In this document: one piece after another, positions 1-64,000 of the stretch | How positions within the stretch are numbered: position 1 is the stretch's first letter | Layout of the letters: the number at the start of each line of letters is the position of its first letter | Notes under the pieces: generated by a model | Told to the model about the DNA's origin: nothing | Seen by the model: only the letters and a program-made list of their open reading frames with translations | Databases searched by the model: none | DNA from: Octopus vulgaris | Taxonomy: Eukaryota | Length of the DNA stretch: 64,000 nucleotides | Direction: 5' to 3' | Assembly (NCBI GenBank): GCA_951406725.2 | Contig: OX597818.1 | Coordinates: 130,014,001-130,078,000, forward strand | Made by a program: the position numbers and the translations under genes

Positions 1-42
1 GCTTTTATGCAAGTTCTGTCTAACCAAATTCAATCACAAAGC

Positions 43-271
43 TTAAACTTTTTGATACCAATCTGCCTCAGACCATCTCTAGTTCTGTGATACAAACTTT
101 CTGTTCGAAAGTGATTTAAAATAACATCTTTCATCAAAATTCCATGTTAATTCATATTCCAAACACCTGCTAAATATTGCTAAAATTCTTTTACTAAATT
201 CTTCATTACTTCGAAAATTAATTGAAATGAAGACAGTGTTTTTTAAAGAAATACAAAAATAGGAGGGTTAA
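43..271. mobile_element. TTAA-flanked piggyBac-type MITE (family P2), degraded
   Basis: Starts TTAAACTTTTTGATACCAA and ends GGAGGGTTAA; similar to the reverse complement of 887-1102. Confidence 0.55.
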
Positions 272-886
272 GTCGACCTAAACTTATACTGGAATAACTT
301 GTGATTGAACCTGGGACCTCATGGTTGTGAAGTGGATTTCTTAGCAACTCAGCTTTGCCTGCATCCATGATATATTGTATAATGCAGTGTCATCACAGGT
401 ACACACGCTATGCTTGGAGTAAACAAAGAGAATAAATGACAGAATAGTCAAAGTTGGATCATCTTTCATTAACGAAATATAGTCAAAAATGAACTGACTG
501 TAAAGGATTTGGTTACATGTTGAATTCCTGAGTCCTGGTTCCATTACCTGGCTTTTCATTGGTGGCCAGGTAATGGAACTTGGCTTTTCATTGGTCCTTT
601 GGCTACCCTCTGCAGCTCAAGTCCAAGTCTGTTTGCAGAGAATTCAGGTCAGGTCTCTTGAGTGAGGATACCTAATTTCCTTCCTTGTACCTGTCTCGGA
701 GGCTGTAAAGAAGGTCATAATTGCTGCTTTTACATCTCTGATAAGCTATTGAAAGAAACAAAACAAAAAATCCATAGAAATTTTGAGATGATACCAGTAA
801 TATAACCAAAAGGGCTGAGTTAATTATATTCTACCCATTTCCAAAAAAAAAAGGAAAAAATGGTGGGTGATGGTTGATTTCAAGCT

Positions 887-1102
887 TAACCCTAAACCCT
901 TTTGTTGCCACATTTCTTTTCAATTAATTCTAAATATAACAAACAATTTAGTAAAATAACTTAGTTATCATTAAGCTAGTGTTAGGAACATAAATTGTGA
1001 CTAAAGTTTGGTGGAAGAATTTAATTCAGAACTTATGAAAACAAGACATTTGTACTACAGAGCCAGAGGTAGTTTCAGCCAGGTTGGTATTGAAAGGGTT
1101 AA
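887..1102. mobile_element. TTAA-flanked piggyBac-type MITE (family P2), opposite orientation to 43-271
   Basis: AACCCTTTTGTTGCC...GGTATTGAAAGGGTTAA termini. Confidence 0.6.
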
Positions 1103-1194
1103 AGGATTCAAATTAAATTGTATTATAATTCTTATTTATTGACATTGTTTTGAGTTAATCAGGCATTATCTTATACCTTTGAGATTTTAATTTT

Positions 1195-1419
1195 TCTTTA
1201 TTCTTTTATTCTTTTACTTGTTTCAGTCATTTGACTGTGGCCATGCTGGAGCACCGCCTTTAGTCGAGCAAATTGACCCCAGGACTTATTCTTTGTAAGC
1301 CTAGTACTTATTCTATCGGTCTCTCTTGCCGAACCGCTAAGTGTTGGGGAGAAAAACACACCAGCATCGGTTGTCAAGCGTTGTTAGGGGGACAAACATA
1401 GAAACACAAACATACACAG

Positions 1420-1450
<31 letters not shown>

Positions 1451-1626
1451 AAGCCTTGAGAGTGGATTTGGTATATATACGACGGTCTTCTTTCAGTTTC
1501 CGTCTACCAAATCCACTCACAAGGGTTTGGTCGGCTCGAGGCTATAGTAGAAGACACTTGCCCATGCAGTGGGACTGAACCCGGAACCAGGTGGTTGGTA
1601 AGCAAACTACTTACCACACAGCCACT
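1195..1626 (-). mobile_element. tRNA-derived SINE family A, near full length, inserted into a P1 MITE (about 1100-1190 and 1630-1746)
   Basis: Minus strand reads GTGGCTGTGTGGTAAGTAG...GGTTCCGGGTTCAGTCCC (A/B-box-like head), internal TA/TG tract, tail CCAGCATGGCCACAGTCAAATGACTGAAACAAGTAAAAG. Confidence 0.9.
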
Positions 1627-1994
1627 TGTATATTTTTTTGAATGACATTGTAGGGTATGTGTGAGAGACCTAATGTGGTTGGTTTGAACATAAAACAGGT
1701 AGAAAATTTTAGTCAAATTTGGCTGGTTTAGATACTAAAAGGTTAAGAAATAAGTGTAGAACAAAAGATGGGTATAGAATATGCCTAACTTGCTGAGATC
1801 ATAAGTCTTTGATCATAAGTCTACTCAGTCATGACTGACCCTGGGATAAACAACAGTTTATGACTATATAAATATGTCTATTTTATGCATATATAACAGT
1901 CTGTGTGTATGTGTGAGATAGACGGATAGAGAGGTATGCTTGTGTGTATGTGTGTGTGTGTGATCATGTGTGTGTGTGTATGGAAAGAAATGTG

Positions 1995-2039
1995 TGTGGA
2001 GAGAGAGAGTGAGTGAGTGAGTGAGAGAGAGAGAGAGAA

Positions 2040-2102
<63 letters not shown>

Positions 2103-2112
2103 AAGAGAGGGA

Positions 2113-2146
<34 letters not shown>

Positions 2147-2335
2147 AAGAGAGAGAGAGAAAGAGAGAGAGAGAAAGAAAGAGAGAGAGAGAACGAGAGA
2201 GATAAAGAAAGAGTGAGAAAGAGAGAAAGAGAGAGAGAGAAAGAGAGAGAGAGAAAGAAAGAGAGAGAAAGAGAGAGAAAGAGAGAGAGAAATAAAGAGA
2301 GAGAGAGAAAGAGAGAGAGAAAGAAAGAGTGAGAA

Positions 2336-2378
<43 letters not shown>

Positions 2379-2397
2379 TAGAAAGAGAGAGAGAGAG

Positions 2398-2438
<41 letters not shown>
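1995..2438. repeat. (GA)n/(GAAA) polypurine microsatellite
   Basis: About 440 bp of almost pure A/G. Confidence 0.95.
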
Positions 2439-2443
<5 letters not shown>

Positions 2444-3240
2444 ATTTAAATTGAAGAGTAGAGGTACAGAGAATAAATGTTAACTGGGAATGCAGCTCTG
2501 AATGTGTCTGTGTGTCAGACACTGTGAAAAACAGAAGATTCTCTCAGAATTTTGTCCTTTTCAAAAGAACGACAATTTCGATTCGTATGTCAATGTGTGT
2601 GTGCATGTGTGTGTGTGTGTGTGAGTGCACATGAGAGTGTGTGTGTGTGCATGTGAGTGAGTGTGTGTGTGTGTGTGCATGTGAGTGTGTGTGTGTGTAT
2701 GTTTGTATGTACATGTGTATATATATATATATGTGTGTGTGTGTGTATGTGTGTGTGTATTTTGTATGTGCATGTGTATATATAATTGTGTGTGTGTGTG
2801 TGAGGGTGAAATATTCAGTTACTTCATTTTAGGCATGTATATGTGTGTATAAACAAATATAAGAAAAATATACACACAGACAAGATTGTGTGTTCAAGAA
2901 GTTTACTTCCCAGCCATGCGTTTTGGGTTCAATCCCCCCTTGCTGTAGTGTCTCCAATACCCCAAGACTGACCAAAGATCAGGTAGGCAAAAGCTGAAAG
3001 AAGCTTGACATATCTGTGTGTGTGTTTGTGTGTGTTTGTGTGTGTGCATGTTTATGTTGCCTTGTTTTGACATCAAATGGCAATTGTAAACGAATGGAAT
3101 CACATATTTACAAGCTTCTGTGAAAACATGTCCATCCAGCATGCTGCTTATATTTGAAGGACCAAGGCAGATATTACCTTGCTTAGAAACAGGTGAGCAT
3201 TGGTGATAAAAAGAGCATCCAGCAATAAAAAATACCTGTT

Positions 3241-3991
3241 TTCACCTTTTACTACTTAATCCAGCCATATCTGGCCAAAACATTCTACATGTTTTATGTT
3301 AAAACTAACCAGATCCAACCTCTCACACCTACCCTACGATATCATTCTAAAAATATACAAATACACTTGTGAAAACTTGAAGCTACAAAATAATGTATGA
3401 TTAACCCATTAATGCCCAATTTTTTTTATTTAATTTATTACCAGAAATCTTTCTTTTATACAACTTTATTTGATACTAATTATTACAATATTTGAAAGAG
3501 ACTCCAGATTTGATGACTAACCAGTGGTGTCTCGTGTATAAGTACTGCAGAACTCCCTATTTCCACTTGATATTATCAATAACATTCAATATAATGAGTC
3601 CGTTTTTCTGTAATTCTTTCTTTATACCTGTACATTATACAATGCTTAAGCTTAATGTCAGTAGCCATCCCCTAGTTTATAAAAAAAAATGCAAAAATCC
3701 TTGTGTAGAACTGTGTGTTTCACAGTTCCAGTGACATTATGTTTGACTGTTGTGCACATGTTCACATGTCCGAGATAGGAAGCTGCATGCTAGGGAGAGA
3801 GAGCACTGTGGTTCTTGCAGTGACTAATTAAAGATATATCTCAGAAAAATACAGGTGTTGCAGAAATATGATGGAATATCCTTCTGGCCCTCAAAAAAGG
3901 GGGACTGTGGGCACTAATGGGTTAATTCACAACAATGTGAATATATAAGAAATATATATTTGACAAAGATATCTGAATGTTAAAGGGTTAA
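3241..3991. mobile_element. P1 MITE (reverse orientation) split by a younger insertion at 3405-3921
   Basis: 3241-3404 plus 3922-3991 rebuild the reverse complement of the 30789-31010 MITE; ends AAAGGGTTAA. Confidence 0.7.
3405..3921. mobile_element. Non-autonomous piggyBac-like element, 517 bp
   Basis: TIRs CCCATTAATGCCCA / TGGGCACTAATGGG (13 of 14 match); TTAA on both sides (3401-3404, 3922-3925). Confidence 0.85.
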
Positions 3992-4462
3992 TAAGTTTTA
4001 GTTGACCCATCAAGACTGGAGAAACAGACATTAACATAATGATGGTAAATACACACAAAACATATATGCATATGTATAAATGTATATACATACATATACC
4101 ACCACCACTATCATCATCATCATCATCATCATCATTTCATGTCTGTTTTTTGATGTTGGCATGGGTCAGACAATTTGATAAGAGCTGGCAAGCCAGAGGA
4201 CTGTGCCAAGTTCTTATTGTCTGTTTCGGCATAGCATAGTTTCTACAACTGCCAACTACTTTATAGAGTGTTTGGGAGTTTTTTGTGGCACCAGTGCTGG
4301 TGGGGTCACTAAGTGTCCTGCACGAAAAACGTCCTCTTGGCTGAGGGTATAGTGCTGAGGGTATAGTGCTGAGGGAGGTGGCTTTATGCCCGTTGATAAG
4401 AGGTTAAAAGAATAATGGAGGGTAAGAGATAGGTGTCTTGCTGTATAAGAGGTATAAAGATA

Positions 4463-4719
4463 TGCACAGGAGTGGCTGTGTGGTAAGTAGCTTGCTTACC
4501 AACCACATGGATCTGGGTTCAGTCCCACTGTGTGGCACCTTGGGCAAGTGTCTTCTACTATAGCCTCTCGGGCTGACCAAAGCCTTGTGAGTGGATTAGG
4601 TAGACGGAAACTGAAAGAAGCCTATCATATATATGTGTGTGTGTCTGTGTTCATCCCCTCAACATCGCTTGACAACTAATGCTGGTGTGTTTACGTCCCT
4701 GTAACTTAGCTGTTCAGCA
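4463..4719 (+). mobile_element. SINE family A, 3'-truncated
   Basis: GCACAGGAGTGGCTGTGTGGTAAGTAGCTTGCTTACC head, body to GTTCAGCA. Confidence 0.9.
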
Positions 4720-4731
4720 TCTTCTCACACC

Positions 4732-4776
4732 GTCTCTGAAGGAATATAATAAATATCCTAGAAACAGCTGTAAAAC
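4732..4776 (+). ncRNA. Degenerate minimal type-I hammerhead ribozyme motif in a Penelope-like repeat
   Basis: gtct-CTGAAG-gaatataataaatatccta-GAAA-cagctg-TA-aaac; palindromic stem III ACAGCTGT; core and stem I imperfect. Confidence 0.4.
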
Positions 4777-4983
4777 CTTCTATTTATAAATGTTCTAAAA
4801 TCTACACAGCCTTGGTTTTTTTTATCTCATTATGAAAAAAATTTTTATACACACACACTGATATATAACCTAAGTTGGACCCCTTATTTGCATAATCACC
4901 AAATCTGGAACTTAACTATGGTTTATCCATAGCACTTATTCAGCATTACCCGACACCTTTGGGTCCCAGCAACACCATTATCT

Positions 4984-5063
<80 letters not shown>

Positions 5064-5148
5064 TTACGGAGTATAACTCCAAACTTACAGGGAAAAAATT
5101 CAATTTAATATTAAATCAAATTTCACAATATAAATATATAATATATAT

Positions 5149-5403
5149 AAATTAGAGTAAAACCACTATTATGCAATTTAAACAATGATAGACATAAACC
5201 AAATCATAAATAAACAATATATAATAAGTAATATATAATATTAGGAATAAACAATAAATAATATAACTTATTATATATTGTTTATTTATTTTTGTACTTT
5301 TTGTGATCTAGTTATATGTTTTAAAATATATTTATTCTTTATTTATGATTTGGTTTATGTCTATCATTGTTTGAATTGCATAATAGTAGTTTTTCTCTAA
5401 TTT
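5149..5403. repeat. About 66-bp inverted repeat with an AT-rich spacer
   Basis: AAATTAGAGTAAAACCACTATTATGCAATTTAAACAATGATAGACATAAACCAAATCATAAATAAA versus its reverse complement at about 5338-5403 (about 3 differences); related sequence near 33040-33105. Confidence 0.85.
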
Positions 5404-5408
5404 CTATA

Positions 5409-5562
5409 TGAGTGGCTGTATGGTAAGTACATGGTTCTTACCATATGGTTCTGGGTTCAGTCCCACTGCGTGGCATCTTGGGCAAGTGTCTTCTGCTATA
5501 GCCCCGGGCCGACCAATGCCTTGTGAGTGGATTTGGTAGACGGAAACTGAAAGAAGCCTGTC

Positions 5563-5618
<56 letters not shown>

Positions 5619-5799
5619 ATGTGTTTGTGTGTCTGTGTTTGTCCCCCTAGCATTGCTTGACAACCGATGCTGGTGTGTTTACGTCCCCGTCACTTAGCGG
5701 TTCAGCAAAAGAGACCAATAGAATAAGTACTTGACTAAAAGGCGGTGCTCCAGCATGGCCGCAGTCAAATTACTGAAACAAGTAAAAGAGTAAAAGAGA
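5409..5799 (+). mobile_element. SINE family A, near full length
   Basis: Same head, body, internal (TA)n(TG)n and tail as other A copies. Confidence 0.9.
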
Positions 5800-6234
5800 A
5801 AAAATAGTATATATATATATATATATATACTGCTTTTTTACTGGTTATATAATGGGGTTACTGCAAACAGCAACCACTTCTCACACCTTGCTCCTCTTAT
5901 AGGCAAGCATCTATTTGCCAAATGGCAGATTCAATAATAATGACATCCAATTCTAAGTTACAGCTACTGATATACTGAGTTCAAAACCTACCATGTCTTA
6001 ATTGTTTTTATTCACCATTTCAGGGTTGATAAAATAAATAACAGGCATGTACCCGGAGTAGGAGATAGGGTGCTGAAGCTATTTCTTTAAATATATCTCT
6101 TTCTAAATAAATTCATGACTTGGTGTCAATATGTTGAGTTTTCATCATCGTTGCAGCAGTGGGTGTGGGGTTTGCTCTCCAGCCACATGGTTCCTGGTCC
6201 AGTTCAACAACATGGTATTTTGGGCAAATACCAT

Positions 6235-6462
6235 GGCGAGCTGGCAGAAATGTTAGCACGTCGGGCGAAATGCGTAGCCGTATTTTGTCTGCCGTTACAT
6301 TGTGAGTTCAAATTCCGCCGAGGTCAACTTTACCTTTCATCCTTTCGGGGTCGATAAATTAAGTATCAGTTACGCACTGGGGTCGATGTAATCGACTTAA
6401 TACCTATGTCTGTCCTTGTTTGTCCCCTCTATGTTTAGCCCCTTGTGGGCAATAAAGAAATA
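6235..6462 (+). mobile_element. tRNA-derived SINE family B with a Meta-domain-like core, inserted in an old family A copy
   Basis: GGCGAGCTGGCAGAA...GAGTTCAAATTCC...TTTCATCCTTTCGGGGTCGATAAATTAAGTA; TSD GGTATTTTGGGCAAAT(A/G)CC at 6214-6232 and 6463-6481. Confidence 0.9.
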
Positions 6463-6979
6463 GGTATTTTGGGCAAATGCCTTTTGTACTATAGCCTAGG
6501 GCCAACCAAAATCTTGTGATAGATAGATAGATACTGGTAGATAGATTCTGAAAGAAACTTGCTCTGTGTGTGTATTTGTATCTGTGTGTGTGTGTGTCTC
6601 CTCATCTTCACATCGTGTGATAATTATAAATGAGTGTCACTGTCATACCAGCTGTGTTGTTCATTTTTGATGTTCCTGTGGGGCCAATTTAATTGACTTA
6701 ATGCCTTTACACACGGTGTTCAAATCATACCAAGCTAATCTTTGCATTCTATCCATTCAGAGCCAATAAAATAAATTACTGGTCAGATAGTGGTATTTGC
6801 ATGGAACTTTGGGCAAGTGCCTTCTACAAAAGACCCAGTTGCTCTAACAAAAGCTTTGACAGCAAAATTTGCTTGATGGAAACTGAAAGAAGTCTGTTGC
6901 AGACTTCTGCATGGTCAGCTACTGTCAAGGAATCACACCCATGTCAGCATGGAAGGAGGACATTAAATGATGATGATGA

Positions 6980-7050
6980 TATGCGTGTGTATATATATAT
7001 ATGTATTTATATATATATATATATATATATGTATTTATATATATACATAT

Positions 7051-7094
<44 letters not shown>

Positions 7095-7233
7095 CGTGCA
7101 TACATATATACATAATATATACATATATAAACATACATAGTTATATAGATATATATACATGCATATATATATATATATACACACACACATATATAAATAT
7201 ATACATATATATACATGCATGCATACATACATT

Positions 7234-7275
<42 letters not shown>

Positions 7276-7451
7276 CATACATACAATCATACATACATAC
7301 ATATATACATACATTCAAATATATATATATATATATATACATACATACAATCATACATACATACATATATATTTATATATATATATATATATATATCATC
7401 ATCATCATCATCGTTTAACGTCTGTTTTCCGCGCTAGCATGGGTTGGACGG

Positions 7452-7496
<45 letters not shown>

Positions 7497-7577
7497 GCAT
7501 ACATACATACATACATAGATACATATATATATACATACATACATATATATATGTACATACATTATATTTATACATAC

Positions 7578-7615
<38 letters not shown>

Positions 7616-7654
7616 GTGTGTATATCTATACATATACTTAGATATATATGCATA

Positions 7655-7693
<39 letters not shown>

Positions 7694-7800
7694 ATATATA
7701 CACATATATATATATATGCATACCTATACATATACATACATATTTATATATATATAGATATATAGATATATATACACACACACACATATATATAACACAC
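6980..7800. repeat. Compound (TA)n/(TACA)n microsatellite field with a short family C 3' end at 7396-7452 (-)
   Basis: Direct inspection. Confidence 0.9.
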
Positions 7801-7922
7801 ACGCACCTGAACAAGCTATACACCCTGCCAACAAATTCCTTCAATTAAACTTCAGTTGACTACTGCAATATTATCATAATTAAAACAAAATTGACACCAC
7901 CCAACTGCCACCCAGCTGCCAT

Positions 7923-7982
<60 letters not shown>

Positions 7983-10056
7983 CACTACTACCATGTCACT
8001 TGAATTCAATACAACCACAAACACTAAAATCTAACAATCACAGAATCAGTTTTTATTATTTTTACTAGTGAATCTGTATGTGGTCACCAGATCTGCTAGA
8101 AGAAGAAGCTTAAATCCCCATTACATCACATTCCCCCTGCTATATGGGGGAAAGGATAAGAGATATGAGACATTGATTTATGTTGTCTTTTATAAAAACG
8201 TACCTGAAAGATACGGCAAAAAAAAAAAGAAAATGAAAAAAGGATGGATTGCCAAGACTGGAATGGTTTGCTCAGGGTGAACCTGGGTCTAAGTGACAAC
8301 AATAATCACCAACAGTTTTGTATTTTTCTTATTCTCTTGCTCATTCACTCTCTTTCTTTCCCTTTCACATAATTCTTCCATGGCACCCTCATTGTAAACA
8401 CCGATGGATCCTATCTTAGGTATGAAAAAAAAAAGGAGAAAAGGAAAAACTGTCGTTATAAAATTGACAAAGTAACAATTAGAATCACCCAAACAGTAGT
8501 AGTTGGTGGTGGTGGTGGTGGTGGTGGTGGTGGTGGTGGTAGTAGTAGTAGTAACAACTGATTATAAAGCAATATAGAATTTTTGGCTACAGCTATTAGC
8601 CAAGGAGTTACATAGAATGTAACAGCTCAATCTGCTAGAAATGGCAGCCAAATCCCCCTCAAAGTCACACCCTATCATCTTCAAAAACAAAAACATGACA
8701 TTTGTGTTGCATTGGATAAATGTATTTAGTTCCTACATTAGATACAAAATCTTAATTTAAAAAGTGGGTGGTCATGACTGAAACACCTTTTGATTGCAGG
8801 TGTGCTCAATCAAGTTGAAAAACAACAATATCTGCTATGATTAAATTTGCAGTATTATTTATTAACAAAAGACTAAAAATAAAATAAAATAAAATAAAAT
8901 AAAATAAAATATAATATAGAGAGATGAGCTTTCATCTATACAATATAAAGCATATAACCAAATTTTCTCTGTTTAAACTTCCCTAGGACACAGGACTTCT
9001 TGTTCCTCCAGTTGTTTACTAAAACAGATATAAACATCTAAGCATATCCCACAGAAACCCTTATATCTGTGATCTGTACCAATAGCAGAATTAGTTGTGT
9101 AATGGAACAGATGCTTGGTATTATTTAGTTATGTCCCTTTATATAGTGATCACTGGTTCGTGACATTTTTGATGGTGGGATTGACAACGGAGTTTCTTCA
9201 GCTCGGAGCAAAACAAATATCACCAAGGACTCCATTCAAAGGAAAACGTGGATTTTTTTTTTGGGGGGGGTTTACTTGCCAATGTTTACATTATACTCCA
9301 CTAAAATATATACTAAAACAAACATGCATACACACACACACACACACAAACATACGCACACACATTCATGCATATATGTACATATATATATATATATATA
9401 TATCTGTATATTTATCTATATATATATATATACATATATATGCATATTTATATGTATATACGTACATATATATATGCATATATATGTACATATATATGCA
9501 TATAGTATATATATATGTATATACATATATATATATACGCATATATGTATGCATATATGAACATATATACTTACATGCACATATGTATGTATATATAAAT
9601 ATACATACACGCACATATATATATGTATGTCTATATGTATGTTTATATATATGAGTATATATACGTTCATATAAATAGATATAGATACATACACACACAT
9701 ACACACACGGATATATATTTATATTATATACACATACATATACGCACAGATATATATTTATATTATATACACATACATATACGCACAGATATAAGTACAT
9801 ATTTATATATACATATATATGTACATATAGACATAAATATATACCTACCTATATACATATACATACATGCATACATACATATATATATATATATACAGAC
9901 ATCCATAGACATACATATATATATACATACACATACATACGCATAGATACATACATGCACACACACACACACACACATATTCATAATCATTGAAGATATA
10001 TTTTCCCATTCTCCATGGGTCGAACTATGTCACTCTCTCTCTCTCTCTCTCTCTCG

Positions 10057-10127
<71 letters not shown>

Positions 10128-10857
10128 TATATAACGCAAATGCACACATATCATATTTAAATCGACCCCTCATTCTTATTACCATCCCTCCTGCATATAT
10201 GTGCCATCAACCACTTACCCAACCCTTGTTCACAATTCACTCTATATTAAACCTCTAACCCTATCTCTAACCATCTCTCACTTGCAACCAACACCCAGCC
10301 AACCCTTCCTGTCTTTTGTCCACACACTGTCTTCTACTCTGCTTCCCGCATCTTGAGTGTACACTCTGACACCTTGTCATCACCATCTTTTATCTCTCTA
10401 GTTCCACTCCTATCACTTCCACCGATCCTTATATAATGCGGTATTACTTTGTGCCTCTTCAACTGCGACAACAAACCTGTTCCTGTTCCTTCTATCATAC
10501 TCTGACTCCTCAACACCTAGCATAAAACCATCTCCCTCTCTTTTAATACTCCCACTCGGCTGAGGGGGAGCATTTCAGTTTTGTGATTGGGTAACTTCAC
10601 TTGTACTGACGTTATGAAAGAAAAGTGTCCATTGCACTATGTAATAAGATTGGCATTAAGGAAGGGCATCCAACTATAGCTACCATATCAAAACTGAGAC
10701 ACTAGGGCAAGCTATGATTCTTTGCCCTACTGGATCCTGTAAATGTGTCTGTGTGTGTGTGTGTGTGTATTACACATACATATAGATATATATTTTACAT
10801 TTGTATAAAATCTTGTGAGTGGATCTGATAGATAGAAACTGAAAGAAGCCCATTGTG

Positions 10858-10897
<40 letters not shown>

Positions 10898-11134
10898 ATA
10901 TGTGTGTCTTTGTGTCTGTTTGTACCCCCCACTAATCACAGCTTTACAACAGTGTTGATGTGTTTACATCCCCGTAACTTAGCAGTTCATCAAAAGAGAC
11001 TGATAGAATAAGTACTAGGTTTAAAATAAGTCCTGGGGTCAATTTGTTTATCTAAAACTTTTCAAGGCAATGCTCCAGCATGGCCACAATCAAATGACTC
11101 AAACAAGTAAAAGAATAAAAAAGAATAGATCTCA

Positions 11135-11410
11135 ACTTAATAGTCAAGACTACTGAAAACGTTGCAAGACACAATGAAAATTTTAGGAAAATAAAAACAA
11201 GATATAAGTGGAAATTTTACCTGTGAGTGTGTTAAATTATGACCCTCCCCAGACACAACAGAATATGCTTCAAAACACGAACTCACATAAAGAATCTTGC
11301 AAACGAAATCCCCAAACCAAGTTTCTTAATCTTCCTCAAATTGAGTTTGCAATTTTTCTCTCAGTTGCCGGGCTGTCCTGATTATAAATAAAAACCTTGA
11401 CTATCCTTGA
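11135..11410 (+). mobile_element. Penelope-like short repeat (same family as 60770-61330) with a hammerhead-like motif at 11150-11186
   Basis: Shares TTTTAGGAAAATAAAAA...GTGAGTGTGTT...CCCTCCCCAGACACAACAGAATATGCTTCAA with 60892-61050; motif cta-CTGAAAA-c-gttgc...acaat-GAAA-attt-tag. Confidence 0.5.
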
Positions 11411-11574
11411 CTATGTTTTTTGTAAGACTGCCTTGTCAAACAAATCTTCCATTTTATAAAGATGGCAGTGGGTGAGATGTATATTGACCAAACAACCTTG
11501 GAGAGCAGGAAAATATAGGAAACTTCCTCATCCACAGGTAAAATTTTGACGACATAAAACAAATTTGAAACATA

Positions 11575-11843
11575 GGCGCAGGAGTGGCTGTGTGGTAAGT
11601 AGCTTGCTAACCAACCACATGGTTCCGGGTTCAGTCCCACTGCGTGGCATCTTGGGCAAGTGTCTTCTGCTATAACCCCGGGCCGACCAATGCCTTGTGA
11701 GTGGATTTGGTAGACGGAAACTGAAAGAAGCCTGTCGTATATATGTATATATATATATGTATGTGTGTGTATGTGTTTGTGTGTCTGTGTTTGTCCCCCT
11801 AGCATTGCTTGACAACCGATGCGGGTGTGTTTACGTCCCCGTC
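11575..11843 (+). mobile_element. SINE family A, young, 3'-truncated
   Basis: GGCGCAGGAGTGGCTGTGTGGTAAGTAGCTTGCTAACC...; nearly identical to 59014-59270. Confidence 0.92.
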
Positions 11844-12052
11844 AAATCAATAGCTTAATACATATTACATATATATATAATCTACCCAGTATTCATTCTA
11901 TATCGAGTGAAAAAACGGTATGGATGATTTGTTTTGGAGTCTAATAATACCATGTATGCCTATGAAGATTTACAAACATACTTTCCCAATGATACTCGGT
12001 TTTTTCTCAAACCTTTTATAATGTGATACAAGTCTTTGGTGTAGCAATGGCA

Positions 12053-12147
12053 TGCAGCTGAAGAAGGGTTTTGATCTATCTGTTATATCGATCATGCATT
12101 GATGTAAGAATAAGTTGTTCTATAAAGCCTGAAACATATGTACCGCA
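12053..12147 (+). ncRNA. Type-I hammerhead ribozyme motif inside a ~385-bp element (about 11880-12260) flanked by (TA)n
   Basis: tgcag-CTGAAGA-agggttt...aaagcct-GAAA-catatg-TA-ccgca; one mismatch each in stems I and II; palindromic ACATATGT; GUA site. Confidence 0.65.
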
Positions 12148-12256
12148 ACATCCTTTGCGTCTTGTTTTTCATTTATTTCATTTGATACATATATTCTATT
12201 ACCTATGCTACTAGCTGGCATATACAGGTGCTTACATTTATCAATTATTCACCCTG

Positions 12257-12292
<36 letters not shown>

Positions 12293-12904
12293 AATTTTTA
12301 AACCTAAAGAATTGTTATTTTCTCAAGACATGATCTCCAACAGTATGCCATGCTTTTGTAAGCCTTTAGACATTGCTTTAGTCACTGGACAAAACACTTT
12401 ATTTTCCCTGACTTGGAAATAGGGTCTGAACCTAATTATTATGACAAATATTTTTCTGCTAGTGAGCTGGTAGAATTGTTTGCAAACTGGGTAAAATGCT
12501 TAGTGACATTCTATCTGTCTGCACATTCTGAGCTAAAATCCTGGCAAGGTTGATTTTGCCCTTTATCCTGTTGAGATTGATAAGTACCAGTTGAGCACTG
12601 GGGTTGATGTAATTGACATAGCCCCTTCCCTGAAACTGCTGACCTTGTGCCAAAATTTGAAACAATTATTATTGTGGTTGCTTATCCCCTCATCATCATT
12701 ATTATTATTTCTTCCATAAGATACATTTTATTTTGGACTGGTTCATTATGATGATTGAAAAGTCAATCAAATTTCACTCAGACCAGTCCATCTTGCCTTT
12801 CATTCCCAAGAATTACCCATGTATTTCATTGTAAATTTGTGGCTCATTAAAATTTTTACTCGTAAATTTATTGGTTAAAATCCACCACTGTATTTTAAGA
12901 ACCT

Positions 12905-13221
12905 TTTTGGTCATGAATGACCAAGGGTTTGCACCTACAAAAATGCCCCTCTGAGGCACAAGTCTAGGTAATGTTGTTTATTGAAGACCAACACTTGCCC
13001 ATGCATATCAGCCTCTGCTCTCCATATCACTGATGTTATCTAAGGGAAAGGCAAAAGCTTGGCTCCAATGACGTCGCAACTCATTTCTACAGCTGAATGA
13101 ACTGGAGCAACGTGAAATTAAGTGTCTTGCTCAAGAACATAACACACAGCCTGGTCAAAGAATTGATCTCACTACCTCATGATTGTGAGCTTGTCACTCT
13201 AACCACTAAGCCATGAGCCTT
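12905..13221 (-). mobile_element. SINE family E head (CORE-like) with a different 3' body, degraded
   Basis: Minus strand GGCTCATGGCTTAGTGGTTAG...GTGTTATGTTCTTGAGCAAGACACTTAATTTCACGTTGCTCCAG. Confidence 0.75.
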
Positions 13222-13254
13222 CACTACCACCATATATATATATATATATATATG

Positions 13255-13285
<31 letters not shown>

Positions 13286-13335
13286 GTGCATGTATACATA
13301 TTCATACAAACACACACGCATATACATACATATAC

Positions 13336-13386
<51 letters not shown>

Positions 13387-13543
13387 TACACACATATATA
13401 TACATATATATATATACATATATATATACATACATATATATACATATATATACATATATATATACATACATATATATACATATATATACATATATACACA
13501 CATATATATACATATATATACACACACACATATATACATATAG

Positions 13544-13885
13544 GCACTGGGATGGCCGTGTGATTGAAAACATTGCTTCCTAACCACCTGGCTCTAGGTT
13601 CAGTCCCACTGCATAGTACCTTAGGCAAGTGTTTTCTACTATAGCCTCAGGCTGACCAAAGCCTTTTGAGTAAACTTCGTACACGAAACTGAGAGAAGCC
13701 CATTACATATCTATGTGTATATATTCATGTGTGTGTTGTTATGCTTGTTTGTATTGTACACCTATAACTTAGTGGTTTGACAAAGGTGATCAATAGACTT
13801 TAAAAAAATTAGTACTGGGGTTGATTTGCTTGATTAAAATCCTTCAAGGTGGTGCTTCAGCACATCTACAGTCCAAAGATAGAAA
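13544..13885 (+). mobile_element. SINE family A, degraded
   Basis: GGTTCAGTCCCACTGC...CCTTAGGCAAGTG and tail remnant. Confidence 0.75.
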
Positions 13886-13942
13886 AGACACACACACACA
13901 CACACACACATCATGATGTCAGAAAAATCAAGACTACATATA

Positions 13943-13998
<56 letters not shown>

Positions 13999-14100
13999 TG
14001 CACATACATATATATATACATACACACAGACACAAGCATATATACATGCACACACACACATACATACATACATACATACACACACACATACATACATACA

Positions 14101-14132
<32 letters not shown>

Positions 14133-14313
14133 CACACATATGTACACATATCTACAATTTGTTTGTAATTGTAAATTTTGAAGTAAATAATATTATTTAT
14201 AGCTTTATCTACTTCAAGTCCTACAGTTGAAAATGAATTATTTCACATTCCCTTGAAGTTTCTAAAATTGTTATGACATCCTTCCACCCCGTGCACACAT
14301 GAGAGAGAAGGAG

Positions 14314-14348
<35 letters not shown>

Positions 14349-14815
14349 CAGTGAAAGAGAACAAGTTGTTCTGGATACACTATGTTTGAAAATGGAGAAT
14401 GGTGGTTGTATTTGAAATCTGTTTTATGAAAGGCCTGCTCGTCAACCCAGTTAACACTGACTTGGGGCTAAATAAACAGCATCTATTGTTCTATCTAGCA
14501 GCTTCCCTACTGTTATTATACATACAGTCGACTATTATTACAACTTGTACTAAATGAAGTTTAGTATCGACATGAGGTTTTTTTTTTTTTTAGAATTTTG
14601 ATAATTAGAGGCACTATTATTATAAATATTACTGTTACTAATACTATCACAACACCACCACCGCCACCACCAACAAAAACAACAGTACTATTACCACTAC
14701 CATCGATACTATTTCAACAACCAATACAGCTGCTACAGCTGCCTGTGTTCGTCACTACTTCTGCTAGTAGTAGCTTCGCCTCAGTAAAGTTTCAAGATAA
14801 AAAAAAAATTAAGAT

Positions 14816-15340
14816 GCAGGCATGGCTGTGTATTAAGAGGCTTTCTTTCCAAACACATAGTTCCGGGTTCAGTTCCATTGCATGGCACTTTGTTGCAAGT
14901 GTCTTCTACTATAGCCTTAGGCCAAGCAAAGCCTTGTAAGTAGATTTGGCAGATGGAAACTGAAAGAAGCCTGTCATATAGTAAAGGTAAAGAATATGCG
15001 CACCACTCATTTTTGGTGGTTGGGTTAGGGTTAGGGTTAAGTTTAGGGTTAGGATAACGCTGAAAAGGGGTGGTGTGCATATCTTTTACCTCCATCACAC
15101 ACACACATATATATGTGTGTGTGTGTGTTTGTGTGTGTATATCTATGTATGTGTGTTGTTGTGTCTGTCTGTCACCACTTGACAATTGGTATTGGTGTGT
15201 TTATATCCCTGTAACTTCTTTTTTTTTTTATCCTTGGGGTAGGTGTGGCTGCATGGTTAAGAGGTTTGGTCTCTTTGCTGGACTGCTAAGTTAGAGGAAT
15301 GTAAACAAACCAACACCAGATGTTGAGAGGTAGTGGGGAA

Positions 15341-15376
<36 letters not shown>

Positions 15377-15551
15377 TATATATATATATGTCAACCAATA
15401 TACGTTCAACAAAAAGACTGATAAAATAAATGCTAGGTTTAAAAATAAAAATTCTGGGAGTCGATTTGTTCAACTAAAACCCTTTAAAGTGGTGCTCCAG
15501 CATGGCCACAGTCAAATGACTGAAACGAGTAAAGGAATAAAGAATAAAAGA
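14816..15551 (+). mobile_element. SINE family A, composite (contains 14985-15091 and a copy of 16059-16190)
   Basis: Head at 14816, tail GGTGCTCCAGCATGGCCACAGTCAAATGACTGAAAC near 15490-15527. Confidence 0.8.
14985..15091. mobile_element. 107-bp element with ~22-bp terminal inverted repeats enclosing TTAGGG repeats
   Basis: AGGTAAAGAATATGCGCACCAC ... GGGTTAGGGTTAGGGTTAAGTTTAGGGTTAGG ... GTGGTGTGCATATCTTTTACCT. Confidence 0.7.
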
Positions 15552-15934
15552 TTACTGTTTCATCGGATGCTGCTGAACTTCCCAAACTCTCAAGCTACAT
15601 GTTCATGTGGGAATCATTTACTACAATGGCAAGTTAATGTAGAAGGCGATGTTGTCTTTCAACTTGCTAGAAATAGCAGCAAAATCTTTCACAAAACCTT
15701 GGATGACACTGTCTTGATACCCCCCTACAAAAATACAGGATAGTCATGACTGGATTGCTTTTGGTTAAGGATCGTAATTAATCAATCAATCTATCAGGGT
15801 TGAACTAGGATGAACAGCAATGAAGGTATGTGTATATGGTTGCTTGCTCTGTTAAAAGTAGCAACTAAATGCCCCTCAAGTTATGCCTTATGATTTAAAA
15901 GAAAATAATAAATGGGAAAATGTAGTCCTAGATA

Positions 15935-16130
15935 TCTCTTATCTTTTACTTGTTTCAGTCACTGGACAGTGGTCATGCTGGGCATGACCTTGAAGAGCTG
16001 GGGTCAATCGAACAAACTAACACCAGTATTTATTTTTTAAGCCTAGTACCCATTCTAGTGGTCTCTTTGCTGGACTGCTAAGTTAGAGGAATGTAAACAA
16101 ACCAACACCAGATGTTGAGAGGTAGTGGGG

Positions 16131-16161
<31 letters not shown>

Positions 16162-16327
16162 AATGTATATATATATATATATACGTCAACCAAATCTACT
16201 CACAAGACTTTGATCAACCTGGGGCCATAGTAGAAAGTACTTGCTCCAGGTGCTGTAAGGTGGGATTGAACACTAAAAACCACATGGCTGGGAAGCAAAC
16301 TTCTTAACCACGCAGCCACACCTACCC
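15935..16327 (-). mobile_element. SINE family A, degraded
   Basis: CTTTTACTTGTTTCAGTC tail at left, CTTAACCACGCAGCCAC head at right. Confidence 0.8.
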
Positions 16328-16475
16328 CAAGGGAAAAAAAGAAAGCAAAGCCAAAATGGTCAGACTAAGAACACCTTTGATTATAGGTCTGTTGAATTAG
16401 AGCTGATATGGGTCTTAAAAACAACAACAACTGCAATAATTAGCATGTTATTAACTCCAAGCAAATCCACAACTA

Positions 16476-17187
16476 TGAAGATGTGCTGAAAAGTTCCTCA
16501 CTTTGGGTAAAAGAAAATACAGGTGGATCAGTTAATAATGATTTTATTCAACATATTCCCCTCTCAGATCCACACACTTATTGCAGTGGTCCTTCAGTTT
16601 TTCTAAGCTCTGTAAAAGAATTCAGAAGGTTGCACCTCTAGCTAAGCCTTTTGAAATACCCTTAAAGCAAGGAATTTTCAGCACCCCTTTGGGTAAAAGA
16701 AAATACAGGTGGATTAGTTAATTATGATTTTATTCAACATATTCCCCTCTCAGATCCACACACTTATTGCAGTGGTCCTTCAGTTTTTCTAAGCTCTGTA
16801 AAAGAACTTCAGAAGGTTGCACCTCTAGCTAAGCCTTTTGAAATACCCTTAAAGCAAGGAATTTTCAGCACCCCTTTGGGTAAAAGAAAATACAGGTGGA
16901 TTAGTTAATTATGATTTTATTCAACATATTCCCCTCTCAGATCCACACACTTATTGCAGCAGTCCTTCAGCTTTTCTAAGCCCTGTAAAAGAACTCAGAA
17001 GGTTGCACCTCTAGCTAAGCCTTTTGAAATACCCTTAAAGCAAGGAACTTTTCAGTACCCTTTTCAGTACACTTATTGCAGTGGTCCTTCAGTTTTTCTA
17101 AGCCCTGTAAAAGAATTCAGAAAGTTGGGCCTCCAGTCAAGCCTTTCGTGATGCCCTTAAATCCAGAAAATTTTCGGCACCCAGTTG
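16476..17187. repeat. Tandem array (3 full units of 186-187 bp plus a partial one) derived from a Tc1/mariner-type MITE
   Basis: CTTTGGGTAAAAGAAAATACAGG recurs at 16501, 16687 and 16874; TIR-like GTGCTGAAAAGTTCCT / AGGAATTTTCAGCAC; TA at outer ends; monomers at 19805 and 28341. Confidence 0.85.
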
Positions 17188-17190
17188 TAT

Positions 17191-17248
<58 letters not shown>

Positions 17249-18624
17249 ACTACTGCTAGCACCACCACCACCACTACCACCACTACCACCACTACTACTA
17301 CTACTACTACTGCCGTTGCTACTGCTGCTGCTGCTGCTGCACATCAGCTACCACTAAAACTACTTTTCTTCATTATTTAATTATTATTATTATTACAGCC
17401 AAAGAAGCTGCCTCTAGATAGCCACTTAAAATGCTAGAAATAGCAGGCAAACAAAGTTTTGACAAATTACACTTTTTAGCATTTTAAATACTTATAACAG
17501 TGGATTGAATATGTTTTTGTCCGAAGTACACTAACTAACTATACCTGAATAAAAAAAAAATAGTTGGATGGTCATAACTGGAATGCCTCTGGTGTACCTT
17601 ATCAGTTCAGTGATGATCTGAGACTAAAGAAATAAAAATAACAAAATTTCTATAACCACCACCAACAACAACAACAACAAAAACAACACCACCACCACCA
17701 CCACCACCACAACCACCACCACCACCACCACCACCACCACCACCACCACCACAACCACCACCACCACCAACAACAACAACACCACCACCACCACCACCAT
17801 CACCACCGCCATCATCACCACTACCATCACCATCTCTACATCAGCCATCTCTGATCCCTCATCACATATGCTGCCATCTGTGCACATTTACAATCTCCTC
17901 TACCAACCACTACCGCCACCATCATCATCACCATCATCTCCTACTGGTCCCTTTACTGCTTTGTTATTTCTTATTTTTTTTTTTTTTCTTTATTTCATTT
18001 TTTTTTTCCTTGTTGTGGTGGTATGGGACAAGGGTCCAAGGGTCCAAGTAGTGGTATTGTCAAAGAGCTAAGAGGGTGAGAATCTGTAATACATGGGGGC
18101 TATGACTTGCCGCCCACAACAACACATCACAACACACAAGTTCGGATTGTTTGTCTATTGTGCAGAGGCTGGTTGTTGTTGGTAGCAGTACAATGAAGTC
18201 AGCTAACTTTCAATGTCTGGCCACCCAAACCATCCGCCCAACACCTCACCATGGTCCCCCAGTCGCCCAAGCCCTCCCCCTTACCCACCCCCAGATCTCA
18301 CCCCCCCCTACCTCGTTCACATTTCAGGGCAAGTCCATGGAACAAAATATGAACTGGGAAGTTTTGTGAATAAAGCAGCAGCCATCAGTCACAGCAATGG
18401 ATAGGCAGACAGAAGTACAGTAACAGTCCAGACTAGACTAGACTAGACTAGACTAGACTTGACTAGACTCCCTATGCTGTCACACTGCAGTCAACAAGGG
18501 ATCACTCTGAGTTCCTATTCTCTATTAAGCACTCTGATTTAGTTTAAGTAGCACACAGCATTTATATAACAGAAGAAGTCTCTCGATCACACACACACAC
18601 ACACACATATATGTGTGTGTGTAC

Positions 18625-18668
<44 letters not shown>

Positions 18669-18853
18669 ATATATGTATGTGTGTGTGTACATATAAATAT
18701 ATGTATATGTATGTATACATGTATATAAATATACCATCATATATGTACACACACACACATACATACATATCTATCTCAATGTGCATGTCTGTATATACAC
18801 ATATGTATATTACATATATACATACATTTATATTACGTATATTACAAATATAC

Positions 18854-18890
<37 letters not shown>

Positions 18891-19246
18891 CACACTCACA
18901 AATACACACAAACTTATATATACATGTATATTATATACATATTTGTAACAAAACCACTTTCAACTATGGAATCCCACATTCCTTGAACAAGTTTAACCCT
19001 TATTGGAAACAAAATCTCAATGGAGGGCAAGTCCGAAAGAAGTGAATACAAAACAAATAAACACAGACACACACGCATGTACACACACACACACACATAT
19101 AGATGTATATGTATCTGTATGTGTGTGAGTGTGTGTTAGAGTTATTAACTACACAGAACAGCATTACTCCAAGCTTTGCATTATCACTTTTCGACATATG
19201 TCAAAAACCAGTAATGTGAAGGATATAGATGCATATAAACTTAAAC

Positions 19247-19306
19247 TGGCGGTGCCCCAGCATGGCCACAGCTCATGAGCTGAAACTAGATGAAATGAAA
19301 TGAAAT
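19247..19306 (+). mobile_element. Severely 5'-truncated CR1-like LINE 3' end
   Basis: GGCGGTGCCCCAGCATGGCCACAGCTCATGAGCTGAAAC plus (GAAAT)n tail; matches the terminus of the LINE at 35627-35680. Confidence 0.65.
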
Positions 19307-19549
19307 GGAAAATATACAGAGGTACAGAAAATCATATAGGCTCACAGACATTGACACACACACATGCACACACACAAATATATATGGATCTTTATCAAGC
19401 ATATCTCCATGTGTATATACATATAAATATACACACATACAATGGGCTTATAGACTATTTATGAAATACATATATTTCTATAAGAGAAAACATTAACATC
19501 AGATCACAATGACGTACAAACATGTGTTTATACATATTCATGAAAACAT

Positions 19550-19584
<35 letters not shown>

Positions 19585-19587
19585 ATA

Positions 19588-19645
<58 letters not shown>

Positions 19646-19697
19646 AATACATATATATATGTATATATATATATATATATATACATAAATACATATA

Positions 19698-19762
<65 letters not shown>

Positions 19763-19804
19763 GTATATATATATATATGTATATATGTATATATATATAC
19801 TATA

Positions 19805-20006
19805 CAAGGGGGTACTGAAATATGCAAGAAGATCAGTTAATTATGATTTTAGTCAACATATTACCCTCTCAAATTTTCACACTTATTGAGGTGATCCTCT
19901 AGGTTTTTTTTCTAATCTCTATAAAAGAACTTGGAAGTTTGGCCTCTGCCACAACCCAGGCCTTTCGCAATACCCTTAAAGTCAGGAACTTTTCAGCGTC
20001 CACTCA
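19805..20006. mobile_element. Tc1/mariner-type MITE monomer
   Basis: TA-CAAGGGGGTACTGAAA ... AGGAACTTTTCAGCGTCCACTCA-TA; same body as the 16476 array. Confidence 0.7.
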
Positions 20007-20135
20007 TACATATTTAGAACGACATTCATGTGATGGACAAAGGCACAGATAGAAATAGAAGTAGTTATAGATACAAAACACCTTTAGTGAGTGTATATTC
20101 AACGTATACAGATCATATAAATTTCTGCACATATA

Positions 20136-20547
20136 GGCGTAGGAGTGGCTGTGTGGTAAGTAGCTTGTTTACCAACCACATGGTTCCGGGTTCAGTCCCA
20201 CTGCATGGCACCTTGGGCAAGTGTCTTCTACTATAGCCTCGGGCCGACCAAAGCCTTGTGAGTGGATTTGGTAGACGGAAACTGAAAGAAACCCATCGTA
20301 TATATGTATACATATATATATGCATAGGTGTGTTTGTGTGTCTGTGTTTGTCCCCCTAGCATTGCTTGACAACCGATGCTGGTGTGTTTATGTCCCCATC
20401 ACTTAGCGGTTCGGCAAAAGAGACCAATAGAATAAGTACTGGGCTTACAAAAGAATAAGTCCCGGGGTCGAGTTGCTCGATTAAAAAAGGTGGTGCTCCA
20501 GCATGGCTGCAGTCAAATGACTGAAACAAGTAAAAGAGCAAAGAGAG
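20136..20547 (+). mobile_element. SINE family A, full length and young
   Basis: Complete head, internal microsatellite and tail CCAGCATGGCTGCAGTCAAATGACTGAAACAAGTAAAAGAG. Confidence 0.95.
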
Positions 20548-21246
20548 TATATCTATTGAGACATGTTCAGAAATACAAAGATATATATAAAGCAACATGC
20601 ATTATAAATTCATGCAGAGCCATATTCATGGATACTAACACATTCAGTTATATACTTGCTTATATATATGCATGTGTGTGTGTGTAAAATATATATGTAC
20701 ATCATCTTCATCATCATCGTTGTTTAACATCCGCTTTCCATGTTAGCATGGGTTGGACAGTTTGACTGAGGACTGGCGAACCAGAAGGCTGCACCAGGCT
20801 CCATGTGTATATACATATAAATATATGTACACACACACACATTATATATACACATATCTATACATAAATGTATATATACAGACAAATATATATATTATAT
20901 ATACGCATATATGTGCACACACATATATACACACATGCATGCACACACATATATGCATATATATAGATATATATTTGTACATATACACGTGTATGCATAC
21001 ATACAAACACAAGCCCATTCCTGGTGAAGAGGGTACTTCTACACTTGTTCCAAAATTCATTAATATCTAAATATAGACATATTTCATATATAAGCAAATA
21101 CAAATAAATATACACAAATAAAGAAGAGTGCAAAAACTTATTATATTTAGGCAATAAACATATATATGTTATATATTTAAGAACAAGTAACGGAGATTAG
21201 CAAATCCTAGTAGATAACTTGTAAGTACTCAATGTCATTATATATG

Positions 21247-21295
<49 letters not shown>

Positions 21296-22059
21296 GCCTA
21301 AATATATATATATACATACACACAAGGCATTTATATATATAATTATATTTGTATAGATATGTATGTGTGTGTGAGTGTGTATATATATATAGATATGTAT
21401 ACATCCATATATCTATATATGTCTATATATCTAGGTATATAAATATACACACACACATATATATGTCTACATATGTATATATGTGTATATATATGTGTGT
21501 GTGTGTCTATATATATATATATATATTTATATATGTATATATATATATATATGTCGATACATATATATATATATGCCTATATATGTATATTTATGTCTAT
21601 ATATACATATATATCTATATATGTATATATATATATTAAAAGATTAAAAGATTAAAACAACGATATCATATATATATATATATATATATATATGATATTG
21701 TTATTTTAATCTTGTTGCTTTCTAAGTATTCTTGTTTGCGTGTGTGTATATATGTGTGTGTGAGTAGATATTCCAGTTTGAATGTATAAAGACCAGAGAT
21801 CAGCAAATGCATAAGTAAATTTTAATGAGATAGAAAAATATCACATTTCTGAACGTGTTTATGTGTTTATGTATGTATTTGATATATGACTCCAAAATGA
21901 ACAGATTTAGATAAATAATAGGAGTGGGGTGGGTGAGAACAGATTATATGTCTTTTTTAAAGTTATAAATGTTCCTAGATCACCTCATGCATCTATAAGT
22001 TATATACATTCAAATTATATGCATAATAGACACTAAGGACATATACACTAACTTTTATA

Positions 22060-22064
22060 TATAA

Positions 22065-22096
<32 letters not shown>

Positions 22097-22209
22097 ATCC
22101 TTGTACATATGTATGCATTTATATATGTGTGTGTATGTGTACATATATGTATACATGAGTGTCAGTTCAAATACATACATACATAATTACATGTATATAT
22201 ATAAGTATG

Positions 22210-22243
<34 letters not shown>

Positions 22244-22332
22244 TATATGTGTATATATACATATGTATATATACATATATATACATATGTATATATACAT
22301 ATATATACATATGTATATATACATATATATAC

Positions 22333-22425
<93 letters not shown>

Positions 22426-22776
22426 CATATATATACATATATATATATACATATATATACATATATATATATACATATATATACATATATATATATACAT
22501 ATATATACATATATATACATATATATATATATATGTATATATATGTATATATATGTATGTATGTAAGAATGCATACATGCATGTATGTATGTTTGGATGG
22601 ATGTATGTATGTATGGATGGGTGGATATTTGTATGTATGCACGTATGTCCTCAGTGCAGGTGTTAGTATGTATATTTCATATTTCTCCCTAATCCCAATT
22701 AACATAGTTTACCAAAGAGAACCTAGTCAGTCATGGTAATTACGAAAAATTGTTCACTCATTTAATACATGCATGC

Positions 22777-22846
<70 letters not shown>

Positions 22847-23361
22847 AAGTGCCATTACATAAAAATTACATTTCATACATAAAGTTTTATCATAAAAATT
22901 TCAGCACATCTTTCTTCTGCATTTTCCAATATAATTACCACTTACAGAATCTCATTTTCTTTTTAATTTCTACACACACACACACACACACACACGTACA
23001 CACACACACACACACACACACACGCGCACACACACATACACACGTTAGGGGCACGTAAATATAAATACTTCTTTTGACTAAGCTCCAGTATTTGACTACT
23101 TATATTAGAGTCCCTGGGGGGAAAGAAAGGTAAATCAGAAAGATTTGAATAGAGATATATTGTAAAGCTTCTCCTTCGGTTCTTTTCTATTAAGCACTTA
23201 TATATACATACATACATATATATATGTATAGATACATACATACGTATATGCATACATATATATATATATACACACATACATATATATACATACATATATA
23301 TACATATATATATATACATATATATATATATACATATATATATACATATATATATATATAC

Positions 23362-23413
<52 letters not shown>

Positions 23414-23598
23414 GCATATATATATATACATACACACACGCATATATATATATATACATACATACACACATGTATGTATAACTACATATATATATATATA
23501 AATTCACATATGTATAAGTATGCTGCTGTGTGTATATGTGTGTATATATATATATAGATAGATATGGATATATATATATATGTGTGTGTTTGTGTGTG

Positions 23599-23634
<36 letters not shown>

Positions 23635-23681
23635 CATATATATACATACATATACATGCATATATGTACACACACACATAT

Positions 23682-23714
<33 letters not shown>

Positions 23715-23934
23715 CATACATGTACACACATGCATACATGTATATATACTTGCACATATACATGCATATGTAATTAGAAACATATACATACATACATGTG
23801 TATATATATATACACATAGGGTGTTGATCGCAATATAATTAAAATTATTACCTCTCTTTCCCACGTCTCTAAATATATATGTGGGGATGGGAGGGAAGAG
23901 ATAATAAGACACATATATTTCAATCATACATACA

Positions 23935-23966
<32 letters not shown>

Positions 23967-24030
23967 CATAGTAATATACATACATTCATACATGCATACA
24001 TACATACATACATGCATGCATGCATTTAAT
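22060..24030. repeat. Large (TA)n/(TACA)n/(TG)n/(CA)n microsatellite field
   Basis: Direct inspection; short unique spacers only. Confidence 0.9.
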
Positions 24031-24489
24031 ACAGACACCACAGCTCAGACCTTGAATAGCATAATCACAACGCTGCATGCACAAGTTAGTGCTGTCATGA
24101 AATACTAGTCTGTAAGTGTAAATATAGAGAACTTAGGTCCTGAAAAGCAATGCCAGAGACGTACAGAGGGTTAAGTTAAGATACTCCTTATTGGTTTGAG
24201 TCTGAATAACCAATCAGAACACACACACACACACACACACATGTATACATGATTGTATTTATGTAAATTTATGTGTATGTATGCATGTATGTCTATGTGT
24301 GTGCATGCGTTTAGTGTACAATTGCATGCGTACATAGAAAGGGCTGTGTAATGTGCTAAGTCTATGATTCATGCCAGACATAGCATAATGGAGTAAAAAA
24401 CACTATGTACACAACTAACATGAATAAAAGTGAAGCAGAATAAAATTAAAAATAGAATAAGAGAAAGGGAAGAAGAGAGGAGAGGGATT

Positions 24490-24522
<33 letters not shown>

Positions 24523-25509
24523 GGGGAGTGGAAAGGAAAAATGAGTGAGTGTGAGGTATAGAGGGAGTGAGCCAGTGAGTGATGGTGGTTAAAACTTGGT
24601 TTGAAAAAGGAAAAGAAAGAGAGAGAGAGAGAAAGAAGGAAGGAGACAGAGAGTGAGAGAGAGAGAGTGAGAATCAAAAACGAAAGTGAAAGTAAGCATA
24701 AATGAGGAAAGCAAAGGAAAGTGTGTGCCGGTTGGGGGTGGGGGGAAGAGGAGAGGAGAGGAGGAGGGTGTCGGTAGTGGTGGTGGTGGTGGGGAATTGA
24801 AATTGAAAAGAATTAGGTAGAAGTGGGGTGGGTGGGGTGGGGTGGGGAAGTGAAATAAGAGTTGGAGGAAGATGATCGTCGTGATGGTGGTATTTGTCGG
24901 TGATGGAAGTGGGATAGAATAAAATTTTAAATTTAAAAAAATAAAATTTTTAAAGTGGGAGGGGGAAGAAGTAAATAAAATAGGGTGGTGGGAGGAGGCA
25001 AAAAATACCCCATCATCATCATCATTATCATCATCATAATAATCATCATTGCTTTCAGTGAAGAGGCTAGCATTTTCCACCTCTGATTACAAAGCTCATA
25101 GAAATATTTTTAGTTTGTTTTTTTTATATTTTTCTTTTTTTTTCATTATTTTCCTATGTATGAGTGTATATGTACATATGTGTGTATGTATATGTATGTG
25201 TGTGCGTGTGTGTGTGGTGGAGGAAAGGGTATTTAAAAAAATTTTTTTTTTAAATTTAAATTTAAATTTTTTCTCCCTCTCCCTCTACCCCGCCTGCCTC
25301 CTCTCACTCTCTCTCTCTCTGTCTTTCAGAAACAAACACGCACTTCTGAAGCCTACCCTATCAGTGAGAATACACTCCTATAGTAGTTTGCAGTGTATCA
25401 AATACATTATCCATTGTTTGGGGGGAAAGAAAAGAGAGAGAAAAAAAAAGTTACACAGATACATGTAAACCTACATACATACATGTGTATGTATGTGTGT
25501 GTGTCTGTG

Positions 25510-25555
<46 letters not shown>

Positions 25556-25599
25556 TATGTCTCTGATATTACACAAACACGTATGTGTACATGTGTGTG

Positions 25600-25632
<33 letters not shown>

Positions 25633-25667
25633 GTCTCTGATATTACACAAACACGTATGTGTACATG

Positions 25668-25709
<42 letters not shown>

Positions 25710-25839
25710 CTCATATACATACACTAAAAGATTTACAGCCACACTAAACTAGAAGAATAATGTGGAAATTTAGGAAAAAAATATTTTTTTAAATAATAAT
25801 AAAAATAATAAAAATAATAATAATAATAATAATAGTAAC

Positions 25840-25896
<57 letters not shown>

Positions 25897-26047
25897 TGAG
25901 CTGGTTCAATTTCAGAAATATAATGTTAACAGTAGATATGGTGCAGCTAGTGGGAGTTGCAGGGAGTTGTCAAAAATATTGGAAGGAATTAAAAGACTAC
26001 TAGTCAGGGTCAGGGAAATGATGTTTGCTTAGTTAGATAAAAGTTTA

Positions 26048-26080
<33 letters not shown>

Positions 26081-26335
26081 GGGGAGAGAGATAAAGGGAG
26101 GGAGAGAGGGAGAGAGAGATAAATGGAGGGAGAGAGGAAGAGAGAGAGATAAATGGAGGGAGAGAGTGAGGGCGGGGAAGAGAGAGTATGTGCATGTGTG
26201 TGTGTGTGCACGTGTGTGCGTGTGTGAGTATGTATGAATGTCCTCCTGTGTACTAGCCTAAATGACTAGTTGGGTATGAAAATACATATGTGCACATGTA
26301 TATGTGTGTGTATGTATATATATATATATATATAT

Positions 26336-27150
<815 letters not shown>

Positions 27151-27629
27151 TAGACACAGTCATAGCTGCTTGTGTAATAAGCTCACTTCGCAACCATGTG
27201 TGAGTGTGTGTGTTATTTGTGTGCATAATTTGTGTGTGTCTATCTATGATTTAATGTGTTTTCTCCATGGTCAATGGTTTATTGAACATTATACATACAT
27301 TTGTTAATAGCAATAGGAGATTGAAAAATAAAACAATCAACTAGCTAACGAGGAATTGAACCACATATCTCTTTCTTATGGGATAAGCATGCTACCATTT
27401 ATTCACATGAAGCGTTTCCATTTCTTTGCAAGGGAAGAGATGTGTGGTTTTGTTATCCATCAATGACTTCATTGTTATTTAACAATGTAAAATATTTGTT
27501 CTTTACACATGTATCATGTTAAATGTTGTTTTATAAGGACATTCTAGAGGTTAATTTATAATTTATTCATGTGTCGCTTTATTTGTATGTATCTATATGT
27601 ATAATACATATACTAAATGCGTGTGTGTG

Positions 27630-27661
<32 letters not shown>

Positions 27662-27664
27662 CAT

Positions 27665-27702
<38 letters not shown>

Positions 27703-27925
27703 TACATATATTACATATATATAAATGTACATACAAACATATACACAAACACATACACACAAACATGCACACACACACACACAAAAACACGTGCGCATGC
27801 ACACACACACACACACACACACACAAGTAAGCAGATAAATGCAAAACAAGGTGGAAAAAATAGCACTTGAAAACCAAAGGTAGAGTAATATGCTATTTAT
27901 TAAAGCTGAAAAAAGTCTTCGCAAG

Positions 27926-27963
27926 CTGTTACTCAGAGTTTCACTTCATTGTTGATCAGACGG
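27926..27963 (-). ncRNA. Degenerate minimal hammerhead motif at the centre of an inverted duplication (about 27898-28018)
   Basis: Minus: ccgt-CTGATCA-ac aatgaa gt-GAAA-ctctgag-TA-acag; G8 altered; near-palindromic ACTCTGAGT. Confidence 0.4.
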
Positions 27964-28024
27964 TTGTGATCATACTCTGAGTAACAGTTTGTGAAGAATC
28001 TTTTGTGACTTTAATAATGTGTGA

Positions 28025-28064
<40 letters not shown>

Positions 28065-28160
28065 CGGGAAGCTTTATGAAAATAAACAAAAGACGAAGAC
28101 AGGTGGAATACAAACAAACAATTGTATTAGTATGGTGCTCAGGAATATAAATAAAACAAG

Positions 28161-28198
28161 TCTTTTACGTTTCGAGCCTACGCTCTTCAACAGAAAGA
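28161..28198 (-). ncRNA. Minimal type-I hammerhead motif in a ~190-bp element (28064-28250) between (TA)n tracts
   Basis: Minus: tcttt-CTGTTGA-a-gagc gtag gctc-GAAA-cg-TA-aaaga; perfect stems I and II; A6 altered to U. Confidence 0.55.
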
Positions 28199-28234
28199 TA
28201 CACAGAAAAGAAACACGGAGAGAAACAAGGAGAG

Positions 28235-28281
<47 letters not shown>

Positions 28282-28307
28282 ACACACACACATATATATA
28301 TATATAT

Positions 28308-28339
<32 letters not shown>

Positions 28340-28340
28340 A

Positions 28341-28522
28341 TGAAGGGGTGCTGTAAAGTTCCTGACTTTGGGTAAAAGAAAATACAGGAGGATCAGTTAA
28401 TTATGATTTTATTAAACATATTCCCCTCTCAGATTCACACACTTATTGCAGCAGTCCTGTTAAAGTACTCAGAAGTTTGAACCTCCAACCAGGCCTTCTG
28501 CAAACTTTTCAACACCCTCTCA
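28341..28522. mobile_element. Tc1/mariner-type MITE monomer
   Basis: TA-TGAAGGGGTGCTGTAAAGTTCCT ... ACTTTTCAACACCCTCTCA. Confidence 0.75.
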
Positions 28523-28528
28523 TGTATG

Positions 28529-28576
<48 letters not shown>

Positions 28577-28622
28577 GAAAGAATGGAGTTGAACGACGAA
28601 TTAACAAAATTCCTTTATTTTA

Positions 28623-28705
28623 TTTTCGACATATGTTTCGAAGGCTGCATATTCCTAATTTCGAAGAAATAAGGGGTGCATTATGCCGCCTTCTCATCAG
28701 GAAAA
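28623..28705 (-). ncRNA. Type-I hammerhead ribozyme with a canonical core, in a ~380-bp element (28569-28950) flanked by (TA)n
   Basis: Minus: ttttc-CTGATGA-gaaggcggcata...tatgcagccttc-GAAA-catatg-TC-gaaaa, then AATAAA; 5-bp stem I, 11 of 12 bp stem II, palindromic ACATATGT, GUC site. Confidence 0.75.
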
Positions 28706-28975
28706 GTAAGGAACTTATGTCAGCATCAAGATGCACAAAAACGTTTAGATGCCTGCCCACACGGAGCCCATAGCGATAATTTCATTTATTTGTATTAAAA
28801 AAAAACACACAAATTTCCACACGATAGCACGTGATTTCTGTCCTAGGCATGTAGCTTCAACCGTGTTTTTCTGACGTGAATTAGCTACCCAGGTATTGGT
28901 TAACCGAATTATCCATAATAAGATAATTCATTCAACTACTCAATTATTCTATATATATATAGTGACACGTGCTGG

Positions 28976-29322
28976 TGGTGCTTTTACGTGTCACCGGTAC
29001 GGGGCCAGGCGATGCTGGCAACGGACACGAGCCATCCGTTCGTGTCCGTTGCCAGCATCGCCTGGCCCCGTGCTGGTGACACGTAAAAGCACCATCTGTT
29101 CGTGGCCGTTGCCAGCTCTGTCTGGCACCTGTGCAGGTGGCACGTAAAAAGCACCCACTACACTCACGGAGTGGTTGGCGTTAGGAAGGGCATCCAGCCG
29201 TAGAAACACTGCCAGATCTGACTGGGCCTGACGAAGCCTTCCAGCTTCACAGACCCCAGTTGAACTGTCCAACCCATGCTAGCATGGAAAGCGGACGCTA
29301 AATGATGATGATGATGATGATG

Positions 29323-29323
<1 letters not shown>
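28976..29323 (+). mobile_element. Family C retroposon ((GAT)n tail) with an inverted 5' segment
   Basis: GGCACGTAAAAAGCACCCACTACACTCACGGAGTGGTTGGCGTTAGGAAGGGCATCCAGC...CATGCTAGCATGGAAAGCGGACG-(GAT)n. Confidence 0.9.
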
Positions 29324-29354
<31 letters not shown>

Positions 29355-30092
29355 GAAGAAAGAGGGCAAGAGAGGTGCAAATATAACTATGTGGCTAGAA
29401 GCTTGCATTGCAAGGGCATAGTTTCAAATTCAGCTTCATTATGTGGTAACCTGGGCAATTATATTCTTATAGTCCCTTACTGGCCCTTTAAGTCAATATG
29501 ATACATAGAAAATATGTTGAAGTCCATCATATACATACATATATATATATATACATACATATATATATATATATACATACATATATATATATCATCATCA
29601 TCATCGTATGTATATATATACATACATATATATATATGCGTGCGTGTGTGTGTGTAGATGCACTTGTGGTTGCCTCTAACCACATGACAACTGCAGTTGG
29701 TTTGTTGAAATCCCCATAACTAATTAGTTTGTTAAAAAAGTGACCAATAGAATATTCCAAATTTTCTCAGGTTTCCTTGTCATTTAGAAAGGGAATCTGA
29801 TTTTCAGACAAGTTGTACTGCATCGGTCACTCATATTTACATATCTCATATCACCTGATCCCCATATAATATTTATATAATTAACCTGTAAAAGGAGAAA
29901 ACACCTATCTTCTTATAAATGTATCTGGTTATTGTTGATTTTGAAGCTATTCCTAATGGGGTTAGCTATCATTGCTGGTTCTGGTCACATATGAATTGAG
30001 ATATAGAAAGAAATATATGTGTCTACCAAGTTATATCAAGGCCTTAAACATACACTCTTAATTTTTGCCATTTTACTAAATGCATCATGGGT

Positions 30093-30445
30093 TTTCAGTC
30101 ATTTGGACTGTGGCCATGCTGGAGTACAGCCTTAAAAGGTTTAGTCAAACAATCAGCCCTGGTACTTATTTTTTAAAATCTTGTACTTATGATATTGGTC
30201 TCTTTTGCTGAACTGCAAAACTACAGGGACATAACCAAACCAACACAGCTTATCAAGTGGGGAAGGGACAAACATATATACACATACACACCCACAGACA
30301 TGACCAATTTCCACCAAGTTCACTGACTAGGCATTGGTTGGCCCAAGGCTATTGCGGAAGGTACCCGCCACTGGTACCATGCAGTGAGACTGAACCCTGA
30401 AGCCATGTGACAGCAAAGCAAGCGTCTTAACCACACAGCCATTCC
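30093..30445 (-). mobile_element. SINE family A, degraded
   Basis: TTTCAGTCATTTGGACTGTGGCCATGCTGGAG tail; CTTAACCACACAGCC head. Confidence 0.75.
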
Positions 30446-30567
30446 TTCAGAAATCTGTTTGAGGAAGGCATGAATGACACTAATATCATTTCAACAATAA
30501 GTCATTGTTTTTCTTTTGTAAATGATAAGAGAAGAAAATTTGCAACAAACAAAACAAAATATAGCCC

Positions 30568-30757
30568 AGCAATTTTGGGGAGGGGTGTAAGTCAATTACA
30601 TTAATCCCAGTACTCAACTGGTACTCATTTAATCATCTCTGAAAGGATGAAAGACCACGTCAACCTTGATGGAATTTGAACTCAGAACATTGAAGTGGAC
30701 GAAAAGCTGCTAAGCACTTTGCCCAGTGTGCTAACAATTCTGCCAGCTTGCTGCCTT
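30568..30757 (-). mobile_element. SINE family B, degraded
   Basis: GAAAGGATGAAAG...GGAATTTGAACTCAGAAC...TCTGCCAGCTTGC. Confidence 0.75.
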
Positions 30758-30788
30758 AGAAATAAAACAAAATATTGAACAGCATTAA

Positions 30789-31010
30789 CCCTTTAGTGTT
30801 CGCATTATTCTGCCAAAATTAATGCTTCTTCATCCACTTTGTTTTGAACTAATGATTCATTAATCTTGTAGCTATGAAATTTTGATGAGGTAGCTGTTAA
30901 TTTTTAAAATGATATTGTAGGGCTGGTGTGAGAGACCAGATAGGGCTAGTTTGAGCATAAAACAGGTAGAATATTTTTGGCTGGATATGGCCGGTTTAAA
31001 TACTAAAGGG
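30789..31010. mobile_element. piggyBac-type MITE family P1, intact, 222 bp
   Basis: TTAA-CCCTTTAGTGTT ... AATACTAAAGGG-TTAA. Confidence 0.85.
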
Positions 31011-31283
31011 TTAAATCTCTGCTCTACAGACTGCTGGCTTGCTGTCTTTATAATAACAACTCATGGGAACCAAAGGAATTCCTACTTCCATAAATTTCCT
31101 TATTTCTATTTTCATGTGTCTGTTTATAGACCTTCATTGGATTGTTCCAATATGCAAAATATTTTGATTACATCTTTTCTTTCATTCCATTGTTACATTT
31201 ATTTAAAGCATGCTACGCAAACACACAAATACCATAATATTATAGTTATTGTTTATTTCTAAACGTGTATTTATATATATATA

Positions 31284-31512
31284 TTTCTTTACTGCCCACA
31301 AGGGGCTAAACATAGAGGGGACAAACAAGGACAGACAAAGGGATTAAGTCGATTACATCGACCCCAGTGCGTAACTGGTACTTTATTTATCAACCCCGAA
31401 AGGATGAAAGGCAAAGTCGACCTCGGCGGAATTTGAACTCAGAACGTAACGGCAGACGAAATACCACTAAGCATTTCGCCCAGCGTGCTAACGTTTCTGC
31501 CAGCTCACCGCC
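31284..31512 (-). mobile_element. SINE family B, full length
   Basis: Reverse complement of 60462-60691 with few differences. Confidence 0.92.
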
Positions 31513-31586
31513 TTTTAATTTATATATTTATATATATATTTATATATATATGTATATTTATATATATATATTTATATATATATGTA

Positions 31587-31649
<63 letters not shown>

Positions 31650-32271
31650 TTATATATTTATATATATATGTGAGTGTGTGTGTATTGTGAATAGATAGGG
31701 ATACAATATCCAGGTGGGTATCATTCAGGCATTTAGTTGTAACTCAGGTTAAGTCTTACTGCATCAAGTTCTGCTGAGCACCTAGAATTACTTGAGGTAA
31801 GCAATCCCACTGTATTTTATCCGATGTGTAAATCCTAGTTTTGCTTCTCTGGATCATGACTATTTAACCAAGTGTATACCCAGTACAAAAAGAAAAGTGT
31901 ACAGAAATTAGTATATTTGCATAAATTTTTTATTATTATTTCTACAGTCAATTACAGCATATTTGATTTAAGTTTGTCTAACGCATGTTTCTGCTGGATA
32001 GACATCTAGTGATTGCATCTGCACCCAGTTATTCTCAACCAGTGACTAGTCTATGTGCCTTTATTCAAGGTCCATTCACTGAAGTGGACTGAAATGAACT
32101 AAGTGTGTATATTTTTGGCTAGTGATATATTTCTGATAGTTGCCTACAATTTTTGAGTGCAAATTATGTGAGAGTAAGATTTGGTAACCTGATCTGGCTA
32201 TAATGAATGCTATTATGTTGATCCTAATCACTAAGCTACACAACTCAAGATACATATGTATGCATGTATGC

Positions 32272-32303
<32 letters not shown>

Positions 32304-32328
32304 GTTTAATAATATATATACATATATT

Positions 32329-32667
32329 GCAGGAGTGGCTGTGAGGTAAGTAGCTTGTTTACCAACCACATGGTTCCGGGTTCAGTCCCACTGCATGGCA
32401 CCTTGGGTAAGTGTCTTCTACTATAGCCTCGGGCCAACCAAAGCCTTGTGAGTGGATTTGGTAAATGGAAACTGAAAGAAGCCCGTCGTATATATGTATA
32501 TATATATATATACGTATGTGTGTTTGTGTGTCTGTGTTTGTCCCCCTAGCATTGCTTGACAACCGATGCTGGTGTGTTTATGTCCCCGTTACTTAGCGGT
32601 TCGGCAAAAGAGACCGATAGAATAAGTACTGGGCTTACAAAAGAATAAGTCCCGGGGTCGAGTTGTT
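32329..32667 (+). mobile_element. SINE family A, lacking its tail
   Basis: Nearly identical to 20136-20475. Confidence 0.92.
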
Positions 32668-32916
32668 GCTTTTAATGATGATGATATCAAGTAATGTTAC
32701 ACACCTTATTTTGTAAACATTCTGATATATATATATACGACATTACAACCAGCCAGGCAAAGTCTTCGCTACATTTGCGGCACCTGCCAGAGGGAGTGTT
32801 TGTCCAGGATAGGAGTACACAGCCACAGCAGGAAAATGTATTAGGACATGAAATGTAAAAGCCGGACTAGATTATTTTATGTGCAACTCCATTGTCTCCT
32901 GAAACAAAAAGGATGC

Positions 32917-32961
<45 letters not shown>

Positions 32962-33105
32962 TATGTTTTACTCTTTATCTTTTATTAAACTTTTAATACT
33001 TTTGATATATATTTAAAATAATATAAATTAATTAATTTTATGTATTGGCTTATGTTTTTCATTGTTTGATTTGCCTAATAGTGGTTTTATCTCTAATTTA
33101 ATATA

Positions 33106-33146
<41 letters not shown>

Positions 33147-33148
<2 letters not shown>

Positions 33149-33300
33149 GGAGTGGTTGGCGTTAGGAAGGGCATCCAGCTGTAGAAACACTGCCAGATCT
33201 GACTGGCCTGGTGCAGCCTTCGGGCTTGCCAGACCCCAGTTGAACCGTCCAACCCATGCTAGCATGGAAAGCGGACGTTAAACGATGATGATGATGATGA
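33147..33300 (+). mobile_element. Family C retroposon 3' end within (TA)n
   Basis: CGGAGTGGTTGGCGTTAGGAAGGGCATCCAGC...GGACGTTAAAC(GAT)n. Confidence 0.9.
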
Positions 33301-34521
33301 TATATATATATATATATATACACATACATATATAGGTTAGTGGACACTGGAGACTGAGAGAATTGGTAGATCATCAGACAAACTAATGATCTACTGATTT
33401 TGTTGTTCCTTTCCATTCTGAGTTCAAGTCCCACTGAGGTTGATTTTGCTTTTCATCCTTCTGGGGCTCAGATAGAAATATACCAATAAATTTCAGGGTC
33501 AACATAATCAACTGTTCTCTCCAAAGCAAAATATGTGACGGAAGGAGAGAAAGAAGGGGCTGGAGAGAGAGAGAAAGAGAGAGTCAAAGAGAAGGATGTA
33601 AAACAAGAGCAAGAGACAATCTTCTGCTTCTTGTAATCTTTTATATAATGTCCCTCTCTTACACTGTAAACCTCTGAAAACAAAACAAAAGACATTTTCC
33701 TGAGTAATTTTTGAAATAGTTCTTTTGGCAAGGTCGATTACATTGTGAGCAACAACAAATTTCTAGTAACTGCATTAATATAATACTGAACTGCATGCTG
33801 TCATATTGCAATCAGTTGTGGATTTCAACAGCTTTGCAGCAAATTTAGCTGTTCCTGTTGTTGTTACTGCCTGATGTTGCTGCAAATATTTCAGTCGGAG
33901 ACAATTTAGAAGCCACAATAGTCGAAATTTGACCACAATGAAGGCAAAAGTTTTACTCAAACAAAAATGATTCAATAATATGCTTTTTGTTGTTCTTTTG
34001 TATTTCCACCCCTTTTTTTTGTAAAGAGAAACAATTGAAATACTTGTTTGTTTATATATTTTTTTTTCTGTTTGGTTTATTTGCTACAGTTTTCCTTTTT
34101 ATGTTGTTTTGGGTTGTTTTTGAAAAAATTTTGTTTTCAAATTCTTATTTAAAAAAATTGAAAATTTTAAAGAAAATGCAATTTAATTTTTATTTATCTA
34201 TTTCTCAACTTGATTTTTCTTCTTTTTCTTTTTTTCTTTTTCCATCAATCATCATGTAAAGACCCTGTGAAGCGTCTGCCAGATTGTCAATGCATGGAAT
34301 GTCTGGTGCCGTTCTTGTTTGTTGTGCATAGCATGGATTTTTTCCCAGATTTTTGTTTTCATCTTTATCCTAAAGATTTAAATGCCACCCGCTTTAAACA
34401 AGGAAGATTTTGCAGTGCTTCCTACAGAGTGTCCAAATTCTACCTACTTCCATGAAAGAAGAGACAAAATGCAAACAATATAAAAACAAAAATAACTGTT
34501 TCTGCTGAAAGTATGTGAGTC

Positions 34522-34564
<43 letters not shown>

Positions 34565-34597
34565 CATCATCATCAACGTTTATATATATATATATGA

Positions 34598-34979
34598 TGG
34601 AAGCACTCCGTCGGTTACGACGACGAGTGTTCCGGTTGATCCGAATCAACGGAGCAGCCTGCTCGTGAAATTAACGTGTAAGTGGCTGAGCACTCCACAG
34701 ACACGTGTACCCTTAACATAGTTCTCGGGGATATTCAGCATGACACAGAGAGTGACAAGGCCGGCCGTTTGAAATACAGGTACAACAGAAACAGGACGTA
34801 AGAGTGAGAGAAAGTTGTGGTGAAAGAGTACAGCAGGGATCACCACCATCCCTGCCGGAGCCTCGTGGAGCTTTAGGTGTTTTCGCTCAATAAACACTCA
34901 CAACGCTCGGTCTGGGAATCGAAACCGTGATCCTATGACCGCGAGTCCACTGCCCTAACCACTGGGCCATTGCGCCTCC
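34598..34979 (-). mobile_element. tRNA-derived SINE family D, full length
   Basis: Minus: GGAGGCGCAATGGCCCAGTGGTTAGGGCAG...GGTTTCGATTCCCAG (A and B boxes); near identical to 47024-47413. Confidence 0.92.
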
Positions 34980-35626
34980 ACATATATATATATATTTATG
35001 TATACTCTTTTAACTGTTTCAGTCATATGAAACGGTTCTGCCAGCTCGCCGCCTATGTATCTTATATATACATGTATGCATGTCTATGCATATACATGTG
35101 TGTGTAACGTGATGATAGATTTTTCAAATTGTTAACTATATAATTTGATGTTAACTAAAATGCAAGTGGGTATTGAGCTAAAACGAAAGTATAGTGTTAA
35201 ACTGTTAACACGTTAAAACTATGGAATACGAGTTCCTGTAAGAGCAAAATTACAGACTATATTCTGAAATTAATGGTTATACCTTTTAGTTTCCATAAGC
35301 ATGAAATCCTGTAACCTGAGGTAGCTGTAATGTGGAGGATGCCTGTATATGTATACATACATACACCTATATACATATGTATGTACATATGCATACATAC
35401 ATATATGCATACATATGTATATGATATATATATATATATTTATATATATATGCATATACGGGTACAGAATGTCACCAACTGTGTAAACAACATGAAATAT
35501 GAAAACAAGCAAGTTAAATATGCAAACAACGAGAGAAAAATGGAAAGCAGGAGAAGTAAATACAGGGAATGTCCCTTCATCAGTTGTCAGCTGTCTATCT
35601 ACTCCTCATTTTGAACAATATATATA

Positions 35627-36678
35627 TGAACTGAACTGAATCAATTTCAGCTTGTGAGCTGTGGCCATGCTGGGGTACCACTCTTTGGTGTTGCTACATT
35701 ACTTTTACTTCACCAATTCATTTTGGAACTTGACATTTGGTGCATAAGGGGAGTTTGCCATCGCTGCCCTCATTTGCACTTCACGTTGTGAAAGTTAGTT
35801 CATATGGGACTCTTAAGAGTAAGAGACCTAGTTTTGTTTTGAAGACACCTACTACTGCTTGATTTCCATCTTTCAGAAAGTCATGCAGAAAGTCAATCGC
35901 CTGACTATGCAGTTTGTGACATATCATTCCATGATCAACTTTGTCAAAAGCCTTTGCAAAGTTGAGGTATATCACATCCACATTTGAGTGGTTGAGGAGC
36001 TGTTTCAACACCCGGTCATAATGTTGTAAGAGCTGAGTTAGGTAGCTTTTTCCTGTTGGTTGTCAGTCAGCAAGTCATTTGCCTCAAGGAAGGTGATTAG
36101 TTTTCTTCTAACTATTCGTTCCATGACTTTGCTGATGTGTGAGGTCAGCGAGATAGGTCTGTAGTTTTTGGCCTCTGTTCTGCTACCTCCTTTATGAATG
36201 GGGCATATTTTACCTTTCTCCAGATTGCTTGGAAGTTTGCCAGTTGTAAGGAAACTCTGGAAGAGATACTACAGTGGTCTTGCTAGGACTTGCTTACATG
36301 CTTTGAGAAGGATTGCTGGGAATCCATCAGGGCCAGTAGCTGAATTTGGGTTCATTTATTCTATAGCCCTTATCACATCGTCTTCTTTTATATTGATGTA
36401 ATCAATCATCACTGCCTCTGTTTTTGTATCTGCAGTGGCAAAAACGTCAGCTGGACTGCTGACTTGCAAGTGTCCTACAGATGGAATGAAAACACTTTTG
36501 AATTGTTCATTGAGTATTTCACTTATCCTCATTGAATTTCCTATGAGTGAACCATCTTTCTCGAGGAGTAGCCCTACCCTGCACTGCACCGAGGTTGTTT
36601 CTTTGGCAAACTTGTAGAATGCTCTGGGGTTAGATCTTATATTGTCTATAGCCCAGGCTTCTTTTTCTGCTCTTTCTT
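35627..36678 (-). mobile_element. CR1-clade LINE ORF2 (reverse transcriptase) remnant with an internal deletion and retained 3' end
   Basis: Minus-strand peptides KNYRPISLTSHISKVMERIV and NVDVIYLNFAKAFDKVDHG, C-terminal VFKTKL..LLRVP; frameshifts; 3' tail CCCCAGCATGGCCACAGCTCACAAGCTGAAA. Confidence 0.9.
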
Positions 36679-36700
36679 ATATGTATATATTTATATGTGT

Positions 36701-37021
36701 GAGGGCGCGTGGCTTAGTGGTTAGGGCATTCGGCTCATGATCGTAAGGTTGTGAGTTCGATTCCCGGCGACGCGTTGTGTCCTTGAGCAAGACACTTTAT
36801 TTCACGTTGCTCCAGTCCACTCAGCTGGCAAAAATGAGTTGTACTTGTACTTCAAAGGGTCAGCCTTGTCACTCTCTGTGTCACGCTGATTATCCCCGAG
36901 AACTACGTTAAGGGTACACGTGTCTGTGGAATGCTCAGCCATTTGCACGTTAATTTCACGAGCAAACTGTTCCGTTGATCGTATCAGCTGGGACCCTCGT
37001 CGTCGTAACCGGCGGAGTCTT
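36701..37021 (+). mobile_element. tRNA-derived SINE family E (CORE-like centre) sharing its 3' body with family D
   Basis: GAGGGCGCGTGGCTTAGTGGTTAGGG...GAGTTCGATTCCC...TTGTGTCCTTGAGCAAGACACTT; 3' part CCTTGTCACTCTCTGTGTCACGCTG...GTCGTAACCG. Confidence 0.92.
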
Positions 37022-37903
37022 TAATATTTATATGTACATATATACATACGTATATAAGTACATAAATATTTAGAAACACACACACACACATATATATATA
37101 CATACATACATATACACATACAATACATAGATACATACATATATATATATGTGTGTATACTTTTTGTCAAAACACTCTTGCAGAATCATAAAGCTCACAA
37201 ATCGAATACAGGACCATTACCAGTTAATGAGAGCTATGCATACACATGTGTGTGCAGACCTGGGCAAGATTTTTGTGGTGGGAGGAAGACTAGAAGTTGT
37301 CTCATGAATATATGCCTCCCCTCTCCACACCTGAGATGTTTATCAAAATAAAGTGGCGACTGACTTGGGTCAAAGCATGCTAGCACCAGTACCTTTACAA
37401 TGTTGCTGTTAGTACACAGAGAGCAGGAACAGATATTGCAAGACATCTAGCTGAATCCTCCAATGAATCCGATAATCCTCTGCCCTGCACTGGTACTTTT
37501 CATGAATCCTAAAAAGGATGAAGGACTAATTTCATCCAGTCATTTTTCTTGCACACTTCATATACAATGGTCATTCCAAAATAATTTGAACTGGCAAACA
37601 CACTATACCCATCCCGATGCTTCTTGATCACTGATTGAGGACAGCTCAAGAGTAATGACATTTTGGATTTTGCCCTGCCTTCCTACAATATTATGAATTA
37701 CAATCTATGGTGTGAAGAACAAACATTTGAAATGCAAATCCTTCTTTCCAAATAAAATGGCCTCTGGAAAGAAAGAGCAGATCAGAGCTGTAGACAGCAA
37801 TATTGTTGCATTGCTCACAAGTATTTTGTCCATTTGTGTGCAATGAGAAACTCAAATCACCCCCATTGTTACAACTTATCTAACAATAATTTCAACAACA
37901 AAT

Positions 37904-38115
37904 GCGGTGAGCTGGCAGAAGTATTAGCACGCCGGGCGAAATGCATAGCCGTATTTCGTCTGCCGTTACGTTCTGAGTTCAAATTCCGCTGAGGTCGACT
38001 TTGCCTTTCATTCTTTCGGGGTTTGATAAATTAAGTACCAGTTGTGTACTGGGGTCCATCTAACAGACTGCCGCCCCCCACCTAAAATTTCAGGCCTTGT
38101 GCCTAGATTAGAAAT
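37904..38115 (+). mobile_element. SINE family B with an alternative 3' end
   Basis: GCGGTGAGCTGGCAGAA...CTTTCGGGGTTTGATAAATTAAGTACCAG...AAATTTCAGGCCTTGTGCC. Confidence 0.85.
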
Positions 38116-38654
38116 GAATAATTTCCAGAAAAATAATTTCCAGTGCTTTAATTTAGAATTACTATATAAAAAGATTTTCTGTTGAGTGAGAGAGAAAAAT
38201 TTCTTTGAAAGTAGTTTCATCAAAAAGGAAACAAATTGTTCAGATAATGTTGATTGTCCTGTCACTCTAAACAGTATTAAATGGCTGTTCATAGCATTTT
38301 GAATTCTTTGTACATCTTCTATAATTTTCAGTGCTTTTAGTTAAAGGATGACCTAGTTACATTTTTTATTTATTTATCTGAATGACTTAGCCAGAAGAGG
38401 AAGAGCAGCTTGTTAAGACCATTTCAGAGGTATCAGAGACTTGAGAGTAAATTATCCTCAGTCCAAATATCTTGCTCAAATGCTGGCAGAAGAGTAGATT
38501 CTGCTAAACACATCCAAAGCATTAACAAGGGTGTTAAACTGGGTGACAAATTAAGTCACTCATCCATATTATCAATAATTTCCTGTGCTTGAGGAGACCT
38601 ATTGAGTCAAGTACATCAACATCAAAAAATCAAATGGAAATTGTAGTTGTGATA

Positions 38655-38847
38655 CCTGTGCCAGTGGCATATAAAAAGCACCCACTACACTTACGGAGTG
38701 GTTGGCGTTAGGAAGGGCATCCAGCTGTAGAAACACTGCCAGATCAGACTGGAGCCTGGTGCAGCCTCCTGGCTTCCCAGACCCCGGTTGAACCGTCCAA
38801 CTCATGCTAGCATGGAAAACGGATGTTAAACGATGATGATGATGATG
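38655..38847 (+). mobile_element. Family C retroposon 3' end
   Basis: AAAAAGCACCCACTACAC...GGAAGGGCATCCAGCTGTAG...(GAT)n. Confidence 0.9.
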
Positions 38848-38926
38848 AATATATCTATTGATTTGGAACTTATTTTTCACAATTACAAAGAACACCTAAC
38901 AGTAAAAAATAATCATTCCTTATATA

Positions 38927-39126
38927 GGTACAAAGCCTGAAATTTGCAGGGAAGTGAGGCTTGTCAATTATAGTGGCCCCAGTGCTCAACTGGTACTTAT
39001 TTTATTGACCCGAAAATGATGAAAGGCAAAGTTGACCTTGCTGGAATTTGAACTCAGAACACAAAGAGGTGGAAGAAATGCGACTAAGCATTTTGTCTGG
39101 CATGCTAATAAATCTGCCAGCTTGCT
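38927..39126 (-). mobile_element. SINE family B, degraded
   Basis: GATGAAAGGCAAAGTTGACC...GGAATTTGAACTCAGAAC. Confidence 0.75.
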
Positions 39127-39497
39127 ATCAATAGTACAGATAATAAAAGTAAAATTTTTCAGCAAGGAAGGATGTAGGAAAGGAACCCATATTTACATAT
39201 GATCTACATCAGCATTGGTCAGGTGTTACTCATGAGAGCTCCTGGTAATGTGTAGTTCAGTACAACCTGTTACACGATTGGACTGTCAGGTACTAAACTG
39301 GCTCCACTCCCAGACATGCTAGGGGAGAAGAGATGCTTGGAACCCAGGACCAAAGCAGTAGTAATCAGAAGGATGGATGAACATGACTGGTTCAATCTAG
39401 TAAGAGTGCAAAGACTCAGAAATTTCTGGTTAGTGCCCAATGCTGTGCAAACCTTAAGGGGCTGGGTGGATTTGAATTCAGATGAACAAAGCATTAA

Positions 39498-39719
39498 TCC
39501 TTTAGTGTTCGCATTATTCTGCCAAAATTAATCCTTTTTCATCCACATTGCCTTGAACTAATCAGGCATTATCTTGTAGCTTTGAGATTTTGATGTGGTA
39601 GCTGTTAATTTTTAAAATGACATTGTAGGGTTGGTGTGAGAGACCAGATCTGGCCAGTTTGCACATAAAACAGGCAGAATACTTTTGGCCGGATATGGCC
39701 GGTTTAAATGCTAAAGCAT
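39498..39719. mobile_element. piggyBac-type MITE family P1
   Basis: High similarity to 30789-31010; TTAA at both ends. Confidence 0.85.
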
Positions 39720-40682
39720 TAAATGATACTCAATAATGAATGATGCTTGAAATGTTATGAGTTTGGATGATCGTTCAATAGAGTGGAGGATATGGCATGA
39801 AAACTAACAAAACAGTAGACATGTTTTATATGATGTGATGTAAAGTAACTGAATCTAGCGATAAAGTACATGAAGTTCAATTTAAAAGTATGATTGATTT
39901 TTAACACTTATAAAGCATCTGAGCTGATCAATCAGGTCAACACTTTTGCACTGCACAAAAGAAGAGCACAGAATTTCTTCAAGAATATATGTGTGTGTGT
40001 GCGTGTACACAACACACACACACATACACATACACATCCTTTGTCTACTGAGATTCAGATATATTTTTTTTTATTGAATTCAAGAAAAATAAAAACATCA
40101 TTCTCCATTGTACCTTATTGTATCTTAAAAACGTTTCTATGTTCTTTAATCTAGAAGCATTAAAGTAGGTTTCGTCTCCAAAGGGTTAAATAATAATGTT
40201 TTTAATTTTTCTTTTGAAGTTGTATATAATGAGTGACAAATACATTTGCTTAACAGCTTCACATCCATTTTCTGATGTCAATTTGAATAGGATGTTATTG
40301 TAGGCTTGTACTCGAGCTTATTATTGGAAGAAATGTTTTCATTTATTTATGTATTATTTATTGTTTTTGTCACATATAGATGCTCTTCCCAGCCTGAACC
40401 AACCAACCCTGAATTGGGAATAGAACCTGTTATCATGGAAACTGAAGTGAGCAGAGTAAAGTACCTTGCCTAAGGGCACAATACAATGGCTCTAGTTAAA
40501 ATTAAAATCATGATTATCTGTTTTCTTCTCTGGCAAAAACAGATTTAACTCTTACTTCATAGCTGAGTGGTTAGTGATAGGAAGACCATCTGGCTAAAAA
40601 TACAATTGGCTTTAATAAAATAAGAAAAATGCAAAATTTTAATACACACACACACATATTATTTCTAATCACACACACACAA

Positions 40683-40761
<79 letters not shown>

Positions 40762-40948
40762 CATTATTAATAATCACATACACACGAACACACACACACA
40801 CACACACGCGTATACATACATATATATAATTATGCACACAAACATACATAGCTATTCATCCATCCATCCATCCATTCACCAATCCAGCCGTCCTTCTAAA
40901 AAGAAATATCCATCCATCCATACATGCATGCATGTATATATACATACA

Positions 40949-40979
<31 letters not shown>

Positions 40980-42173
40980 GTACATGCATACACACACACA
41001 CATATATATACACATACATATGGATACACACATGCATAAATTTACATATATACATGTGTGTATCTCTGCGTGTATATTTGCATGCATATGAATTAATGTC
41101 TGTATGTATGTATGTGCAATTGTTCTTGTGTGTCTTCGCAGGAGTATGGTGTGGTATAGTTGACTAATCAGTAGAAAGGTTTCAAAATAAAATAAAAAAT
41201 TAAATTAAAATAAAAAAAAAACAAAACAAAATAGAATAAAATAAACAATCAAATAAATTTGAGTTTGCATATCTCTAATTGTATAAATTTAGAAAACAAT
41301 GCTGCCTACATGCAAAACCTGAGATCGTCATAATTTATGGTTTTTATTTCCAATTCTCTTAGAGGTCACCATCATCATCATCATCATCGTCACCATCATC
41401 ATCATTACTGCAGCATAAATGATAGTAGCTGCGTTAACGATGATGACTATGATGATAACAATGGTGATGATGATGATGATGATGGTGATGATTATGACAA
41501 CAGCAATGAAGAGAATGGAAGATGACAGTGGTGTTGTTACTGATGACGACAACAACAACTGTGACGACAATGATGATGATGATGATGATGATGGTGATCG
41601 TGATGATGATGATGATGATGGCGATGATGACGACGATGATGAGGATGATGAACTTTCATGATCAATCACATTTCCTGGCTAGATTCTTGCTTTTAGAAAT
41701 ACTGAAAAGTGAAAATATATAAAACAAAGCAGAGAAAGAAGAAGTGTGTTATTTTAGATATTACTGATCCATTATAGGTTCAATTGAATTTCAAAGGAAA
41801 ATCACAAGTTTGTACCCAGGAAAGGAGAGAAAATGAAAGCTATTTGAAGCATAGAAAATTTTACTTCTTGTAAAAGGGAGTAAAAAGAAAGGCAACAACA
41901 AATACAAAGCACATACACACACACACACATCTATATATATATATATGTATATGTATGTGTGTGTGTGTGTGTGTGTGTATAATGAAGAAAGAGGAGGTGG
42001 GGAAAGAGAAGGGGAATGAGAGAATGGAGAAAATATGATGAGATCTGAGAAAGAAAGATGTAATTCCAAAAGGAGGGAGGGAAAAGCAGGTTGAGAGAAT
42101 TATGATATGTGTATGAGTATATACATATAAACACACAGTATATATACACACATAAGTGTATGTATATATATAT

Positions 42174-42204
<31 letters not shown>

Positions 42205-42426
42205 AGCCTACTATATGTATATATATACATATATATTATATATATACACACACACACATATATATATACATAGACATACATATATGTGTACATATATATA
42301 GACATATATATTCATATACATATATACACACACATACATACATGCATACATACATGCACATACATAAATGTACGTACATGTACATACATACATACATATG
42401 CATAGATACGTATACACATATGTGTA

Positions 42427-42478
<52 letters not shown>

Positions 42479-43336
42479 TATGTATATATACATGTATATA
42501 CACTGAGGTATAGGTAGAGAACACCAGAGAAGGAAAGGGGGGAGCATGGAAAAGAAAGAAAGAAAGAATAAAAGAATATTTAGATGTGGAAAAGGAGGAA
42601 GTAAAAATGTAGGATAAGGGAAAGCATTGAAAGAGAAAGGCGAACATAAAAGAGAGACAGAGAAAGACGAGACAAATGAGAAGGAGTGGGGGGGAGATCA
42701 CAGACAAAAACATATAAAAATTTTTTTAAAAATTCAAGTAAGATGAGGAGGAGTGAGTGAGAGAACCAAGCATGATAGACAGGGGAGGAAATAATGAGTA
42801 AGGAAAAAGGTAAGGTGGTAGAACTAGTGAGAGAGAGAGGAGGAAGGTAAGTGTGACAGAATTATAGAGAGGGAGATAGAAAGAGAGATAGAGAGTGAGT
42901 GAGAGAGAGAAAGAGAGTGGGGAAAATTTTAAAAACGCAGATTGAATCCAAGTGAAATTTTATTTCCTTTCATGTGTAACTAACACAAACAATTTTTCAT
43001 TGACAATCAAACAAGAACAGTTACTTTAAATTATCATCTCCATGTTGGATAATTTACATAATTTAAAAAATAAAAATTTCAAAAAAAAAAAAAATTTTTT
43101 TCAACAAAAATAACTATCCAAAACCCCAACCAAAAAAAATTCTAAAAAGTTAAAAAAAAAAATAAGCATAAAATAACAAAATTTTCACTTTCAATTTTAA
43201 ATTAAAAAATATATACATATAAAATAAAATAAAATATACATATGTATGTGTGTGTGTGTATATATATATTTATATATATATATATATATATGTATATGTG
43301 TATATGTATATATATATATGTGTATGTATATATATA

Positions 43337-43402
<66 letters not shown>

Positions 43403-44324
43403 AATAGATAAAATAAATAAATAAAACAATCTTTTTAAGTCTGAAAGAGGAGAGATAGGGGACGTATATTGTGTAAGTGAGCAAGATGAGAAGAAAGAGT
43501 CCATTGCATAAAGTTCCTTCTAAGGGAGAGAGAGAGAGAGAGAGAGAAGGAGGGAGGGTGGTAGTATGAGTGAAGAAGAGAGGAAGGGAGGAGAGAGTGA
43601 AAGAGAGAGAGAGAGGGAGAGGGGGTAGAATTACATTTTCACAGTTAAATTCATGCTCTTATCCACCATATCTCACCTCTTCATTCCGCACAGCTCCTTA
43701 CTCTCTCCCTTCCGACATTTACTTCTTTACCCCCCCCCATACTTATTTCAACCCCCCCTCCCATCCCACCACCTCTACCTTTTTTGTTGTTGTGTTTTTT
43801 ACTATTTTTTTTTTTAACCGACCGACCAACCAACCAACCAACCGAAAGACCCGACCGACCAACCACCCTTCCCCCCCTCTTCACACCACTCCTATCCCAA
43901 ACTTACATTATCCTACCCTGTCTCCTAAGCATTGGTGCCAGAACAGTCAGGAATATCCCATTTATCTTAACTTTGTTCTCATTTGTACTTAGAATCAGTT
44001 TGCCCTTCAGGTCACCATAGAAAGTCATAGTCATCCTCTCTGCACATCAACCAGGAATTTCCTCAGACTGATAACAAAAGTACAAGAGAGAACACCTCTT
44101 GTACTTTATTTTATTTTATTTTATTTCATTATCATTTTGTTTTGTTTTTTTTTCCCCCCTAAACTATCTTCATGCTAGTGTGGATGATGGCAGAACTGCA
44201 GAACTGCAGAATTGGTATCGGTGCTGGTGAAGGGAGTGGTAGGGGTGTCATAGCATGTGGGACTGTTCGGTGGGGGTGATGGGCTGGTGAGGTGATAGTC
44301 TTTGGGAGATTGAGAGTGGTGACA

Positions 44325-44342
44325 GTGGTGGTGGTTGTTTGA

Positions 44343-44379
<37 letters not shown>

Positions 44380-44556
44380 GGTGTCAATAATAACAGACAC
44401 AATAGTAGTAGTAGTAGTGATAGTAGTAGTGATGGTAATAACAGACCCAGTAGTAGTAGTAGTAGTAGTATAAGTGATGGTGGTAGTTATAGTGATGATA
44501 TTAGTAATAGTAGTTCTGTTGGCGATGGTAATAATTTCAATAGTAAGACAATATTA

Positions 44557-44592
<36 letters not shown>

Positions 44593-44688
44593 GCAGCAGC
44601 AGCAGCAGCAGCAGCAGTAGTGGTAGTACTTGTATTGGTGTTGGAGGCAGTTATAGTGGTGATGGAATTAATAATAATAGTTCTGTTG

Positions 44689-44741
<53 letters not shown>

Positions 44742-45150
44742 GGTGCAAGCTTTGGTAATTGTGTTGGTGATGGCAGTAGTAGTAATAATAGTGACAGTGT
44801 TAGCAATGATAGTAGTACTGCTGGTAGTAGTAGTAGTAGTGTTGGTGGTGGTAGTAACAGTAGTGACAGTGTTAGTCGTGGTGGTGATGGTAGTAGTAAC
44901 AGTAATAATAGTAGTGGTGGTGGTGGTGGTTGTATAAGTAGTAGTAGTAGTAGTAGTAATAGTAATGGGGTAAGTAATGGTTGTAGTATTAGTGGTGGTG
45001 GTTGTGGTGATAGTGTTGGTAATAGTAATGGAAGTGATGGTGGTGGCAGCATTAGAAGTAGTAGTAGTAGTAGTAGTAGCAATGGTAGTTGTAGTAGACA
45101 TAGCAGCAGCAGCAGCCGCAGCAGCAGCAGATGAAGCAGCAGCTGTAGTA
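44325..45150. repeat. Compound (GTA)/(GTG)/(GCA) trinucleotide low-complexity tract
   Basis: Direct inspection; source of the poly-V/T/L ORFs. Confidence 0.9.
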
Positions 45151-46509
45151 ATAGGTTAGGAGTGTGCAGAGATGGATGTGTACCGTAACTCTTGACTAAG
45201 TCTCTCGGAACTTTTTTTTTTATATAAATAAATGAATAAAATGAAATAAATTTTGAGATAGGATGCTGATGTAGGGAATGGGATAATAGTAGTTGTAGTA
45301 GTGGTGGTGGTGGTGGTGTCAGGGAGTGGAGGAAGTTAGTAGCAGTAGAAAATGATAATACAAAATGCAATATGTATGTATGTATACATGCATGTATAAA
45401 CACACATACATACATAGACATTCTTTTATATATTTTTCTTTTTACTTGTTTCAGTCACTGACTTGCATGCAACCATGCTGGGGCACCATCCTAACAGATC
45501 AAATCTTTTATTTGATAAAAGACTGGTGCTTATTCTATTGGTCTCTACATTGCCAGGATGTAAACAAACCAGCACTGGTTGCCGAGCATTGAGAGAGATA
45601 CACAAAAATACATACATACTCATATATGGGAGTAGACATACAAATGTGCCCATCTTACACATTTCCCTGTAGATTAACAAAAATTATGGACAAACTTATT
45701 ATATTTTCAGTCCTTATTGGGGTCTCATCAGAGGTGCTTATATCACTTGACTAATCCCAGATAAACAAGTAGCCATTCTGTTTATATATATTTCAAATCT
45801 AGTAACTACAGAGAACTGGAGCTACAAATTTGCGTTATATTACTATTTAGAGCCCAGTGCATACAGTATTAAGGTATGATATAATATATGCAAGCCTATA
45901 TGTAATATATGGAAACCTATGTACAGGATTGGAGCTTTGGATTCCAATGACATCCTCTACCTAAGGCACCTGCAAGCTCACACCAAAACACTGGAACAAA
46001 ACCATTTATGAATTACTTTTCATAGACAATGCAGCCCTTGTTGCTCACTCAGAGTTAGCCCTGCAAGACATCGCTTCTTGCTTTGCTGAAGCTACCCAGC
46101 ATTTTGACTTAAAAGTCAGTTTAAAGAAAAAAGAAGTCCTCCAGCAAAAATACTACAGCAAGAATGTCGCATCCATTACATCACCATCAGAGACTGAAAT
46201 AAAGACAGTCAACCAGTTCAGCTACCTGAGGTGCACCATCTTGTCAGATGTGAAAATTGAGAGGGAAGTTGATAACAGACTGGCCAAAACAAGCAGTGCA
46301 TTCAGCACACTGAACAAAAGAGTCTGGAACAATAATCATTTGAAGAAAGGGACCAAGATCAGTGTATACAGGGATATCATTCTGTCTATCCTTCTGTATG
46401 GCTCAGAGCTGTGGGTCATCTATCAGCACCACCAATAATACCTTGAGCAATTCCATCAGCACTGCTTTCTCATAATCTCCTGGAGATTATAATTTCTCAT
46501 AATATACTG

Positions 46510-46812
46510 TCGGTGCCACGTAAAAAGCACCATCCGAATCGTGGCCGAAGCCAGTGCCACCTCGACTGGCTTCCGTGCAGGTGGCACGTAAAATGTACCA
46601 ATCCGACCGTGGCCGATGCCAGCCTCGCCTGGCTCCAGTGCAGGTGGCACGTAAAAAGCACCCACTACACTCACGGAGTGGTTGGCATTAGGAAGGGCAT
46701 CCAGCTGTAGAAACATTGCCAGATAAGACTGGAGCCTGGTGCAGCCTTCTGGCTTCCCAGATCCCCGGTCGAACCGTCCAACCCATGCTAGCATGGAGAA
46801 CGGACGTTAAAC

Positions 46813-46846
<34 letters not shown>
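46510..46846 (+). mobile_element. Family C retroposon with internal ~65-70-bp tandem units
   Basis: Three CACGTAAAA(A/T)G-(C/T)ACC units, (GAT)n tail, TSD ATACTG at 46504-46509 and 46847-46852. Confidence 0.9.
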
Positions 46847-46848
<2 letters not shown>

Positions 46849-47023
46849 ACTGGAGTGACCTTGTTGTTGTTGAAGTCCTAGATCAGGCGAAGAAAATCTG
46901 ATGAAAACACAGCACCAAAGTAACTCTGCTGATGACAGAGTTAGATGGAGTAGGACATCACAGAGATGGAGGATAACTGACTTTTCAAGATCATGCTGTA
47001 TGACAAATTCTCCTCTGGTTACC

Positions 47024-47413
47024 GAATGGAATGGAAGCACTCCGTCGGTTACGACGACAAGGATTCCGGTTGATCCGATCAACGGAACAGCCTGCTCGTG
47101 AAATTAACGTGTAAGTGGCTGAGCACTCCACAGACATGTGTACCCTTAACGTAGTTCTCAGGGATATTCAGCGTGACACAGAGAGTGACAAGGCTGGCCC
47201 TTTGAAAATACAGGTACAACAGAAACAGGAAGTAAGAGTGAGAGAAAGTTGTGGTGAAAGAGTACAGCAGGGATCACCACCATCCCTGCCGGAGCCTCGT
47301 GGAGCTTTAGGTGTTTTCGCTCAATAAACACTCACAACGCCCAGTCTGGGAATCGAAACCGCGATTCTATGACCGCAAGTCCGCTGCCCTAACCACTGGG
47401 CCATTGCGCCTCC
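47024..47413 (-). mobile_element. SINE family D, full length with TSD
   Basis: TSD TCTGGTTACC at 47014-47023 and 47414-47423; (TTCCA)n tail. Confidence 0.95.
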
Positions 47414-47699
47414 TCTGGTTACCATGGTAGTGGTAACCAAAGAAGAGGTACATGGAAACCCTAAGAAATCCCTCAATACCTATCACACTGATCACCATCA
47501 GTGGGCTGTTCTTGCCACTGACCATAAAGACTGACGTCTCATTGTACACGGGTCAACAACTGCATTTAAAGACACCTACCACAATACTCAAGTATTGCAC
47601 ATCATAAGGGGTTGTATTTTGTGGAGAGAAGTGTTTCCAGTTCTTACAAATATACCCTCATCCAGGTAACTCAAGCTAGACCTGTGTCCACATCCTCCT

Positions 47700-47770
47700 C
47701 TTCCACCACCACCACCACCACCACCACCACCACCACCACCACCACCACCACCACCACCACCACCACCACC

Positions 47771-47867
<97 letters not shown>

Positions 47868-47868
47868 C
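47700..47868. repeat. (CCA)n(CAA)n compound microsatellite
   Basis: Direct inspection. Confidence 0.95.
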
Positions 47869-47941
47869 TATTGACAACTGATTTTAACTCAAAGATGACT
47901 GGTATGTGACCAATACAATTACAGACGAGTATTCTTTAAAC

Positions 47942-48130
47942 CAGTGCTACTCAAAGTGGTGGTCCATGGACCAGTGCTGGTCTGCAAGCCATCAGCTGCC
48001 AGTACGTGGTGAGTTTCCAGAAAAAAAAAAGAAACACAAAATGCTTATAAAATGCTTATGTTATATTGTATTATTTTGTTTACGAAATAAATATACGATA
48101 AAAAATTGTCAACTTTTATTATATCCATTA
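47942..48130. mobile_element. Probable hAT (Charlie-like) DNA transposon end
   Basis: Begins CAGTGCTACTCAAAGTGGTGGTCC, resembling hAT-Charlie termini; other end not identified. Confidence 0.45.
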
Positions 48131-48455
48131 TATATATTGTTATATTTCGGAATGGTCATTTTGCCAGTTTAGCCAATAAAAACACATGCACTATATATTT
48201 GGTGTTATTGGCTAAATGACCATTCCGAAATATAACAATATCTGTTTCAACACACGACTTCACATAAAAAATCTTGCACAACAAATATTTAAACGTATTA
48301 TATATATTGTTTCTCATATAAATTAATATTACTAAGAAATATTACCAGTTCCTGGCACATTGGAAAAGAAAAACTGCCAGTAGTTTTAGAAGCATTGCTC
48401 TAAACAACACATATTTTGATATTTTGATTCCAAATACTTGAAAATATCTTAATAG

Positions 48456-48890
48456 GAGCATGTATAGCTGTGTGGTTAAGAAACTCATTTTGCAACCAAA
48501 TGGTTCCAGGTTCACTCTTGCTGCATGGCAAGTTGGGTTTCTTCTACTGTAAGCCATAAAATAACCATTGATAAAGTGAAGATTTGTGGATTATCTTATA
48601 TGCTTATATAAGAAATTGTGTGTTTGCTTGCATGTCTATGATTGTTCCTCACTACTGTTTCACAACCTGCATTGGTTTGTTTACATCCTTGTACCTTAGC
48701 AGTTTGGCAAGAGGAAATTGATAGAATAAGCACCAAACTTTAAAAATTAAAAGCTAAGAAAAAAAACAGCAAAAAAAAAAAACCCCAAAAAAACCAAAAG
48801 TTCTGGGCTCAATCTGTTTGACTAAACCCCTTCAAGGCAGTGGCCCAAGTATGGCTGTAGTCCAATGACTGAAACAAGTAAAATGTAAAA
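48456..48890 (+). mobile_element. SINE family A, old and degraded
   Basis: GCTGTGTGGTTAAG head, GTCCAATGACTGAAACAAGTAAAA tail. Confidence 0.7.
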
Positions 48891-49162
48891 GTTACACTAT
48901 ATAATGGCTCAACTGCAAAATGGATCAAAGAATGCTGTGTTACTTCCATCAGGTCTAGACATACAAAATATGCAGTAAAAAGAAACAAGACTATTTTGTT
49001 TTTCTTTTTTATTTCCTCTTTGAAGAACTGATTTCACTGAAGAGGCTGTTGACTGTTTTCTAATAAATCATAAAAATAAATCAAAGTTACATGGCACTAA
49101 CTGAAGCTACTTCGTCTGTTTAATTAAAATCATCAAGTTCCTTTTACACACCTATGTGTGTG

Positions 49163-49198
<36 letters not shown>

Positions 49199-49217
49199 TA
49201 CACATTCATCCATACAT

Positions 49218-49262
<45 letters not shown>

Positions 49263-49454
49263 TACACATTCATCCATACATACATATATATATATATATA
49301 TACACACATACACATACACATTCATCCATACATACATATATATATATATAAAGTTAATCCAAAAACGAAGACACAAAGAAAAAACACAACAACGTGAGGA
49401 CGTGGAACAAGTATAGTATTATTGGACGCTCAGGAAAGGAGAGAAAGAAGGAGG

Positions 49455-49489
49455 GTTTAATGTTTCGAGTGGAGCTCTTCGTCAGAAAC
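49455..49489 (-). ncRNA. Minimal hammerhead motif in a ~210-bp element (49351-49560) between TA tracts
   Basis: Minus: gttt-CTGACGA-a-gagctccactc-GAAA-catt-aaac; second copy at 56508-56542. Confidence 0.6.
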
Positions 49490-50556
49490 ATAGGAGAAGG
49501 AAAGATCCAAGGAAGGGAAGACGGAGGGAAAAAAATCACCAACGATACACGCGCAGTCACACATATATATATGTGTGTTTGTGTGTGTGTATGAAATAAA
49601 TAATACCAAATGGATTTCATTTATAAGTCTCAGCTCAAAGGTTGTGGCCATGTTAGAGCACCGATTCCAGTGACTTTGCCTTTCATCCTTTCAGAGTCGA
49701 TAAATTAAGTACCAGTGAAACACTGGGGTTGATGTAATTGACTAGTCTTTTCCCCCAACATTCATACCTTGCACCTATAAAATTAAAGGATTATTATTGT
49801 TATTATTATTATATATATATAAGGGTGCATGGCCTAGTAGTTAGGGTGGTTGCATTAATGATCACAGGATTGTGGTTTCAATCCCTAGACCAGGTGGCGT
49901 ATTCTGTATTTGAGCAAAACACTTCAGCTCATGCTGCTATGTAATCACTTTGACATCTGACACATGATACACTGTACACTTTTTCTCACAGGTTGTTCAG
50001 CAAAAGCTGAACATTCATATGTCTCTAAATGTTTTCTATCAAATGTTTGTAGAGAATGAACACATGAGCCATATTTCAATTTAGACTGTTCATATATCTG
50101 GACCCCCCATGTATGTCATGACTAGATTGGTGTAGGTCGGAGCAACTTTTGTCACCATTGCAAAAATAAAGAAATAGAATATTTTGGAGTGGTCAACATT
50201 GTTGTTCTTGTCAAAAGATGACCTGTTCAGTTCTCACAGGTGGTACGATGTACACACACACTTACACATACAACCACACACACACACTTACACATACACC
50301 ACATACATATCATCATTATTTTAATGTCCATTTTTCCATACATGCATGGGTCAGATGGGGTAGCATGCAGAGGCAGATTTTCTACAGCCAGATACCCTTC
50401 CTCTCATCAACTCTCACTTGTTTCCTTGGTTTTCTTAATATTTTTCTTGGCTGAATAGGTTTTTACAGAGGACTGGAAACAAATTACACTGCTTGAATGA
50501 TAGTTTTACTTGCAGATAACTATCACATGGTGCTAAGACAACGAAACACAAATATC

Positions 50557-50588
<32 letters not shown>

Positions 50589-50737
50589 ATAAACTTCTTT
50601 CAGTTTCCATCAACCAATCCACTCACATTGCTTTGGGCTTTGATCAACCCTGGATCTTAGAAGACACTTGCCCGAGGTGCTATCATGCAGTGAGAGATTG
50701 AACTTAAAGCTACAGGTTAGGTTTTCTGGGGCACAGA

Positions 50738-50848
50738 GGCGTTAGGAAGGGCATCCAGCTGTAGAAACTCTGCCAGATCAGATTGGAGTTTGGTGCAGCC
50801 ATCTGGTTCGCCAGCATGGAAAGCGGACGTTAAACAATGATGATGATG
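50738..50848 (+). mobile_element. Family C retroposon 3' end (short variant)
   Basis: GGCGTTAGGAAGGGCATCCAGCTGTAGAAAC...GGACGTTAAACAATGATG. Confidence 0.85.
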
Positions 50849-51791
50849 AGGAGGAGGAGGAGGAGGAGGAGAGAGAAGTAGAAGCAGAGAGATAGAAGAA
50901 TTAAGGAGGGGGAAGAGAAGAGAGAGAAGTAGAAGCAGAGGGACAGAAGAATTAAGGAGGGGCGAGAAAAAAATGACAGGGACACAGTGGGAAGTGAACT
51001 GCTTAACTACACAGCATGCCCGTACCTGCATAAACAATAAATACACACAGGCAAAACGACTAATTCCTTGTTGTGCTATGTATTATTAACTCTTCTGACA
51101 CCAAACTACCAGGGACCACCTCTGATCTTATGATACACAACTTCTTGTTTTAAACCACCACATTCAAATTAGAACCTTTATCATAATTTTATGCAAGAGT
51201 CCTTCGATAGACACACAAATATTTCTGAAATGGAATGAAACATATAATCTGTGTGCTTCATTAGAAATATGGTCAGAAAATGAGTAATTATAGGTTTGCA
51301 ATTACCAGCTGCAGTATTAGTACTAGCAGCACTAGCAGCAGCCATAGTACTGCCACCAGTAGTGGTGGCGGGAGTTGTGGTTGTGGTAATAGTAGTAGAG
51401 GTAGTGGTGTTGGTGGTGGTAGTAGTAGTGGTGGTAGTTGTGGTGTTGGTGTTGGTAGTAGTGCCAGTCATAGTGGTAGTAGTAATAGTGGTTGTGGTGG
51501 TAGTAGTAGTAATAGTAGTGGTGGTGGTGGTGGTAGCGGTAGTTGTTCTTGTTGCTGTGGCAGCAGAAGCAGCCGAAAGAAATAATAACATTTGACAGCA
51601 ATAACTCCAAATCAATGCAGTTATATAGGTTCATCTGTTCTCAAAATCTCTAAATTCCAAAGTGGAAAGGTATAATCTATTAAGAATCAAAGTTAGAAAT
51701 TGTTAACAAAGCCATCCATTCAAAACCAAAGAAATAAAAACTTGCATGCAGAACATGATTTTTTCATCATTTTACAATGTGAATATATATA

Positions 51792-52392
51792 CAGGGTGTT
51801 CAGGCTAAATTTGTTAGTTTGTATTAAAGAAAAAGATGACACAACATTCTATCCAAAAATAAAAGAATTTTTAAAAAATCAAAAAGCATCAACTAGATTA
51901 TGGCTGGGAGATGGAAGCACTTTACTCAAAGTAGCCACCCTTAGCTTCCATCACAAAACGGCTCTGGAACTTGGTACATGCATTCCTCACTGTGTGCATG
52001 TGAAGATCTTCAAACACCTCCTTGATCTGCCGCCCATCCCCAGCTCAGCCTTGGTGTTGCAGGCTGAGCAATTGGTATCTTTCTCAAACACATCCCACAC
52101 ATAGTAATCCCTGGCATTAGAATTGGGGGGTATTAGGAAGCCAAAAATTAAAGGTGGTGGAGTTGTAGAAATTCTCCGACAACTTCTACTCTTTCCATAA
52201 GTAAGGCAAGGAACTGAATCCTGCCACCACACATATGGTCTTCCAGCAGTAACCCTTTCCAGCTTCACACAGACGTCTGAATTAAGCCTAAGGCCTTGTT
52301 CAAAGATATGGGCTGGTATGATGTTGACCTCACTGGAGACACACCCAAAGACCATCACAGTTTGGACGAACTTGGTTTTTCATAATGTCCAT
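51792..52392 (-). mobile_element. Tc1/mariner-superfamily transposase remnant (probably maT/DD37D-like) with one TIR
   Basis: Minus peptide VMVFGCVSSE...GRPYVWWQDSVPC...DYYVWDVFEKDTN...NTKAEL; TA-CAGGGTGTTCAGGCTAAATT terminus at 51790. Confidence 0.85.
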
Positions 52393-52544
52393 GTCACATC
52401 TTATAGCCTTTACAATGTACATAGATTATTGAATAGCAGTCGTGACATCTGGTGTGAATCAACATGTTAGCAGTAACTCTTTGCCAATATTCAGATGCCA
52501 TTGAGAATTCATAGAAGAAGTTTCGTGGGAATATGGAATTCACA

Positions 52545-52720
52545 AGCGGTCCCCAGGTGGTCGGCTTGCACTGATGGAACCGTGACTGGCTCACCATCTC
52601 CAGTGAACTGGCGCAAGACTGCTGTGCGTGGGCTGCCATGGTTCGAGATGCCTCGAGGGTGGTAGAAGAAGCTGACTCAAGCCACCCAGGGTGAATTTCG
52701 CCACAAGTACAAGTAAGTAA
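52545..52720 (+). mobile_element. 3' end of a second RTE-clade LINE
   Basis: Peptide GPQVVGLH*WNRDWLTISSELAQDCCAWAAMVRDA followed by a CAAGTA-repeat tail. Confidence 0.65.
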
Positions 52721-53242
52721 TATTCAGATGGGTTCCAGTCTTCCATTTTATGACAAACTTCTTCTCAACTACTGACTATTCATCAATACATAAAAGTCCC
52801 TGAAAAAATATTCTAATTTTAAAGAGTAGATGAGCCTAATGGAGGTAGTTAGAAGTGAAGTCTGATTTATGGATCTTAAGAAAGAGGTGGGGGTTGTGGG
52901 GGTCTAGAGGCTCAATTCTATTATGAATCTTGAGACTGGTAACTAAAGAATGTGCTTGATCCTTAATGGTATCTAGCTTTGCCTTCTTATAGTTCTTAAA
53001 CAACTCCTACATATAAAGTTATAATTAATACTGGGGTCCATAATATTAATGTTTTCAGATCTGTCTGATATTACATCTAGCTGGTCTGAATGTTACACAT
53101 TTTACAAAAATAAATAAATTTGAACTAAAATATATATTGACTGACTCAGATTGCTTTACAGTATGGCTAAAAAAAAAATGTTATTGCACGTCATAAATTT
53201 TTGGGTATTTTTTCCCCTATTTTTGGCATTTAAATTATATAT

Positions 53243-53472
53243 GTTTCTTTTTTACCCACAAGGGGCTAAACTCAGAGGGGACAAACAAGGACAGACAAAT
53301 GGATTAAGTCAATTACATTGACCTCAGTGCGTAACTGGTACTTAATTTATCGACCGCGAAAGGATGAAAGGCAAAGTTGACCTCGGCAGAATTTGAACTC
53401 AGAACGCAACGACAGATGCAATACTGCTAAGCATTTCGCCCGGTGTGCTAACGTTTCTGCCAGCTCGCCGCC
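53243..53472 (-). mobile_element. SINE family B, full length with TSD
   Basis: TSD ATTTAAATTATATA at 53228-53241 and 53473-53486. Confidence 0.95.
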
Positions 53473-54068
53473 ATTTAAATTATATAGGGAATTTTATACT
53501 TGCTTAATGAGATTTTTGATCTTAGAGAAATATTTTCCATTATTAATTTAGAAATTGTTGTATAATTCTGGTCAAGCTTCTGTAAAATGTAGGTAATTAT
53601 CCAAACAAATGTGAGACATATCTACTGGTCCAGCATGTCATGTACACCCTGTTTCTGCTTGTTTGAGAATTACAATGTAACCTGATAAGCTAGTTTCCTT
53701 TCTAATTTTCTTTTATTTTCTTTTGTATGTGATGCAGTGTGGTAGTGTGCTGTGTGTATGTTACAGTAAAAGTGCAACTGACCTGCTGGAAACAAGTCAA
53801 ATTTTATTAAAAAAATAAAAAATGGCAGATGTCCGTGTTTGTTCAGTTAGCAAGAAATATCTGGTTTTGTTTCCGTTGGTGTAATATTTTCTTCTTCAAA
53901 ATTGTATTGTTTGCGAGCATATATTAAATATAGTGAAACTGTTAATGTGTCATTCAATCACCACTAGAGAAAAGTTTCTTCATCTTAAAGGCAAATCAAC
54001 ATGATGGGAGCATGGGGGATCCCTCTAACTCCCTAATTTCTGCACTATAGAAATAAAATTAGTTTTAT

Positions 54069-54279
54069 GCTTACTTTTTTACTCTCTTACTTGTTTCAGT
54101 CATTTGACTGTGGCCATGCTGGAGCACTGCCTTTACTCAACCAAATCGACCCCAGGACTTATTCTTTGTAAGCTTAGTACTTATTCTATTGGTCTCTTTT
54201 GCCAAACCACTAAGTTACGGAGATGTAAACACACCAGCATCGATTTTCAAGCAATGTTGGGAGGACAAACACAGACACA

Positions 54280-54324
<45 letters not shown>

Positions 54325-54482
54325 TCATACATATATATGAAGGGCTTCTTTCAGTTTCCGTCTACCAAATCCACTCTATAGGCTATAGTAGAAGACACTT
54401 GCCCAAGGTGTCACACAGTGGGACTGAACCTGGAACCATGTGGTTCATTAGCAAGCTACTTACCACACAGCCACTCCTACGC
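54069..54482 (-). mobile_element. SINE family A, near full length
   Basis: Tail at left, ACCACACAGCCACTCCTACGC head at right. Confidence 0.92.
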
Positions 54483-54564
54483 TTAAACAAAAAAATGAAA
54501 TATCACATTAAAAACTCCTACCTCAAACCACCCATATTTTTCTCTATATCCCATGGTGGTAGAT

Positions 54565-54766
54565 TTAACCTTTTAGCATTCAGATTAAAATCTTATTAAA
54601 GCTTATTTATTCACATTGTTTTGATTTAACCATGCATTATCTCATAGCTGTGAAATTTAGACCAACATTGTAAGGTAGATATGAGAGTCTGGATCTGGCC
54701 TGTTTAAACATAAAACAGGTAAAACATTTGGGCTTGATACCGACAGTTTAAATGCTAAAGGATTAA
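54565..54766. mobile_element. piggyBac-type MITE family P1, degraded
   Basis: TTAACCTTTTAGCATT...AATGCTAAAGGATTAA. Confidence 0.75.
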
Positions 54767-55156
54767 ACCGGGTGTTCTTAACTTGGTCAGTAGCAATTCC
54801 TTGGGGACATTTAAAGCCCAGTAAATGTCAAGGGAGTACTATAGAGAGTGTGCTCTTAGAAATTAAATACTTAAACCATGTACTTTACTTATATTTTAAA
54901 TTCATTTTGAAAAGTCTTTGTCAGGATTAGAGTATGAACAGGATATCATGTAATCAGTGAGCAGAAAAATAAATTACAATGTGCCAACTACCAATATTAT
55001 TTCATTATAGAAGGTCTCTTTAGTAATTTTTATAGAAATTTAACAGAGAGGGCACTGGTCTCTGTAAATATTTAAAAAGGGACACATTTAGAGTAGAATA
55101 ACATAAGATATATAATAAACTGCTGAGAGAAATTAGATTCTACTTGATTAAAATAT

Positions 55157-55214
<58 letters not shown>

Positions 55215-55318
55215 GAAATGAGGTAATCAGAAGATCGGATGGTTCATATTTATAGATATTTATTTATATATTACATTTTTTACATATATATATCATATCA
55301 TTCAGATCATATCATTCA

Positions 55319-55360
55319 GATTATTAGCGCTTTCTCCCATTCCAGTGGGGTTTTCAAATC
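55319..55360 (-). ncRNA. Hammerhead-like motif with a U3-A8 core in a ~155-bp element (55211-55366) between (TA)n tracts
   Basis: Minus: gat-TTGAAAA-cccca ctggaa tggga-GAAA-gcgc-TA-ataatc; palindromic AGCGCT. Confidence 0.45.
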
Positions 55361-55401
55361 AAATCATATATATATATGTGTGTGTGTGTGTGCGTGTGTG
55401 T

Positions 55402-55711
55402 GGAGGCGCAATGGCCCAGTGGTTAGGGCAGCGGACTCGCGGTTGTAGGATCGCAGTTTCGGTTCCCAGATCGGGAGTTGTGAGTGTTTATTGAGCAAAA
55501 ACACCTAAAGCTCCACGAAGCTCCGGCAGTGGGTGGTGGCAATCTCTGCTGTAATCTTTCGCCACAACTTTCTCTCACTCTTTCTTCTGTTGGCCTGCTC
55601 GCTTAGCCAGTGGGTTGGCGTCATTTGAAGGCTAAAACAATACGAAGTGCATTGTGACCAGCGATGTGTAGCAACATCTGATAGCCTGGTTGGTCACGGT
55701 GATCACGGTGA
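55402..55711 (+). mobile_element. SINE with a family D head and a different 3' body
   Basis: GGAGGCGCAATGGCCCAGTGGTTAGGG...; departs from 47024-47413 after CTTTCTCTCACTCTT; ends (TCACGGTGA)2. Confidence 0.85.
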
Positions 55712-55853
55712 TATATATATGTATATGCAAATAAGAGAGGTGGGTATTTGTAAAACAGAATTTAATGTAAGGGAGTGGGAAAACACTGGTTTAGATGTCT
55801 GACATTCTCCACATACAATTCTTCAGATTATGACAGATAAAGAAACTAAAGTT

Positions 55854-55884
<31 letters not shown>

Positions 55885-56010
55885 CTGTCATACATTCATC
55901 AACTTGTAAACTGGTTTCCATTTTGACTTACGTAAAAATGGTAGTTCCTACATGCATGTACACACACACAAATTCATACATACATACATACATACATACA
56001 TATACATACA

Positions 56011-56056
<46 letters not shown>

Positions 56057-56187
56057 CATATAGGAAGAAAATCCTCAAAAAAGCAAAAGATGAAGACAGG
56101 TGGTGTAGATAACAAATAGATCAAATAGATGTATTAGTTTAACGCTAGGGAAGTGAAAAAATCTTTAACGTTTTGAGATATATGCTA

Positions 56188-56463
<276 letters not shown>

Positions 56464-56507
56464 AATATAGTATTATTGGATACTCAGGAAGGAATGGAAG
56501 AAAGAGG

Positions 56508-56542
56508 GTCTAACGTTTCGAGCGGAGCTCTTCGTCGGAAAC
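56508..56542 (-). ncRNA. Minimal hammerhead motif (second copy of the 49455 family) in element 56461-56612
   Basis: Minus: gttt-CCGACGA-a-gagc tcc gctc-GAAA-cgtt-agac; palindromic AACGTT; directly follows a long (TA)n. Confidence 0.6.
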
Positions 56543-57099
56543 ATAGAAGAAAAGATCCAGAGAAGGGCAGACAGAGGAAAAAAAATCGCCAACGGTACAC
56601 ACGTAGTCACATTTTTATATATATATATATATGTATGAGTGGGTGTGTTTGTGTATGTGTGTTTATGTCTACCCCCACCACACACACACACAAATACACT
56701 GCTTGACAATCGGTGTTGGTTTATTTATGTCCCCCATAACAACATTAGCAGTCCAACAAAAGAAGACTGATAAAATACGAACCAGGCTTTAAAAACTAAG
56801 TACCGGGGGTTTGATGATTTGTTCGATAAAACCCTTCGAGGCAAGTGCTTACCCCCCCTCCTCCTCCTCCCAGCACAGCTGCAGTCCAATAACTGAAACA
56901 AGGAAAACGTAAATGATTCTAGTTTTTAAGATCAGAGGGATAAGGAAAAGCTGAGGACCAGGTTTTTTTTTTTTCTCATTTACTTCCACTTTTTTTCCTA
57001 TAAGCATGCTTTAACTGTGTGTCTGTGTGTCTGTGTGTTCACTCCACAGCAGAACATGCTGCCAATAATAAGAAGTAATGTGATTGACAGAACAGGAAA

Positions 57100-58110
57100 G
57101 AGGTGGTGGTGGTGGTAGTGATGATAGTGGTGGTGGAGGTGGTGCTGACGATGTCGGTGATGAATATAGTGGTGGTGCTGGTGATGGTGAGCTGGCAGAA
57201 TCGTTAGCACGCCGGGCGAAATGCTTAGTGGTATTTCGTCTGCTACTACGTTCTGGGTTCAAATTCCGCCAAGGTCGACTTTGCCTTTCATCCTTTCGGG
57301 GGTCGATAAATTAAGTACCAGTCACGCACTGGGGTCGATATAATTGACTTAATCCGTTTGTCTGTCCTTGTTTATCCCCTCTGTGTTTAGCCCCTTGTGG
57401 GTAGTAAAGAAATAGGTAGTGGTAGTGATGATAGTGGTGGTGTAGGTGGTGCTGACGATGGCAGTGGTGGGGATGAATATAGTGGTGGTGCTGGTGATGG
57501 TGATGGTGGTGTGTAGTGATGATAGTGGTGGTGGAGGTGGTGCTGACGATGGCGGTGGTGGGGGATGAATATAGTGGTGGTGCTGGTGATGGTGGTAGTG
57601 ATGATAGTGGTGGTGGAGGTGGTACTGATGATGGCGGTGGTGGGGATGAATATAGTGGTGGTGCTGGTGATGGTGGTAGTGGTAGTGATGATAGTGGTGG
57701 TGGAGGTGGTGCTGACGATGGCGGTGGTGGTGGGGATAAATATAGTGGTGGTGCTGGTGATGGTGGTAGTGGTAGTGATGATAGTGGTGGTGGAGGTGGT
57801 GCTGACGATGGCGGTGGTGGTGGGGAATGAATATAGTGGTGGTGCTGGTGATGGTGGTAGTGGTAGTGATGATAGTGTTGGTGGAGGTGGTGCTGACGAT
57901 GGTGGTGGTGGGGGATGAATATAGTGGTGGTGCTGGTGATGGTGGTAGTGGTAGTGATGATAGTGGTGGTGGAGGTGGTGCTGACGATGAAAGTATTGGA
58001 AGTGATGGTATATCGATGGTGGTAGTTGTGGTCATTGTGATGGTGGTGGTGGTGGTGGTGATGTCAGTGGTGGTGCTGGTGATGGTGGCAGTGGTAGTGA
58101 TGATAGTGGA
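57100..58110. repeat. GGT-rich minisatellite, unit about 80-92 bp
   Basis: Marker GATGAATATAGTGGTGGTGCTGGTGATGG...GGAGGTGGTGCTGACGATG repeated about 7 times. Confidence 0.9.
57187..57415 (+). mobile_element. SINE family B inserted in the minisatellite
   Basis: GGTGAGCTGGCAGAATCGTTAGCACG...GTAGTAAAGAAATAG. Confidence 0.92.
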
Positions 58111-58474
58111 GGTGGAAATGTGTTGCTGTATTTTCGTCTGCCGTTACATTCTGAGTTCAGATGGTGGTGGTGGTGGTGATGGTGGTGTCTTGGTCATCCT
58201 TTCAGGAAGATCGATAAATTAAGTGATGGTATATCGATGTGGTACTCACTGGGGTCGTGGTGGTGGTGGTGATATAATCAACTTAATCCATTTGTCTGTC
58301 CTCAAATCTGTGTTTCATCCTTTCAGGGTCGATAAATTAAGTACAGTTACTCACGGGGTCGATATAATCAACTTAATCCGTTTGTCTGTCCTCTCTGTGT
58401 TTAGCCCCTTGTGGGTAGTAAAGAAATAGGTATTGGTGATGGTGTTAGTACTATTAGTGAACTTATGAACCCCA

Positions 58475-58789
58475 GTGCTTATTATTTTTTTTTTTCTTTG
58501 TAACGCCTGACAATCTATCAGTCCCTTTTACAGAACTGCTAACTTATGGGGCCATAAACTCAACACTGGTTGTCAAGCGGTTTTGGGGGACAAACTCAAA
58601 TACAAAAGCACACGCACATACTTATAACAGACCTCTTTCAGTTTGTGGCTACGAAATCCACTCACAAGGCTTTGGTCAGTTTGAGATTATAGTAGAAGAC
58701 ACTTGCCCAAGGTGCCACACAGTGGGACTGAACCTGGAACCATGTGGTTGAGAAGCAAACTTCTTACCTCGCAGCCACGCCTTCACCTA
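58475..58789 (-). mobile_element. SINE family A, degraded
   Basis: AGTAGAAGACACTTGCCCAAGGTGCCACACAGTGGGACTGAACC. Confidence 0.8.
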
Positions 58790-59013
58790 TGTATGCGCGT
58801 GTGTGTGTGTGTATAATACATACATTAAAATGGAATTCAAAGAGACTGGTGGTGGGTCTGCATCAACAAGATTTGAAGTATTTTGAAAAACTGACAAAAT
58901 GCGTGAGATTGCCATGATTTAGAGCTGAATACTCTAATGACTAAGCTATGTGCCTTCTCTCACATACACAAACACGAACATACTAACACATGTTTATATA
59001 CATATAAACATGT

Positions 59014-59174
59014 TGGCTGTGTAGTAAGTAGCTTGCTAACCAACCACATGGTTCCGGGTTCAGTCCCACTGCGTGGCATCTTGGGCAAGTGTCTTCTGCT
59101 ATAGCCTCGGGCCGACCAATGCCTTGTGAGTGGATTTGGTAGACGGAAACTGAAAGAAGCCTGTCGTATATATG

Positions 59175-59207
<33 letters not shown>

Positions 59208-59415
59208 ATGTCTGTGTTTGTCCCCCTAGCATTGCTTGACAACCGATGCTGGTGTGTTTACGTCCCCGTCACTTAGCGGTTCGGCAAAAGAGACCGATAG
59301 AATAAGTACTGGGCTTAAAAAGAATAAGTCCCAGGGTCGATTTGCTCGACTAAAGGCGGTGCTCCAGCATGGCCGCAATCAAATGACTGAAACAAGTAAA
59401 AGAATAAAAGAAAAG
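59014..59415 (+). mobile_element. SINE family A, young, near full length
   Basis: Complete body and tail. Confidence 0.95.
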
Positions 59416-59589
59416 AATATGTACACGATAGGCTTCTTTCAGTTTCTTTCTTTCCACTTATCAAATCCACTTACAATGTTTGGTTGGCCTGAAGTTATAG
59501 TAGAAGACACATGCCCAAGGTATCACAAAGTGGTACTAAATCTCAAACATAGATGTCAGGTAAATCTTAATCACAGGGCCAGATCAACA

Positions 59590-59846
59590 ACTATGATATA
59601 TTGAGTGAGTGAGAGAGAGAGAAAGAGAGAGAGAGAGAGAAAGATAGAAAGAGAGTGACTATGATATATTGAGTGAGTGAGAGAGAGAGAGTGAGAGGGA
59701 GAGAAAGAGAGTGACTATGATATATTGAATGAGTGAGAGTGAGAGAGAGGGAGTGAGAGAAAGAGAGTGACTATGATATATTGAGTGAGTGAGAGAGAGA
59801 GAGAGAGAGTGAGAGAAAGAGAGTGACTATGATATATTGAGTGAGT

Positions 59847-59877
<31 letters not shown>

Positions 59878-60008
59878 AGAGAGTGACTATGATATATTGA
59901 GTGAGTGAGAGAGAGAGAGAGAGAGTGAGAGAGAAAGAGAGTGACTATGATATATTGAATGAGTGAGAGAGAGAGAGTGAGAGAAAGAGATGGGGAGAGA
60001 GAGAGAGC
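59590..60008. repeat. Minisatellite: ACTATGATATATTGAGTGAGT plus variable (GA)n, 7 units of about 55-68 bp
   Basis: Direct inspection. Confidence 0.92.
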
Positions 60009-60024
60009 TTACTTTTAGTTTCAA

Positions 60025-60290
60025 TCTACCACTTATTTAAAAAAAAAAAACTTCCTTCCCGAGTCACATAGATACATAGGGCCAGCTTCCTGGTTTTCAT
60101 TGTATATATATTCCATACCTGGACAGGACACGGGTCCATCACAAGATTACTCATTTTTGCCAGCTGAGTGGACTGGAGCAACGTGAAATGAAGTGTTTTG
60201 TTCAAGAACACAACACATCACCCGGTCCAGGAATCAAAGTCAAAATCTTCTGATTATGAGTCGAACACCCTAACCACTGAACCACACATC
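60025..60290 (-). mobile_element. SINE family E head (CORE-like) with a third type of 3' body, degraded
   Basis: ACTCATTTTTGCCAGCTGAGTGGACTGGAGCAACGTGAAATGAAGTG is the reverse complement of about 36792-36840. Confidence 0.8.
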
Positions 60291-60461
60291 TCCATTCCAC
60301 TTTTATTTACAAAGCATTGGTCAGCCCAAGTCCATAATACACTTGCTGCAAATCGTCAAGCTGCGAGAGTGGACTGGAAACCATAAGGCTGCACAATGGG
60401 AACCTCTCAGCTGCATAGCTATGCTGGCATTGCCACCACACCTATATACATATACAAAAAA

Positions 60462-60691
60462 GGCGGCGAGCTGGCAGACACGTTAGCACACCGGGCGAAA
60501 TGCGTAGCCATATTTCGTCGGCCGTTACGTTCCGAGTTCAAATTCCGCCAAGGTCGACTTTGCCTTTCATCCTTTCGGGGTCGATAAATTAAGTACCAGT
60601 TTCGCACTGGGGGTCGATGTAATCGACTTAATCCCTTTGTCTGTCCTTGTTTGTCCCCTCTATGTTTAGCCCCTTGTGGGTAGTAAAGAAA
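60462..60691 (+). mobile_element. SINE family B, full length and young
   Basis: GGCGGCGAGCTGGCAG...GAGTTCAAATTCC...CATCCTTTCGGGGTCGATAAATTAAGTACCAG...GTAGTAAAGAAAT. Confidence 0.95.
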
Positions 60692-60769
60692 TATATATAC
60701 ATATACACAAAAATATGTGTGTATATATGTAGGGTTTGTGATGCACACAAGAGATATAAAACTCAGCAG

Positions 60770-61053
60770 TATTCTGTTGTGTCTGGGGAGGGTCATTTTC
60801 TTTTTGTGCCTTATAATGTAACACACTCACTGGTAAAATTTCCACTTATTTCTTGTTTTTATTTTCCTAAAATTTTCGTTGCATCTTGCACGCAACGAAA
60901 GTTTTAGGAAAATAAAAATAAGAATTAAGTGGAAATTTTACCAGTGAGTGTGTTACATTATAAGGCACAAAAAGAAAATGACCCTCCCCAGACACAACAG
61001 AATATTCTTTAACACACGAACTCACATAAAGAATTTTGCAAACCAAATCCTAA

Positions 61054-61089
<36 letters not shown>

Positions 61090-61330
61090 TGTTGTGTCTG
61101 GGGAGAGTAATTTTCTTTTTGTGCCTTATAATGTAACACACTCACTGGTAAAATTTCGACTTATTTCTTATTTTTATTTTCCTAAAATTTTCGTTGCATC
61201 TTGCAACCTTTTCAATAGTCTTGACTCTGTTCGACACAACAGAAAATAACTCTCCCCAGACACAACAGAATATGCTTCAACACACGAACTCATATAAAGA
61301 ATCTTGCAAACCAAATCCAGAAACGAAATA
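60770..61330. mobile_element. Four partial copies of a Penelope-like repeat in alternating orientation, including a 113-bp-arm palindrome
   Basis: Arms 60770-60882 and 60892-61004 (3 mismatches), (TA)n at about 61057-61088, further copies about 61089-61226 and 61233-61325. Confidence 0.75.
61182..61218 (-). ncRNA. Hammerhead-like motif with a U3-A8 core
   Basis: Minus: cta-TTGAAAA-g-gttgca aga tgcaac-GAAA-attt-tag; perfect 6-bp stem II; palindromic AAATTT. Confidence 0.5.
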
Positions 61331-62919
61331 CTCAGCAGTATATTTTTCTTTTATTTAGCTGTAAAGTTATATAAGTGACTTTCCAACAAAGTAATATAAA
61401 AAAATAATATGCACACACACAGAGTCTTTGAGAGGATGTTGGGTTAAGGAATAAAACCTTCATTGCAGTGAAAATATTAACTATGTTGAAATGAAGTTTA
61501 CTTCTTGATATTGCTTTTTGAATAACTATATATACTCGACAATCTTATCAACAGAAATATAGTTGGTTTTCAAATAAATTAAACTAAAAGAAAATAAGTT
61601 TAGCAAGAAGTAATCTGAAATTCTTGTCGACTATCAAAGAATCTGCATTACTGGTGAAGATGAAGAGTTTTATTCAAACCTGTTTTCTGCTTGCACACCT
61701 AGAATAGGCAACCATTTAACCATTTTACTCAATATTTGATCAAAAGTGCATATTATGTTTTCATTTCTTGTCCCAACAAAAGCACATTTACGAAGCTTTT
61801 GGTCAAATGCTGACAAACTTTCAATACTTAATCAATCTGAATAAATAAAATTAGTAGAGACAGCATTGCAAAAGCTTATACAATTCAATGACATTGGTTT
61901 TACCAATTCACTCCAGCCTCCATACACAAACACTGCACAGTAATAATAACACAGCAAAGGCTGAAGTCATTTAATTGAAGACAAATAAACAAATAAAGAA
62001 AGAAAGAAAGAACTAGATAAAAGCATTAGATTCTTACAGGAACGAAATAGATTTGAAACTAGCATGATGTAACTTGATGTGTATATGTGTCACCATCAAT
62101 TAGACTACATCCAAGTTACTGATTCAATTACCATGAACTAGCTGTAATCTGTGATTAGCTTAAGATAGAAAATAAGGCTTTAATCTATAAATGATGTTTA
62201 TAACTTACTTCAAGGCTTTATGTAACAATACAGGACTGATAAGCTTCATATACATTACTGCTGGATGTTGTTGTAGTTAACAGTGGTGAAAAGACATTAA
62301 AAGCTTTATACAATACTACTATATAGAACTGATCGGCTTCTCTTTACCATAAATAAGATCGTTTTTAAAGTTTCTTTTCCTATGTTGGTGTGGGTTAGAA
62401 TTCTCTACAGCTTCCTCGGGCAATTGTTTTGATCCAGTATCATTAGTTTTTAATCGTATCTTTTTGCCAAGAGGAAAGGGTAATGGTCATGACCCTTTAT
62501 CTCAGACCTCTGAGATTGATGGAAAAGAAGGATGGATGGAGGGACTCTAACCCCACAAACTGGGAACCAGACCTGAATGCTTGCAATAGAGTAGGCTTTT
62601 ATGAAAGCCCCCACCCCATGGATCAGGTGGGAGTGTTAAACATGGGTGGTAGACTAAGTCTACAACCCAAGTAGGCTATGATAGGTTTTGAACTTGAAAT
62701 GCAATGCATTAGAATGAGTACTACAATGTTTCCAGTGGGGTGTTTTTACAGTCTTGCCAATCCAACAGACCGCAGTGAGATTTGAACTTGGAGTGCAGAG
62801 GGTTAGAACAAATAGTGTGCACTACTCTATCTGATGCTGTAGCAACTGCCAATTTAAGGGTTGTGAATTGAAAGAGTTGTTTACACGTCACTCATGAGGT
62901 CCGACATCCAGAGATCTGT

Positions 62920-63337
62920 TTCTCTTTTACTTGTTTCAGTCATTTGACAGTGGCCATGCTGGAGCACCACCTTTAGTCAAGCAAATTGTCCTCAGGACTT
63001 ATTCTTTGTAAGCCTTGAAAGGTTTTAGATGAACAAATTGACCCCAGGACTTATTTTAAACCTAGTACTTATTCTATTGGTCTCTTTTGCTGAACCGCTA
63101 AGTTATGGGGATGTAAACACACCAGCATTGGTTGTCAAGCAATATTGGGGGACAAACACGGGCATACAAACACACACATATATACACATACATATACATA
63201 CATATGACGGGCTTTTTTCAGTTTCAGTTTACCAAATCCACTCACACGGCTTTGGTCAGCCCGAGGCTATAGTAGAAGGCATGCCCAAGTTGCCATGCAG
63301 TGGGACTGAACCCGGAACCGTGTGGTTGGTAAGCAAG
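62920..63337 (-). mobile_element. SINE family A with an internal duplication
   Basis: Tail at left; CAAATTG...CAGGACTTATT present twice (about 62982-63003 and 63034-63055). Confidence 0.9.
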
Positions 63338-64000
63338 TCTACTCTTTATAATTAACTTGTGCTTAAATAAGATCTTAGCATTACTTGTCACCTGATCCAA
63401 ACAACAAAGGGTTTAGGGATCTGAGTTTGTTGTTTATGAGATCAGAAAAATAACAGATAGTGTTACTATCCAATTCGCAAAATATTTTTGACAGGGGCTG
63501 TGAGGAAAACTCTTATATGCAAGATTTTCTTCTCTTGTATCAAGAATAAATGGAGGAGGAGGAGGAAGGGGAAGAGGATTACGGTGGTGGTAATGATGTT
63601 GATAATGATGCTGTTGATGGTGCTGGTGGAGGGGGTGTTAATGATGAGGCATTTATGATGGTGGTGGTGATAATAATAATGCTGATGATGATGAAGATGA
63701 CGGTGGTGATGATGATATACAATGAGTGAGGAACAGGAAAGGACTATGAACAAGATTGCAACCAAGAAACTATAAACTAAAATACATGGTGTGAAGCGGA
63801 CATTCCAAACATCCAGAGTGAGTGGATGTAGGAATAAATTCACAATTACTATTAATTTATAATAGCATCCTTTACAGTCCAACCTACACCAAGAAGTTAT
63901 TAACTGAATTTTCTTACCCCTTACCCACACTATTTTTAAGGAAACACTACAATCAAGGGTCATTCACACATTTAGTAAAACCATAATATAATAGTTTCTT

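Follow-up and report, generated by a model that had tools for sequence, protein, structure and literature searches.

Penelope-like elements (PLEs) typically occur as 5'-truncated insertions, often with an inverted truncated copy at their 5' end and a one-sided tail (PMC8557442). Several PLE clades target (TA)n, and Hydra-clade elements have hammerheads close to their 3' end (PMC8557442). PLE hammerheads have been described with a long helix II and a palindromic helix III, as well as in pairs on opposite strands at distances of 100-700 bp (PMC4209133). At the enzyme level, a purified PLE protein nicked and extended both strands of AT-rich DNA, and reverse transcription began at two sites inside the RNA, between which the tail lies (PMC11167929). 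Among cephalopods, 235 Rfam hammerhead loci are given for the giant squid genome (PMC6962438), and 190 Penelope-like families, amounting to 6.83% of the genome, for the annotation of O. vulgaris (PMC13282606). Hammerheads are frequent in PLE ends and in similar repeats of animals and have been published from both, so that finding the motif is in itself unsurprising.

The locus described here lies in a 64-kb stretch of Octopus vulgaris DNA (hereafter the window) that consists of animal-like non-coding DNA with many microsatellites and interspersed repeats. It belongs to a high-copy repeat that is probably the 3' (pseudo-LTR) part of a PLE, or a non-autonomous derivative of one, present as two 5'-truncated arms in (TA)n. 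The family was absent from the literature searched; the O. vulgaris repeat library and Repbase may contain it.

A type I hammerhead with all core positions canonical was read on the minus strand at 28602..28722 (C3-U4-G5-A6-N7-G8-A9, G12-A13-A14, A15.1-U16.1 and H17). Helices of 5, 11/12 and 2 pairs can form round the core, and the motif is open at helix I. The core box CUGAUGA (CTGATGA in the DNA, recovered both by reading and by descriptor) occupies 28700-28694. Next to it, constrained folding placed stem II at 28693-28682 paired with 28640-28651 (11/12 bp), with a single G.A mismatch at 28687/28646 and G10.1-C11.1 as closing pair. The 30-nt loop of this stem can form an inner hairpin, and the two core boxes are 54 nt apart (28640..28693). 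The GAAA box (28639-28636) precedes C-ATAT-G (28635-28630); under constraint, a 2-bp stem III forms here from an A-U and a C-G pair round a 4-nt loop. Stem III falls within a palindrome of 8 nt, ACAUAUGU, at 28636-28629 of the minus strand, a feature absent from the earlier note. The descriptor places U28629 and C28628 in the GUC triplet, with a predicted cut after 28628. Stem I pairs TTTTC (28705-28701) with GAAAA (28627-28623) over 5 bp, as seen in the sequence and in the constrained fold, and beyond a 2x7 internal loop it is predicted to extend by 14 more pairs (28722-28708 with 28615-28602). Two overlapping AATAAA words (28624-28619 and 28619-28614) coincide with the 3' strand of stem I and the internal loop, and would sit on the 3' cleavage product; such proximity to the cut would seldom arise by chance (0.04 per 30 nt). 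The earlier note had described a canonical CUGAUGA/GAAA/GUC hammerhead on this strand with an 11/12-bp stem II and a large loop, an AATAAA a few bases past the cleavage site and (TA)n flanks; all of these were found again, the AATAAA twice (28624-28614 in all) and the TA runs at about 28536-28569 and 28950-28961.

This is a real type I hammerhead motif. When the whole window was scanned with a full descriptor (core, stem II, GAAA, stem III, UH and stem I), the site cut after 28628 was the single match. Chance expectation, derived from 300 resampled windows in which local dinucleotide frequencies were kept, amounted to 0.003 matches per window when stem lengths were equal, and to 0.013 for 4+4 bp. 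Rfam gave no match at gathering score anywhere in the 64-kb window, and in 28400-29100 it returned 30 weak matches (E<=10), none of them to a hammerhead; most were to models of microRNA hairpins and fell on the TA run and on an inverted repeat nearby. Rfam likely misses the motif because of the 54-nt stem-loop II. The silence of Rfam and an unconstrained minimum-energy fold that is not a hammerhead could be taken to mean that the resemblance is fortuitous. Yet the low chance expectation, a core unvaried among the variable places listed for the family (see below) and the presence at 11880-12260 of another, decayed motif built in the same way make chance resemblance extremely improbable.

Insert 11880-12260 (plus strand) is likewise about 380 bp long and TA-flanked. 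Its decayed type I hammerhead has a CUGAAGA core at 12058, a 66-nt stem-loop II, GAAA at 12131, the palindrome ACAUAUGU and a GUA triplet. It carries three exact words of the studied element on one strand and in the predicted colinear order (12131, 12167 and 12241), two of which occur nowhere else in the window beyond these two elements. Whole-length alignments of both elements were no better than those of shuffles (128/300 and 160/300).

Other repeats were recorded in the window. Three short minimal hammerhead-like motifs at 28193, 49485 and 56538 (all minus strand) belong to another repeat family; with 0-1 change in the core box, an extra base after A9, a 3-4-bp stem II and GAAAC, they resemble described PLE minimal hammerheads. 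None of the three passed the full descriptor and their folds were no better than those of shuffles. The inverted repeat responsible for the weak microRNA-model matches is a GC-rich, near-perfect one (28976-29094, 91% self-match over 119 nt) that starts an interspersed repeat recurring at 46530-46833 and 38654-38858. The span 60770-61197 also contains long inverted repeats (94% over 235 nt at 60770-61004 and 81% over 306 nt at 60892-61197), to which pieces at 11142-11320 are related. At 16501-17064, a unit of about 187 bp is repeated three times in tandem (copies 95-97% alike), and a piece related to this unit was found at 28339-28458, just left of the studied element.

Part of the stretch was contained in 20 of the 24 listed public runs (9 studies, 4 organism codes). 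In four runs, X1, X3, X4 and X7 among them, 2785, 1263, 1194 and 147 contigs aligned to the element, most of them 90-100% alike. These contigs are short and unstranded; X7 was only guessed to be RNA and its contigs served for DNA layout only. Depth refers hereafter to summed contig depth, from which no copy number was derived. Metagenome contigs gave no match to the two-part pattern and 53 matches to a 17-nt word, none of which (0/53) had a core box within 110 nt upstream. This word sits in a multi-copy repeat of several metagenome sets (L001, L004, L012, L015 and L020, as well as L027-L029, L031-L033, L037, L041, L048-L050, L052 and L053).

None of the 19 core and stem III positions was among the 37 listed variable places, whereas 18 of the 108 non-stem positions in 28600-28760 were variable among those listed (Fisher one-sided p=0.043). 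A further 7 variant rows, 1 joint and 238 loose ends exist beyond those listed, and a core variant could be among the former. Stems I and II held five listed variable places in 34 positions: two turn into wobble pairs, one repairs the G.A mismatch and two break a pair, the latter at 28690 (13-37% of depth) and 28705 (26-50%). No two-sided compensatory change in these stems appeared among the listed variants, which are not phased. At 28667, the family letter converts a U-G pair of the inner hairpin in the stem II loop into C-G. The AATAAA zone is variable at 28617 and 28619 and lacks a 5-nt unit in 7-24% of depth; the AATAAA signal may persist in the main family variants. Compared with the family majority, the window copy has a different letter at some 10 of 381 positions, all outside the core, and is therefore a fairly young, intact member. 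A lack of related genomic copies conserving the core had been named in the earlier note as a reason to give up the motif; since many such copies exist (thousands of contigs in four runs, with 0/19 core positions variable among those listed), this objection fails. Copy number, which the same note proposed to check together with tandem arrangement, was very high in the four runs, while the 64-kb window held no tandem, no second same-strand copy and no other copy of the element.

The 380 bp, previously regarded as a single element, probably represent two arms in opposite orientation and not one colinear unit. On the left, a (TA)n run at 28536..28569, presumably the target microsatellite, borders the hammerhead-bearing arm A (28569..28780, minus strand), whose 3' end (end 1) was located by contigs next to this run, at about 28569-28575. 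The predicted cut site falls 59 nt before end 1. The non-coding arm B (28780..28950, plus strand) follows end 1 in colinear copies and would constitute a tail of about 170 nt; its second end (end 2, about 28947-28950, plus strand) also lies next to (TA)n, represented on the right by (TA)6 at 28950..28961. A 12-bp word, TTTCATTTATTT, stands at end 1 (28569..28580, minus strand) and recurs as an inverted second copy at the junction between the arms (28780..28791, plus strand). In the window copy, arm A is cut at 28780.

Contigs from the four runs argue for this division. Depth fell from end 1 towards 28780 in all four of them (Spearman rho -0.70, -0.90, -0.99 and -0.87) and rose along arm B towards end 2, the latter trend being significant in two of four (but not in X4, p=0.07, or X7, p=0.26); such gradients are what 5' truncation would give. 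In the junction bin (28780-28792), depth dropped to 0.07, 0.22, 0.32 and 0.62 of the neighbours' mean. TA-like loose ends were found before 28575 in at least 14 contigs of X4 and at least 7 of X1, and behind 28947 in at least 4 contigs of X7. Behind 28780, arm A contigs continue with different sequence (at least 11 in X4 and at least 8 in X3). Opposite-strand joints from 28572/28575 to 28786-28818, in which arm B comes directly after arm A, occurred in X4, X1 and X7; they are low in depth (7-185) and none was among those listed for X3. The loose ends before 28780-28799 in X1, X3 and X7 correspond to the sense tail of arm A, and the colinear A-B form is thus visible, as joints or as loose ends, in all four runs. 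As arm A contigs continue otherwise than in the window and arm B contigs are preceded by the tail of arm A, the family unit should therefore consist of an upstream part, arm A and arm B, in that order.

Thirteen listed arm-to-arm joints displayed a layout like that of the window, with scattered cut points in arm A (28594-28741). Seven of these 13 resume at 28796-28810, within 30 nt after end 1 (crude binomial p=0.008), a proportion inflated by the fact that joint detection favours long B sides. Joints 28606-28737, inside arm A, and 28802-28746, which goes back, were left out of this count. The two ends of the element resemble each other in inverted orientation (weak gapped similarity, reached by 25 of 1000 shuffles, post hoc). 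A decayed second hammerhead was also considered in arm B and rejected, its core being incomplete and the comparison of arm A with arm B being no better than that of shuffles (162/300).

The ends could resemble each other because a priming signal is repeated or because they are terminal inverted repeats that have become worn. The second possibility would make the element a MITE-like DNA transposon inserted in TA, with the hammerhead as a passenger and the joints as internal deletions, to which the TA flanks and the minimum of depth in the middle would also be suited. Moreover, 13 of 16 letters agree between 28907-28922 and the loose end behind 28780, which could mean complementary unit ends; however, a match of this quality is not rare in the window (2 matches against 1.1 expected). 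Many contigs have TA after end 1, although this end is internal to the colinear A-B unit, and both arms continue in other contigs otherwise than at the window junction. A DNA transposon, besides, would not need a core that is unvaried among the listed places. A MITE-like origin is accordingly quite doubtful in our eyes.

A classical non-LTR retrozyme offers another reading, in which head-to-tail monomers of 170-400 nt are cut and circularised and the window copy is a rearranged solo insertion. It overlaps with the PLE reading, the mobilising enzyme being the same, and adds tandem arrays and circular RNA. Animal non-LTR retrozymes (PMC7229834; 10.64898/2026.07.22.740005) are indeed comparable in their non-coding nature, high copy number, type I hammerhead and unit size: the unit here is at least about 400 nt, with a palindromic stem III as well, and retrozymes of mussels measure 350-390 bp (PMC7229834). 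They have further been proposed to derive from PLE pLTRs (10.64898/2026.07.22.740005). Yet they are defined by head-to-tail repeats and circular RNAs (PMC7229834), whereas the present element is known from its DNA layout. No tandem occurred in the 64-kb window and no head-to-tail joint was among those listed, in comparisons where a tandem junction could be missed as the reference holds no sequence upstream of 28780; and the ends shown in contigs run into (TA)n. A retrozyme of this kind is therefore considered unlikely.

The layout agrees better with that of PLEs, to which the element is assigned as a probable part or derivative. Neither an RT nor a GIY-YIG gene was found near it in the window (Pfam, 351 reading frames), the contigs being short, and membership therefore rests on DNA layout and ribozyme. 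Relics at 45965-46435 (plus strand) and 36041-36676 (minus strand) come from LINE-type reverse transcriptase genes and are not PLE-like on the evidence: the frame at 45965-46435 had 23 RT-type relatives at 41-75% identity in a protein search, and a weak RVT_1 match (Pfam) fell on one or other of the two. As in PLEs, the element combines a fixed 3' end with variable 5' truncation (clear in arm A, weaker in arm B), an inverted 5'-truncated copy at the 5' end (the window junction and the 13 similar joints) and a hammerhead near the 3' end with a short palindromic helix III. It further shares the (TA)n insertion preference of Hydra and Naiad elements. The tail is one-sided, but about 170 nt long instead of 30-40, and no partial tandems forming pseudo-LTRs were seen within the window.

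Type I hammerheads from PLE pseudo-LTRs, as described in PMC4209133, resemble the present one in topology, canonical core, G10.1-C11.1 pair, long helix II, 5-bp proximal helix I and tiny palindromic helix III, and likewise occur as dispersed, mostly single copies. The present motif differs from them by the size of helix II (12 bp plus a 30-nt structured loop, against 7-8 bp in Schistosoma), by having no extra nucleotide between A9 and G10.1, by a stem I extendable by 14 pairs and by having no linked PLE ORF (PMC4209133).

Similarities in target and orientation are encountered in Hydra-clade PLEs, including Hydra-1_Obim, which share the (TA)n target, a sense 3' hammerhead and a palindromic stem III (PMC8557442). 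An inverted 5'-truncated copy is recorded there for one member, as here. Yet the hammerhead sequence is unlike that of Hydra-1_Obim, and the loops II listed for Hydra elements are short (3-10 nt; PMC8557442). The clade is, moreover, defined by protein, whereas the present element is known from non-coding DNA.

Cephalopod Naiad PLEs resemble the element by their (TA)n target and by the inverted copy and tail (PMC8557442). Unlike it, they are described as being without canonical hammerheads; some are nevertheless marked 'HHR_half_core' in that source, with core halves 35-50 nt apart, a spacing similar to that of 54 nt here. The element matched none of the octopus consensi published for Naiad and Hydra, either in short-word searches or in the hammerhead rows of PMC8557442, and short-word searches of its Naiad supplement gave no hammerhead match and two isolated word matches in unrelated contexts. 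The 3' ends of Naiad_Obim and Naiad_Ovul in that supplement have their near-core box, long hairpin and GAAA arranged as in a hammerhead; judged by their letters, they may be long-stem-II hammerheads missed by the published descriptors. Poseidon of Anolis (PAc) is similar in having two fixed ends downstream of a hammerhead and AT-rich targets, but its RT start sites lie next to each other and delimit a tail of 30-40 nt, while the two ends here are about 170 nt apart (PMC11167929).

Folding was examined over 28600-28730, a region that folds better than shuffles (z -3.0). Its unconstrained minimum-energy structure differs from the hammerhead, which makes up about 0.001 of the ensemble, a value understated by an energy model that has no tertiary contacts; pair probabilities in stem II were 0.42-0.57. 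The palindrome ACAUAUGU was computed at +2.4 kcal/mol as a hairpin and at -7.0 kcal/mol as an intermolecular duplex, and a trans double hammerhead (-35.3 kcal/mol) came out about 10 kcal/mol better than the monomer arrangement (-25.2 kcal/mol). Monomers of the PLE hammerheads published so far show weak activity or none, and these hammerheads are also described as having no monomer and low dimer activity (PMC4209133; PMC6765202). One of them cleaves only with the protein of its element and is dispensable for insertion in vitro (PMC11167929). Among Xenopus retrozyme dimers, 1/9 cleaved (10.64898/2026.07.22.740005). From these models, the lone window copy is predicted to cut little or not at all without a partner copy.

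No support was thus obtained for the earlier suggestions that this single copy could still be active and that it could cut a pre-mRNA from within an intron: stem III has 2 bp, the window holds no same-strand partner, published PLE monomers are weak, and no host exon was recognised in any of the 351 selected reading frames (351/351 searched with Pfam: five weak matches, none at curated cut-off, in a search by which short exons would be missed). Intron cleavage is left unsupported because no host gene was found, and by a lone dimer-type motif it is unlikely. A ribozyme adopted by the host and active as a monomer in an intron would account for the intact core, for the long stems I and II and for the few differences from the family majority, all outside the core. 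Yet the youth of the family explains this intactness, and the tiny stem III, the small (if understated) share of the hammerhead in the ensemble, the window free of recognised host genes and the rarity of cleavage among the Xenopus dimers all speak against it. We regard host adoption as very improbable.

A mechanism can be outlined for the favoured PLE reading. A PLE reverse transcriptase/GIY-YIG enzyme would nick both strands of the TA target, and cDNA would be primed at two preferred places on one RNA, namely end 2 and, about 170 nt upstream, end 1. One cDNA would copy arm B back to about end 1 and the other would copy arm A; both would then be joined head to head, with a 12-bp duplication in the case of the window copy. 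The ribozyme would serve the RNA of the element, by processing or circularisation of tandem transcripts, and for cleavage two copies would combine into a double hammerhead by way of the palindromic stem III, with possible aid from the protein of the element. As a whole, we put forward only tentatively the proposal of a PLE-mobilised family whose RNA priming sites lie about 170 nt apart and share a repeated sequence signal, whose back-to-back insertions record priming on two strands, whose 'tail' is the distance between both sites and whose long-stem-II hammerhead is missed by standard models; the half-cores of Naiad elements could, under this proposal, be real ribozymes.

Two features are apparently unusual in this family: the 54 nt between core boxes, and a tail of about 170 nt as compared to the 30-40 published so far. 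From the first, it would seem that PLE hammerheads are under-counted when searched for by descriptor or with Rfam. As to the second, the way in which inverted, tailed PLE insertions form is described as not yet validated (PMC11167929), and thousands of young insertions with ends lying far apart provide a genomic test of how PLEs form them.
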